A model generated the notes under the pieces. That model did no database searches. It saw only the letters and a list, made by a program, of their open reading frames with translations, and had not been told where the DNA came from. A stretch of DNA of 63,920 nucleotides, filler included, from Atractiella rhizophila (taxonomy: Eukaryota): assembly GCA_021432655.1 (NCBI GenBank). It is 5 parts of 5 records of this genome, joined end to end, with 100 filler letters (N's around TTAATTAATTAA, not from the genome) between each part and the next. Parts side by side here need not be neighbours in the genome. Positions count along the whole stretch, not along the records: positions 25,953 to 38,778 come from MU271999.1; 4 more parts are not named here. One strand, written 5' to 3'. Shown piece by piece: positions 1 to 63,920 of this stretch. The position numbers were made by a program, and so were the translations under genes. Each line of letters opens with the position of its first letter. Positions within the stretch are counted from its first letter, which is position 1.

Positions 1-427
1 CCAACAATCAAACCGCCCAAGGCGTCGTTCCCATGACCGTCGTTCATGAGTGAGCCCTTTCCCTCTCCCGCAACGCTCGAATATGGGGCCCTGGCGAAGT
101 GGACTGTGAGTCGAGGAGTGATGTGATCGATCTATAACACAATCTCGTTCGATCGAATCGATCTCCAACTTCCACGTCCCCAAAGAAAGACAAAAACCGC
201 CTGACGCTCGTGGGGAACAAAAACAAAAGCCACGGGGCGAGAGAGGACGCTGTGGTGGCGTGGGGCAGGAGGAGGCGAGCGAGAAGGGCGAGAAGCGGTT
301 GGAGTCGTGAGAAAATTGCGTCTCTACGGAGGTTCCGAGAACCTTCTACTTCATGAGTCATGTTGTGGCGAATGTCATCAGAAGCTTCCGGTTCAAGTTG
401 CTTCAGTTAGCGATCGAGTAACCGACT

Positions 428-2625
428 ATGTCCTCCTCGCTTCACCTGCAAGAGCTGCATTCACACATCGCTTCGTCTTCGCGCTCGAAAACTACGCGTC
501 GTGGCGGAGTCGCGCGGCCTGGGAAAGTGAAGCCGTTGACTTCGGACTTCAAGCGACCTGTAAAGAATAAGGGAGTAGAGAAGAGGCAGCAGGCGGATCT
601 AGAAGCTTTCGAGGCGGAAAGGAGAGCGGAGAGAGGTACAGTGTGGCAGAATACCGAGGAGGAGAAAGAGCGGTTTGAGAAACGGTACAAGGATGCGAAG
701 TAAGTCGTCTTTATCTAAGACCTGGAGAGAGCCATTCCACCTTTCTTTTCGTTGGAAAGAATCCTTAGAAGCATCCCTCTCAACTCGTTGCTTCAAACGC
801 AGCTACCTACCTGTCAGCCGTGCTTCCTATTGATCGCTCAAAGTAGCCCATCCCTTCGCTCTAGGAACCTTGACGCGAAGGTAAAATGGTAGCCTCTCGC
901 TAACGTGCATGTTGTTGGGTGATCGTGCGTTTCACTTTCACTATTTCCTTTATGTCGCAAGGTGTGAGTCGATGATGTGTCCCTGACTCCACGCCTGTCT
1001 AACCTCTTTATTCCTCTTCTCTCATTGCCATACCATTCTTGAGATCGAAGGCTGTGCGAGGAGGATACTGTTCTGCATCTATGTTTGCATAAAGTCACTC
1101 TTGTTCAGCTCCCAGACAGCACAGTGCAGCTGGTTCTCTACGTTGCATTACATGTCTCACACAAGCTAACGCAAGCTGAAAGTGAGTTGAAATTCTCCGT
1201 ACATCATCTCTGTTCGCGGCACGCTCTTGGAATCCATCCACCATCGATGGACGGCGACGTTCTCTTTTTGTATGGTTTATTTTGGACAGTTATGTTAGCA
1301 TCCTTTCATCCAACTACTAAATTTATTATTACACTGACGATGTGGGAGAGATTGCTTGGAAAGTAGTAGTGTGGTGTTGTGTCAGGAAAAGGAAAGTGCC
1401 TTTCATATTATTTGATGGAAAAAGGCGGAGTGGCGCTGTTGGGCCGACCTCTTGTCATACAGTTTATTCGTAGTCTTATGATTTACCCTCTCCATTTTCG
1501 AACGGTCAAGTTGCGGCTCCTTTCAAACGTCTGTGTTTATGAATGCATTTGCTCACGTCTGGTCTGGAAGGTTTATGCTTTTGGAATTTAACAGGATCAG
1601 GAGTCAATTGCTGATATGTAAGCTGTCATATTGAAGGTTGCACACGACATCAGTTCAAGATGTAGTGGACATTTTACATTGAGTTAACGCTTATATACCG
1701 AATGAAGCTGAAGCTACAACAAGCTCTAGTAGTACATGTATTGTTTGAACCTGACCTTTTGTGAGAAAAAACAAATGGTTCCATCAAACAGAACTCTAAA
1801 TAATCCTTGCAGTCATACGACTCTGATTGAATGACAGATGCCACATTGTGTTGAGCTTCTCACAGGAGTTTGAGTGAGTGAAGACATCAGAATAGAGTCC
1901 AGCCCGAATGCCAAATTTGCCGCTTGTTTTTTCTCAGTTTTGAATTGTTCAGGCTCTAAGAAACATTACTGATCACACATTTCTGTATCTGTAGACGCGG
2001 CAAGCAGAAATACGGCGAAGAGGTTTTAGAGGTGGATGACTCCTCCTCGGACAGTGAAGAAGTAGATGGATCCGGTGAGGTGTGGCGCGCGCCAGAAGAT
2101 TGTGATGATGAGCACGATTGGCACTCGGAAGACGAGATGGGTCGATCCCATCCCAAAGGATGGAAGAGGAGGGGAGTAAGAAGAGTACGACCAACCGGGG
2201 AATATGCTGTTTCATAGTGCGTCCATTTGGGTTTCGTCTGTCCGCGAAAGTGGTAATGATGGTGCCCCCAAAGCGACGAGGTCATTCATGGTCCCACTAT
2301 CCAGACACATGCCATCCTCAACGATCCGACGAAAATCCAACGGAAGGAACACGAATTGCAGGTTCAGAACGAAGAATTATTGGACACCCATTATGATCAC
2401 CGCAAAGACAATAGGACAAAAGGGGCCGGTGCTGTCAATTTAGGCAAAGGAGAGGAGAGACAGGAAAAGTTGGCGTACATGAATACCATGCACGAGGAGG
2501 CGAAGAGACGACGGGAAGAGAGGGGTCAGGTGGAGGCTGCTGAGAAGGAAGCAAAGAGGAAAGAAATGGAGGCGAGGCTGGAGAAGATACGAGCGATACG
2601 CGCGAAAACTCAAAATAAACAGTAG
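428..2625 (+). CDS. CCDC174: CCDC174/DUF4078-family protein, 3 exons (428-699, 1995-2216, 2274-2625)
   Basis: GT-AG splicing (introns 700-1994 and 2217-2273, both phase 2) joins three ORF pieces in frame. Motifs GGVARPGKVKP..KNKGVEKR, EDEMGRS, VIHGPTIQ and HYDHRKDNRTKGAG resemble fungal DUF4078 proteins. Confidence 0.8.
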
Positions 2626-2939
2626 GAGAATAGACCCTTATGCTTTGGTTCTATGGTACGTTACCTTTTTGCCCTGTGGATAAAGAGACTTAATCTCATT
2701 CAAGTGATGCTCCCAGCTTCGCATCGAATACAGGAGTGTCGCACATCCTTGGTTCAAACTTACATCTTTTCTCAGCTTCCGAGTCCTAGAAAATACAACA
2801 ACTAGCTGATATCAACGTCCTTCTCGCATAATCCTCAGAAAATCGAAGCACAAACCGAAACGATGAACACAGAACACTCTTTGGGGACAATGGGAAGTTA
2901 AGAAACCTCGCGACGGAGCAACCGACACTAGAGGTGGCA

Positions 2940-4650
2940 TCATTTTCCCTCTGGCTTAAAAGGAGGAGGCGTTGTTCGAATGTTCTCCAATTCAACGTTC
3001 ACACGAAGTCCCTTCTCAACCGCATCTTCTTGCTGGATTGATACTTCGGTCACCTGCTCGTCAATTTATCCGATGAGTATAGGCTCCTTGCCATTACAGG
3101 ACAAGAAATACCAGAATTTTGTCTCGAAAACGGGATGCCCTCCCAGCCGTATCTCGTGAACTTTGGTTGAAGTTATCGCGACGGTTGCTAGAATTGACAT
3201 TGGGGAGCGAAGATGGTAATGAGGGATAAAGGGCGGCTTCGTACAAAACCAAAGCTGCGACGACATAAACCTTGTCCGTTGGTTGAGGAAGGCTCCGTGA
3301 GAAAGAGTGAAATTAATACTTTGGCTATTATGTAACCCATTGCTGCCCATAAGCCTGTGTGCTGCGTTCCCCTTTGGTATCAGCAAGTCTGAATGGGACA
3401 TAGAAGAAACAAACAGGGGTGATAATGAGAAAAATGAGCTCGAGGATCTAGTCTTCTCTGTTACTCAATTATGATCCATGTATTCTGGAATACCCACTTG
3501 AGTGATTGTTGGAATAAGTCCAGTCTCCAACGTCAGCCTTCTGTGTGGTCAACTGGCATGAGTTGGATGTCTCGAAGGCTCAACAAGACGTACATAAACT
3601 GAGATGAAACGGATCTATCAGCTTCCTCCACGATGGAAAGGATGCTCACCTTAGCAGCGACAAAGTTAGTCTTGCTATAAACCGTCCTATCCCGGTGACG
3701 ATGGAGATGGTAGACCATGCAGAAACAAAGCAGGGCATCAGCTGTCGATGCACCTGCTTGCGATCATAAGTGCGCAACTTTTATTGATGAGAGGCGAGTT
3801 TACAGCCTAATGCAATGCCGCCTGGGACTAGAGTACCGGGAAATAAATCCACGATTGGGCGGGTGAGATGGATTCCGTAGAACACGAAACCGATTATCTA
3901 TCAACAAGATTGCAAGTGAGCGTGAGAACAAGAAAATAAGAAAGCGCACGCAGGCGAGACTCAGAGCCCCAGCTAGCCAGAGACATCTGTCAAGATCCGT
4001 TTAACATAGGAAGAGGAAAAATGGAAGGGGAGGTACCCAAAAGTGATCGGCTTCACATTCTTTTGTAATGAGCCCAACTTTGACAACCCTCTTCCAGTGT
4101 ACAGTTAGTTATGGTCTCCATCGTTGTAACCATGTAGACACACCGAGTGATGCGCACTATCCGCCATATGTAGATTGCTTGCACATAAGCCGTGAGGATG
4201 CCTTGGAAAACAGCGACGTAGACTAGATTTGCGTCATGCTTCACCCAAATGGATATTTACGAAGGACAGACTAGTTGCAGGCACTGGAGGTGAAAGAAAG
4301 AGGAGGGGTCCAACAAGAGCTATATCTTGCATATATGTGATAAAAGAGGCGAATTTCGTGATGCTGCACGTAAGGGGCGGTGTCAGAAGCTGAAGAAAGG
4401 TGAAGGGGAAGGCTCACGTGTCTCCAAGATTAATCCAGAAAAGCACTGTCAAAATCCACCAGGTTTTCGAATACACTGACTGCCTCTCGTGTAAGAGCTT
4501 GAAGACGCTAAAGAACTGTTGGAGTGTTATTCCGAAAAGTAGGAATCCAATGCTCGCGCCAATTATGATTGGATAGATATGAACCTGATAGTCGTGGCGC
4601 GTCCACTGGACGAATGACGCTTGAGTTTCAGGCTGAGAGGCGTTGCTCAT
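2940..4650 (-). CDS. Multi-exon integral membrane protein, DUF6534-like (basidiomycete multi-TM family)
   Basis: Exon translations PIIIGASIGFLLFGITLQQF, TAYVQAIYIWRIVRIT, VYHLHRHRDRTVYSKTNF and LTLETGLIPTITQ fit the family pattern. Last exon reads ..TTPPPFKPEGK* ending at 2940. Internal exon borders approximate. Confidence 0.7.
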
Positions 4651-6354
4651 GACTATCGAATCAAGGAAAGTAGCAAATGTAGGAGCGAAACGCGAACGTT
4701 GAGCGGGAGGAACTGCCTAAATGTCGGACGGGTAGGGTCACGGTAAGTTCCAGTTTCTCGGTACGTTGACGACGGCCATCCTTCGTTCTCAGTTAAGTAG
4801 GGCTCTGTTTGGCTCTGTGAAAGAAGCTTGCAACCGTCTTGATGTTACCCATGATGTTACCCTAACTTGGAGTGAAAAGCTGCGATTAGTTCAGATATCT
4901 GAACCTCGTTTCATGAAGAATGAAAAAACTAGTCGTAGGTTCATCATAGAGATGGAAGCAATTTCATATCAATGTCATCACACTAGAGCAGGTCAATCTC
5001 GTTTGCGAAGCTTCCATACTTGTCCTCAAACAGGATATTCAATTCTCAAGCTATCATAAAAAACAGGAACTTCAATCTCGCATCAAAAGGATCTGCCCAT
5101 CATATAATCATATGACTTCTAGTGTAACGTTCAAATCTCCGTTAAAGAATTTGTCGAGGAGTGGTACGGTACTCGAGAAGCATTACAGTGCCTGATACCG
5201 CTATCGTGATCAATCTCTGGTCCATCTTATGCTGCCTTTCCAGTGGCGTCCACCATCCGAGAAGCGTGCGTCATCTAGGTAATAGAACAACGAGCTAGCT
5301 CAGGCAACCCGTTATACAAGGGGACCCAGACGAAATAAAAAGGAAGATTGTCGGGAACAGCTTACCAGAAACGGCCAATTAGTTGGCTAATTAGCCCTTT
5401 GACATGCTTTGACGGGCCACTGGGAAGCCTCTACTCTTCTTCAGAATCGTCTTTAAATTGGTGAAAACGGGCTTGCAAGTCAAAAGAAGGCAGTGGGGAT
5501 GGTGGGGAAAGAAGTCCATCGCGGTCAGAAGAAAACGGAAAAGAAGGTGAACCCAGGCCACGAGAAGTTTCCACTTCCGACATCAACTACGACATAAGCA
5601 ACATGGTGGAAGACCCACGGAAGACAGGAAGACGTCTCATCGTGCATGACAGGGGAGACCCAAAACGTGATGCGCTCTAAACTTTTCCCACGGACGTTAA
5701 GCCTCGGGTCCTCTACAGGCTCTTCAAGTCCATCAAGCCTTGAAATGACAACATGCTAAGCCGGATTAAGCCATCGCAATCAGCGACAGAGGCATAGAGA
5801 AAGGACATGTAGGTTCCGTAATCAAATCTTGGCTTACGAACCAAATAACATTAGTGTTCGGGTATTTACTGCACAATGAATGAATGACGGTGTAAAACGC
5901 CAGTAGTACAAACAGATTGAAGAAAGGTTGCGACTGTCAGTGAACTAGGGGCGCTTTGCAGATGCATCGTGAGTGTCTCCTACTTTATACACAAACATCC
6001 ATAGCACAACGGGTCTCGTCTCTCACATTGTTTTTTCGTCCGCGAGTAAGGGTACCTAAAGGCTCAACTGGTGTAAGGGGGCTGTATTTTATTTTATTTA
6101 TTAAATGCTTATCGATCATCCTGAAAGTTCATTCGACTCCTGAGTGGTTCTTTCACCCTGATTGTCGATTATCCTTATGAATGAAGCATTAGGATATTTT
6201 TCAGCATTCTGATTTTTCATTTGAGGCACCGTGACTTTAACTCTATTATTATAATGTAATTTGCGCAGTGGGATCCTCCATGTTATAATCTAACTCATTG
6301 ACCACGACTACTTCGCAGACGTTCGAAATTAATTTGTCTCGAGTTTTACAGAAT

Positions 6355-7940
6355 ATGCCTAATCGTGTCGCCTACATTTCCTCCACCCACCTCACCTCCA
6401 TCGCGGATAAGCTCCCATCGAACCTGCACCGTTCCTCCTATGTGCATTCTCTGCATCGAAGCTTTTCTCTCCTCTCAGATTCTGAAGAAGAAGGAAAAGC
6501 GCAGGTCTATGCGCCTCTCGCGGCAACAGCAAAGGATTTAGGGCGGTATCATTCGAAGGATTACATCAAGTATCTCTTTCGGGACGAACAAGAGGAAGAC
6601 GACGGCAGAGCAAGGAAGAGACGGAGGATTGATTCTGACATTCAGAGGAGCGAGAATGACGAGGACGAATTGCATAGGCTGAAAGATGTGAGAGTGTCCT
6701 TCGAGCTGTCATCCATTTAACAATTGACATTTCAGAATTCATAGGATTGTCCCCGGTTCGACGGCCTCAAGGAGTACGTAACCCTTATCGCTGGAGGCTC
6801 CATGCTCGCCGCTCAGTTGTTACGGGATGATCGAGCTGAGGTTGCAATTTTCTGGGACGGTGGAAGGTAAGCATTGTTTTGTTCTGAGGTAGGAACACGA
6901 TGCGATTGCCTGATATATCGACACAGACATCACGCAGCCAGAGGCGAAGCGAGAGGCTTCTGTTACGTGCAAGACGTCGTGCTCGCCATCTCGGAACTGA
7001 AACGACCGACCAAGACTGCTGTTGGAAGGAACGGTGGAAAGAAGATCAGGAAGGTATTGTAGGTCATGACTGTATCTGCTGTCTCGTAACTCATCGGAAT
7101 ATTGTGTAGTTATCTCGACTTGGACATTCACCATGGCGATGGAGTGCACGCTGCTTTCCCATCCACATCCATTACCTCGTCCTCCACCGTCTATTTCCTA
7201 TCCATCCACCACGCCTCTCCTGGTCCATTTAGTTCATCTTTTCGTTGGTACTCATTTTGACACTCAAAGAACAGGCTTTTACCCCTCTCCCTCCCCATCC
7301 CTCTCACAATCATGCATTCCCATACCCTTCACAGTTACCTCTTCCACCTTGACACGCATCTTTCAGTCTTGTATCCTCCCCATGATTCAAGCATACAACC
7401 CTGATGCCTTAGTTATACAATGCGGAGTAGACGGACTCACAGGCGATCCAATGAACAACGGTCCGTCCTTCCTTTCTCCGTCACACTTGGCTTGGGATGT
7501 AGATCACTTAAAATCCATAACCAGGTTGCGGCGATCTCTCACTTTCGGCTCTCGGAGAATGCCTCCATCACTCCCTTTCCTGGGCCAGAGAAAACTCCAA
7601 GAAAGCGCTCCTCCTCGGAGGCGGAGGATACAACAACCCGAATGCAGCGCGTGCATGGACTTACTTCACTTCCCTCGCCTTGAAGGAGCCTCTGGACCTC
7701 GAGAGATCGATCCCGGACGAAGAAGAGTTTTACACTGATTATGCGCCGAGTTTTACGCTCGGGACTGAGAGGTCGAGTGAGAGGGGGTTGAGTGAGGAGG
7801 AGGAGGGGGTGCTGAGGGGGATTGAAGAGGCGTTTGATGGGTGGATCGGGGAGGTGAAGGATGTAATGGGAGTCAAGACCGCTAAATTGAAGGAGGGAAA
7901 GGATGGTTCTGAGACCGTTAGCGCTGGAACGTTGTCATAA
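6355..7940 (+). CDS. HOS1: Class I histone deacetylase, Hos1/HDAC8-like, multi-exon
   Basis: Motifs LPSNLHRS, YHSKDYI, DCP, WDGG/RHHAARGEARGFCY, DLDIHHGDGV, QCGVDGLTGDP and LLGGGGYNNPNAARAW are spread over exons. Catalytic and Zn-binding residues appear intact. Confidence 0.88.
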
Positions 7941-9787
7941 TCGCGAATCCCACCAAGTGGATCTGTTGCAACAAAATGTGATTGTGTCTCTTTTCCTTTC
8001 CAAGTTTAGGCTGATAAGCTCCGCTCCCTTCAAGTACAATATTTAAAAGCTCATAGAGCAGGGTACGATCACAACCCGTGCCGCCAATACCATGAACACC
8101 GATATCGAGCCGATTTCCTTGCCTCGCGACGTCTCACGAACTCGCCAACTGGCTTCCAATCCGAACGGGGGATGCTCTCGATCGTTCGGATTCGGAGCGC
8201 CGACGAGTCGTCCCAAACTCCCACTCCGAGCTGGAATGTCAGATCTGGGGATGATGTTCTACAATATCAGCGGGCTCGTTTGGAAGCAGTGATATTGTTA
8301 CGGGGTTACCTTTATGCTCATTGGGAACCACGGTTAGAGATACGCAGTGGGATGGGTTACTGCAATGCAAGAATTTTAACATTTAAGGTTCATTGAGTTT
8401 ATGAACCATTTTTTGCCTTGAAGAATCGAGGACAGCGGAAGATGCTCAAAGCGCTCAGATTTCGCACAAACCCTGTCATTTGGATGCTCAAGTCCATCTG
8501 TCATCATTTGGTGAATAGAAGAAAGGGAACGTGGCGCGAGACTGCGACTACGACCTCTATAGGAGGTTCTGGTTGGCAGCAAAATCCCAATCAATGCGGC
8601 AATGTATAGATCCAGGATTTCATTTTCGTTGAATCTACCTGGTCAATCTGTGTCTATTTCATGCGAATTTATGGCCTATTTCACGAGGAGCTGGACGAAC
8701 AGCTGAGAGCTGCAGTTCTAAATGCAGGAAAGATCACTCATTCAATGCCTAAAAACGATCGTTGTTCGCAATGCTAGATTCCTCACAGTTTCTCAGAAAC
8801 GACCAGAGCTGTCTCAGGCTCAAACAGCGGCCCAAGGAGACAGCGTTCGCTTCGACCTCGACTGAAGAAGCTTGAAAATCCTTCATTCCTCTCCTCCCTC
8901 TTCAGGAAAGCTTCGCTATTCGAACACGTACCAATCATCTCGGCGTAGAACTCTCGTCATCACTCTACTCAGCCTCTCATGTCACTAGCACTTGCCCAGG
9001 CACTTGCATCATCATTCTGGCCAGTTCTGGCCTCTGCAGAAGAAATGCGATGATGAAGGCCGGACTGCGGCGGGAGCTATGAACGGACGTTGAGGGCGGG
9101 AAGGTTCCGGGAAGCAAGTAGGTAGGCATTCATCGGGTTCGCCGGATGTCCTCTCCCTTCGCCTGGCTCGTGCGTCCACTCCCGCTGCTGCTGTCCCTCG
9201 CGTGTCCTGTTGCCGCCGTGTCGTGTTTTAAGAGGCTGGCGTGGATATTCCCACCCAGAATGCGAGTGCGAGTCGCTCGGGTCATCTATCCACCAGACGA
9301 GCAAGGGTTGGTCAAGGAGAGTTGGTGAGTGTTTTTGGGATTGGATTGAGTGAGATCATGCTTGGTTTGGCACCGAAGATTGGGTTACGTGCGAGGTCAC
9401 GGCGCGGTTTGATGAGCGAGCGAGCGCGTTTCAAAGTGAACAGTGCTCGGCTGTCCTTATTGCCTTGTAGAAATAAAGGGACTTCCAGCGAACCGCATTG
9501 ACCACCAACTCACATTCGTTGCCTTTTCCTCTTCCCTACATATTCCTGAATGCTCTTACCAACGCCTGACAGATAGCAATTTCGTGTCGATAGTATTCTC
9601 AAGAACCCGTCCACCTTCGCTAATTCGATTTATAATCTTATCTCACCAATCGGACGACGACAAAACGATCGCTGCACCTTCCATCGAAGCCACATCTGCA
9701 TCTGCTTCTTCCACCGCGACCGGTGCAACGCGACGGTCACCAGTCGAGTCCTTCAACGCTTCCTTTCAACCATAATTCCGTTCCCGC

Positions 9788-12700
9788 ATGTCATCAGCAG
9801 CCACCTCCTCCCTCGTCCTCCTCTCTCCCCATCCCCCACTGTCGCCCCTGTCGCCCGTGACGTTAGCCTCCCGCTCTTCATTATCTCGGGCAAACGAACA
9901 ATATTACCTCTCCTCCGACTCCGAATCAGACGACGACACCGAGTCCTTTCCCTCCCGTCACTCTCCTTCCGCCTTTCCATCCTACTCGAACGAGAGACCA
10001 CACCATTCCCCCGCTCCTCGAACACGGACCCCAAAGACCTCGCGATCGAAAGGCACACCTCCACCGCCTGCGTTACCCACGAACGCAGGGAAGAAGACCC
10101 ACTTCGCAGACCTCCCAGCTCACGCTCTCACGTCCACACCCGTCGGCCAAGGCAGCGGGAGCGGTGGGACGACGAAGAGGAGGCTTCCACCCGTCGGATT
10201 TCCGGGCGAAAAAGGTTGGAGGTCGTCCGTGGCGCTCGTCGAGAGCTCGAGTCGGTCCGGATCTGGGATCGAGGTTGTGGAAGGAGATAGAGAGAGAGCG
10301 AGGGGAAGGAGAAGTACGGAAGAGTTTAGGGGCGGGAGAGGGAGGACGTTGAGCCTTTCGTCCCCTGCTGGTGTTGACGTTGGTGTCGCGTTGAAGGAGA
10401 AGGAGAAGGAGAACGGAAAGGATAGGAAGGAGAAAGAAGGGAAGGAGGAGAAGAAGAGGGATTGGTTGAGGTTTACTAGCATCAGAGCTGCAAAGCCTGG
10501 TGGTGATAAAGGTGCGTAGTTGCTTGAATAGGGTGGCACAGTTGGCTTTCAAGTTTTAGCCTGTATTTTGCGGTTGTGCTCAGTAGCTTGTCCATTTCTC
10601 ATCTGATCTCATCCGGAGAGATCGGAGGGCCAGAGATGACATTCTCGCCTACAAGCACGTTATCTGACAAAGACCCCTATGGTTCTATAGGCGTATCAAT
10701 TGCTCTGAGCGTATTTGACTCGCGTTTATTTTAGCACTTGGCTATCTTTGGCCGTGCACAGCTCATTATTGAAGCAGTAGACTCTGCAAAGTGATTATTT
10801 ATGAGAGATAGCTCGGGAACATTACAAAGATTGAGGCACTTTGCTCCCGGCAATCACTCTTCAACGATACAATGGGAGCTATGGGAGAAATAGTGTCCAG
10901 ACGGAAGAATCTTGTTAATATCAGCGGTTGCCACTCGTTCTGTTGAGTAACAAACGCTAGCTCTGTTGACTGGAGATAGCAAGGCTCCGTAACCCTTGCT
11001 GCGATCACCAGCGAGTTTGCAGTATTATTTTCAGCGCCTGTGAGCCAGTTGGCCAGAAACACCAAGACCATTAACCTCATTAAGATCCTAGCTGAGATTT
11101 GGAGACTTACATCGAAGTTACGGATCCAACTTCCCTTCTTGACGCTTTTAGTCGCAAACTATTGTCGCGCTTAGGGCAGGCATTCTTTTGTTTGAAAGTC
11201 TGACATTTCTGATACATGGTTACAATTTATTTGGAGTTGGGAGCGCAGCTGGTCTTTTGTGGGGATGAAGTACCTTGTCAAGATTTATTTTGGCGCTGGT
11301 TCATCTGTTGAAAGCGTCCTCGTCCTCGGATTAAGAGTCCGGCTACAATTATTCTTTCTCTCCTCGGTTAAGATATCGGCGCATTGGACTGCAATCTCCA
11401 CGAGCCTGTGGGGAGCGGAAAGCATTCCGCGCGCCGATTTGAGATCATGACCGTATCCAAGGTCAGCAGAGGGCACATCGTTCGTCAAATACACTTTCAG
11501 TCTGGTCAATGTTCTACCGCCGAGCTTATCTCAGCCTGCGAACATGCAAACCTCGGACGCCACCGCATATGTACCCGTAGGATTTGTTTGCCCTCCAGGC
11601 TCCCCGTTTCGTTTCGTCTTTCTTCAAAGTGTGAGATAAGAAGCTTTATACTACAGTCAGAGACTGTTTCGATGAGAAGTTTGTTGGTCAAATGTACTCT
11701 TTTACAGCAGCTCTTTCTTGTGCGTCGTGATACCAGCCCTTGAACGGAACATGCCCGTGCTTGTTCTACTACAATTTGAAGTCACAACTGAGTCGAGAGC
11801 TTACTTGTTTCGTTTTCTCAGATCGACAACTCCGAGACACAGTCAACCCCTACCGATCAGACGAGGACGAGCCCACCAAGAGCAAAAACAAGAGCAAGAG
11901 TGCGAACACGTCTCCAGCCAGAGCTGGTAGAACATCAGCAGATCTGTGGAACCACCACACTTTCAGCTCTCCTCAACCAACAGACATGAATCCGAAACGA
12001 ACCAGCCAGAGCGTTCGCCAATTTTCCGCCTCTCCTAATCGACCGTCCCTCCATTCCTCCTCCACCATGAGCAGAACTGGCAGTACGACAAGCAACCCCC
12101 GTCCCAGTCTTTCTTACACTACCGTCGCAACCGTCAATGGAGGACCCGCTGGTTTTCAAGACGAACGGAACCCGTTGGACCTCTATCTTAACCTCAGCAG
12201 CATCCAGAAGAAGCTTGCTGGCGAGGTGAATCGCGTTTTGGAAGCATATACGGAAGGTGAGATTGTCGAACGGTCAGCGTGCAGTCCTGACATCTCACTA
12301 GGCACCGAGATTCCGCCAGAAACGAAGCGACGAGCTATCGTTGCCTTGCTAGATGATCTTGATCCCGAGAGCCCGACTGCTGCATATCACTCATGGAGAA
12401 GCCAAAGGAGTAAGTGTGAGCTTCCAAGATAGATTGTTCTGACAGGAATTGTAGCTCTGGACACAGTCTTCAGCGTTCTGAAGCTGCTGGCTCGGCGGCA
12501 GGTCGGCACAGAACCACTCTCTCGGGAGAAGGTAAGGTAGTGTGCCTCACCCAGAAGTCCGCTGACGTGCTGCAGTCATTACGGATTCTCGCTTTTCATG
12601 CTGGCATCCTCCAGGTATCGACGCCTCAGCCATCAACCGCAGGGAAGCGGACATTGCTTACCTCGTCGCAACTACCTCCCAACGCTAAAGACGCTTTTCG

Positions 12701-12925
12701 CACCCTGTGCAATACTCTCTACCTACATTCCTCTGCCCGTCTAGCCATGTCTCATTTCCCCGGAGTCGTCAAAGGGCTAGCGAAGTTCACTCGGGTTCGG
12801 GACGGACCTGAGAAGTTAGGAGATTACGAAGTCATGTTCTTGGTCCTACGGACGTTCCTTCTCATTTGCTCCGACAATACCAAGTTCATACGAACTGCTG
12901 TGGAAGAAGAACATGTCGTCGACTA
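9788..12925 (+). CDS. RIC8: Ric8/synembryn-like G-alpha GEF/chaperone with long disordered N-terminus; 3' part lost in assembly gap
   Basis: Exons 11822-12409, 12455-12531 and 12576-12925 give VLKLLARRQVGTEPL, AFRTLCNTLYLHSSAR and FLVLRTFLL..VEEE, typical of the Ric8 N-terminal ARM region. Exon 9788-10511 joins in phase 1 through GTGCGT(10512)..CAG(11821); this join is less certain. Confidence 0.7.
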
Positions 12926-13025
12926 NNNNNNNNNNNNNNNNNNNNNNNNNNNNNNNNNNNNNNNNNNNNTTAATTAATTAANNNNNNNNNNNNNNNNNNN
13001 NNNNNNNNNNNNNNNNNNNNNNNNN
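12926..13025. other. Artificial 100-bp contig join (N-TTAATTAATTAA-N)
   Basis: N run with a central six-frame-stop spacer. Confidence 0.97.
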
Positions 13026-13865
13026 GGGAGGACACGAGCTCACTCTCGATGGAACTCTGGGGGAGGAGAAGTGCTGGAGTGTGGATATCGGTGTACCAGC
13101 TCTGGTCGAAGAGCGTAGCGACAATATTTCCGATGCTCGCCGATGGACTGCAAAGTACTTCCACCACATCAGCGGTTTGTTAAAGGACGTCCCCGTCGAG
13201 CTACATCCACAGGAACTCGCATAAGACGACGGATATCGGATCAAACTCTCTCAGATGTCTCCTAGAACGGTCGCCGACTATGCTGACGCTCTGTTCAACG
13301 TGTCATTACTCGTCACCTCGTTGCGGGTCTCAAGAGTGGATCCTCGCCTACTCCTGTCTCTGCTCTTGCTACTACTGCAATCAAGCGTCACGGCGGCTCC
13401 CATCGAGCTCACAAGAACCTTGACGAAGCCTGCAGAAAGAGAAAAGAGGGACAGTGCGAACAACCTGATGGGAATTGCGGAAGGAGCATGAGTGTTCTGC
13501 TTACGGAGCCAAGGGGCACAGAGCAGCGGAGCCTGCCCACCCGGGTCAAGATCATCAAGGAGAAGTGAAGAATGCGAGATACCAAGGTCCGGGTACTTAC
13601 GAAACTCCTTATGGAACGGATGCGAGCGCCTTCTCGATCCATCTGCCGATTCTTCCAAGACTGCCGTCCAACTCCAGCGTCCTCCTCATTCCACCTTGAC
13701 CACCCTGGAGCTTGGGGAGCTATAAAGTCTTATCCTGAGCTCTTCCAGGTATGGACGCCGCCCATCGACGTCGATCACTTCGAATTTCCACTCATCCCAA
13801 CCGAGCCTTCGTCCAATCGGTCTTGTGGGATTCAGGGAAGCATTCTGGCCTCATGCACCCAGGAG
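13026..13865 (+). mobile_element. Degenerate tyrosine-recombinase (DIRS/Ngaro-like) retrotransposon fragment
   Basis: Frameshifted pieces AIKSYPELFQVWTPPIDVDHFEF / THPNRAFVQSVLW / GFREAFWP resemble the TPIxVDxFExLLxxHPNxxFVxSVxxGLREGFWP segment that precedes RT in basidiomycete YR elements. Confidence 0.6.
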
Positions 13866-14800
13866 ACCAGAACTTAGAGAAGAGAGACACAATCGTGGCA
13901 CCTGCGGGATGAACAAAGAAGTTATCAGAGGATTGAGAGACGAGGAACTTGGCGAAAGAGCTTGGCTTTCATTCCATAGATTGTACATGTTTGTGCCTGC
14001 CACAGGTGCCGGCTCATGAAGAAGATAAAATAAGTGGCAGGCTGAATAAAATGGTGATATGAGATGAGTAAAAATGATGAGATACGTGATAATGAAAATA
14101 TGATCTGATAATACTGGAGCTAAACTCCTTCCGCTCCAGGGTCCCTTGTGTGAAAGTGTCTAAGGTGTTGGTAGGGATGGCTATTGATGGCCCAATCAAG
14201 CTGTTCATGTTGAAAAAGATAATCCAGTTCTTTTTGCACTAAGTCTTGAGGTTGAACCGTATATTCCTTGGGACTTCATTAAGTTGGCCGCCAGGTTGAT
14301 AGCTTTCTCTTTTTCTTTTTTGCTCGGCCTAGTTCTTCATCTTGAGGCTCCGAGCTGCAACCGACAGAGCAGATTCTTTGAAATATTCTCTTCGGAACAG
14401 GGCCGCAAAGTTGTCCTTGTGCTTCTCAACATCTTTCCAATCGGCATCAGAGAATACTGGCAGTTCAAAATATTTAATACCCATCCGTGGGTCTAGGACT
14501 AACAAAGCATATTTCAGCATTAACAAAATTTATTAGCAGAACAGAGGACTCACATATAGAATAAACAGGGTTGGTGTTCATACGATCAATGACATGTTTT
14601 AACGCCCCTTTTGGTTACAATCTTGTAAAAAATTGCACGCCAGAGTTCCATTCTTGCTTCAAGATTGCATTTTCGATTGAAGTAGCGATACAGATCATTT
14701 AGACAGTTCCAAAGCAAAGCAAAATGCTCTGAAAACATGAGCCCTACCATCATTCCCCCTACTATTACTCCTTCACGATGGAATTGTTCTGTCATTCCAA
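13850..14800 (-). mobile_element. Highly degenerate hAT transposase remnant
   Basis: Broken frames include LVLDPRMGIKYF..DWKD and a decayed dimerisation-like segment (NLWNE..; HPAGATIVSLFS). DNA is CpG-poor. Confidence 0.5.
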
Positions 14801-15329
14801 TTTGGCTACTAACAGTACTTTAGCTTTAGGGTTTCCTTCTCCCTTTTCTCTGGCTCCTTGTCTTTCCCTCCACTCACCCTCCAGCTCAATGCTGAATAGA
14901 GGATTGGCAGGGAATTCATAGGTTGATGTTCTTGGATGTTGCTTTGGCTCACTTACCGAATATCTAAGTGATGTCATAAGGAGGTCATGAACGCAAGCGG
15001 ATTCGAGATTGTTCTCTCATTGCTAGGCCGATGATATAGATACTAAATACATAGTATTGCAATGATTTTGAAAAGAGGAAAGCGAACAGTTGGCTGGCAG
15101 AGGTGGCTGGAGGAGGCTACGCATCCTAGAGGAAACACATCTCAATCACATACCTCCTGGCGAAATTTGGAGGTTGGAGCTACACCTCCTTGGACCTCCA
15201 GGATACGACTGGAAAGAACGTCACCTCCAAGAGATCGCACTCCGCACCATGAGAATAAGCCATTTTACTGATTAGAGGATTGACAGGACAGTTCCTATGC
15301 GGTCCATCGGCAAATTGAGTCATGAACAG

Positions 15330-16240
15330 TTGTGCGGCTCTTATTATATGGCAGAAAGCTCAACGAGTACCTCAGAGACAAGGATGGTTACCCTTACTTG
15401 GTTTTCGCTTCGGGGAAGGAAGTCTTCGCGTCACAACCGTCAATGATCCCAAGTACACTACTGACTTGTTCAAGCGCCTGCTCCGACCGCCACCGCAACC
15501 AGAATTGCCACTGAGTGCAACATGTCCAGCAAGTCTGTCTCCCATCCATCCATTTCTCTAGAAGCGCTGTCAAACAAACCGTTTCAAATAGGACAGCCCT
15601 TGACGGTCAAAGATTGGGAGGAGCTCCTTGCTGTCAAGGACAGCCTTTATAATGTAATCATCGAAATAAAGGATACAAGCAACTTGGTGGGTTGGATGGA
15701 ATTGAGGGCGGACAGCGCGAGCAGTATTCATCGAACTGCAGAGTTCAGCATTGTACTTGAGGAATGGTAGCACACTGCCTTTAACTTCAGATAGTTCTAA
15801 TGCGACAAAAATACCACGAGGTACACATCAAGCTCCCAAGGATGTAGTAGAGTACTGATGGCTACTAATGGCTCTGATCATGATCAGAAGGGAACAGGAT
15901 ATGGGAGAGAAGCTGTAGGCTGGTTGATCGAACAGGGCTTTCGAGCCTGCAATCTGCACAGAATCGAGTGTGGCGTATTAAGCTCTAACGTGGCTGCGAT
16001 CAAGCTGTATGAGTCGCTGTAAGCTTTAGCATCTTCAGCAGCGCAGCGCATGCTCTAACTAACTGGCTGAGCAGTGGTTTCAGCATTGAATGGAGACAAC
16101 AGGAGGAGTTCTGGATGCAAGGACAGTGGATAGACAGAAATCAAATGTACGTTGATTCCTCCAGCGTACCCACTAACCAGATGTACAGGGGTCTTCTCGA
16201 AAATGACTGGAAGGCGTTAAAGGAAAATAGAAGTGCTTAA
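15330..16240 (+). CDS. GNAT acetyltransferase, RimJ/RimL (Acetyltransf_3) type; 5' end uncertain
   Basis: LVGWMEL..HRTAEFSIVL, GTGYGREAVGWLIEQGFRACNLHRIECGVLSSNVAAIKLYESL, GFSIE..WMQGQWID and GLLENDW..* at 16240. Confidence 0.8.
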
Positions 16241-16620
16241 ATATCATTACGAATAGGCCCTTCTCAGATATCTGTTGCCAGCAGAAATGAGCAAACTATT
16301 ACACAAATTCTCTCAACATATGTTGCGGTGCCAGTTTTACCCAACTCCTTTGCCCACTTTGCATCAAAAATCTTCAGAACGTACCTCATCAGTACCAAAT
16401 CTACTGCGCTACTCATCTTTAAGACCCCAGTCCCAACTCAGTCATATAGCAATAGCCATATGTTCTTCTCCAGTCCAAATAACAGTCTAAGCCAAGATGG
16501 ACATGATGCTGGAAAGGTGAGATGAAAATGTTTACGTTGTGGTCCCAGTTGCTTACAGATGGTCGTCGGTCCAACAAATCTGTGCCATTCTGGTAAGACC
16601 TCTTAGCACCTGGTTGGAAA

Positions 16621-19600
16621 AATAGCCTTAGGGGAAATACGATTTTGGGGTGTGGCAGAACATAAGGTATTGCCATGGCAGATGGCAATACGAATGGCAG
16701 AAGGGCAGAACGCTAAATTGCAGTTTCAGAGGATTGTAGGCATATCTAGCAGTCAGGCAACATCATTTATTTCAAAGAAGCATATAATAAAGGGATTCCC
16801 ATGGCTCAAATGGTCAATTGAGACGGGCAGGCTTGCTTACGACATCTGATCCTGAATCTTCCGCTTTTCGAACCATCGGGAAAGCTGCAGGAATGCGTAC
16901 CACAGAAGATTACCCTCCTTCACTCCTTGAGAAGCGCTCTTCATTGCCATGTCGCTGCTGAGACTTCGCGAGATTCACTTGAAGAATTTCGTTTGTATTC
17001 CAGGGCGCCGAATCTGCGGTGCCTTGCCGACAACGACGGACTCTTCGTCATAGCTTTTGTTCCATTCTGAAGCATTGCATCGTAAGCGATGAGATCGTAG
17101 GGGTCAGAGGGTTGCGGAAGGTGCTCTCGTCCAAGTTGTATCGCTTTGGCCATTTCCTCCTTTGCCTTCTTCAACTCGAGCTGTAAGTGGGTTACAAGAT
17201 CCTCATCGGCAGATACAGCTTCCTCAAGGTCTCCAATAAGGTCTCCAATAATATCCAACTCGTTGTAATCTACGGTATTAATGTAAATAGCTTGCAAGAT
17301 CATCAATTCAATCTCCTCAATAGTTTGCATCTCCAACTCGTCTTGCCTTCCACCTTTTCTCCGTTGAAATTCTTTCCCTTCTCCTTTCTTTCTCTTGTTG
17401 TAAGTGGTCCATCACTTGATCGCGATCAATTGCTTGAGCTCGGAGACTGTAAGAGGATTGCGATCTTGAGTATGAATGCAACTGAGAACAGAAAAGGTAC
17501 TTTCAACAACCCCAGCATGTGGAACCATGCTGAAGATGTGAATGGCGACGGAAATGAGTGGATATTGCGATGGAGGAAGAGCCAATTCCTCCCAATACTT
17601 CAGAGCATTAAGGGAGGTTTCCGCAAACTTCGCCTCAAAGTCATGATACTTGTCGACATTGTTGCAAAGAAGGACGGAGGCTTTGCTGGAAAGCTTTCAG
17701 TGCTCCGCAAGTCAAAGTAAGCAGGATTTGACATCGGTGAGGTTGCGAGAATTCGCTACACGTCGGGAGACGGCAATTCCATGGCACATTGGATGAAGGT
17801 AAAGGGTGATGAAAAGGAGGTCAGAATTGATGGCGTGGAACTGGTTCTTGAAACACGAAACTGCATACTCAATGAATAAGTTCTCCCAGCCGATATTGGG
17901 GTCTTCCTCTTGCTCCAAATCCATTTGATCGAAGTGCTTTGCAAGACGAAGCAGCTCAAGCACAACATCGGCTAATGTGCAGTCGGACCTCTCCAGCTTT
18001 CCAATCGTATCAACTACAGGACCAACAACACGGAGAAGGAGCTTGTTCGCTGGGAAGAAGGAGATACAACGCCGTGCCGTGAGGACATCGGCATTGATAC
18101 CCATTCCCTTGCAATCTGTTGCCTCTGAATGCATGCTAATCTTTCCGAAAGCAGACCTAATACCAACATTTACATTAGTGGATCTGTGAGTAAGTGAAAA
18201 GATAGACATCATACTCATGACCAATAAGAAGAGCACGGAGGAGATGTCCAAAATAGTACCATCTTGTTGTGACTTCACTTCTCAAGCCACAGGTAACATT
18301 CTCAAGCTTGCATACGTCGCCTAATCTGTCCAATATGAGAAGTTGTAAAAAAGCGAATAATAGCAGAATTTTCTTTAATAAGTGTGGAAGCTTCGACAAA
18401 ACTACAAATATCATGCATCAAAACAGCGAAGTGATGCAGAGAACATGGCCCAATGAGCAATGAAGGATGTTCATTCTCAAGATCTGCCTGTAACTTTACC
18501 ATTGTAGAAGGTGAATCCGTAAACAGAGAAGAAACAGAACTCCAGCTCTAACGATTGATTCATTAACAAACTGTTGCAGACAGGAAGCAGTATGATGGAT
18601 ATCACTGAGATCTTGGAGCTCGAGGATAATAGGATCATGCCCTTTTACCGTTACAAGCAATAGGTAAATGGATCTCTTCTGCTGATCTTCTCATCCGTCA
18701 TGGCCAAGACTGATGTTGTCGGCTGTCTTTAGAATCTCTATGTTTTCTTTTGAATGTCAGCATAGAGCTCTGTTAACAGATCTGTTCTGAATGCTGTTTC
18801 TTCAAGCATGCTATAGTTTGGTTGAATACTATTCACCCATCAGTGAAAGAATGGGTTATTAACAAGTGAAAATGATACTGAAGTGTCTATCATTGCAAGG
18901 AGCAGTCTCTTGTCATGCATCTGGGCAACAGATTTTGGAAAGGGGTCAATGATAAGAAGGCTGCCCCGAATAGAAGGAGTGTCTTTTGCTATTTTAGAAA
19001 GTGATGGGATGACTTTGATTGTGATCCCTTTGAAGAAACTTGCTGTGTAGAATCTGGCAAAGATAGAAGAAGTAGAACTCCCGCGTGAAATTCGTTGAGA
19101 GTCTCGGAAACTGGGGCTAGAGTAATTTCGATAATGTCGGGATCTAAATCTGAAGTCACATCTCCAGTGCCGTGCATCATATTGAAGTTGACACAATATT
19201 CCTGATCTTCTGGGCTGATCTTCAAACAACTGTTGGCAAGGTGTTCTTTGACAATGTTTGTCTGACTCTCGAATTCTTTGTTGCATGCTGTACATTTGAC
19301 GCAGTCTACAGGAAACTCAAGGTTACATTCCATTCTATTACAAAGTTCTGCAGGTAAAACTCACAGCGATTGTTCTTGGGATTCTGGCTAACACGAAGGA
19401 AATATTTTGCAGTGAGTGGATGCTCTTGTTTTGGCATTGTCGTAACGTGGTCGATTCGAAAAGAACAGCACGAGACAAAACAATTACGATAAAAATAGAG
19501 CACCTCAAAAAAATTTCAAAGTTAAGCTCAAAATTAAGCTCCCAAAATTGCCGTGGCAACTAACCAATGTGGCCGCCTGACTGGCAGAACAGTGGCAGCA

Positions 19601-19674
19601 CAACAAAGTCGCTGTGGCAGAACGTTGGCAATACCTTAATGGCAGAACGGTAAGGTATTACCCCACGCGCTATT
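16621..19674 (-). mobile_element. hAT DNA transposon (DUF659-type), defective, with imperfect TIRs
   Basis: Left end AATAGCCTTAGGGGAAATAC versus reverse complement of right end AATAGCGCGTGGGGTAATAC. Clustered TGGCAGAAC-like subterminal repeats at both ends. No TSD seen. Confidence 0.8.
16941..19437 (-). pseudogene. hAT transposase pseudogene (BED finger, DUF659, C-terminal dimerisation domain)
   Basis: VKCTACNKEF..KEHLANSC (BED), SFSLVNNPFF, FTDSPSTM, GPCSLHHF, TTRWYY, LYLHP, LKYWEEL and PHAGVVESTFS. Many stops and frameshifts. Confidence 0.85.
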
Positions 19675-19919
19675 CCGTGAGCTGCTTCATCTCGACTGAA
19701 GGCTGGTGGGTGACGGGAAAATGGGTCTGAAGGGCTCATCTGTACGTCGAAGTTGCGGGTGATGGGATGCGTGGGGATGTACGCTTCACACTATGCAACA
19801 AACATGTATTCACAATAAGGCAGAGGCTAGGGAGCCTTAAGAGTGTAAATCAAGCAATTTGAGCAACAAAACAAACAAAAAAGCAGACAATTTCAACGCT
19901 GAGACAGAAAATTGATATA

Positions 19920-22765
19920 TCAAGCCTCTTTGGCAATTGCGGCCTGAGCCGTTTTGAACTTCCTCGTCTTCCGATCCCTCTCTAGGCACAATTGAACCTT
20001 AAGAATCATGAACGCTTGAATGGTGTCCGGTTTGAGGTGTGCACGGCAGATTCCAATAGTGTCACGAGCTCTCCTGAAGACGCTTTCAACAGCCACGGAA
20101 CAGCCTGCATAGCGAAGACTTATTAGCCCAGTAATGGATATGAGAAAGAAAGAGAAAAACAACCTGGAATGGAGAGTATATCCCGGGCCATCTGTGACCA
20201 CTCTTTGAGATCTGTCATCAACTGTGTACGATAAACCTCCAGTGATCTGACTGAACCATAGGTTTGGTCGGTGGTCCTCATCTTCTTGATTCACCAAACT
20301 TATGCATTGTTGAGCCTTCTGCATAAGTTTAGTTGAATACGACATTGGGGTATGTTCATCATCTTGCTTGAAGGATTCAGGAGGGGAGCAACTGTCAGAA
20401 GGTGGCGCACGACATTTACAAAGGTAGTTGATCTTGAAATGCTCAATTAAGTCCGCTTTGCTCGCCGCAATCGCATCCCTGTGTTTATCAAATATTGGGC
20501 TTGCAAGGAAGCAATGGTAATGGTTGAGGCGAGGGCCGAGAACTGATGGCTGCAAGTCAAAGAAAGAGAAGCGTAGGCAAGGGAAAAAGCACTTACAAAC
20601 AGACCAAAGAGGTAAGGAGATTGATCCAAGAGTGTGTTGTAGGTGCTCAGTTTTGTATGAGCCTTCACCAACGTTCGAGCAGTCGGGACTCAATTCCTTC
20701 GATGGCGGTCGTGTTGTTCGATGTGCCATCTCCCGTAATACATCCTAGCTGTAAGCATTCATTGAGCTAATGCCCACTGTGTAAAAAAACAGCTGTACAG
20801 ACCTGCCGATCAATCCCATAGTTGTCAACTGTCTTCATGATTGCATCTGTAATGGCATTGCCAGTATGCGCTCCTTCAATCTCCAGCACCCAGTCTTTGT
20901 TGATGAACAAAGCAAAGATTGTGAGAATGGCATAGCAGTTATCGGAGGTCCACAGATCTTGAACAAGGTGAATCTTTGTATCGAGGGCCTAGAAACTGCA
21001 ATGAGCACCGAAGCAACACAGATAGCTAAAGTATTACCTAAAGGTGTTCTCCGAAACACTCCTTAGTATCCTTAGCCATTGACAACACCTTCCTCTTAAT
21101 AGTTTCACGGCTTAGCAGTTTAAGACCTTTTTTTCTTCATCAACTTCCATGACTGCTTGATCACTGGCTACCAAATCATCCTCATCTGGGATAGGACCAT
21201 CCTGTGGAAGTGGTATTTCTTGCTCCTTGGAGATAGGAAGTGTCCACTGAAGGTACAGAAGAAGGTTGAGGAATTCGATGGAGGTGACGGACGTGAAGGG
21301 CTGGTTGGTTCTGACAATGTATTTGAAGAGGAGATCATCGAATATCTGTTGATTAAATGCCTACACAAAGTCAGAAGTAGTAAAAAGGCTCTACTACATC
21401 ACTCACCCGCCTCTTATACTCGTCTGCCATCCGGTTCATCATTGCTTGGCGACGAGAAGTTTATCAACTGAAACACATAGGTGATAAGAAAGAATTCTGA
21501 ATGTAAAGTAAGAGCATACTTTTAACTGTTGCTTTTTCATTGTGGACATGGGAGTAGTTGTGCCATTCTGTAAACATGTTCAGTCATTTGAGACCGCTGA
21601 ATTGAAGCAACAGACCTGGCCACGCTTCTTCGACCTCTTCGTTGTTTTTGTGGGCAGCATCTCAGCCAGCTTCCGATTTGACACCACCTCCTCCACCTTG
21701 TTGGCATCATCATCCTTACCATCCCCCATCTCCTCAGCATCGTCCTCTCCTGCAGACAGCACGAATAGGTGCCCAGCACCACCAATCTCATCCACTACTA
21801 GATCTCCAACCAGGACAATGTGGAAGTGAACAGTGACCACACATAATCAAGCCTTCTGGGACTTTACGAGGTACGAGGGAATACCATAATTTTCTCACTT
21901 TCGCATAATCCATCCCAGAGAACTTTGAGGCTTCGGAGACCGTGTCGAAACCAGAATCGGACGAAGACTGATGACGGTATCCAGAGAACGAACGATGAAA
22001 TGGGCAGTCATTGTCTTCATCCTTGCAGGAGAGCATTGCCTTGAGGTTCTCACAAGTCTTATAAAGCCAAAATGTAGCCTAATACAGAGATCAGTTAAAA
22101 TTAAAGAGAGTGTGAGAGCAGAACAATGTACATAGTCCTTATCTTGTCGTACAGTTGTGGCAGACGACATCAACACTTCAAGCTCTCGTAACCAGGAATA
22201 GTCAAGTCCCTGGCCCAAACAAAGTCAACACCGCACATCATATTGAAAGATGAAAGGACTGGCATACGCTTCTCACTCCCACTTCTTTCTTTCTGCCTCA
22301 CTAAAAGCAGTCCCATCTTCATTATTCCTCTTCACCCTATCCACCAGTTCGATTTGCTGAATTGACTTCGTTGATGCCATCGTGGTCAAGGAATAGCAAT
22401 GCGTTGAGGGTGACTGTGGGAGGGCTGAGCGCCTTTTATCGTCATTTTGGCTGGGGTTTGGAGGTGGACACATTGATAGCCAGTTATCTGGTTGAAGCCT
22501 GCTCGCTTTTGGGGTTGGAATATTCTCGAGATGGGGTTACCCAGAGAATCCGAAACATCAGTTCGAAAGGAGGCGTGGTCGCGACTGCCATCCGACTGTA
22601 CAATAAGCGGGAGACGGGTCTGTTTGGGGTGGACCTACCGGACGTCTTGCCGTCCGTGCACAGGCACGGGTGGGTAGGAGCTGCTTGATTCTGGTTCAAC
22701 GTCAGTCAAAATTGGCGGGTATCCCACACGGGTGCCAAACCCATGACGTACCGGGTGCATCACTA
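19920..22765 (-). mobile_element. Second defective hAT element with one visible terminus
   Basis: Dimerisation motif GCSVAVESVFRRARDTIGICRAHLKPDTIQAFMILK and DLWTSDNCYAI catalytic-region motif. Right terminus reads TAGTGATGCACCCGG on the minus strand (from 22765) with ACCCG repeats. The matching left TIR was not found. Confidence 0.75.
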
Positions 22766-23016
22766 ACATTGTCATTGTCGAGGTGTGTTTGAACAGAGAC
22801 CTGCGAGATTGTTAACTTGAAGGATTTTGCTCCACGTGCCTTCAAAAAAAGGTCACTAGTGACTCATTCATGTTACGACAATATGAAATTCAGAAGCACT
22901 CAGTATCTGGGGTAGTACACGAAGTCAGAGAAGGAACCTAGATGCCACAGGCAGGAGACGGACAAACTGAAGAGAAAAGAGAAGAGAGAAGAGAGAAAAA
23001 AGAAACACGTAGCAGC

Positions 23017-25157
23017 CTACTGAGCACTCAAATGCGCTGGAACTCTTTGACGGGAGCTGATGACCTCTAAAATCCTCACAAACTCAGGTAAAATCTCACC
23101 GAGTCTACAATTTCTCGCATGGCTCCTCAACTGTGCAGGGCTCTTCGGGAAAGGCGGCAAATCGAGGACATCATCGTTCTCTTCCACCTCCAAACCCTTC
23201 ATGTCCCCTTCTCGAAACCACATGAAGCCCCTCCCACATCGACAGCTTGAGGCATGAGCAAAGACGATACCGTAGACCCAAGCGCTACGTAATTTCCTCT
23301 CGACCATGGGTAGACTTTATCCCCCCGAAAGAGGACGGTAGGATAGATGTGGGCGCGGAGGAAGATGTGGTTTGGATTCGAATCTTGGTATTGGTTCTCG
23401 GTGATTCGGGTGATTCGAGAGACTTCGCGTTCAAGGTAGAGGTCCATACCCCGTTGTAAGTGGATGCACCCTGGTTCTCGTGGGAAGGCTCGGATTTTTT
23501 GAGAAAATATTTCGAGGGGAAAAGAGGAGTGTTCTTCAGAATTCCTGTCGACCAAATTAAAGGTTTGATCATCGGGGATGAGAGGTTGGATAGATGTGTC
23601 AGGTGGAATCGAGGTTGAGGTGCTTGTTGAGGTGGAGGAGGTGGAAACAGTTAGCCACTCGTGGGCGACGAAGCCTGTGTTTGTGTCTTCAGCGACGAGA
23701 AGTTGGTCAGGTGCAGAGGGCCGCGTCGGGGTTGAGAAGGTGTTAGAGGGTACGGAAAAGGTGGGACAGCCTGGCTCCTCTAGAAAAGGGTGATCGACGA
23801 AATTCAAGCTGTTGCCCTCAGAGGCGAGAAATTGTTCTGGTGCAGAAGGGGGAGGTGACGTTGAGTCAAAGTTAGGCAACGCGGAAGAGTAGGGTAACTG
23901 TTGAGGAAGAATGAAAGCAGTGATTTCTTCTGTTTAGAGTTAGTCATTTCTCTATGAGCCAGTAGTGAGATAGTATTACCGCATGAGCCAATCGACAAAA
24001 TTAGGGCTTGAATCTGGCCCATTATTGTGTTGTATCGCTCCACATCTAAATGTGGTCAGATCACTTGAAACAGGGGAGAGAAAGCTCACCCTGAATGCGA
24101 AGTAGGAAGAGTTGAATGGCAATGGGATCCCATGGGGGATTTGAATATTCCATATTTGAGATGTGTGCAAGTTTTGAGTTGCCGTATGCAATACGATGGA
24201 GTAAAAATTCTTGTTCTGATCAGGTTCTGGAGCGTTTGCAGTCTCAGTTGGGTACGAGGACAGTTTTCGGACAGGGGTTTTTCGTCCAACCTGTAAGGGG
24301 CGATAGTGTGGCGGTCTCTATCCCCCATGTTTGCGACATCGGCATCTGCGAAGGTGTTGCCATGTTGTCTGTGATATCGCGGAGGGATCAAAGCGGCATG
24401 CTCCGATGAATCTGATTCATTGGATGTATGCGATGGGCCCCAGTCTATGAAAAACCGTTCACTGTCGTCTTTTTTGACGAGACCTGGTCTCCGTCTTAAT
24501 AGTAGGATGGACGTGGATGACTTACCGTCCCTTTGATTTCTTCTCCTCAACCAGTTGTGACATGCTGATGGCAGCTCTGCAGAACCATCTTTCAAAACTT
24601 TGGGATGTTGTATCACCATTTGGCGTCCCAAACCGCCGGGCGGGTTGTCGAAACTGCGATTATGGAAGCCAGGACTCCCAGGTTGTTGGCCGTAGTATCC
24701 CGGAGGGGGAGCAGGTGGGTAGAAAGGGTATTGATTCGGATCTTCAGGGATGTCAACGGACAGTCCGTCCCTGATTCCTTTCAGCGTAAGAAGGAATCGA
24801 ATGCAAGACCGGGGAAGGGCTTCACCTGATGCGACTGTAATGGACGAAAATTTCTGCAGCGGAGATCGGGGGCGAAATGTTGAGGCCGATGATGAAGCCA
24901 TATCCTATTTCGCGGTATCAAACCTATCTTCTCTGGGATAAACGATGCATACCCCTTTCGCAGTCGAAGAACTTGCATTTACCCCTTCTGCGTCCACCTG
25001 GGGCGCTAGGAACAGAGCTGACCCTCCTTGCGCCACCGTCTCTGTTGTCATACATTCCAGCTGGAGGTCTCATCTGAAAAAAATCATACTTGAGCCCTAT
25101 ACGTGAGGACACTGATGATCTACTCACTTTATTCTTCCTTGTGAGGGCAGAGGACAT
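23017..25157 (-). CDS. Hypothetical multi-exon protein(s), Pro/Ser-rich, possibly degenerate
   Basis: Long ORFs 24086-24901 and 23199-23879 with splice-like borders; no recognisable domain. Confidence 0.4.
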
Positions 25158-25852
25158 AGAACTTGGGCGAAAAGATAGAAAGAGCAAGTCAAAGAGAAAA
25201 GCAATAGGGGTTGGTTGATATAAGAATTCGGCAGAGTTCATGAGATGAGGATATGAGTGAGAGCACTTGAGATACGGCCGTGACCTTGGGATTTCGAAAC
25301 CCTCGACGGCGGTTATAAGATACAGAGTGACGAGTAAAGTTTCTTGATCCTTATTGGTCGTACCTCTTGGGCAAACCGAATAAAAAAGTGACAGGTCCTT
25401 CAGCAGAGAGGATAGGAGGGAGAGGAGTTGCTGTCTAGCATGTTGAAATAACGTCTTCGAGAAAGAGAGTATTAGTGAGGATCCACCTTTATAAGTGTTC
25501 AGGAGACGAACGCAATGCGTTTGCGATCTCGGTCAAGCAGGTGAACAAACCAGTTCAGACCTCGATCTATGAACTAGTTGTCATATACTTTACCATGGAT
25601 ACATAACTATAACGTGTGACACGTTGAGGTGTTGGCCGCAGCTGCAGACTCCTCCAGAGCTTCATCAGCTTCTGTTGAAGAGGGACTGGGGACTGTCATG
25701 AGGTGAGCAGAAAGTAATGGGCAGGCTAAATCACGGGGGACAAAATTCGTTCATAACCCGTAGCCAGATTTTTCGGCTCCGGATAATATCTCCACCTCTG
25801 ACAATCCCCCTTGGCAACGTGCCTCAATCTCAGGCTGCCTACGCTAGACAGG

Positions 25853-25952
25853 NNNNNNNNNNNNNNNNNNNNNNNNNNNNNNNNNNNNNNNNNNNNTTAA
25901 TTAATTAANNNNNNNNNNNNNNNNNNNNNNNNNNNNNNNNNNNNNNNNNNNN
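25853..25952. other. Artificial 100-bp contig join
   Basis: N run with TTAATTAATTAA. Confidence 0.97.
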
Positions 25953-26725
25953 GTGAATCGCGAGAGTACTGCCAGATGCCGTCACTCTGACATTCTTCGG
26001 TCAAAGGGAATAAGGAAAACAAACAGTTTCTGAGGGTGAACACGGCCGGGTCAGCCAAAATCACGAAAGGAGGATGTGAAGAGAGACGCACGATTTTCCG
26101 ACACCGGAATCGCCTTTTACACATTCAGAGCATTAACACAATTTTGTTATAGAGGACAGAGAAGCAGTACCAATAAGCACAATCTATAGCGAAGTCAACA
26201 TCAACTCTGCCCCTTGTCCCGCTCAAGTTCCGCTGAGGAGATGACGCACCTTGAAAAGATAATCGTAGTCACTCATTCTGTCTTGTTCTTTACAAAATTA
26301 TTTGCTACTCGATCTGTGTATTTCTGAGGCTTGAATATCTTGAAACTCGTCGCTGTCGGTTGCTGGCGTGGTCGAAGGAGTGAAACAAGGGGCTGAGAAA
26401 GTTCTTAGGGGGCTTGGATCTAGTGCCAGTTGCTGCGGTTCCCGAACCACAGTTTTCCTGCTCTACGGTGTTGGCGTTCAACCTATACTGCGTGCTCACA
26501 ACTTGAGGGTTTCAGGTGCGGTTGTTCGATCTAGTTCGATCCATGTTTCGGTGGAGGAGGACGCGATGAACATCGATAATCGAAATTCAAGCTTTCAAAG
26601 TTGACAGAATGAAGTCTTGGAGCACTGCCCTCCGTATACGTTCATATATCTACTCTGGATAGGCAATTCTTCTACAACTATCTCTTTCTCTGAGGCGACG
26701 CCGTACTACTTCTGCCGCCTGTGAT

Positions 26726-28480
26726 ATGATGCTTTTAGGTCTTGTATCTGTGAAATGTTCTGCTCCAGCAGCTTACCCAGAAAGAGGTACATCAGTCCAC
26801 TTTGCATTCACTCGACGCGCTTTCAAGTTGTGGAAGACGAGACAGTCATCTTTTCAAATTTATGCTTCTTGTTCAGAAATCGATATCTTGTTCAGCATTC
26901 CACGGGACGAATCCTTTTATCCGTTTACTTTCCATTTTGATCCTAGCGAAAAGGAGGATACCATTTTGCACCTCTTGGTTGACCACGAATCTCGCAGTGT
27001 GGTCGCGGCGAACGCAGAATTAGACTGCAAGGATGTCGACAATGAACATGCATTACTAGTCACGGTTCTTTTTCAAGCAGCATGGGACAGTGATCCTTTC
27101 CGAGAAGTCCCTCCCGAGATTATGCATATGATATTCTCATCCATGATTGAGGCAGGCGACGTTGATGTGGAGCGACGTGGGAACTCTCATTTAGCTAGAT
27201 ATTTTCAACAAATCCGCCTCGTCAATACATATTTCGCCAAGACGGCGCTTCCTTCTCTGTGTCGACTGCTGGGAACAATGGACTACCTACCTCGAGGAAA
27301 GGTGTTTGGTACTCGCCGAGCTCAGGCGTCTAAAATCTCACCAGTGTCTCTGTTCAAACGATATCCAGATGCCTCGTCCCCCTATCTTAGAGAACTACTG
27401 ATCAGAGACTCAACGATCGAACACCCTGACGCCACTTGGTCAGTTCTAGCAGAGATGTTCAGAGTCTGCAAGAACCTGAAAATGGTTGTTTTGTTCCTCA
27501 AGCCTCCCACAAGGAGAAAAGTTCGAAGGCTGGTGCTGGAGCGCCTCCTTGCCCTTCCTCGTTTGACAGTACTGCAAATTACAAATGTCATGGACCACGA
27601 AAACAGTCGATGGGACACTGTCGATCTCGCCTTTCTGATGTCGAGGTGCTTCTATGTCGAAAGCCTTTCGATCTCAGGCTGGAACCTTCAAGGGTGCGCG
27701 GATTTCAGCGAGCGACAGTTGTTGAGGAAGCTGCGGTACCTCAACATTGCGGCCTGTCCGATTCACATTCAGATTCTCAAATCATTCTTGTCCTGTATCT
27801 GCCGTGGTATAATTCCCGTCCAGCGAAAGGCGACCTTTAGTTTACAATATAACAACTTTTGGCCTGATGCTGTCAGTCCAAACGAATTTATGCAACTCCT
27901 CAATGAACTTCGTCCCCATCTATTCGTCCTTTCTCTTCATATTCGACCAATGTCAAAATACCAAGAAGTGATGCCGATAGCAACCGCACACCTCGATTCA
28001 TACTTTTACTCATTTTACAGTAAGTAATCCATTATTAACTATGAACACATTATTCAAACGTCAATAGATCTACGCGAATTAGTCATAGATGGTGGCAGCG
28101 AAAGTTCCCAAGTCGTATCTGACCGCTTCCTCCTCGGTCTATCGACTCACCTTCCTCTCCTCGACTATCTCGACATCAGTTGGTGTGCGATTCAGACTGA
28201 AACCATTCCGGAATTCTTAGCAAAACAGGAAAAGTGTAATCCACAACGTGAAGATAAGATACACTTCTGCATCACACCGCTATTTGGAGACTTTTCTTGG
28301 ACAGCCGACAAGGTCTGTGAACAACTTCAAGGTGTGGACCCCGAAAGTGAGCCCTTGTCAGGAGAATTAGTGAGATGGGAAACGGCGGCGCCAGGGATCT
28401 TTCGATATGATGGAAGCTACTTCGAAGTTTATTGGAATGAAGGAGGAGATGAAGCGGTCCCAGATTTCAGATGGCGTTGA
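26726..28480 (+). CDS. F-box-like/LRR (RNI-like) protein; true start uncertain
   Basis: 433-aa ORF with FREVPPEIMHMIF and LRR-like repeats (CKNLKMVVL, LPRLTVLQI, LRKLRYLNI). Intron 28020-28067 continues in frame through LPLLDYLDISWC to a stop at 28480. Confidence 0.7.
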
Positions 28481-29034
28481 AAATTTTGGACCACGTAAGG
28501 CATGAAGTCTATTTACAATTTCTTATATTTCGTGTCTATCAATTGTAGGACATAAAACACAAATTTTCGTCGTTCAAATCATCGAGAAACATTCCAAGAA
28601 TTGCAGAAACAGAAAGAATCATTTCTTTTCGTCTGAGACATTTGAAACATCCAAAGCCCTTCAACACCGTTTCTTTCTTCTTTAACATCAACAAATAAAG
28701 ATAATTTAATCAAGACAGGGAATCGGTTCGATCCGCTAGAAAGAAAGCGAGATCTAAGAAGATGAGTGCTACGAATGGATATAAATCAAGAATTGAATGG
28801 TGAAGCGGAAGATGTTTGTCGATGGGAGAATACAAACAGATAATGTGGTGAACGGATGCTGAATGACGATAAAGACTGCTCTCGAGGTAACGAGAATCAG
28901 CCATACAGAAACAGTTTGAACGGAGAAACTGGGAGGAGTGCTACAAGAAGTTGATCGAAACAAGGTAATGAGACAATGAACAAATTGTAGACAAGAAAAA
29001 ATGCCTATAACACAAAAGAAAACCCTAAAACCTC

Positions 29035-29982
29035 TCAACGAAACACCACTCGAGGACCACCTCCCCCTCCCATCCCTCTCGGACGGTACTGAGCATCGAG
29101 GTCCTCACGCCCTCTTCTCATCGAGGCATCCCCCATCCCCCCGAGTCCGCCAAAGAACACTCCTCTGTCGTCGCGATAGACGCCAGGGTAAGGGTTCCTC
29201 CTAGCGAAGAATTCCTCGCCCACATCCGGGACCTCTGGATCACAAAGCCATTCCTCTGGCGGCGTAACGTAAGGCGGCGGAGCTCCAAATCCACGCTGGA
29301 GGGGCACGCGAGCCGTGCCTCCCATCATTGGGCGGGGAGGGACAGCCATGTTTCGACGTGGCATGAGGGGGTCGCGTACCATCCTCCCTTGTTGGAAGTG
29401 AGGAGGATAGCGCGGCGGTGCAGGTTGTTCCTTGTGAACTGGAGGGCGGATGGGGAGATCTTTGATGACGTTCAGTTTTGTGAGATAGACCTTGGCCTCT
29501 TCCTCGATCTTTGGCCAATAGGGTCCTAAAACATCGACGTCCTGAGAAAGCAGCCTTGCTTGGAGCAGGGTGTCAACTCGCTTCTCGTGTACGAAGCGAG
29601 TCAGGCGATCGATGGCGGCGAGGATCTCGGAGAGCGGTGGGAGTTTCGGAGGCGGCGAAGGAGGAGGGAGCGTCTTGAGTTCTAGCGGATGGGTCTTCTC
29701 GAGCGTTGAGCGAAGGGCGAGGATCTCAGTGAAGAGAGCGGTGATTCGTTGGTGCTCGCTATAGCGTAATGTGTAGCGGTGTCGGATCTCGTCAAGGATG
29801 AGGTTGCCGTAGAGATGCCTCCATTGATGGGACGTTAATCCCCTTCGTGAGACTCCTTGAGCGAGGAGGTCTCCAGAGATGAATCTCGCCCAGACATCAA
29901 GAGTGAGTCTGGGATTGGGAACACAGTAAGCCTTTGATTGCTTGAGGGAAGGATGAGAGGAGACTAACCCAGGGGTGAACAT
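29035..29982 (-). CDS. Hypothetical 315-aa single-exon protein with Pro/Gly-rich C-terminus
   Basis: Uninterrupted ATG-to-stop ORF, GC-rich relative to flanks. Confidence 0.65.
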   Translation of the reverse strand: MFTPGLVSSHPSLKQSKAYCVPNPRLTLDVWARFISGDLLAQGVSRRGLTSHQWRHLYGNLILDEIRHRYTLRYSEHQRITALFTEILALRSTLEKTHPLELKTLPPPSPPPKLPPLSEILAAIDRLTRFVHEKRVDTLLQARLLSQDVDVLGPYWPKIEEEAKVYLTKLNVIKDLPIRPPVHKEQPAPPRYPPHFQQGRMVRDPLMPRRNMAVPPRPMMGGTARVPLQRGFGAPPPYVTPPEEWLCDPEVPDVGEEFFARRNPYPGVYRDDRGVFFGGLGGMGDASMRRGREDLDAQYRPRGMGGGGGPRVVFR

Positions 29983-31483
29983 TGTGGTGAGGAAGTAAGC
30001 AGTTGACGTGAATTAATTTATGTTTGGCTTCGATCAGGTTTGTTTGGGAGGGAAGAAAAGAGCGACAGAGTCTACAAGGCCTTATATAATTCTCTAAGCC
30101 CTTGTGAGTTGTTGGTCGTCCAGCAAATGCGAGTAAGTCATTCGCTGATTCGTTTCCTTGACTCGCCTCCTTGCACTCTTATGATCGCAACTTTGTTTTA
30201 TTTTGAGTCAGGGTCGCGTAAATTCATTCTCTTATCCATCGCTGTAGCGACCAAACAACGACGTCACCAAAGGGAAAGGGCGGCTGCTTGTCCTTTGTGG
30301 TATGTTGGAGTCTTTTGACACTCCATGAAGTTTACCAGGCTGAAACGCGTGTGGAAGGCAGTGAGAAGAACACAGAACACGAACGCACGGAATCGGAAAC
30401 GCGATGCGCAGCATTCTTCCACTCACGTGCTGCCTATTGTTCCTTCATTCTTCATTGAGCCACGCATCGTCAACTCGCGGCTCGTTTGCGTAACGGAATT
30501 CGAGAAGGAAAGAAAGAAGCGAAAGGGCGAGGCACAAGAGTGGACTGCAGAAATAAATAGAATGACCGACGGTTAAATCTATAATGAAGAGGCACGATTT
30601 CAGGAGACGAACAGACCATCTTACATGGCACAGTCAGAAGCGGCAAGAACACCTGCCAGTCGTCCTCGTCATCCATACATGGAAAACGAGTGAACGAAGG
30701 AAGGAACCACTGCTCCATTCCCAGGCCGAGCCATGGAAATGTTTGAATAATTGGAATGGGGAAAAGGAGTCAGCTGGAGCTGATTCAGATTCTGGACACA
30801 TTGACAGTAACGAGTAAGAGCACACGTAGATCCGAGTTCTCCCTCGAGTGGCTAGTCTGGCGTTCAACGTTCAATGTTCACCATTCCATGGTTGCAATTT
30901 CTGGTCCCGGTTACTGCCATATTCTGGCCATACATGGAGAGAAAAGGAAAAGGTGGGATTTGATACCACAACAAGTTACACGCGTTTAGGCATCTGAAAA
31001 CAACACACCAATCGCGTCGGTTGCACTGTTATCGATGTGACCAACTTTGACAATTTGTTCTGGATATACGCCGCGTAGGAGCTATCTCGTCAAAGAAGGC
31101 GTTGATCTTTGAGCGCCAGTGGGTTACAGAGCATGCTCTCGAACCATTAAGAGTATTGTAAGCCCTAAATTATTCTCGAACCGCCTTTCGTAATCGTCCG
31201 TTCAGAGATTAAGAATGGAAGAGGCACCTTTCGTTTCCCAGCCATCACCATCCGTCAGCACTTTGATCCACCGTTCCACCGTGCCCTGCCCCCCCTGCAT
31301 CTCTCTGCTCCATCCATACACCTGCATCCTGCGTCTCTTTATACTTTGCTTCATGGCATGGGTACGTTCAAATGATGTTATCACATCACATTCCTTCCGG
31401 AACTGTTGAGCCTTCGAACCAACACCCGCCAACCTTCCCAGCAAACCAGCAAAACAGCAAACTTGCACATTCAGTCTGAGACC

Positions 31484-32408
31484 ATGTTGCGTCTATCTCG
31501 ATCCTCTCCCATCCTCTTACGGGGGGTCCAACTCCAAGTGCGGCACTCGACTCTTCCCAGCGCTACGGCCTCGCCTTCCTACGACCACAACCCGCTCACG
31601 CTCGACGCAGCCATCAAGCAAGGAGAGGGCGGCAAGGTCCGTCCTGCTCCTCGTACTGGCGGAGTGGCGTCGGAGGGAGAGGGTGCGGGAGAGGTGGTGT
31701 CGGATGAAGATACGAGGGTCAGAGCGGCGGATGAGGCTTTGGCTGCTGGTGTCGTCAATGGAGTCCCTCGTGCGTTGTTGTCTTCTCTTCCTCTCCTTTC
31801 CGTGACATTGATGATTTGTGGTGTGTAGCGGAAATGTTCCACCGACCCGTTCGCATTTATAGGCCGACCAAGAATGCGATGCAGAGCGCGAAGGGAGACG
31901 GACAGCATTGGAGGTTGGATTGGGATCGGTTGAGCGGGAGCGGGAGTTGGGAGAACCCATTGATGGGATGGAGTAGTTCGTGCGTTTTCCCTCCTTCCCC
32001 TTCTTCCGCTACTCCTACTCCATTATCTCCCTGGTTCTTTTGGCTATATATAATGGCTTGACGCAATTCTTTTGGGTTTAGAGCGGACTACATGCAAGGT
32101 CTGTAACCTACTGCTACTCCCCCTTCCTCTTCTTCAGACGTCATGGAAGGCTGACAGTCTGGCAGGCACGCGGCTGAAATTTGCCACGAAGGACGCAGCC
32201 ATCGCTTTCTGCGAGAGGCAGGGATGGGATTATTATGTCCAGCAGACCTTTGTGAAAGAGTTGGGACCTAAAAGTTACTCCGAGTACGTCTCTTTTCACC
32301 TTCTCCCTCCTGTTTCCCCACGGGATGCAGATTGCTTATTGATTTTGTGGAATGGACAGTAACTTCAAACATGTCCCTGGAGAGCTGAGGAAGATACCTA
32401 CCAAGTAG
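31484..32408 (+). CDS. NDUFS4: Mitochondrial complex I subunit NDUFS4 (NUYM), 5 exons: 31484-31769, 31829-31979, 32082-32098, 32166-32283, 32360-32408
   Basis: Spliced product has [54 protein letters not shown] and PKSYSDNF, plus an N-terminal presequence-like MLRLSRSS. Confidence 0.95.
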
Positions 32409-32723
32409 CATGTACATATACTTATTTCATTGAAGGTTTAGAGGAGGAGAATGGAGTCTTTCAAATGGTCACCAACTATGCTGCCTGTGCACCATTGAGA
32501 GGATACTCGCCTATGGATATCAAAACAAAATGTCACACCCTTAAGATGTAGAAGCAATGTCCTCATAAATTGACTCAAACCAACAGCAGAAGATTCTCTT
32601 CGCTGGTTCGCATTTTGTACCTTTCCTGCGGAGTTGTGCTCTCACAACATTTAAATCGACGGTCGCCAACAACTCCACACTTCACATCAATACATCCCTC
32701 CTTCTAAAAAGGAGGAGAAGTAC

Positions 32724-34028
32724 ATGCCAGACTTTTCCGCGTCCTCCCTCCTGCTCGCCTTCCTCGTCTCCTTCCTGCTCACAGGCGCCATGGGATTCTT
32801 CACTTCAGATCGAAAACGTTTCGACCCATCCGGCAAACACTGTTACGTCGTTGGCGCTTCTCAAGGGTTGGGACTCGGACTGGCGAAGAAGTTGGCTGGT
32901 ATGGGAGCGAGCGTTACTATCGTGTCGAGGAATAGGGCGAAGATTGATGACGCGTTAGGAGAGGTTGAGGTGCGTTTCCTTCCTTACACGTTTCCTTCAC
33001 CTGTTTCCTTCAACTTTTTTAATGCGAGCTGATGAGAGGAATGGAGTAGAAATGTAGAGTGAACGACTCCCAGAAGTTCACCGCGCTCGCTTATGACGTT
33101 TCCGACCCTCAAGAAGCAGTCAAGGCGTTCGATGATGTGGAGGGGGTCTTTGGAAGTACGCCGGACTATGTCTTCTGCACGGCGGGGGTCAGTGTCCCGA
33201 AGTTCTTTGCGGATTCGAGCAAGGAGGAGTTGGAGATGCATTTCAAGACAAACACCTTCACCGCTCTATGGACCGCCCATGTATGCCCTATGTCCTTTCT
33301 CTCTCCGTCCTTGTTCGTTCCTGTTTAGGTGTCTATGGCACACCATTTGTTCGTCATGTTGATTGATTGGTGGGAGGATAGGAAGCGATTAGACGGTGGG
33401 TAGCGCAGAAGAAAGAGGGCAAGATCATGTTCACGGCCTCCGTCGTCGCTTTGAATCCCTTCGCCGGTTACGCAGCTTATGCGCCTACGAAATACGCGAT
33501 TCGAGGTACGTCTCTTGATTCAGGGACGAAAGCGACTGAAAGGAATGGAAAGGTCTCTGCGACACCCTCCGCCACGAGCTCAAGATCTACTCTCCTCCAA
33601 TAACCGCCCACTGCTATTTCGCAGGCACCATCCTCGGTCCTTCCTTCGAAGAAGAGAAGAAAGTCCGACCACCCCTCGTCGCCAAAGTCGAAGGTCCAGA
33701 CAGCGGGCTGACGGCTGATCAGTGTGCAGAGATGGTAGTGAGAGGTATGGAGAAAGGACACACGTACATCACGGACTCGGCCATCCCAGGCGAGTTGTTT
33801 AGGAACAGTCAGGGCGGGTTGACCCCTCGGAACAACTTTGTGCTTGATACGCTTTGGGGCATCGCAGCTTGGGTTCGTCCTTTCCTGTTCTTCTTCCTCG
33901 GTCCATTTTGTGACGACATATAGATCGCTTTCCCCATTTGGAGATACTTCATTGACCAGGATGCCATCGCGGAAGGAAAGAAGATGCGTGCTGCTGCTGC
34001 TTCTGGATCCAGCTCTGTCGCCAAATGA
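32724..34028 (+). CDS. TSC10: 3-ketodihydrosphingosine reductase (SDR family), multi-exon
   Basis: N-terminal TM segment, GASQGLGLGLA Rossmann motif, PDYVFCTAG, catalytic YAPTKYAIRG, DTLRHEL, FAGTILGPSFEEEKKVRP. Confidence 0.9.
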
Positions 34029-34592
34029 TGCTTCATTCTCACTTCGCTGTTCTTTGCTTTGGTTCGCCTTCAGAGAAAAGTATACTATTTATGGTTATCG
34101 TTTAATTGAGACGTCAGCTCGTCTTCAGCAAACAATTTATTTAGGTGCTTAGGTGATATGGGTCCTTTGCCTGATTCTGAATCTTTAGATCTTGATACTC
34201 CTCCTCGGATAAGTAAGCGAGAAAAACTACCGTAAGACACAGGTTCTGCAACCATTCATGGCTTCAGGTCCAAAAAGTTGTTGTAAAAAAACCGAGTGAT
34301 TCCAGCCACAACACTCTTCCTCGCCGTTCAGAACGTGATAGTTCGGACAATTCTTGCCGCGTTCGAGATCTTGATATCACTGTGATAGCCATCAAGACGT
34401 AGGTCTACAGAAGCAGAACTGAAGCGGCTGATCTCTTAGTTTCTCTAAGCTGACAGTGTCGGTCCGTGCACGTCTACCTCTGATCAGCAGCGTCTTTTGT
34501 TGTATTGTTGTGCTGAGGCGGGTCAGTTAAATATTCTATTAACATTGTCAACATCAAAGGGAGCAATCTGCGGCTTGCTCAACGTCGTGGCC

Positions 34593-34617
34593 NNNNNNNN
34601 NNNNNNNNNNNNNNNNN
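34593..34617. other. 25-N gap bordering a mis-oriented patch
   Basis: 25 Ns. Confidence 0.95.
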
Positions 34618-35798
34618 TATGAACGCGTTACATTGGTTTTATTTCCGCCTCATTGAGAACGGACAGAAAGTGTAGGCTAAACACCGGTTTGTTTCAGTTT
34701 TACAACCTCCGTATCCGCATTCTGCAGGGATCGCTATACGCCCGCGAGAGCTATAACTCGTTTTCGACACGCGTCAGGCCTCTTCCTAGTACTGCGATTT
34801 AAGACAACGAACGACCTGTCCTCTGACGGTTAGGTTTCGTTCACTCTTTCGAACTTCGACGTTACAAGACTGACGACGCACAGCGACCGCCGGCTGTCAC
34901 GCTATTAGCAGTTGGCCCTTCAGTAGACGCCCTCTGTTTCTATAACCCCGTTGTCAGGGGTCCTTAAGCCTTACACCGCTTTTAACCCGACGCTATGGCT
35001 TCGTTATGCGTTCCTCTAAACATTGCGTCGGCAATTTTCGAAGTCCGAAGTCAAACTCCAGCAGTATTCAACACTTGGGTGCCAGGAAGTAAACGAGCTA
35101 GTCGAGTCGCAGTTTCTATAAGCAACGCGGAAGTGCTAGTCGTTCAAGATTTTCTACGACAGGTTGACGCGCTCGAGCGACTTCGCAGTTATCAACTAAT
35201 GACCAGCACCTTCCTCGCTCTCACTACACTACGCTAGCAAATGAAACGAGACTGCTTCAACGTTGAAAGGGAAACGCTGCTTAGAAAACAACGCTAAAAG
35301 CAAAAAAACCAACAGCGTACTACAGGAACTGATTTAGCCGACTTGAACTTATTGATAGAACTTCGAACAGCCAAACGGTGGGATCGTGTTTTATTGTCTG
35401 AGTCTGAAGTATAAAAACCGGCAATAACCCGGTCAAATGCGTGGGAAAGGCGGAGAAGGTCTCTTGACCAGCTATCCTCACGAGTGTAGACTAGTTTGTA
35501 AGTCTTCAGTATATAAACTCGACTTTGTGCCAAGCAACAGTAGATCCGTCGCATATGTACGGTGGCTACTCAGGAGAGCTTTCGTTACTTTTAGTACGAA
35601 GACTGTGGCAACTGTAAACCTTCCGTAACAGAGACTTTACTATGACGCGGTTGGTGGCGAATTAGCCTGAGAGAAGGCATACCTACAACACCACCTACAC
35701 TTGATGGGGAAGAACGTCAGAAAAATAAGGATCCCTTATTATACGGAGTCCGGTGCTGCAACTCGTTCGGCGTCTAACGAGGGAAACTACAACTGTTA
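34618..35798. other. Segment written in reverse order without complementation (probable assembly artefact)
   Basis: 35798->35750 read backwards is identical to 34544-34592 (49/49 nt). Backwards reading gives a long ORF and normal splice sites. Confidence 0.95.
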
Positions 35799-37097
35799 GT
35801 CATTCTTAGGAACCCCTTTCCTTTTCTAAGGCTATTTGCTGTTGACAGATCGACAACCACTTGAATTTTCAAACTGGAGCTTTGCTATTGTAAGTTTGTC
35901 GATGCTCTGGCAGTCTAGCACATAATCAGTTTGTGTCAGAACAAACCAGCATTACCGCAAGTATTACCAACACTCGACATTCGAATATGAAATACTCCTC
36001 CATCCTCGCTTCATGCTCGACGTGCCTATCGAGGGAGATGGATCAGCAGCATCGGAACGAAAACTCATTGCGTGTACGGAGTGCATACACAGAAACTTGT
36101 GTTTGTTGGGTCAGTCCCCCTGTTTCATTTCTCTGAACAAAAAGGAGGATTCATGGCCGTGGGCAGGAAGTATTCTCCGTGAGGGTGACGAACCATCGAC
36201 GGAGCTTCTTCTACTCGAGATTTCTGACTCCTTAGACTTTCTCAAACGCTGGCGCGAAACATATCTGGCATTTGCACCCAAATTTGTTGCCCAAACCGAT
36301 ACACAACCTTTGCTTTCCGCTCAACAGGTGAACCAGAAAATAGCACTGCTACGTATATGATCCTCACGCTTTACTTTAAGGCGGCCGCACGTTGGTTGAA
36401 ACGTCTTGAAGAAGCGGCACAACTCTTCCCTGGAAACAGAATACTGAACGAGCTTCAGAAGCAAGTGCAGCCTCGTCGCGACGCTATTATCAGTGGTGTT
36501 TTGACGTACGCTTCCGCCATCACCGTCATCAAATGGGTCTCGAAGAATAACACTCTGCTTGCTCCAAACCACGAACAAACGGCACTGAACGCCGTATGTT
36601 CGCCAATTCCATTCAGGAGTCTGACCGAAATTATGGACAGATATATGAACTACCTGGTGGATTCAGAAATGTCGCACATTATATGGGAAGGCATCCTGAA
36701 ATGGCGCCTTACGTCGCAATGTAAGTCTATACTAAACTGACTCCCTACAACTGCTCAAGCTAGTTGCAGGGTAGTTCGACAGATGAAATTTCTCAGCTGG
36801 AGGTGGTTCTCATGTGTGGAAGCTCTTGAAGCTTTCGAGGATGAGCTCAGTCGAATAGAGCTAGTAAGCTGCTCTTCCTTCAAAGATAGGACTAAAAGCC
36901 ACCACCAGGCAAAAGCAGCGGTTAACGGAAGCGAATACGGCGCACCTTCGCCCAAGTTGGAAAACTTTGATGAAACCCTTCGTGCATTCAGTGAAGGAGG
37001 TGGTCAATTTGCTGCGAATGAAGAGACCGATAAAGAGGCCACATTGAGTGATTTCCTCCTCGAGCTTTTCGCCATTTACAATCCTCATACAATGTAA
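34618..37097 (+). CDS. Zn(II)2Cys6 fungal transcription-factor-like gene; 5' half lies in the reversed patch, 3' exons in 35849-37097
   Basis: Reading backwards from 35627 gives MPSKCQRCQKHDFHCFREDSSVACIRCLDDNEPC (Cx2Cx6Cx8Cx2Cx6C) and then a PKKRK-containing ORF. The restored junction makes donor GTATGT, spliced to exons 35849-35889 and 35940 onward (ORFs 36013, 36357, 36783). Confidence 0.82.
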
Positions 37098-38198
37098 ACA
37101 ATGTTTAAATTCACTTGGAAATTTCCCAACCAGTTCTGAATCTCACTGGAGAAAAATATTGTTTGCACGACCTTCATGCACAACTCTCCCCATCGAAAGT
37201 TACAAGTGACGCACCTTCAGCTCAACTAACAAATAACCCACTTCCATCATAATACTGCATGAAGTTGCGAGCCCCAGGTTTTGCAAAAGACGCGTTCAGT
37301 TCGGGGACCAATCTGGCCGAGATCAACAACAGGGATGGGACGCGACTTCCGCTTTTGTCTCTGCCAAACATGTCGACAGTTGTTCCAACGTGGTCGTAGA
37401 GATGGTAGAATTGGGCTGTTTGGATGATGAGGTTCGTGCAGGTTCGAGTTGCTAGAAGATTGGGAAGAATGAAGCGAGATGTGTGAGTTCCTGCTTCCCA
37501 AATTGATCAAGAGTGCGGGAGATGGTGTTCGCTGATTGGAGCTTTATATATAACGCTCATGTGCCTTGGCTCTGTTCGATGGTTTGCTGTACTGTCAGTA
37601 CGACAGCTCAATTTTTGCGTGTCGTCTTCCGAATTGCCTCGCATGACTACTATCCTGGTGATGAATGGTTTGCTTTCTCATTATTACAAATTGTTGGCAT
37701 TACATGGAAGCAATTGATGATGTAAAGTTTCAAAGACAGGTTTCCCTCCGCCGGCCTGCTTTATGTACTTGCCAGATCAGTGCGGTTTAAAATGTTGACC
37801 AGTTTCATGATAGCGTAAATCCACAGTCCGCAAATGATTTTCGTAATGTTTCCCTTTCGGTTTAGGTTATACCCACAGGATCGTAAAACATAGTAGCGTT
37901 TCAGTGACCTTCCTCAAAAGGCATGGAGTATTCATCTCACCTACCCCGTACTTAAAGAAGTTGTTCAATGTTTTTGGTCTACTTATGAGATAAGGAGACC
38001 GTGAGATGAGAAGAAGCTAAAGAGAGCTGCTTTCCATCACAAAAGGTTCATTGCAGGTTCTTATATGTTTGCACACTTAGCCAGATTTGCATAGGTTTCC
38101 GCGACCTCGCCCTCGACGAACTACAAAAGTACAGCACTCGTTTCGTTGATCACTTTCCCCCCTATGCTCTAAACATCAGTTACCTCAGGAACGTAGCA

Positions 38199-38778
38199 AT
38201 GGAATCTTGGCCCGAATTACTACAAACTGTCGCAAAACAACAGGAACTTACCAAGGTCCAGCTCCACAATCTTCCGTGGAATGGTTTTTACTTGATGGAC
38301 ATGTTGAAATCTGTTTCTTCGTGCGGACTTGCGTCCTTGCGACTTTTCTTTGGGAGGCAGCAAGCCGATTTATCTCTGCAGCAAATACTCAATGTGATGT
38401 CACGCAGAGTTGAATGCAGCACTATATCTGGGCTGATTCCTTCGGCGGTACATCCTTTCGTGGGGCCAAAGTGCTCGCTTCCAACTAACGAAAATCTTGC
38501 TTTGCTTCAGTGTCACCTTTGTGACGAAGACTTGTATGGTTTCGGAGGACCAAAAACCTGGTCAACTGCACACTTAAGCCATGTCAAGACACTGAGGTTC
38601 AGTTCATTTCTTCATCCCCTACTAACCGCTGATGGCTTTTGTCACCTCTTGAAGAATATTGCCCCTCGCCATCTCTGCTGTGCTTTTCAGGATAGCTACA
38701 TTCAACATCGACAACAGTTGTCCGACAGTGACAATGGTGACATCCGAGAACAGCTTGCAGACAGTGAGGATGATGACA
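38199..38778 (+). CDS. Hypothetical LRR-like protein, partial (runs into gap)
   Basis: About 190 open codons with LxxLxL-type segments (LTKVQLHNL, LASLRLFF, VKTLRFSS). Confidence 0.45.
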
Positions 38779-38878
38779 NNNNNNNNNNNNNNNNNNNNNN
38801 NNNNNNNNNNNNNNNNNNNNNNTTAATTAATTAANNNNNNNNNNNNNNNNNNNNNNNNNNNNNNNNNNNNNNNNNNNN
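38779..38878. other. Artificial 100-bp contig join
   Basis: N run with TTAATTAATTAA. Confidence 0.97.
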
Positions 38879-39072
38879 GTGGACTTTGTCGTACATTTTT
38901 GCGACTTCTGCGCATCTTTGTCTCCAGGAGGGAAAACGCAATTTCGGGAATGGGGAGTCTTGTTCAGATGGGGGGAATACCGTGCTGGGCGGCATTTTGT
39001 TGGAAGTGATTTTAGATGACATAAATGAATTGCAAGTCGGCGATGGGGACACTTCTTCCACCCACCGCCGTC

Positions 39073-40383
39073 CTAAAAATCCTCCTCAAGATCTTTCGAT
39101 TGGGTAACACTCGTTTTCGGCGACTGATCGGCGAATTGTCCAAATTGTCGTTCTTGGTGCATCATTTTCGAATCAAAATATTCTCCCTGGGCCCGAAGAT
39201 ATTGCTCCTTGTTCATAATCGTTCTACACTCCCTTTCCCGGTGTCCTATCTTTTGGCATCGCCTGCAACGGGGAGGTCTAGACTTTGTCGCGTCGACTTC
39301 CATGTCATCGGGGTCTTTGGCCCTATGAGCGTGTGGGGCGGCGTTGGGTGACGGGTCGGCGACCGGTGACAAGGCGGCGCTCGGTCGATACGATACGGAC
39401 GTTCTGTTCTCTCTGTGCTTTGAGGATTTTGAGTTGTCCCTTTTTGCAGAAAACGTATTTTGTGGTCCGTCTTTCGCCGATGGGATGTTTCGAAAGAAGG
39501 TTGAATGCGCAGATTCTTCCGCATCAATTCGCCGAGATTTTTCTTTCCAGTCTTCCAGCGATTTTGGGAACTCCCCTTGGGTTACTTTGAGATGTAGGGT
39601 AGGATTGAGTCCTCGTTTGAAGAAAAAGGTAAGGGCTTCATCATCAAAGTCAGCTTGATTTGCCAATTCTTCGAACTTGATGATGTAGGTTTCTAGGTTC
39701 CCCTTTTGCTGGAGGGAAGATATTTTTGTCTGTGCAATGAGCTTATGGTCTGTCTTACAGAAACACGCTTTGAACTCCGACAAAAATTGTTCCCACGCAA
39801 TTTGTTCCTCATTTTCGACAAGTCGGCGCAAAATCCCAGCGGCGAATTTTTCCGCATCTCCTTCTTTCATGTAAGAAAGGGTAAATAGGATTTTCGATTT
39901 TTCAGTCGGGAATTGACCTGGAACGGTAGAGGTGTAGACGTAAATTTCACGTAAAAATGTCGGAGCTGTGTTAGGAGCTCCTTTGAAGATTGAAGGTGGA
40001 GCGAGCTTGATACCTGCATACGGTGCTACTTGGGCAGTCTGGGATATAGACGGAGGAGAATAAGTTTGAGGTATTGGGTCTGTTCGCGATAAGAAAGGAG
40101 AGGTGGTTCCACTGTCTCTAGGAGGGGGCAGTCTGGAGTCCAATAATTGCAAAATTCGATCATTTGTGTTTTGGACGTCGGACCTCAGTTGCGCAATTTC
40201 GTTCGCATTCTGGGAGGTTTGCGCATTTTGTTGGTTGAAGCTTGATATGAGGTCTTGTTCGAGTTTTTTGAATTGCTTTTCAGTTGTGAGGTGTAGAGTT
40301 TGAAACATCCTTTCTAAGTGCTGGATGCGTTCTTCGCTCGTCGGCGGTTCGCGCGTTTCCATATCTCCCCAAATCTCCGACAT
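39073..40383 (-). CDS. gag: Retrotransposon Gag, 436 aa
   Basis: PSIFKG, FPTEKSKILFTLSYMKEGDA, LQQKGNLETYIIKFEELA, FKRGLN, DDMEVDA and CCHC knuckle CRRCQKIGHREREC. Confidence 0.92.
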   Translation of the reverse strand: MSEIWGDMETREPPTSEERIQHLERMFQTLHLTTEKQFKKLEQDLISSFNQQNAQTSQNANEIAQLRSDVQNTNDRILQLLDSRLPPPRDSGTTSPFLSRTDPIPQTYSPPSISQTAQVAPYAGIKLAPPSIFKGAPNTAPTFLREIYVYTSTVPGQFPTEKSKILFTLSYMKEGDAEKFAAGILRRLVENEEQIAWEQFLSEFKACFCKTDHKLIAQTKISSLQQKGNLETYIIKFEELANQADFDDEALTFFFKRGLNPTLHLKVTQGEFPKSLEDWKEKSRRIDAEESAHSTFFRNIPSAKDGPQNTFSAKRDNSKSSKHRENRTSVSYRPSAALSPVADPSPNAAPHAHRAKDPDDMEVDATKSRPPRCRRCQKIGHRERECRTIMNKEQYLRAQGEYFDSKMMHQERQFGQFADQSPKTSVTQSKDLEEDF

Positions 40384-40426
40384 TTTTTACGTTCGGTTTC
40401 AAAATTTTAAGGAGAGAGTATTCTTC

Positions 40427-40916
40427 TGTTAGGGCTAACACTATGTGCGGTCGCCGATAGGCGATGCGTCTGTAGTGGAGGTAAACCTAAGAGAATAGTA
40501 TGGCATAAGAAGACTAACCTGTAGTGGAGGTAAACCTAAGAGAATACTCTGAGGTCACCACCACTACATCTCGATGTATATATACATATGTAAAAGCACT
40601 GCCATAAACTGTACCATAAGTTTCTTGAAACATGTAAGATAGCTAGATCAGGAAAGCAATAAAAGGAAAGCTCGGAAATAAGACATACTGAGTAGTACAA
40701 GCGAGAAAGGACAATAAAGCAATAATTGAGACGGTGCAGACCGGCGAAATGTATAAGGTTTGCTGAGCGGCGATTCGTGTGAGACAGGGGAAGGCGGCGA
40801 TCAGCGAGAACGTGAGCAAAGCGGCGATGGGCAGGCGCGTGGTCCCATGGCATGGTAAAGTGGGTCACGTGACTTTAGATGGTGCATTTCGGTAATGCGT
40901 AGGGGCAAGCCTGACA
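40427..40916 (-). repeat. Putative 5' LTR of element A (490 bp)
   Basis: Minus strand begins TGTCAGG and ends CCTAACA (6/7 inverted match). Contains a TATA-like run near 40577-40585 and a 28-bp direct repeat (40470-40497, 40519-40546). Partner LTR not in window. Confidence 0.75.
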
Positions 40917-41068
40917 ACCCCAGTAAAGTACTGTTCAATTCTGGAAGACTGTCTAAATGCACCCTTTGAGAGCAAAGTTAGTATGTACTGTCAATTTAGT
41001 GAAATGACAAACCTTGTATGTATAACCCCAAGATCGCGACTGCTTTTGGAAGAGTCGGAATGAGCAAA

Positions 41069-42427
41069 TCAATAGGCAGTGATTACTGGAGGGGAAAACC
41101 AGCTGCCATCACATGAGAAGTCTTGAATGTGTATGTGGACGTATCTCAAAGTAGTTTGAGAAGGCAAAATGGTATGAGTGACATTAGGTGGATCTTCATG
41201 GTGATAGGATGAGATTTGAATTATTAAATGAAGTTTCTGGACCACATCAGAGAATAAGTCAAGAAAGGAGATCAGCCACGTCCTTACCTCCACCGTTGAA
41301 CTTCAGAACAGTGACAGAAGGGACCATTATTATTGGTAAAATGGTTTGAGGAAGCCTTGCCCAAGTAGTCTTAGGTGGTGTATTCAACACTTTAATCGAA
41401 GAAGTGGGTATACTAAGGATGATTGGGTATATAAACCCTTCCCAATCGGTCGTATCAGCTGTCAACATGATATTCGAAAATGTGATAGATGTGTTTATTG
41501 TTAACCAGTGCCCAAACCAGATGACATCACCATGACAAACTAGATGATCAAGAGTGAGGGGGACATTGATAGATATCAGAGGCAGGTTATGACTGGTGGA
41601 CCTGTATTCTGGAGATAAATATAGATGCTGCAGGGATCGAGAAACATTGGCAAGGAGAGATAGAAGTTCCTGAGAAGGTGAATGGGTGATTGTTAAGTGA
41701 AGTTTGAATATGGGCATCAGGCAGAGTTGGAGAAAGCTATGGAGCTGGAGGACTGATTGAGGATCATTACAATAGTCCTGGACAGCTTGTGTTCTGAATA
41801 CCAACCTCCTGCCTTCTAAATACCAGCCATAATACACCTTGCAGACCTTGAGAAAGCGTCTATAATGCATAGGATAACCATGAGGTAGACCCCATTCTCC
41901 ACAGTGATGAGAATGAGATGCCATGCACTCCTAAATCCAACATATAGGGCAATAAAGATCCCATAGATGGTGGATGACAAGATTCCAGAGTCGTAGGGCA
42001 GAGTTAGCCTCCCAACAAACGGATAATATAAACAAGAAGAACGTAAGACCGGTTCTTGAAAATTAGGTGCTTGGATCGATGCGGTACACCCATGGATACC
42101 TGTGCCTAAGGTGGCAGGCAGGTTCATGGCGAAGATATCCCGGAAACATTGTTCTTCATGTGAAATAACAGCAGAAGGAATTAGGTGCTTGAAGATAATG
42201 AAATAAGGCAGAACAGTGCTGTTGCACTGTTCGGAAGAGTGGCGCTCGCTAGATCTAGGTAATACCCAGCTAGGTTCGAAATGGGTCCAGATATCGTACC
42301 AGGTACCGAACTGATCACTTGGATATTCGTCATCAGACATCTGATCCAACACAGTCAGTTTGAGGTGGGACTTATGAGGTCTTGCGTTTTCAGATGATGA
42401 TGAACTAGTTGGTCTGATGAGTGGCAA
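41069..42427 (-). pseudogene. Frameshifted hypothetical F-box/LRR-like gene between the two Gypsy elements
   Basis: Three overlapping ORFs (41816-42427, 41259-41924, 41069-41293), with FLKVCK..RRLVF and SLQHLYLS. Strongly CpG-depleted. Confidence 0.4.
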
Positions 42428-42564
42428 TGATTGTGGAGAATAAAGGTCAGCTCACCGGTCGGATATCAGCTGGAGTAGCACTTTATGCTTGAAACTTTGT
42501 TACCTTACTGAAGAGTTCAGAAATTGCTTGGTGCAAGAGTCTAACGTATTGGTACAAGTTTCGG

Positions 42565-43370
42565 TGAAGTTGCTTATCCCGGACTAGAGAGAGAGTTCAA
42601 AGTTGGGAATAAACATTTGGTGGGCAAACACCAAAGCAGTTTAGTGAAAAAGAACTAGAGCAGCAACTAGTGCTTTTGCAATGGAAAATGCGCTTTTCAA
42701 CACTATAATTGACCCAAAGTACACTGAGCAAGCACCTGGGGACGAGAGAAACAATTATGAAGTCAAACGAAAGCGTAGAATGCTCACAGCACAAGTGAGG
42801 GATGTTATCTCCCCCTAAACTTTCCCCTTTTATGGCTTTCCTCCCCCTCCAGCACTCCACCAAGCTCCACTTCTTTTCCTTCCTCATCCTCTGATCTCCT
42901 ATATCCTTTCCTAAGTCCTATGTTGCCCTATTTCCTTTTATCTTGCCCACGTTTTCTATCTTGTCCAATCGCCATTGTCTTCTTATTTAAGGTTAAGATG
43001 GAGTTTTCTATTGACCCTTGTTCTATCTTGAATTGGCTGTTGCCTACATTTCCTTGTTCTGATTGAATTAAAACATGGTTGCGGAGTTATGTGTTGTGGG
43101 GAAGTAAGTAATTTGGTTGATGATGCAGTGAAATAGGTCATTTGTCTGGCACGTGCCCGTCTTTGGCGTATGCTCTTCATGTGACGATATGTACAGACAG
43201 GATGGGGTACATCATGTCCCTCCTGTTTGCCGAGTTGCCCCCGACGAGTTTAAACTGTAACCAGACCCTAACCCTATGTTGGGCAGGTCGTTCACCTCCC
43301 TGACCTAAAGTCAACATATAAACCACCATCCCTTCGTCAACTCCCCCAACTTCAACCACCATCTTCCTCA
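42565..43370 (-). repeat. 3' LTR of element B (806 bp)
   Basis: Minus strand TGAGG..CTTCA, directly preceded by polypurine tract GAAAAGGGGGGAGGG. First ~163 bp on plus match 51483-51646. Confidence 0.85.
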
Positions 43371-43761
43371 CCCTCCCCCCTTTTCGTCTGCAAGCTGTCA
43401 GGTCGTAAAGAGCGACTAGTGAGTAACGAATAGGGCGGCAAGTTCTTTTTAATTTCGAGTGAAATTTGTACGGGGTTTCATTACCGTGTCATTTTTTGCT
43501 TGCGCTTAATGGACTTACCGCTTTCTCCCTCACGCGCGGAGGACCGAAGACTCTTTCTTTTCATGTCGAAGGTGCTTCAAGATAGAACTTGAAAAGAAGG
43601 CCAAAGATATTTTGCGTAGGACTCGTTTGCAGACTGATGAACATTTTGTAGAGTTTCCTCATACGTTCTCCTTTTAAGTAGTGGCTGGGTTGGTGTTCAT
43701 TTTTCACATTGGGTCCAGCAAATTGAAGCGTTCTTCATGATTTGCAGAACTTCGATTTTAA

Positions 43762-44933
43762 GTATGGGCATCTGCCTGCTTCGTCCGCTTTTTGGGACTC
43801 TCCTTGCCTTCTTGTAGGCTCCCTTGACTTCTCTTCACTTCCCCAGTTCTTCCTGCGTGCGGTTGAAGGTTTCCTCTCCATCTGGTTAACTGTGGAGAAG
43901 GCCCAGGAGCTCGCCGCCTTGTAAACTTGATTTTTCCTCCAAGCTCGACCGATCTTCCTTTGCCAACCCATCGTTACTTCCTTTCCGTGGTCTATATTTC
44001 TGCCTCTTGGTCTGCTGGGCCTGCTATTTGTCTCCTTTGAGTTCGGAATGATTCATGGGAACCTAAGCAATTTCTGTTCAAAGAGCGTAAATGGATTGAG
44101 CGACAACTCCGCCAGCTGCAACATATTTTCTTCAAGGACTTCTGCTTTTTCTGGACTCATCGCACCATTGGCCAAGTCAACTATGGTTCCTCTGTCCTTT
44201 CTGCGTGGCGTGGGTGGCAAGAAAGTGGTGTTCGCCCTGAAATGTTGGAGCCTTCCGCAATTATTGCGGCTGTATCGTCATCTCGTATTTGGGTTCGATT
44301 CTCAGCGTAAGTATCCCATCCTTGATCTATGCCCCCTTCTTGCGTTGACATGTTATTTCTAGGTGGCGTCCTCTGTTATCTTCGTCATGCTCTTTAAGTT
44401 CCTGTGCTGGGCCATCTTCAGCTTTTCCAGCTCAATTCGGTGCTTTCGTTGGGATTCTCTCGTCTGTTATGTACAGTTTCGATGTATTTTATTTGAAGCA
44501 TTGGTTACGCGCAGCTGATTTCTTTGAGTTTTGTCTCGACTCGGAATTTCCGCCCTATAAAGAAGCTTGTGATATTCAGACCCAGGTCCTTCAAACCCCT
44601 TTCGATCCAGACCGCTGTCTTTCTTCCGTTGACAACTTCAAGTCTTCTCATCGTCCTCCTCTCCAAGTTTTCATTACCCAAACATACTCCAATCCTGCAG
44701 TTTTCCTTTTTTCATTTCGAGGTTCAGAGTATCAAAAGCCTTCAGGCATTCGTACTGAAGAAGAGCAAATTGAAAGGCGAAATAAACGGAAGGCTAATGA
44801 GTTGAATAGAGCTTTGAAAGGAGATTCGAAAAAGTAAGTCATTTGTGTCTATTGGAATGAAGTGATTCTAAAAATTTCAAAATTTTCTAGTAAACGTCAA
44901 AGAGAAAAGGCTAAGCAAAAGCGGAATGTTTAG
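43762..44933 (+). pseudogene. Spliced antisense accessory ORF inside element B (exons ~43762-44306, 44363-44833, 44891-44933)
   Basis: Two GTAAGT..CTAG introns (56 and 57 nt) join 259 uninterrupted codons from 44041. The frame extends 5' through three TGA stops. Confidence 0.7.
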
Positions 44934-47908
44934 CTTTGAAAATGAAACCAATATCTCCTCCCTCCTGTTTGAATTCTTTGTCTGTATTTTATACTGTTTT
45001 CGTATTTCTGGTATATATTTTCCTCGTTTTTCTAGGGTGTTATTATTTTTCCTTTGTTATTTTTGTATTTTTCCATGTCCTCCATTTATCCCCAAACATG
45101 GTCTTCATCCAGCTGTTTCTTCTTTGGGTTTCGCCGCAATGTATACATCCTCCCTCCAGTTTTCACGACTGGCCCCCCAGTCTAAGCCAACTGTTCCTTT
45201 GATGGTTGTGTAGCTTTCCTTTGTCCCGGATCGTCTTTATTTTGTGAGTTTAAGCCTTCCTCATCTGTCTCCTCCTCTTCGTCCCTCTCACGTTCCTCCT
45301 CAATGCTCCGTTTCCCCCAAGCCGTTAGAGTCTCTTCGACCAGATCACCCTCTCCATCGTCCACCACGGCTGTTATTGTGCCTTCTTCCACCAATTGTTT
45401 CCTCAAGTAGTACCGTCTAAGTCGTTTTGCTGCCACTAATCCATCGATTGCCATCCCATCCAACTCCTCCAACAAATAAGATCCCCTGTCCTTTCATTCC
45501 CTGATTTTGTAGGGTCCAAACCATCTTGTGCATAGCTTCTTGCTGTGAGCCATTTCTAACCTTGCATTCTGCTTCAAAACTAGCATTCCCAGCTCCACAG
45601 GGTCTCGAATTTTAGGTGCATTTCGTCGATCAAGGTATGTCATCCCTTCCTCCCTGGCTTTTCTTAATTTCCTGACCACCCTTTCTAGATCCTCATCTCG
45701 TACCTCGATTTGCCTCATCCTTGCCACAATTAAATCCTTCCTCGACATAGTCTCCTCGAATTTGGATATATAAAACGTCAAAAGCTCGAAGTCAACCAGT
45801 AGTAATGATTCACACCCAGGGAGTAGTTGGAATGGTGACAGGTTTGTAGTCCTTTGGGTTGATACTCGTTCCGCAAATAATGCCCTGTTGAGGTGTAGGT
45901 GCCATTCCCATGGTCTGTCGATACTGGCTTTCTCAATTGCTTTTATGATTTCCTGATGCCCTCTCTCGACTCGTCCATTTGCTTCTGAGTGGTAAGGTGT
46001 TGGATTGATGTATTTGCTCCCGCTCATTAAAATTGCTACCTTCGCCTCTCCCCGAAATTTAGGTCCTCCATCCACAACATAGCATCCAAACAATCCCCAT
46101 CGCCATTTCACTTCCTCCACAAAACTCGCAATATTCTTTGCTCGAATCCTTTTCAATGCCTTCCCTTCTGGCCAACCAGTCAAATCATCCTTCAATAACA
46201 ATAAGTAGGGGTATGGTCCCACTCCCATATGCACAACGTCCATTCCAACCTTTGAAAAAATACCAATACCCATGGGTACAGTTGCTTGGTGCGTTTCTTC
46301 CTCAGTCGTTCTTGCATTTTTCTGACATGCATCACAGCTCCGAACGTATTTCCCAACCCATCTCTTCATGCCAGGCCACCATCCTCTTGATTTCAGCCTT
46401 CTGTAAGTCTCTTGCTGTCCTCGATGGCCCAAGTCTTCATGTACTGATCTTGCAAATGCTCTACGTTCTTCTTCCCTATCGACTACCCTAACATGAATCC
46501 CATATTCCTTCCTTTGCTACAGTTCTCCCTCCTGTAAGAAGAAATCCCCGGCTCTCCGTTTAACCCTTTTGAATGCTTTATCTGAAATATCGTCCATTCG
46601 CTGAAGTGTCTGCAGAAATCGTTCTAACGCTGTGAATTGTGTATCTGGATAGTTGTGTGAGTTGAAATTGACCCCCTGCCGCTCCAGTTGGTTGACATTA
46701 AGTTGCAGATTCCCAATCACTATCTTTTCCTCTTCCTCTACCATATCTTCTGTCCTTGCTACTTGAGATAATGCGTCTGGTAAAAGGAATTGTGCCCCCG
46801 GATGATATCTAATATCGAATATCAAGAGATGAATAAAGGCATTCCATAGTGCCATTGGTGCATTTGGAAGGTTGGGTGAGTTTATCATCTGCAGTAGAGA
46901 TATAGCGTCAATGACAAGCGTGAAGTGAGTTCCTTAGAGGTCATGTCTCAATTTCACAAATATCTTTGCCACCCCAGCCAGTTCCAGCTTCGATTGTGAG
47001 TACCTCTTCTCGACTTCTGTGAAACTTATTGACTCGTATTTGACCGGTTGTGGCTTTCCACATTCATCCTCCTGTGCCAAAATTCCTCCTGCTGTAACTT
47101 GACTTGAATCCACCATTAAGATAATCTTTCCCACTCCTGGACCTCCATTTGGTGCCTTCAGAAGGATGTCTGCTCCAACTATCTGTTTCAGCCTTTCGAG
47201 GACCTCTTGTTACTTCTTCCCCCAAAACCATTCTTGTTTATTCTTCAATAATATCCTCAATGGCACCGTTTCGTCTGAGAATTTGGGAATGAATACTCGA
47301 ACAAATGTCACCGCTCCGTTAAAGGTATGCAATTCGTGAACATCTGTTGGTTGGGGCCTATCTAAAATTTTGTTCCGCTTCCTTGTGGTTATCCTCTTCT
47401 CTTCATATCCGCAATCCATTCCTACTATCTCGACAGATGGGCAGCAAATCGCCAGTTTCTCTCCTGATACTGTAAGTCCCGCCTCTTTCAATCAGAAAAG
47501 TATTCGTTCTAACGTAACTGCATACTCCCAGATAAATCGTCGAATTCCTAGATTGTTGGGCAAAGCCTCATTATTGTAACGACTTTAGGGCCTTTAACCG
47601 TGATATCGTCGATAAAGATAACAGTAAAAGTTGGTATTTCGTCTTTCATGATGAAAATGGTGCAACGCTGATATTCCGCGACGGAATTGGTAGCTCCTAC
47701 TGGTAATGGTCGCAGTCGAAACTGTCCCAGGGGCGTTTGAAAAGCCATCATGTCCCTCGTCATTTCATCGAGCTGCTGCTGATCATATCCTCCCAAAATA
47801 TCCAAAGCTCCAATGCACGCATATCCCACACACTCATCTGTATGTTCTGCAATGTTAGGAGGCAGGCCACCGTCCTTAATTGTCACCCCATTGAGTTTTT
47901 GTAGATTA

Positions 47909-48190
47909 CAAGTGTGTCAGAGGCCTTCGTCCCTCAGGCCCCCAACCCACTCGCAAGAGGCATGGCCCCTTGAACCCTACCCTGACTCAGAATGGGGTTC
48001 GAGTCCTCTCCAAAACACTTTTTTTCACCCTTTCAAAATAAAATTTCGTTGCAGCTTCAGGAAGGCGCAAGCATATACAGTAAGATAGTATAACTCATTT
48101 TGCTTCAATGTGCCTGGTGAGGGAGGTATGAACGCTCAAAAGTGCGTTTTATGACTCATGCCAAGAACGGATGGCTTTTCGAGGTAAGGA
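47909..48190 (-). mobile_element. 282-bp non-autonomous Helitron-like insertion in the RT of element B
   Basis: 5'-TC..CTTG-3' ends, inserted between host A and T with no TSD, GC-rich hairpin just before the 3' end. Removal restores IVHNLQKLNGVTIKD. Confidence 0.75.
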
Positions 48191-50864
48191 TGCACTATTC
48201 AGATCTTCCCATTCGTTTTCTCAACCACAAACCAGGATGATGAATAAGGTGACGCAGCAGGTTCGTAAAGTCCCGTTCGAATTCGTTCTCTGATTAACTT
48301 GATGACTGCTGGTTTAAGTGCGATTGGAATAGGAATAGGTTTCTCTTGCCATGGTTCATGTGGTACGGTTGGGATAATTTGTGGATTCGTATACATCCTC
48401 TTTAGAAGGCCTCTTTCGCTAACATCGAAGGCAATAGCTTGCTCCTTCAGTCACAATAACTTCTGCTCCTCCTTGCTTAGCCATCCTTCCAGTCCAAAAT
48501 TCACTATCTTCAGTCTGTCTTCTGTCAACCGCCCTCCAGGGATAAAGGTGGTGGTCTTGGAGTCAAAGGCTTCTTGTAAGGGTCCCTCGAATAAGGTGGC
48601 TGGCACATTGGTGCGTTAACTCCTTGAGGCATTGGTACTTTTACTGGTTTTATTTTCTTGTCCACCGTCTTGTATTTGGTGTTGAGTTATATATCTTCTC
48701 TATCCTTGAATGTTTCATTTTTAATCCTTAAATTTATTGCCAACTGTTTCTATTTGGGAATAGAGATTCCTGCTGCAACCATTAAATGCGCTCTGTCGTC
48801 TTCTCCTGTCACATCGATCCTCCAGCTTCCTTCACCAGGTTCCTTGTCCTTGATTTCGCAATTCCATATCTCCACCACTTCTCCACTCATTTCCTTCTTA
48901 TCATGTTTAGGCAATTCCTCATTCTTCTCCTCTCAAACTTGCCTTCTTCAAGAAGAGCCTCTTAGTTTTCCACCTCTTCCTCCTTTTCTTCAATGGATTC
49001 AGTCGTAATTTTTCCTAGCGCCACATCATCTAGGTTTCGATATTGCCACTTCAAGTTTTCTGCCGGAATTTTGTAATGGAGTCGATGGTAGCTCTGGCGG
49101 ACCGAAATAATAATAGAATCGTCTGGCGTATCGTAATTCAGAAATGCTTTTGAGTCGTGGAGGAATGCTTGTCCAAGGATAATACTGTGGGTTATAGATG
49201 GTGTAACGAAGAAATGCTGAGGAATGGTCATAGATCCTAGATTGATGTCGACATTTTCTACGATTCCAGCAATAGCACTCGTGAGGCCGTTGACTCCTGT
49301 GATAGAATAAGAACTTGTAAGCCATAAGCTTGCTTGTATTGCTTCCTGGGTTGCTTTTGACATTCCATTCATTTGAGCGCCACAATCAATCATTGTAGGA
49401 TATCGTCGCCCAGCCATGGCCTAGGTTTCGCAAAGCGCCGTTCCCTAGAAAGTCCAGTTACTTCTTCTTCTTCCAACGCTTGTTCTGCCGCTATCCTCGC
49501 GTGATGTTGCAGATACATACAATCTACCATCTTCCTTCCAACACCCTTTCGAAGTACCTCCAGTAATGATGGTGCATATTTTTCCACTATTACTTCTGCT
49601 ACTCGTAACTCCTCTTTCATTTGTAGGAGCCCTTTTTGATCCTCCTCGCTAGGCGTATTCTTCTCCTGCATCATGGTTGTTTTCATTTTTATTTCTTCGA
49701 CTGGCTCTGGTTCCTGCACAGCAACGTAGGTTTCCTCCTTTTGGTCTGAGATGATAACACCTGTTTCGAATCGAGTTCCTAAAGCTGGTGGACTCCAAGA
49801 TAAATGAACGTTACTGGCAGACAATGTCGACTGAGCATTGTTTGTTGCAGGCACTTCTACAATAGCTGCTGTTTTCTCTCTCGTCGTTTCTGGTTTGGCT
49901 GGTAAAGGGGTTGTATTCGTTCAAGTCGCGGGGGTCTCTTGCTGATTTTGATTCGTTTGGGGTCCGTTGTTTCGTCCAACCCCTCCTCCATATCCTCCAC
50001 CTCTTCCTCTCCAGTTATTGTTACCATATCCTCCTCTCCCACCATTATTCCATCCTCCACCATTCTAGTTATTATTCCATCCTCCTCCAGTCCCTCCTAG
50101 CCCCACATTCTCCTGAAGTTGACACTGAAGGCTTCCCACTGTTTGAGCCAAACTCGAAATTTGGTCTTGAAGCGCTTGAAAGGCATCATCTGGTTTTGGA
50201 ATGGTAGGTGAAGCTACCTTTGTTTGGATTTTAATCTCATTAACTTTCATCATAGATCCCTTCTCCTTGCTCTTGGTTTGTTTTTACCTATCCTCCTCTT
50301 CTTCGCTTTCAGATTCATCCTCACTGTCACTATCCCTCACTGTCACTATCCCAGCTTTCCAATCTCAGACTCACATTGCGGCTCTTTCCCCCATAATATC
50401 CTTTCCAGGGCTCGTGCCTCCCGTACTCTCTGTCCTCCTCTTCTTCCATTATTCTTTTGATATACTCCCAAACTTTGTCAACCATTGGTACGCTCCTTCT
50501 CCTTCTCTTGTCAGTTCCTTCCATTGTTTTCATTGTCTCTTCCTTTATCCTTTTCATTTCCTCCTCACGCTTCTTCCTTTCACTAATGACCTCCTGGATG
50601 CTTTCCGGTAACAAATCCCAGAAGAAGTATTAAGCCTCCGCTTCTGTGATCTGGTCATTTTCCAATAAGGAGTCAAAGATCTCCTGATATTTTAAGATAT
50701 AAGTTTTTACCTTCTCTTTAGTGTATCGTTTGGATTTGATAAACTGATTTGCCTATTTCTCCAAGCTCCTCCGGGTGTACTCGAATTCTCCAAGGTTAGG
50801 CGCCCATGTCTCAATCGCTCTCCTTTTCAGACCTTCCCAATTTCCATCTTTGAACTCTTGCCAT

Positions 50865-50976
50865 CCCCGCACTGGCTTTTTGATGTCCGATGTCCACACA
50901 TTCCAAAAACACTTTTACTTCCCCACACTGGCTTTTTGATGTCCGATGTCCACACATTCCAAAAACACTTTTACTT
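50865..50976. repeat. 56-bp tandem duplication frameshifting gag of element B
   Basis: 50865-50920 and 50921-50976 are identical except one G/A at a CpG. Confidence 0.9.
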
Positions 50977-51482
50977 TTAGGCTATCCAAAATTTTCTTCT
51001 GGTCCTCCTCTTCCCGTATTGCTATCCTGTCCTCCAACGTTTTCAAGCTCTCCGGGATTTTACTTTCATCAAATTGAATTCCTTTTGCCAGTTTAATGAT
51101 TGAACTCATGTTGGTTTTTGTCACCTGAGGTACATAATTTTCAGTGTGTTTGATTTGGTTGTTGACTGGTTTAAAGGAAATTTCCTCTTCTGTTCGTTCA
51201 ATATCATCTTCAGCCAATCCTCGAGCACTCGCTTACCTCTTCTACCAATCCCAAAACCTCTTCTAGGTTTAGGAAATGGTTTGCTGACGAGTTGTCCACA
51301 TGTGCTCGGAGGCCTTCAATTGCCATCGTGAGTCGTCTACCGTTCTTGTTCTTCTTGAGCTTCAACTGACCAGGCGAACCCAGTGCGGTCAAATCTCTCG
51401 TTCCTGTCAAGGTTGGGTGATCAAACAAATGATAATCAAAGATAAAAAGTAAAGTAACAAATTCCTCTCTCTGAATGCCAAA

Positions 51483-51646
51483 TGAAGTCGCTTATCCCGG
51501 ACTAGAGGGAGAGTTCGAAGTTGAGAATAAACGTTTGATGGGCAAACACCAAAGCAGTTTAGTGAAAAAGAACTAGAGCAGCAACTAGTGGTTTTGCAAT
51601 GGAAAAATGCGCTTTTCAACACTATAATTGACCCAAAGTACACTGA
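51483..51646 (-). repeat. 5' LTR of element B (U5 end only, truncated by gap)
   Basis: Matches 42565-42727 with 7 substitutions and 1 indel by manual alignment. Confidence 0.9.
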
Positions 51647-51746
51647 NNNNNNNNNNNNNNNNNNNNNNNNNNNNNNNNNNNNNNNNNNNNTTAATTAATT
51701 AANNNNNNNNNNNNNNNNNNNNNNNNNNNNNNNNNNNNNNNNNNNN
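51647..51746. other. Artificial 100-bp contig join
   Basis: N run with TTAATTAATTAA. Confidence 0.97.
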
Positions 51747-52390
51747 CGAACACCGAACATTGCCTATTTCGGACGACTGAAATTGAACTTGAACTGTTCT
51801 CGACCGAAGGGAAGTCAGGGCTAACTTGAAAGCCATTCCACTTCGTGGGACTGTGATACGTTTGAGGTGGAGTTGTGCAGCGCCAGGGTCAATAGTCGAG
51901 GTAACGCCTTTCATTTATTGAGAATTGGCTGTCGAACTTGGAACGTGACACGTACTGAACTTGAACGTTGTACCGCTTGAAGCTTTGAACACTGAAGCTG
52001 AAGGGACACCCCTTCGTGCCCTCTATATTCATTTTACCCTCTCGATTCATTCTGGAGCGAATAGTTTTCTCGTTCGCTCATACACGCGGAGTTGTTGTAG
52101 GACAATGCCTGTGATAGGATTTCATGATCTCAATGTGCTCATCCATGGAATCCTTCTTTAGGCTGCAAAACGGTGATCATAATACAGATATCATGTCAGC
52201 TTCTTTCTATATATTAGCCTTCCACACCATTTTACCTACGGTGCCAGATATATGACATCATATGAACACTCCTGACTTGTTTTGCAGGTAGAGAGCCATT
52301 CCAATATCCAGCTCTCAAATTTCCGTCAGCTTTCTTCATCCAACTCACCAGCGATTTTTGATTACATTCACCAATTCCGGGGGTTGCGAA

Positions 52391-53629
52391 ATGGCTCAAA
52401 ATCTGCCCCCAGAGGTTGTTGCTCACATCCTTTCGGAGCATGAGCGACAAATCGATGTTTCCTGGTCCCTCATGTCTGACCTCTCGTTGATCATCTTGCC
52501 TGGTATCTGAGGATGATATAGTGCACGAAATTGGACTCACGAAGTTCGACGGGCTTTCTTTCGCAATGTGACTCTGCACACACAAAGCACAAGCACCGCG
52601 GATAAGCCTTCCGTCAAGGCGTTCAAGCGTGCCCTCAAATCACAGGCGTTCTTGTGGTTAAAGGGGATGGTACAATCCCTCATGCTAATGTGTTGGAACC
52701 CTTTCCCGAATGAGGAAAAGGGATCAATGTGGGAGCAGATGAGGACAAATATTTCCAAGCTTTGGACTGAAACGACAGACAGAGACTTGATCTCGCTCGA
52801 GGACTATCCGAGGAAACTGCCAGCACTCAGAAACGTTTTTATTTTCCGCCACTCAGCCGCACCATGCTTTACGACAGAGAACGTTCTCATGCCATTTTGT
52901 GGACTGTCGCTCGATTCTTTTTCGATCTTTGACGACACTTTCTTTTCTTTGTTCCCGGGATGTAACCCTCTGTTCAACAGCCTTACTCTGAAAAGCTTTA
53001 GCATTGAAATGCGACGACCGTTTAAGTTCCAGAGTTGGAACGAGAAGGAAAGGCTTCAGCTTTCTCCTCTTCAAACTCTTAGTTTCAATTACGATGACAG
53101 CACCTATCATCGACACTTCTCCCATGATTTCGAGAGCCTTTTGACCTGCACATCTTCTATCCAAGAGTTGTGCGTCGGTTATTTTTCGATCACGACACTT
53201 CCCACACTCGGCAATCTGCCTGTCATTCTAGGCCTCAAGAATCTTTCCCTTTGGAGCTTCATCTGTCCAGAAGCGGTTCTCAACGAGCTCATCTCCTCTT
53301 TCAAAGTTTTGGAATATCTCGCTTTAAGCAGAGTGCAGTGGACCGCAAGCCTGTTTTCTCACTTGCCACATTCTTTACGCTCTCTCAGCTTATCGATTCC
53401 AAATACTTCATATGTGACACCAACAGAGATTCAAGATGCAATCCTTGAGAGGGCGGCAGGCACATGGGCACATGTACCTCTCCTCGCACACTTCACGTGT
53501 GAGGCGAACCTGGAAATTATGCCGCCAGAGCCATTATGGGACAACGGGAGCTGTGCAAGTTTGGAAATGAAGTTGAAAGATAGCAGAAAGGAGTGTAGTT
53601 TCAAGTTTCGCTGCAAAATCTGGCGCTAG
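52391..53629 (+). CDS. F-box-like/LRR protein; 5' structure unresolved, possibly pseudogene
   Basis: MAQNLPPEVVAHIL at 52391 is in frame with RNWTHEVRRAFFRNVTL and the 353-aa LRR-like ORF (LPALRNVFI, LKNLSLWS, LPHSLRSLSL). Two TGA codons near 52508-52516 need an intron or are lesions. Confidence 0.6.
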
Positions 53630-54553
53630 ACTTTCTCAACATTTACTCTTCGTTCTCCTCCTCCGTACTCCGTCAATAGCTATTTACACCTTGATATTGT
53701 GATTCAAGTGCCACTCAAATATTCTATGGAATGTTCTCCAAAAGCATTTCAAAAGAGAAAGCATATCGTCCGTATTGCCCAACAGTTGTGCTGCTCAAGC
53801 GTCTCTTTTAAGTCCGTTTACAAGGGACAGCAGCAATCAACTTGATGCGTGACCCGTCCAGTTTTTTTGGGTTGCATTGGAGAGTAAGCAATACTATCAG
53901 ATTTTAGTGCTCCCATTAGATAGGTGCTAGGACCTAGCTGGTCTCCGTTAGATAGAATCGTACGACCCTACTTTCGGCAAAGCCGGTTTGCATGAATGGA
54001 TTTCTTAATTTGAAGGAGATGAGCAAGAAAAGCAAAGCAGATCCCTCTTTATTTGGTATCACTGAGGCGAGCAAGGTGGATCATTTGCTACGACACATTA
54101 CATGTCACTAGCTTCACAAAATTCTGAAGCAGTCGCTGCGAGCACTGGAGAAGTGGAGGCGAATCTGCTGCAGCATGATTGATGTCATCCTCTATTACAC
54201 AAGAATGTTCAAAAGACTCTAAATCCACCTAATCCAAAGCGAAGCAGCTACGTGTAATTCTTTTGCCCGTTTTCCTCTGTCGACCAGCATGCTGGATTCG
54301 TCCTGCGCAAAGATTCGCAAAGATGATTGCAGTCTCCTCCCCATCGACATTGACATTGACAAGCAACTCCGCCGTGATACTTAGCGCTCAGAGTCACGTC
54401 CAACAGCACTCAACCAGACTAACGATAAAATGGGATCTCCACTGTGGCTCCGAACGATGCGAAAGTCGACGCACCGGAAGTTAGGACTCTCCGTCCCTGT
54501 CAAAGATTGCGTTCAACTGGTGGTGACAGGGACTGAATGTGCGGAGGCGATAG

Positions 54554-55005
54554 NNNNNNNNNNNNNNNNNNNNNNNNNNNNNNNNNNNNNNNNNNNNNNN
54601 NNNNNNNNNNNNNNNNNNNNNNNNNNNNNNNNNNNNNNNNNNNNNNNNNNNNNNNNNNNNNNNNNNNNNNNNNNNNNNNNNNNNNNNNNNNNNNNNNNNN
54701 NNNNNNNNNNNNNNNNNNNNNNNNNNNNNNNNNNNNNNNNNNNNNNNNNNNNNNNNNNNNNNNNNNNNNNNNNNNNNNNNNNNNNNNNNNNNNNNNNNNN
54801 NNNNNNNNNNNNNNNNNNNNNNNNNNNNNNNNNNNNNNNNNNNNNNNNNNNNNNNNNNNNNNNNNNNNNNNNNNNNNNNNNNNNNNNNNNNNNNNNNNNN
54901 NNNNNNNNNNNNNNNNNNNNNNNNNNNNNNNNNNNNNNNNNNNNNNNNNNNNNNNNNNNNNNNNNNNNNNNNNNNNNNNNNNNNNNNNNNNNNNNNNNNN
55001 NNNNN
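54554..55005. other. Sized scaffold gap (452 N)
   Basis: N run. Confidence 0.98.
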
Positions 55006-55925
55006 CTTATTCCCGAATGAACTCATGAACTCGATCTTCATCGCTTCATAGCCAAGCATATTAATCATAGCTTTAATTTCTTGTTCCCAAGCTCACTTCG
55101 GTCCAAATCCCTGCTGCAGCAACTCCACAGAGAAAGAGAAAGCAACTCCGACAGAAAGCAAGGAGAAGAAGATGCCAGATCAGAGGCTCTCCGAAGTTAT
55201 CCACACATACAAGGTGGATTAATAAGAGTTATCCCACAATTCCCTCGGTGGTTATCATAGGCGGACGCTGATACACATGCACATGGCACGTTCGGACTCC
55301 GGGTGCGCTGCCAACCTTAAGAGGCTAGGTCGTGATCTTGGTGTGCTATGTGCGTGGCATGCCAAAGTCTCCCGTTCCGATACATACACGACCATCTCCT
55401 CTCTCTTCTCTCTGCTCGTCCTGATAGTGGTGAGTAGCAGATTTGTGAGTGTTGGTTGGAAGTTTACTGGGTCGACAGTTGGAAGTGGAAGAGATCGGCA
55501 ACTCCGTCGGCCCTTAGGTGGTCAATTCACGTACACAGAGTATGTCCTTCTTCCTTCTCCCACTTCTTCTTCTTCCCTTGGCTGGCATATTATCCATCCA
55601 CTGCCATAACGACATAGCATTCCCCATTCCTCTAATCACAACAAGCATCTAACTACGCATCGTCGATGAAGAGCCCAGAGCACAGCAAACCAACCTCCCG
55701 ACGGTCTCGCGACTTTGCGCTCTTCAAAACCGAGCCACCACCACCACCCACAGATCAACACCGACGAATTCCCTCCCTTCCCCTCCTCCTCTCCCTACTA
55801 CGGCCCACCGCGCTCCGCCTCGCCCTCCCGCGAGCCCATCAACCTCCCCTCCTCCTCCTCCCGCTCCCCGCGCCATCAAGGCCTAGAAGGACCTCGAGCA
55901 CCAAGTCATCCCCAACACAAAGAGG

Positions 55926-58900
55926 ATGGCCGCCCCGACGCCGAGTCAGAAACTGACCATCCGTCCTCCGCCTCATGTAGACTTCGTACAGGGCTTCCCG
56001 GGTGTCCCGCCTCTTCCTATCACCTTGCAGATCAACTCGCCAAAGGGTCAGGGCCAGAGGTTGCCCGCTCATTTGGCGGGTACGGTAGAGATTAGACCTG
56101 GACCGAAGGGTGTCAAGGTGTCCTGGTTGCGCATAGAGTTGAAGAAGGTCGAAATCGTCCCGGCGGGGACGGAGGGTGGAGGGAGGGAGAGACATGCTGA
56201 GTTGATTGGGAGTGGGCCGCAGGTGTTGTGGAGGAAGGGGAAGGCCGGTGCAAAGGCTGACGAGGAGTGGGAAACCATGATGAATGTGCGTATCTTTCTT
56301 TGTTGATCTTTTTTATCTTTATCTTTTTGATGGGGTTGTGTGCTTTATTTCGGAGTGGAGTTCTATCGTCTGAAGGGTGTGCGTGTAACTTTTATGGGAG
56401 AAGGAGGAGAAGAAGTGTTTTGTTGTCTCTCAGATGGGAGGGAGTTATTTTAATGCTTTCTTTTTCTGGTGACGGGGTAGCTGGAATTCCTTGCTCGCTC
56501 TGTCTCGCTGAGGGTGACCCCTTGTGTGGGTGAAAGCTTCCACGTTGGATATCCAGCGAGGTGACAATCCGTGGAGATTGTGAGGGTGAAGATCCTGTCA
56601 AAGTTTCCCTCATCACATTCTTCTCATGTGTTCCACTTCCGTCACGGAACACCAAGCAGTTCCAATTCATTGTTCTCTTTCCCAACACCATTCAAGATGG
56701 ATCGTAGGATCATTTCCTCTTGATCCGTTTGGGAGAAAGCTGCACGAACCAGTCAGTGCAGGGCAACGGGCCGGTGAACCTCCGCACGTTCTCCTCCTGC
56801 ATCTCGCATCTCCTTCTCATTCTCCACAAACCCAAAAGCACGTGCATGCATTGCTAATGAATGAAAAAAACAGCGCGACTTTCCCTTCTCGATCGCCATC
56901 CCCGAAGGTCTGCCGCCCACCGTCGTCCTCGACGCCAAAGGCTGTGGAGTCTTCTACGAACTCGTAGCCTCCCTAGCGACAAAGCCGAAAAAGTCTTTCC
57001 TCTCCTCGTCGAAACAACCGCTGCTCATTCAAACTGTGCCGATAACGTTGGAGAAACATGACCTGCATTGCGCTTGGCCGATTTATCGTCCTATCCCGCC
57101 GGAGACTAGGAATGTCATTTTGCAGGAAGAGACGGGAGGCGTGGCGATGAGCTTTGAGAGGAAACTCACTTGTTATGGACCGGGAGATAGCGTTTGGGTC
57201 AGACTTGTTTTTAAGAGTGAGAGAGTTCGACCGGTACGGGTCAGGGGAATTGAGGTTGTGATTTCCGAAACGGTGCGTACCAACCCTGCTTTCTAAAGAA
57301 AGATGTAATTGATGGGACATCGGTGGATGGGAATAGATAACTTTCCGTCCAATGGTGACGAACTCGAAAGGATCGAAAACGCTCTCCACGAATGCAGAAC
57401 AACGAACGTCGCTGATCGTAGACTCCAAAGTCGTTCCCAACCAGATGCTCTATCGTGGAGAGCCCTTCACCATAGACATCAAAGGCACCGTCCCACCGAA
57501 CCATCCTCGAGTGACGGTCCGGACGGCGAAGCACATCCAGGTGGCTTACCAACTTGCGGTCCGTGCGCTCCTCGACGGATTCGAGAATGGAAAGGACAGG
57601 GAACTCATCGTCGATCATCTTCCCACTACTATTTCCGGGTTCCCGTTTAAGCAGGGAGCGTTGTTGTTGGAGAAGATTGGATGGGATGAGCGTTTGTGTG
57701 CTGGGAGGGGGATGCCGGAGAGTGGGAATTCGAGCGGTCAGGGGATCAGTCCGGGACCTTCGACGTCTATCCCTCAGGAAGATAAACCGCTGCCTACACC
57801 GGCGAATTTGAGCAGTGGTATAGCGACGGGATCTGGAGACAATCGGTTCGCGAATGGCTCTGGTTCTTCGAGGCTCTCGATGGCCCCTAACCAGCTTCCA
57901 ACTCATCAGCAATCTCCTCCGGGTTCGAGATTGACGACTCCGACCACAGTTCCTCAGCCGAACTTTGGAGGGTTTTCTGAGACGTTCGCGACCGGAGTGG
58001 CAGCAGGATTTGCTGGAGGTCCTTCCGGAATTGGAGGCGCTTCACCAAACGGAAGGCCGTTAAATTCGAAGTCGAGCAGCGGTCAACTGTCGGTCAACAA
58101 TGTGCCACAGTCAGCTCGTCCTGGATTCGCCTCAGCTACATCCTCACCTCTTCATCCAGCTTCTGCCTTCCCTACTTCCCCAGCTGTCGCACCCGGCGCT
58201 TCTTATTCCCCGGCAGCTCCTCCCTTGTCCAGCATCGGCGCTAGTTCTGGTTATGTGCCACCCCCGCCGCCGTTGGGTGAGAAAGCACAGTTGATGGCTG
58301 CAGACGGCATTAGTGCAAGCCTGCCGTCTACAAATCAAACAGGTTCGTGCCCTTCTCTCTTTCTCTTGCAGGTAGGAGACTGATAAGTTGTGGGCTTGAC
58401 AAAGGGAGAGGGGCCGGGTTTCGGGTCACGAACCTTTCGTCAGAGGAGAGAAAGCCGGCGTGGCAATCGGCGGAGGATGAAAAGAGGCGATTGGGAGAGA
58501 AACTTGCACTGGAGAGGCAGCAGGAAAGTGGCTTGCAGCGTCAGGGTACATCCTCTGCACTACCCGTGTCTCAACCTTCCCCGTCCCCTCAACCTCAACC
58601 CCAACTCCAACAGCAACAACCAACTCAGGCTTACCCGTCGGCTGCAGACGAGAAGGCGAGATTGTTCCGGGAAGCGAAAGAGATGGCTAATAGGAGCCAA
58701 TCCGAAGCTCAGGCACAGGAAGCGATGCCCATGTCGATGAATAACGCTAACCCGACCACGAATGGCAGCGTGCAGGCGATCAATGGGGCTGGATACACGC
58801 AACAGCCTCAGCAACTGGCGTTTAACCAGTACCCGATGTCGAACATGACGAATGGTCAAAGTGGGATGCACAGCGCTAATCCTACCCTTCAACATGCTCC

Positions 58901-60480
58901 ATATCCTACTAGCAACAATATTCTGACGCATGCTCCTTATCCCACTTCGACGTATCCAATGCCAGGGTTTGGATACACATCTTATGGTCATACAAGTATG
59001 TTGCTTGAAAATGTTACATGCTTCTGTACTGATTCAGTCGACTAGGTACAGGATCAACGTCTTCACCTATGCCCGCTCCTTCTCCGACGCCATCTGCAAC
59101 GTCCGGTCCACCGCCTACAGACGAGAAGGCTCAAGTCGCGGCTTACTACAAAGCGAAAGAAGAAACGGAGAGGTTCCGATCAGGATTGGCGCCAAGTAGT
59201 GGATCGTCCTCGACATCCCTCACGCCGAACCAGGGAGGTGCCAATTTGCACTCCTCACCTTCGGTTAGAAACAAGAACAACTTTTATCCCACCAACGCTA
59301 TCCCCGCCAACCCGACATCTGGTAACACCCTTTACTCGCAGTCAGTAGTCGGATCTGCGAACGGCAATGCTAACTCCAACATCATCCCCGGCGCTTTATT
59401 GCCCCAAGCTACAGGCACGTCGAGCGCAGGCAATGCAGCTACCACACTGACTGACGGTTCGCTTCTTGTTTTTGTTACTCTTTGAGGTGAGGCTCACGTT
59501 CCCGGGTAGAACGAATGCGGTACTACGAGGCTATTCGTGCGAGAGACGCGGTTTCGAACCCTGGTGCTGCTCCGTCCCCTGTGCCTTACAAGTCGGCGGA
59601 GGAAGAGAAAGCTGGTATGTCGTTTCCGCAATGAACCGCGTTGTGATATTCTGATGTGGGACGCAACACAGAATTGAAGCGCCAGCTGGAAAAATCAGAG
59701 ATCACGCCACAACCTCAACAGCCTCAGCCACAAATGCCTCAACCGCAAACAGACGCGCTGCCCAACTACGGCGTACCTCCTCCACCGCAGCGATCAGAGA
59801 AGGCGGAAATGGCAGCTTATTACGCTGCGCGCGAGGCTACCGAACGCTTCACAGCGGCTGAAGAAGGTGGCCCCGATCCGGCTCCTACCACCCAAGTGAA
59901 CGCTGCTCCAGGGCCTGCTGCTCATTCCTATGCGTTCCAAGGTCCCCCAGCCAGCTCCTCTTTCTCTTCGACTCCCCAGCGACGAGCGAGCCAGATGTCG
60001 CAGGATTCTGATGGGTCGATTGAGAGGCGGGATCCGGAGATTTCGAAAGGCAAGCGACCTATGCGATCTGGTGCTCATTCGCCGGAATTGCATCAAACGC
60101 ACCAACAGCCAGCGTATAACAGTCCTCAGATGATACCAGAGGAACCGTCCCAGCCTCAGAATAACTTTTATCAATACAATCAGCCAATGCAGCAGCAGCA
60201 AATGCCTCCTCAATCTCAGCCAATGGGTCAGATGGGAATGCAGTCACCGCTTGCTCATGCTCCTTATCCTACCATGCCGACCGGTCAATATCCGTACAAC
60301 TTCCTACCAAGCATGCCTGTCAACGCAACAGCGTATTGGCAACAACAACAACAGCAGCAGCAGCAGCCTGGCATGGGAACGTATCAGGGCTTCAATGCGT
60401 ATTCGATGTATGGATATCCAAACGCGAATGCACAAGGAAATGGAGCTGCCCCACCGAGACCTGCGAAGGTTCCTTACTAA
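55926..60480 (+). CDS. Alpha-arrestin (arrestin N/C domains) with long Pro/Gln-rich tail, multi-exon
   Basis: LTIRPPPHVDFVQGFPGVP, GTVEIR..WLRIELKKVE, DFPFSIAIPEGLPPT, YELVASL, KHDLHCAWPIY, CYGPGD, TVRTAKHIQVAYQLAVRA. First intron 56286-56873. Confidence 0.85.
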
Positions 60481-61060
60481 CTCACCGTCCTCCCCTCCGG
60501 CGCACCCTCCCGACATCACCTTCGCCCTCTGGTTGTTTGGTTCAAAGATGGAATGGATTCATTGGACTAGATCCCTCATTTAGTACTTCTATCTTATTCT
60601 CATCCTTTCCTCCCTTCCCCTTGTTCTTTGGGACCTTCGTGTTGATTTCATATTTCCCTGCGCTACATTTTGCCTGAAACAACATTCTCTTCTCTTTCCA
60701 CCTCTTTCTGCTTCGCTTTGCTTTTGGTATACAACGCTTTCGGGTGACTCCTGTTCTTTTCTTTTCTTTTTACTTTGTTCATCGAAAACGGCTCAAGGTA
60801 GAGCCTTCTTTGTTCAGATTTTCACTTCATGATTGATCGATCGATGGACGGATAGAAGGACGAATCGATGGGATGTGCTAGTTTGGTCTTGTCTTTACAG
60901 CTCTAATAGGTGAAAATCAAAGTAGGTAATCATCATGATCAGCGTCACATTGACAGTTGCTCCGCTGTTCCTCCGCATCAAATCAGTCCAAACGATCAAA
61001 CGATCAACGCATGGAATTCCCTTTTGAATATCCCTCAAACCACAACAAGAAAACGAAACA

Positions 61061-62742
61061 TCACACTAATCCCTTCTTCCTATCCTCCCTCCACCTCTCC
61101 CTCAGAGGATTCTTGATCAAATCCCGCGCCTTCTTGGTGAAGGAAGACTCGCCGCTCTCCAATCCCCAGACGTGTATTCGGTCGGGATCGAGCACTTCGA
61201 GGTGGGGAGAGTAGGATGTGGATTCCCATAAATGGTACCTGTACCCATCATCCGCATTTGTTCGTTAGCGACTAAAGCGTCTGTGGTAGAGGAGGGCGAC
61301 GAACGCGAATTGTTTGGAACGTTTGAAGTCGTATGAGAGTGATTTGTGGACGAGGTCGAGGTGCTCGTCGTGCCTTTGCATCGTTCAGTCGTTAGTCTTT
61401 AGTGTTTAGAGTGGAAGAGAAGAGAGGACGGACCAAAGAGGCCAGAAGAACGCTCGCTTGTCTAAGACTGCGACCTCGTACGGATTTTTTAGCGCCAGTT
61501 CCTGTCCACATACACAAGCATAGTTGGTGACGGACGACAGTTAAGAATGAAGGAAACGAACGTATGGTTTTGATACGCTGTGTGCGGCCTGTATGCAAAC
61601 CAGGTGTTCAGAATTGAGAGGTGTCAAGTTTAGAGTGATGGAGAAACGAATTTAAAGATGAGGAAGAAGGAGAGACGCACCCATAGGCCTTTATCAAAGG
61701 TTCGATAGCTTTGATACCACCTGCTGATGAATGGAGCCCACGGTTGGGCGAGAATGATGGCGTTGCATAGCCCAGAGGGTTCGACGAGGGATGGGTCCGG
61801 TTGGGCTTCGATTCCCATCACTACCGGAAGGTGGTAGAGGGGCGAGAAAGGGCGGAGGACGAATACGTCTAGGTCTCTTCATGATATGTTTCAGCATTCA
61901 GTCGACAAGGGAAGGATTGGCGTGGCGCACAGGTAAACTGGGAGGTGAAACGTTAGAGGAATATATATGAGGAAAGGATCGAGAGACTTACTGCCTCCAT
62001 AATGCAATAAGGCCTCCAACCTTACAATATCCGCCTTATGAGCCCAATGTTCCACCGGTCTTCCCCAAATGGATGTGACGTCCACCACCCTCCTGACCTC
62101 CACCTTAGCCTCCTTCCCGCTCTCTCCGATCCACCTCTCCTCCAACACGCGGTCCCACCACCAATTCTCTCCCTTCTTCGGAGGGTTCATGGTCCAAAAG
62201 AACACTCTGTCAGGTTTGATGTGCGTGATGCCGGAGAGGAAACAGAGGTAGTGGACGAAGCCGAACGACTTCTCACGTGGCGGGGAGGTTGGCGAGGTGG
62301 AAGAGAGGAAGAATGAATAGTGGATGTATGGCGGGATGAGTCTGTTCGCCTGTATCGACCAGTTCGCATGCAGCGGCGCACTCGCTGCATTCTCCAGCTC
62401 TGGCGTCAAAGATAATGAGGAAGGAGAGAAGTCCTCGACGGGCAGAGGGATGACCGCGTCCACATCGCTGCCGTACCAATTGTATCCCTCGGCGGGCCGT
62501 ACGAGGTGGTTGGGCGGCACGAGGAAGGGGACGTTGGAGGGGCTGCTGCTCGAGAGCGACGGCGGGGAGGAGCGTCGGCCCCAGAGGTAGCCGATGAGGA
62601 AGGGGGGGAGCAGCCACGCGAGCAGCCGGAGCAGCGACGCACGCCGGGAGAAGGGGCGCGAGGGGCCGTACACGGGCGAGGTGGACGTGGATAGGGGACG
62701 GATGGAGAAGCGTGGTAGTGTGCGCATCTTCGCACTTTTCAT
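61061..62742 (-). CDS. Glycosyltransferase family 32 (DxD sugar-binding) type II membrane protein, multi-exon
   Basis: Short basic N-terminus plus TM, IPPYIHY, HWAHKADIVRLEALLHYGG, LDVFVLRP, GLCNAIILA..FISRWYQSYRTF, YHLWES; stop at 61061. Confidence 0.85.
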
Positions 62743-62830
62743 CGCGACGAGACAAGACGTGGAGGGCAGAGGGTATTACATAATCCGCAATGCAGAAACT
62801 GTATGGTCACGTGATAAGCATGAAAGAATG

Positions 62831-63920
62831 TCAGTCGTCTTCCTCATCCGTCATTTCATCCTCAAACGCCATCCCTCCCTCTCTCTTCCTCCACCGCCAT
62901 CCATCGCTCTTTGGCCCCACTCTTCTAGGGACAAGTATTGAGCTCCATCCCCTCTCTCTAGCAACCAAACATCCAATCAGCGTCCACTTCCATGAAATGT
63001 GGAATAATTGCAGATGGAAGGAGACGCACGGAGTGAGATTGAAGAAGTCCCGCAGGTTCTCAACTCCTCCGAAATCATACGGATTCCGATACACCTCCCC
63101 TCGTGCCCTCATCACTTTCGTGTAGTACTCATTGTCATAGCTCTCAACGGTGGTTTGTCCTCCCCACACCAGAGCAAACTATCTTTTCATCAGCTTCTTC
63201 TTTCCACCAAAAGACATAGGGGAGACGGGAGAAAGAGAAAGACAGGAGGACGAACCTGCCACACCCCCATCACGCCCGCACACAGCGCCATCGCGGCGGC
63301 GAGGACCCAGCTGAGGAGGACGGCGAAACGAGGGGTTAGGTGGTCCCACGATTTGGTGTAGCTGATCGCGTCCATGAGAGCGCTCCAACCGGAGACGCAG
63401 TAGACGAGGCAGGCGGTGGGGAAGTAGAGGAGGAAGAGGAGGAAGTAGCGTTCGTTGTGTAGACCGACGCAGGATGAGAGCCACGGACAGTGGTGGTCGT
63501 ACCTGTCCACACAACCCACACATTAAGTGTGTTCTGAGATTGCATGTTAGAGAGTGAAAACACACTTGAGGATGCAGGTGCCACATATTCTGGGACATTT
63601 CGCATTAGAGATTGGAAGGATTAGAGTGTGGGATGGGGGACGGACCGACAGTGATGTGCTCGAGCTGGTTTGAGGTTGGCAGTTTCTGGGCATTTTCGAC
63701 AACGGCGAGGGGCATCGTTAAGTGAGATAGGGGAAGAAGGAGGAGAGGTAGATGGTGTGCCTGGCGGTGTAGTTACCGCCTGGTAGTACGTCCATAGGAA
63801 CCTTTATGAACCAGCGTCAGTTTGCCATCAGCATACATGAAAAGGAGCGCACATGTAGGTGAGATATAAGGAGAAAAGGAGGAATAGAAAATGGGAGAGG
63901 GGAGAAGAAGGGAAGACGGA
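62831..63920 (-). CDS. DHHC palmitoyltransferase (ZDHHC16-like), 5' end outside window
   Basis: [63 protein letters not shown]. Confidence 0.93.

Follow-up and report, generated by a model that had tools for sequence, protein, structure and literature searches.

A block of backwards text beside a gap in the Atractiella rhizophila assembly hides the 5' half of a gene

We analyzed a 63,920-nt stretch of DNA from Atractiella rhizophila, referred to as the window, in which contigs from a 51.5-Mb assembly of 1998 contigs are joined with N linkers. Runs of 44 N, a linker and 44 N in the window are joins between contigs and not gaps. The locus described here lies on contig C820 and comprises a 25-N gap, a 1181-nt block and the correctly written 3' exons of a gene (Table 1). 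Upstream, positions 32054-33923 hold ordinary genes, recognized by their Pfam matches as an exon of NDUS4 (PF04800, E 1e-11) and a member of the short-chain dehydrogenases (PF00106, E 1e-6). Splicing is seen there at 33503 and 33871 in X3, one of three sets of read-derived contigs introduced below. Downstream, a 256-codon open frame on the plus strand extends from 38010 to the contig end at 38778 and matches no Pfam family at E<=1. The next contig carries a 437-codon retrotransposon gag / Ty3 capsid open reading frame on the minus strand (39073-40386). Direct repeats are present at 40470 and 40519 (28 nt) and at 42572-42727 and 51490-51646.

Table 1. Features of the gap region and of the gene that spans it, in window coordinates
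Feature	Position	Strand	Description and evidence
Left mirror arm	34544..34592	+	Final 49 nt of the left-hand piece of contig; overlap of fill and left flank; exact mirror
25-N placeholder	34593..34617	.	True distance -49 (overfilled gap); C108 spacing
Reversed, non-complemented gap fill	34618..35798	.	Base 34618 truly adjoins 35799; composition, C108 alignment, loose ends
Hidden 5' half of gene	34619..35627	.	P0001 residues 1-300, readable backwards only; tblastn E 6e-156
Phantom first exon	35704..35796	+	Residues 1-31 of P0003, spelled by mirror text
Right mirror arm	35750..35798	.	Start of the true fill (49 nt), backwards; exact mirror
Rest of intron, donor in the block beside the gap	35799..35848	+	X3 upstream exon joins 35849
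3' exons, correctly written	35849..37097	+	Residues ~299-632 of the same gene; GT..AG joints in X3

The preliminary description of this DNA had claimed that 34544-34592 recurs exactly backwards from 35798 to 35750. Comparing the whole window with its own reversed string confirmed this 49-nt mirror, which is the sole mirror match longer than 22 nt in the 63,920 nt and has a chance expectation of about 4e-20. The second-longest mirror is a 22-nt low-complexity run. A self-search of the whole window for complement or reverse-complement matches longer than 16 nt returned none, and no backwards block adjoins the window's other internal gap, which is 452 N long (54554-55005). The reversed segment had been placed at 34544..35798. 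Its body, the 1181 nt from 34618 to 35798, stands as reversed text, whereas the proposed start at 34544 is that of the left mirror arm, which lies outside the block.

The base composition of the block is consistent with text written backwards. TA and AT odds are 0.96 and 0.54 within the block, compared with 0.61 and 0.93 in the rest of the window. ATG and CAT together occur 15 times, and GTA and TAC 37 times; string reversal swaps these two sets. Under Markov models (orders 1-4) that were trained on the remaining window sequence, the block gains 35-46 bits when read backwards. When the window was cut into 1181-nt tiles, 53 of 54 scored negative and the sole positive tile overlaps the block, though the other tiles belonged to the training set and are biased towards negative scores. 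As an out-of-sample control, we scored 53 gap-free stretches on the 10-kb scale. All except one reached 27 bits or less, and a gap lies just past the end of the remaining one. The swap in TA and AT odds and the Markov scores agree with the earlier remark that the composition is odd as deposited and normal when read backwards.

We compared the block to a second, gap-free copy of the locus on contig C108. Both flanks recur there at 98% and 100% identity, 1130 nt apart and without N, compared with the 1132 nt expected from 1181-49. The left arm is present in a single copy in C108. The block read backwards aligns to the C108 copy with 96.96% identity over 1185 columns (24 mismatches and 12 gap letters). 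The best local score against C108 was 2181 for the backwards string, compared with 26 for the block as deposited, 25 for its reverse complement and 24 for its complement. Readings of the block as a reverse complement or a complement were rejected on these scores and on the window self-search. In reversed order, the block is seamless at both junctions with its flanks. The true sequence of the block is the backwards string, and the claimed reversal without complementation holds, since only the string-reversed block aligns to C108. Mismatches between C108 and the flanks number 21 in 994 columns on the left and 2 in 1003 columns on the right. Because 3% of columns differ from the backwards block, we regard C108 as a second allele or a duplicate, and not as the same molecule.

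A more distant relative of the hidden gene lies elsewhere on C108. The paralog at C108:70376-72744 (L004/L005) is 78-81% identical to the hidden gene, and the backwards block aligns to L005 at 80.9% over 1032 columns. None of the deposited, reverse-complemented and complemented strings aligns to this paralog. Part of the paralog is duplicated in tandem (1162 nt, 97.5% identity), and the annotation divides it into P0004 (357 aa, six cysteines kept) and P0002 (121 aa).

Support from sequencing was assessed with Logan contigs of public runs, which are derived from reads and are not raw reads. X1 and X2 represent one sample, possibly the source of the assembly, and X3 represents another. X3 was treated as RNA-like solely on the basis of its seven GT..AG joints. 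Loose letters, at which these contigs depart from the deposited text, begin exactly at 34592 in X1, X2 and X3 and at 35799 in X1 and X2. Behind 34592, all 30 letters of the loose ends agree with C108, and 25 of 30 agree with the backwards block without gaps. Before 35799, in X1 and X2, the agreement is 29 of 30 with C108 and 28 of 30 with the backwards block. The read-derived contigs therefore exit both flanks in the order of the backwards block. No X1, X2 or X3 contig placed here spans the entire block, and a further run, X6, gave 0 records. Depth is 0 for all three sets in nine bins covering 34610-35698. Contigs indicate presence only, and X3 is also absent over 34126-34488, so zero depth across the block is not counted as evidence. 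On the left flank, X1 and X2 hold two variants, and two loose-end contigs agree at 0.95; some of the substitutions relative to C108 are probably allelic.

Splicing supports the same order of letters. The preliminary description proposed that joining the reversed block to 35799 rebuilds a GTATGT splice donor, and the rebuilt sequence is indeed GTATGT, where C108 has GTACGT. Use of this donor is supported because the loose end before 35849 in X3 is the upstream exon, which abuts 35849 without the intervening intron. The introns of the 3' part follow 35889, 36108, 36593, 36720 and 36863, each marked by a GT..AG joint in X3, and the stop lies at 37097. Outside the block, one G is missing at 36290 that is present in X1, X2 and X3, and its absence splits a 271-codon open frame of C108 into frames of 144 and 170 codons. 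This missing G is likely a consensus error or a broken allele.

The C108 copy encodes P0001, a 632-aa protein listed by its source as a hypothetical protein of Atractiella rhizophila. In tblastn searches, residues 1-300 match the block only when it is read backwards (best E 6e-156), and residues 299-632 match the window as deposited. P0001 gave no tblastn hit to the block as deposited. Fungal Zn(II)2Cys6 (Gal4-type) transcription factors carry the pattern C-x2-C-x6-C-x5-12-C-x2-C-x6-8-C near their N-terminus. Residues 5-34 of P0001, at approximately 35526-35627, read C-x2-C-x6-C-x8-C-x2-C-x6-C and have this spacing. P0001 resembles these factors in its N-terminal six-cysteine spacing and its length of 632 aa, but differs in having no Pfam hit at E<=10, and thus neither PF00172 nor PF04082. 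P0003, P0004 and the C108 exons matched nothing in Pfam except a sub-threshold DUF5651. The ESM Atlas clusters nearest to P0001 carry PF00172 (features 0.96; 10 of 10 best hits in the same family). Structural likeness was only moderate, with TM values of 0.46-0.58 for a model whose pLDDT is 0.54, and none of these values reached the bar for naming. The hidden gene is best called Zn2Cys6-like, with a putative function as a transcription factor. Among the best 8000 candidates scored, the only sequence relatives of P0001 were P0002, P0003 and P0004, all listed by their source under Atractiella rhizophila.

The public model of the block's own locus is P0003, a 363-aa protein present in NCBI and nr. 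Its first 31 residues are translated from the phantom exon, and residues 32-50 follow a frame other than that of the P0001 exon. The fault has left P0003 truncated and given it a phantom N-terminus. Because mirror text spells its residues 1-31, the fault is present in the annotated public assembly.

We examined whether backwards text recurs in this assembly using 80 stretches from 79 contigs, which were picked by number and weighted to small contigs; three of the stretches were extended. This non-random sample covers 778 kb and contains 39 N runs, 8 of them of exactly 25 N. Backwards blocks scoring at least 39 bits were found on 9 of the 79 contigs. Two weaker Markov blocks were dropped before counting: L043, at 22 bits, and L012, at 27 bits and lacking both a gap and the TA/AT swap. 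Seven of the nine blocks were confirmed by sequence. Those in L018, L030, L084, L054 and L081 match second copies at 96-99.9% identity, with L030 and L054 at 99.5-99.9%. The L027 block was confirmed by a gap-rich mirror overlap of 2 kb at 88.8%, and L107, the seventh, has a 24-nt mirror overlap beside a 25-N gap (2665-4046, C240). The remaining two blocks, on C801 and C450, rest on composition and on longer open reading frames when read backwards (248 compared with 134 codons and 267 compared with 154 codons). A search for a second copy of the C801 block found none, and the block on C450 is not clearly adjacent to its gap. A tenth block, found through a search and outside the count for the 79 contigs, has a 119-nt mirror overlap beside a 948-N gap (L109 1-2095, C308). 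On C1030, backwards text lies on both sides of one 25-N gap (L030 443-6375) and makes up about 5.9 kb of the 7.4-kb contig; its left side matches C36 at 99.9%, and its right side was recognized by composition only.

The preliminary description anticipated that the fault may recur at 25-N gaps. It does recur, and 5 of the 8 sampled 25-N gaps carry a backwards block, but the fault is not tied to this length, as blocks also adjoin gaps of 50, 100, 948 and 1748 N. The notion that 25-N gaps always carry the fault was rejected, since those in L025, L045 and L065/L108 have no block, although very short reversed pieces could escape detection. The 25-N gap in L025 (3774-3798, C826) lies between 2.1-kb direct duplicates of a sequence that is single on C86. 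On C826 the overfill was written in the correct orientation, and the tandem duplication that it creates is false. L045 (154-345, C890) includes an element of about 185 nt with at least 35 copies across the assembly at 92-99% identity, probably a short mobile or repeat element.

In total, 19,849 of 731,436 sampled bases are backwards, a lower bound from a non-random sample. The same limits apply to the values for large contigs (942 of 191,746 bases, 0.5%), middle contigs (3,856 of 193,534, 2.0%) and small contigs (15,051 of 346,156, 4.3%). Fills at the affected gaps are 0.8-3.6 kb long. At the four junctions that were traced (L018, L030, L084 and L054), the gap-side base truly joins the anchoring contig, as it does at 34618. 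Within its own slot, the extension has been turned round.

The reversed 1.18-kb block is almost certainly an assembly artefact and not a real feature. A software error in gap filling had been suspected from the outset, and the orientation of C108, the loose ends and the recurrence all support the artefact reading. The 49-nt mirror is the overlap of the fill with the left flank, and its junctions are exact. This overlap with the far flank and the short 25-N run that remains are signs of an overfilled gap. Almost certainly, a gap-closing step lengthened the right-hand piece by 1181 nt towards the left, so that it ran 49 nt past the point where the left piece ends. The two were left unmerged with a 25-N placeholder between them, and at output the extension was set in the correct slot with its letters reversed but not complemented. 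A reverse step without a complement step would yield such text. Alternatively, an extra complement, without a reverse, applied to an already reverse-complemented fill would yield the same result. The faulty branch may fire only on extensions that need a strand flip, a speculative condition that would explain gaps without a reversed block. A correctly written overfill, such as that on C826, gives a direct repeat, whereas this block gives a mirror.

An overfilled gap is marked by a run of exactly 25 N, and insertions that lengthen homopolymers fit long-read consensus error. All five extra-letter indels between the block and C108 lengthen homopolymer runs, and two of the five break a frame that is open in C108; they may include allelic differences as well as fill errors. 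The responsible step is probably a PBJelly-type long-read gap filler with a faulty reverse-complement branch. In the available text on PBJelly, flanks are extended, gaps can be overfilled, the gap threshold is 25 N and the mean similarity of fills is 91.7% (PMC3504050). The default of 25 appears again in the accessible part of a second source (PMC6240028), and overfilling and imperfect fills, with an accuracy of 88.6-95.2% on simulated reads, in that of a third (PMC8848313). As described in these portions, a PBJelly overfill resembles the block in its one-sided extension, its unmerged overlap with the far flank, its 25 N and a fill apparently less accurate than the flanks. Reversal without complementation is absent from the available text of PMC3504050, PMC8848313 and PMC6240028; in these portions, 'revers' occurs 0 times in PMC8848313, and 'reverse' in PMC3504050 concerns Sanger sequencing. 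Our search of article listings, drawn mostly from outside the subscription journals, found no published description of such a bug.

Another step could instead have written the block, such as gap closing with short reads, a script that merges scaffolds or the conversion of a file format. We treat this as a variant of the artefact explanation and consider it possible but rather unlikely. The L030 and L054 blocks, at 99.5-99.9% identity to their second copies, exceed the PBJelly accuracy of 88.6-95.2% given in the accessible text of PMC8848313, which favors such a step. A PBJelly-type filler is better matched by fills of 0.8-3.6 kb, by the homopolymer-lengthening insertions, by the gap-rich 2-kb overlap of L027 at 89% and by the 25-N placeholders at overfilled gaps.

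The remaining explanations place the reversal outside the assembly software, and we consider each of them all but excluded. As the window joins several contigs with N linkers, the reversal might have arisen in our own file handling and be absent from the public assembly. The public P0003 contradicts this, as the mirror text at 35704-35796 encodes its first 31 residues, and the reversal covers just part of one contig. Even less probable is a real mirror rearrangement, in which the cell would have copied 1.18 kb in the reverse polarity without complementing it. Nothing but the order of the letters in the record speaks for it. Against it, the loose ends at both block edges follow the ordinary order, and the blocks adjoin N gaps and join their anchoring contigs exactly. 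Templated synthesis is antiparallel, and a copy that is turned round is a reverse complement; a real mirror would need copying in parallel sense. The block formally shares its mirror symmetry with biological mirror repeats and H-DNA. H-DNA mirror repeats are short, homopurine-homopyrimidine and closely spaced, whereas here the arm is of mixed bases, the arms are separated by a 1157-nt spacer and one arm is missing from the second copy, so the block is not an H-DNA mirror repeat. The least probable of these explanations is that an ordinary inversion or inverted duplication was misread as a mirror. A true inversion would have reverse-complement identity to the standard arrangement, which is absent, as no reverse-complement match in the window exceeds 16 nt and the reverse complement scores 25 against C108, compared with 2181 for the backwards string.

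The block represents no new biology, and the value of recognizing it is one of database hygiene only. BLAST, HMMs and gene callers do not see backwards blocks, and genes therefore look truncated or absent, as with the zinc-cluster N-terminus lost here. Nonsense peptides, such as residues 1-31 of P0003, enter public databases. Findings beside gaps in the Atractiella rhizophila assembly need screening for backwards text. We see an even chance that an undocumented, systematic gap-closing bug mirror-writes about 1% of this assembly, and probably parts of others made with the same software version, hiding genes and seeding phantom peptides into NCBI and nr. If this is true, a scan for the TA/AT swap beside gaps would detect and undo the fault, and such a detector would be useful for the Atractiella rhizophila assembly and perhaps for related assemblies.

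Follow-up and report, generated by a model that had tools for sequence, protein, structure and literature searches.

Ty3/gypsy element and its antisense gene

The window, a 63,920-nucleotide stretch of Atractiella rhizophila DNA joined from five parts of the assembly, contains a minus-strand LTR retrotransposon with a gene on the opposite strand of its 3' part (Table 1). The protease (PR), reverse transcriptase (RT), RNase H and integrase (IN) are arranged in the order PR-RT-RNase H-IN, and this order, the LTRs and a polypurine tract (PPT) before the 3' LTR place the element in Ty3/gypsy (Metaviridae). The 5' LTR fragment at 51483-51646 matches 42565-42727 of the 3' LTR at 95% over the visible 164 nt, and a TGG-starting sequence resembling a primer binding site adjoins the fragment. 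The region 45494-46516 (minus strand) matches Integrase_H2C2 (E = 2.7e-18). In tblastn with the protein P0002, pol matched in three frames (-1, -2 and -3) at 43-56% identity, with homology ending at 45335. By its sequence, this minus-strand Ty3/gypsy element is degraded and dead. The neighbourhood is repeat-rich, with a second gag ORF at 39073-40386 and a high-copy insert within the RT at approximately 47908-48189.

Table 1. Features of the retrotransposon and of the antisense gene, by position in the window
Feature	Position	Strand	Remarks
3' LTR	42565..43354	-	790 nt; termini TGAAGT...ACTTCA, terminal inverted hexamers
Polypurine tract	43355..43384	-	Plus strand pyrimidine-only except for a few bases; directly upstream of the LTR in element orientation
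Exon 1	43509..43660	+	ATG at 43509; 1-nt deletions near 43563 and 43583; from P0001 alignment
Intron 0	43661..43718	+	58 nt, phase 1; donor mutated to ATACGT in the window, acceptor CCAG
Exon 2	43719..44306	+	From tblastn and frameshift-aware alignment
Intron 1	44307..44362	+	56 nt, GTAAGT..TTCTAG, phase 2
Exon 3	44363..44833	+	From P0001 alignment
Putative intron 2	44834..44890	+	57 nt, GTAAGT..TTCTAG, phase 2; if unspliced, stop TAA at 44835-44837
Putative last exon	44891..44933	+	Basic; 13 codons and a portion of a split one; ends in TAG at 44931-44933
Integrase with acidic C-terminal tail	45182..46516	-	pol stop at 45182-45184
pol (RT, RNase H, integrase)	45335..48680	-	Several broken frames; tblastn homology
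RVT_1	47548-47916	-	Domain match
Aspartic protease	48962..49420	-	gag-asp_proteas, E = 4.6e-07
5' LTR, last 164 nt	51483..51646	-	Cut by the 100-nt linker between window pieces

The initial annotation had placed an intron-containing gene between the integrase and the PPT, and this setting was upheld: on the minus strand, the pol stop (45182-45184) is followed by the purine run (43355-43384) and then by the 3' LTR. The gene (43509-44933, plus strand) fills the spacer from the pol stop at 45182 to the PPT at 43355-43384. Its TAG and the pol stop are convergent and 249 nt apart, and 155 nt lie between the ATG at 43509 and the LTR. Both its position, between the pol stop (45182) and the LTR start (43354), and its strand, plus against the minus of pol, are those of the antisense extra ORFs called aORF-3R.

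A gene in such a spacer could also have come with another mobile element inserted into the 3' portion of the gypsy element, and the second gag ORF and the RT insert show that the surroundings are repeat-rich. However, 43386-45181 is bracketed neither by terminal repeats, inverted or direct, nor by a target duplication, and the gene matched no transposase or other Pfam family. Sister contigs that are diverged from the window (21-50 differences) span the pol stop, covering 45055-45405, and are continuous from the integrase into the spacer. A nested insertion is very unlikely.

Reading frame, introns and lesions of the antisense gene

When the segments 44041-44306, 44363-44833 and 44891-44933 are joined, they give 259 stop-free plus-strand codons followed by TAG. 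The introns removed, 44307-44362 (56 nt) and 44834-44890 (57 nt), both run GTAAGT...TTCTAG and are both in phase 2. The two-intron frame of 259 codons first described for the locus, with its GTAAGT..CTAG introns in phase 2, was thus borne out. We simulated the 1796-nt region 43386-45181 with a composition-matched first-order Markov model, allowing at most two consensus introns. All 300 simulations fell short of 259 codons (median 110, maximum 233), and the longest minus-strand frame in the same 1796-nt region has 105 codons.

In a phmmer search against 1,835,955,588 protein representatives, the exon 44364-44831 (the C-terminal 156 residues) gave exactly one match, with E = 1.7e-76. The match is KAH8917830.1 (hereafter P0001), a hypothetical protein of 538 aa from Atractiella rhizophila, which forms a singleton family among annotated proteins. 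Aligned on the window from M1 (43509) to K538 (44834), P0001 is identical at 348 of 401 codons (86.8%), and the C-terminal 140 residues of the gene have 85% identity to it. Residues 1-18 match 43509-43562 and the frames are shifted thereafter. The splice junctions of P0001, FP|PNW and FSA|WRP, fall exactly at introns 0 and 1 of the window. Intron 0 was recognized because the FP|PNW junction fits only when 43661-43718 is removed. Splicing of intron 1 gives RFSA|WRPLL, the same sequence as residues 245-253 of P0001. At the C-terminus, P0001 ends in GDLKK, which is a read-through into the TAA within the GTAAGT of putative intron 2.

The alignment changes the gene in several places. The earlier extent of approximately 353 codons was too short, as the gene reaches the ATG at 43509 through the further intron 43661-43718. 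Three TGA codons had been read as CGA to obtain that extent. This reading stands for 44038-44040, where P0001 has R, and fails for those at 43825 and 43864, which are out of frame because the true frame changes at a 1-nt deletion near 43913. As to the two introns proposed at first, the junction of 44307-44362 is matched by P0001, whereas 44834-44890 is not used in its gene model. Exon 2 carries a TGA at 43724-43726 (W in P0001), the 1-nt deletion near 43913 and the TGA at 44038-44040, and exon 3 is without approximately 132 P0001 codons (residues 267-398), with the gap near 44397-44415. With two stop codons, three 1-nt deletions, a mutated donor and approximately 132 missing codons, the window copy is, as read from its sequence, a pseudogene, and we infer that it is non-functional. 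The existence of a 538-aa annotated paralogue and the coincidence of two splice junctions support the antisense unit as a real gene-like unit rather than a chance frame.

Properties of the predicted protein and its relatives

We inspected P0001 for folds and families. A Pfam search matched no family, with CMC4 alone appearing at E = 0.064, below its cut-off, and a PDB search gave 0 matches. The Atlas search gave no usable feature match and structural TM scores of at most 0.40. The structure prediction suggested in the initial annotation yielded no fold: the Atlas model has a pLDDT of 0.27, and the AlphaFold2 model has a mean pLDDT of 33 and is confident only in the helix 513-536. This predicted C-terminal helix is basic and suggests nuclear targeting. 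Two segments were considered as membrane spans, and with hydropathy peaks of 1.5 over 19 residues they are unconvincing.

Relatives beyond P0001 were sought in several collections. Among proteins of near lengths, word-based searches gave no match for the exon 44364-44831 and only P0001 itself for P0001 (8,000 candidates scored). Metagenome contigs gave 20 pattern matches and 0 relatives of P0001, and viral contigs gave 1 stretch and 0 loci. The sole match among the viral contigs, L001, traced by three degenerate-pattern scans, was rejected as due to chance (28% over 93 residues, E = 0.001, single contig). The integrase, compared with proteins of the 'longer' length class, had 6 matches, the best at 44% identity and none from Atractiella. 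We also found 21 metagenome loci with a related integrase (28-44% identity), which have no detectable LTR pairs and no P0001 relative. A profile of the antisense ORFs of L011 and L017 gave a probability of 0.07 against P0001.

These results bear on whether a protein is made at all. The frame might be a by-product of the pyrimidine-rich antisense strand, or the locus might produce an intron-bearing non-coding transcript, in which case the 538-aa entry would be a functionless ab initio model. The residues S, L, R, F and P together make up 48% of P0001, which is the composition that a T/C-rich strand yields and which counts against an antisense gene. The lack of a predicted fold, family or homologue beyond P0001 points in the same direction, as do the near-neutral substitutions listed between sister copies and the decay of the window copy at the pace of pol. 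However, the plus strand has 18-25 stops per 598 codons, so that an open frame of 538 codons is not expected by chance (estimated at approximately 1e-8). The 538 open codons over two canonical introns of 56-58 nt far exceed this expectation, and neither the simulated frames (at most 233 codons) nor the minus strand (105) come near them. We therefore consider a locus without a protein product rather unlikely.

Sister copies of the element

Contigs from two DNA runs (845 and 662) were placed on the window at a likeness of at least 80%. These contigs show the antisense stretch to be multi-copy, approximately at the level of gag. In run X1, the summed contig depth was 355-752 in the gene bins vs 474-659 in the gag bins, a measure that, as the tool warns, does not equal copy number. 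Over the 3' LTR the summed depth was 3,699-7,244, and the gene bins had approximately 450-750. The depth of contigs that do not differ from the window is approximately 129, and that of the P0001-like variant contigs is 406 in X1, approximately three times as much. On a rough reading of depth, which is not copy number, the family is low-copy with roughly 3-7 copies.

Sister contigs also repair lesions of the window copy. A G at 43661 restores the donor of intron 0 to GTACGT, and a G at 43726 restores the W codon TGG. At all 6 of the listed non-synonymous sites (43603-43780), sister contigs encode the P0001-like residue. Among the sister-copy substitutions listed, 6 are non-synonymous, 3 synonymous and 3 intronic over approximately 300 nt, which is near neutral. 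In each run, one contig joins 42253 to 44871, and this joint is not interpretable.

The depth values help to weigh the origin of the gene. KAH8917830.1 could be an ordinary single-copy host gene, of which one sublineage of the element transduced an antisense copy, and the window would then hold a decaying passenger without a role. Only one intact protein is annotated, it survived a genome annotation that lacks the pol of this element as a long protein, and the family is of low copy number by the rough depth reading. Against this, a whole coding sequence, from ATG to stop and with its introns, sits in the spacer, whereas transduced sequences are usually sense-oriented fragments, according to the available text of a review of extra ORFs (Vicient & Casacuberta 2020, PMC7264820). 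The depth of the gene bins equals that of the gag bins, and the P0001-like variants lie at approximately three times the depth of the unique contigs (406 vs approximately 129, X1). The absence of a homologue in other organisms among 1.84 billion representatives would also be unusual for a host gene. Capture of a host gene is an unlikely origin. The same review, in the text available, takes the presence of an aORF in all or most copies of a family as the criterion against transduction (PMC7264820).

Known antisense genes and the proposed explanation

Extra ORFs that lie antisense between pol and the 3' LTR have been reviewed as a class, with a fungal example among them (Vicient & Casacuberta 2020, PMC7264820, available text), so that the initial view of this locus as the best candidate for new biology was overstated. 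The antisense intron-bearing gene is a further case of this aORF class, known from plants and from Boty. The plant examples include gene23 of Grande, RIRE2, Retand and PvRetro13, and GENE23, which is nuclear, has a promoter of its own (PMC7264820, available text). Like the present gene, the plant aORF-3R are antisense between pol and the 3' LTR and have no similarity to other proteins, although they belong to plant elements and are unrelated in sequence to it. The nuclear location of GENE23 has a possible counterpart in the predicted basic C-terminal helix, which suggests nuclear targeting. The fungal case is brtn in Boty of the grey-mould fungus (Zhao et al. 2011, Virology 417:248, as cited in the available texts of PMC8365987, PMC7264820 and PMC4227169). 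Its host is an ascomycete, whereas the present host is probably a basidiomycete of the Pucciniomycotina. No sequence relationship with brtn was detected, the exhaustive search having returned P0001 only, which is informative only if the library includes brtn. The word 'intron' has 0 occurrences in the available text of the aORF-3R review (PMC7264820), whereas the present gene has two introns matched by the paralogue and a third candidate. No role has been determined for any antisense extra ORF according to that text (PMC7264820). In a culturable fungus, where an intact copy is annotated and the introns mark the transcribed strand, the function of antisense extra ORFs would be open to direct tests. 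The case would also illustrate how the gene of an orphan 'hypothetical protein' of a fungus may be carried by an element. The weight of the finding is moderate, as the copy in the window is a dead pseudogene and such ORFs have been described before as a class.

We consider it fairly probable that the locus holds a lineage-specific accessory gene with introns, in a decayed copy, carried antisense in the pol-3' LTR spacer of a low-copy Ty3/gypsy family. An accessory gene of an LTR element had been proposed at the outset. What stands of it is a gene-like antisense unit, wholly inside the pol-PPT spacer and with a gag-like summed depth, while the copy in the window is itself a pseudogene in a dead element. 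The further proposals made then, expression driven from the 3' LTR and an anti-silencing or regulatory role, are conjectural. As the introns are antisense to the genomic RNA of the element, they would not be spliced out and would be copied intact at each retrotransposition. In antisense-intron retrotransposition indicator cassettes, the marker is antisense and its intron is sense to the element, and the intron is lost on transposition. In the present case the introns share the antisense orientation of the gene and would be kept. Common to both is the principle that the genomic RNA retains an intron lying antisense to the element RNA.

The accessory gene may have an antisense promoter, located either within the U3 end of the 3' LTR or in the 155-nt gap between LTR and ATG, and its transcription would converge on pol. 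The product would be poorly structured, with a C-terminal helix that is basic, and would act in the nucleus on the expression or integration of the element itself, a role modelled on proposals for the proteins of plant aORF-3R. Silencing fed by the antisense RNA itself is an alternative. HBZ of HTLV-1, a retrovirus of people, is a basic nuclear regulator and bZIP protein made from a spliced transcript. Its antisense promoter lies at the 3' LTR (cited in PMC7264820, available text). The likeness to the proposed gene, in the antisense promoter at the 3' LTR, the splicing and the basic nuclear regulator, is an analogy only, as HBZ is a bZIP protein and the present protein has no homology to it and matches no bZIP or other Pfam family. 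A more far-reaching and unlikely version is that the gene arose de novo on the antisense strand, which is rich in pyrimidines, gained three spliceosomal introns and was maintained with an HBZ-like expression from the 3' LTR. Its basic, largely disordered nuclear product would tune silencing or integration. If true, this de novo origin would make the unexplained class of aORF-3R tractable in a fungal model.

Spliced frame and its homologue

On the plus strand, joining 44041-44306, 44363-44833 and 44891-44933 gives 259 codons followed by TAG. The two introns removed (introns 1 and 2, 56 and 57 nt) are both GTAAGT...TTCTAG and both phase 2, and the 1796-nt region has no other GTAAGT on its plus strand. 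The initial annotation had described these two introns and 259 stop-free codons, which is confirmed by joining the exons and by a chance test. When the region was simulated 300 times with a first-order Markov model, allowing at most two consensus introns of 45-75 nt, no simulation reached this length (median 110, 95th percentile 174, maximum 233). The longest frame on the minus strand of the same region has 105 codons, and at least 259 codons were found in 15 of 106 other window tiles.

With the large exon as query, a word-based search gave no match among proteins of 85-273 residues. phmmer, run exhaustively against 1,835,955,588 representatives, returned a single match (538 aa, E 1.7e-76), the hypothetical protein BT69DRAFT_1338764 of Atractiella rhizophila (KAH8917830.1, here P0001), the sole member of its 90% cluster. 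Of the 401 codons aligned with the window, 348 are identical. The splice product of intron 1 matches the P0001 sequence RFSAWRPLL exactly, and FPPNW of P0001 needs 43661-43718 removed, a third intron of 58 nt (intron 0), at whose mutated donor sister contigs have G. The C-terminus of P0001 (...GDLKK) corresponds to reading on into the TAA within the second GTAAGT, and intron 2 therefore stays a prediction.

P0001 residues 267-398 are without counterpart in the window, and with the lesions listed in the table the window copy of the antisense gene is a pseudogene. Reading TGA as CGA, as earlier proposed, holds at 44038-44040; no other place was borne out.

Coordinates of the antisense gene, its host element and the joins of the window
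Feature	Position	Strand	Basis or remark
P0001 residues 1-18	43509-43562	+	alignment, begins with ATG
P0001 residues 51-119	43715-43921	+	88% identity
P0001 residues 120-248	up to 44307	+	alignment
P0001 residues 399-538	44415-44834	+	85% identity
Intron 0 donor, mutated	43661	+	ATACGT
Intron 1	44307-44362	+
Intron 2, putative	44834-44890	+
1-nt deletions vs P0001	near 43563, 43583, 43913	+
TGA in place of P0001 W	43724-43726	+
TGA in place of P0001 R	44038-44040	+
Protease	48962-49420	-	domain match
RVT_1	47548-47916	-	domain match
Integrase_H2C2	45494-46516	-	domain match
Pol homology to P0002 (1272-aa polyprotein)	48680 down to 45335	-	spread across three frames
Pol stop codon	45182-45184	-	ORF reading
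Purine run (PPT) before 3' LTR	43355-43384	-	read from sequence
3' LTR	43354 down to 42565	-	inverted termini TGAAGT...ACTTCA, read from sequence
Linkers, 100 nt each (44 N + TTAATTAATTAA + 44 N)	12926-13025, 25853-25952, 38779-38878, 51647-51746
Further N runs	34593-34617, 54554-55005

Searches recognized no family or fold in the predicted protein. For P0001, the sole Pfam match was to CMC4 and fell below threshold, the PDB search gave no match at E up to 10, the Atlas model of the sequence had a pLDDT of 0.27 with no usable neighbours, and AlphaFold2 without alignment reached a mean pLDDT of 33, above 66 only in helix 513-536. This helix is basic, K+R accounting for 12 of the last 39 residues, and it would become longer with the optional last exon after the putative intron 2. 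Nearly half of P0001 (48%) consists of S, L, R, F and P, as expected of a T/C-rich strand. Since the plus strand here holds 18-25 stops per 598 codons, an open reading of 538 codons is far beyond chance, and in the lineage that gave rise to P0001 something has held the frame open.

Host element and its copies

The window consists of five pieces of ~12.8 kb joined by four linkers spaced ~12.9 kb, so features across a linker are not genomic neighbours. The antisense gene and its host both lie within the piece 38879-51646, whose minus strand is occupied by a degraded Ty3/gypsy element. A protein search with the integrase gave no close Atractiella polyprotein. The sole long direct repeat of the window (42565-42727 vs 51483-51646, 95% over 164 nt) marks the LTRs; its upper copy is cut by a linker, which leaves just the end of the 5' LTR in the window. 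The LTR ends differ by 5% and pol is disrupted to a degree similar to the antisense gene copy; the element is an old, dead insertion that carries a pseudogene. The gene had been placed between integrase and PPT, correctly, as the purine run precedes the 3' LTR. It fills the pol-PPT spacer exactly and converges on pol, with a stop-to-stop distance of 249 nt.

Other features accompany the element. A ~280-nt insert (~47908-48189) splits the RT coding region, where the gap from 48178 to 47907 is flanked by P0002 residues 349-352. Its summed depth in DNA runs is 47,632 vs ~900 alongside, contigs skip 282 or 321 nt there, and it resembles a small repeat of high copy number nested within the element. 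The gag region has a 57-nt tandem duplication (50864-50976, 98% identical). A 20-nt motif, purine-rich and PPT-like on the element strand, occurs in three copies (80-100% identical), one in the LTR (43209-43228) and two between the antisense-gene stop and the pol stop (44951-44970, 45143-45162). Just past the 3' LTR is a second retroelement, with a 437-codon open frame (39073-40386, minus strand; Retrotrans_gag, Ty3_capsid, zinc knuckle), and the flank 41000-42387 is likewise multi-copy in the DNA runs. The next piece has a 370-codon open frame (52517-53629, plus strand) with a weak F-box-associated LRR match (PF24758, E 2.7e-06).

No second copy of the antisense gene was found within the window. 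Two DNA runs of one sample contain about half of the region's words, and 845 and 662 of their contigs were matched to 41000-51400 at ≥80% likeness, covering all identity classes (transitions to transversions ~2.7 to 1 in one run, X1). Summed depth in X1 was 355-752 in antisense-gene bins, 474-659 in gag bins and 3,699-7,244 in LTR bins, with 129 for a contig identical to the window. These values weakly suggest that gene and gag exist in a similar handful of copies, summed contig depth not being copy number. Three contigs that differ from the window in 21-50 places extend across the pol stop (45055-45405), and therefore at least two diverged copies run from integrase into the same spacer. Among the sister-copy differences listed for 43603-43780, six are non-synonymous (stop to W included), three synonymous and three intronic. 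All six go towards the P0001 residue, P0001-like copies are present at ~3x unique depth, and these differences give no evidence of purifying selection. That the gene is itself a nested element is disfavoured because no repeats bracketing it were found.

Relation to described antisense ORFs

A review of plant LTR-retrotransposons with additional ORFs defines a class of antisense aORFs located between pol and the 3' LTR (PMC7264820). Grande, RIRE2, Retand and PvRetro13 serve as its examples, and outside plants it points to Boty of Botrytis cinerea and Sclerotinia sclerotiorum, citing Zhao et al. 2011. Boty-like elements carry brtn as an additional antisense gene (PMC8365987, PMC4227169). According to the review, antisense aORFs have no known function and none resembles a database entry; GENE23 has a promoter of its own and a nuclear product, and an aORF is told from a transduced gene by occurring in most copies (PMC7264820). 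The word 'intron' is absent from its text. Among the top results of a limited literature search, none dealt with an antisense gene with introns in an LTR element of a basidiomycete, which is not proof of absence.

The gene described here shares the position and orientation of this class, and it is best read as an antisense accessory gene borne by the element, an interpretation we consider fairly probable. On that reading it would be a new addition to the class, unrelated in sequence, and it is present here solely as a pseudogene. Following established retroelement biology, its introns would persist because they are antisense to the genomic RNA, could not be spliced from it and would survive reverse transcription. 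Transcription would have to begin either at the U3 end of the 3' LTR or within the 155 nt that separate LTR and ATG. The protein might have a nuclear regulatory role, or the antisense RNA might instead act in dsRNA-mediated silencing; both are speculative, and the review proposes both for this class.

We found 21 metagenome loci with 28-44% integrase identity, none of which (0/21) holds a P0001 relative. At two of them, antisense ORFs (L011:6654-7205 and L017:1341-2108, both minus strand) converge on a related Ty3 pol (36% integrase identity) and end 324 and 265 nt past the pol stop. A C-terminal domain is common to both (35% over 81 residues, E 1.2e-8); they have no Pfam match and are unrelated to P0001. 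They may represent a further case of an antisense extra ORF in gypsy elements of fungi, on contigs where no LTRs were found. Further downstream of the L011 pol are three paralogous cysteine-rich antisense ORFs (L011:7156-8838, minus strand; 35-41% mutually identical), one of which matches DUF3716 (E 1.1e-11).
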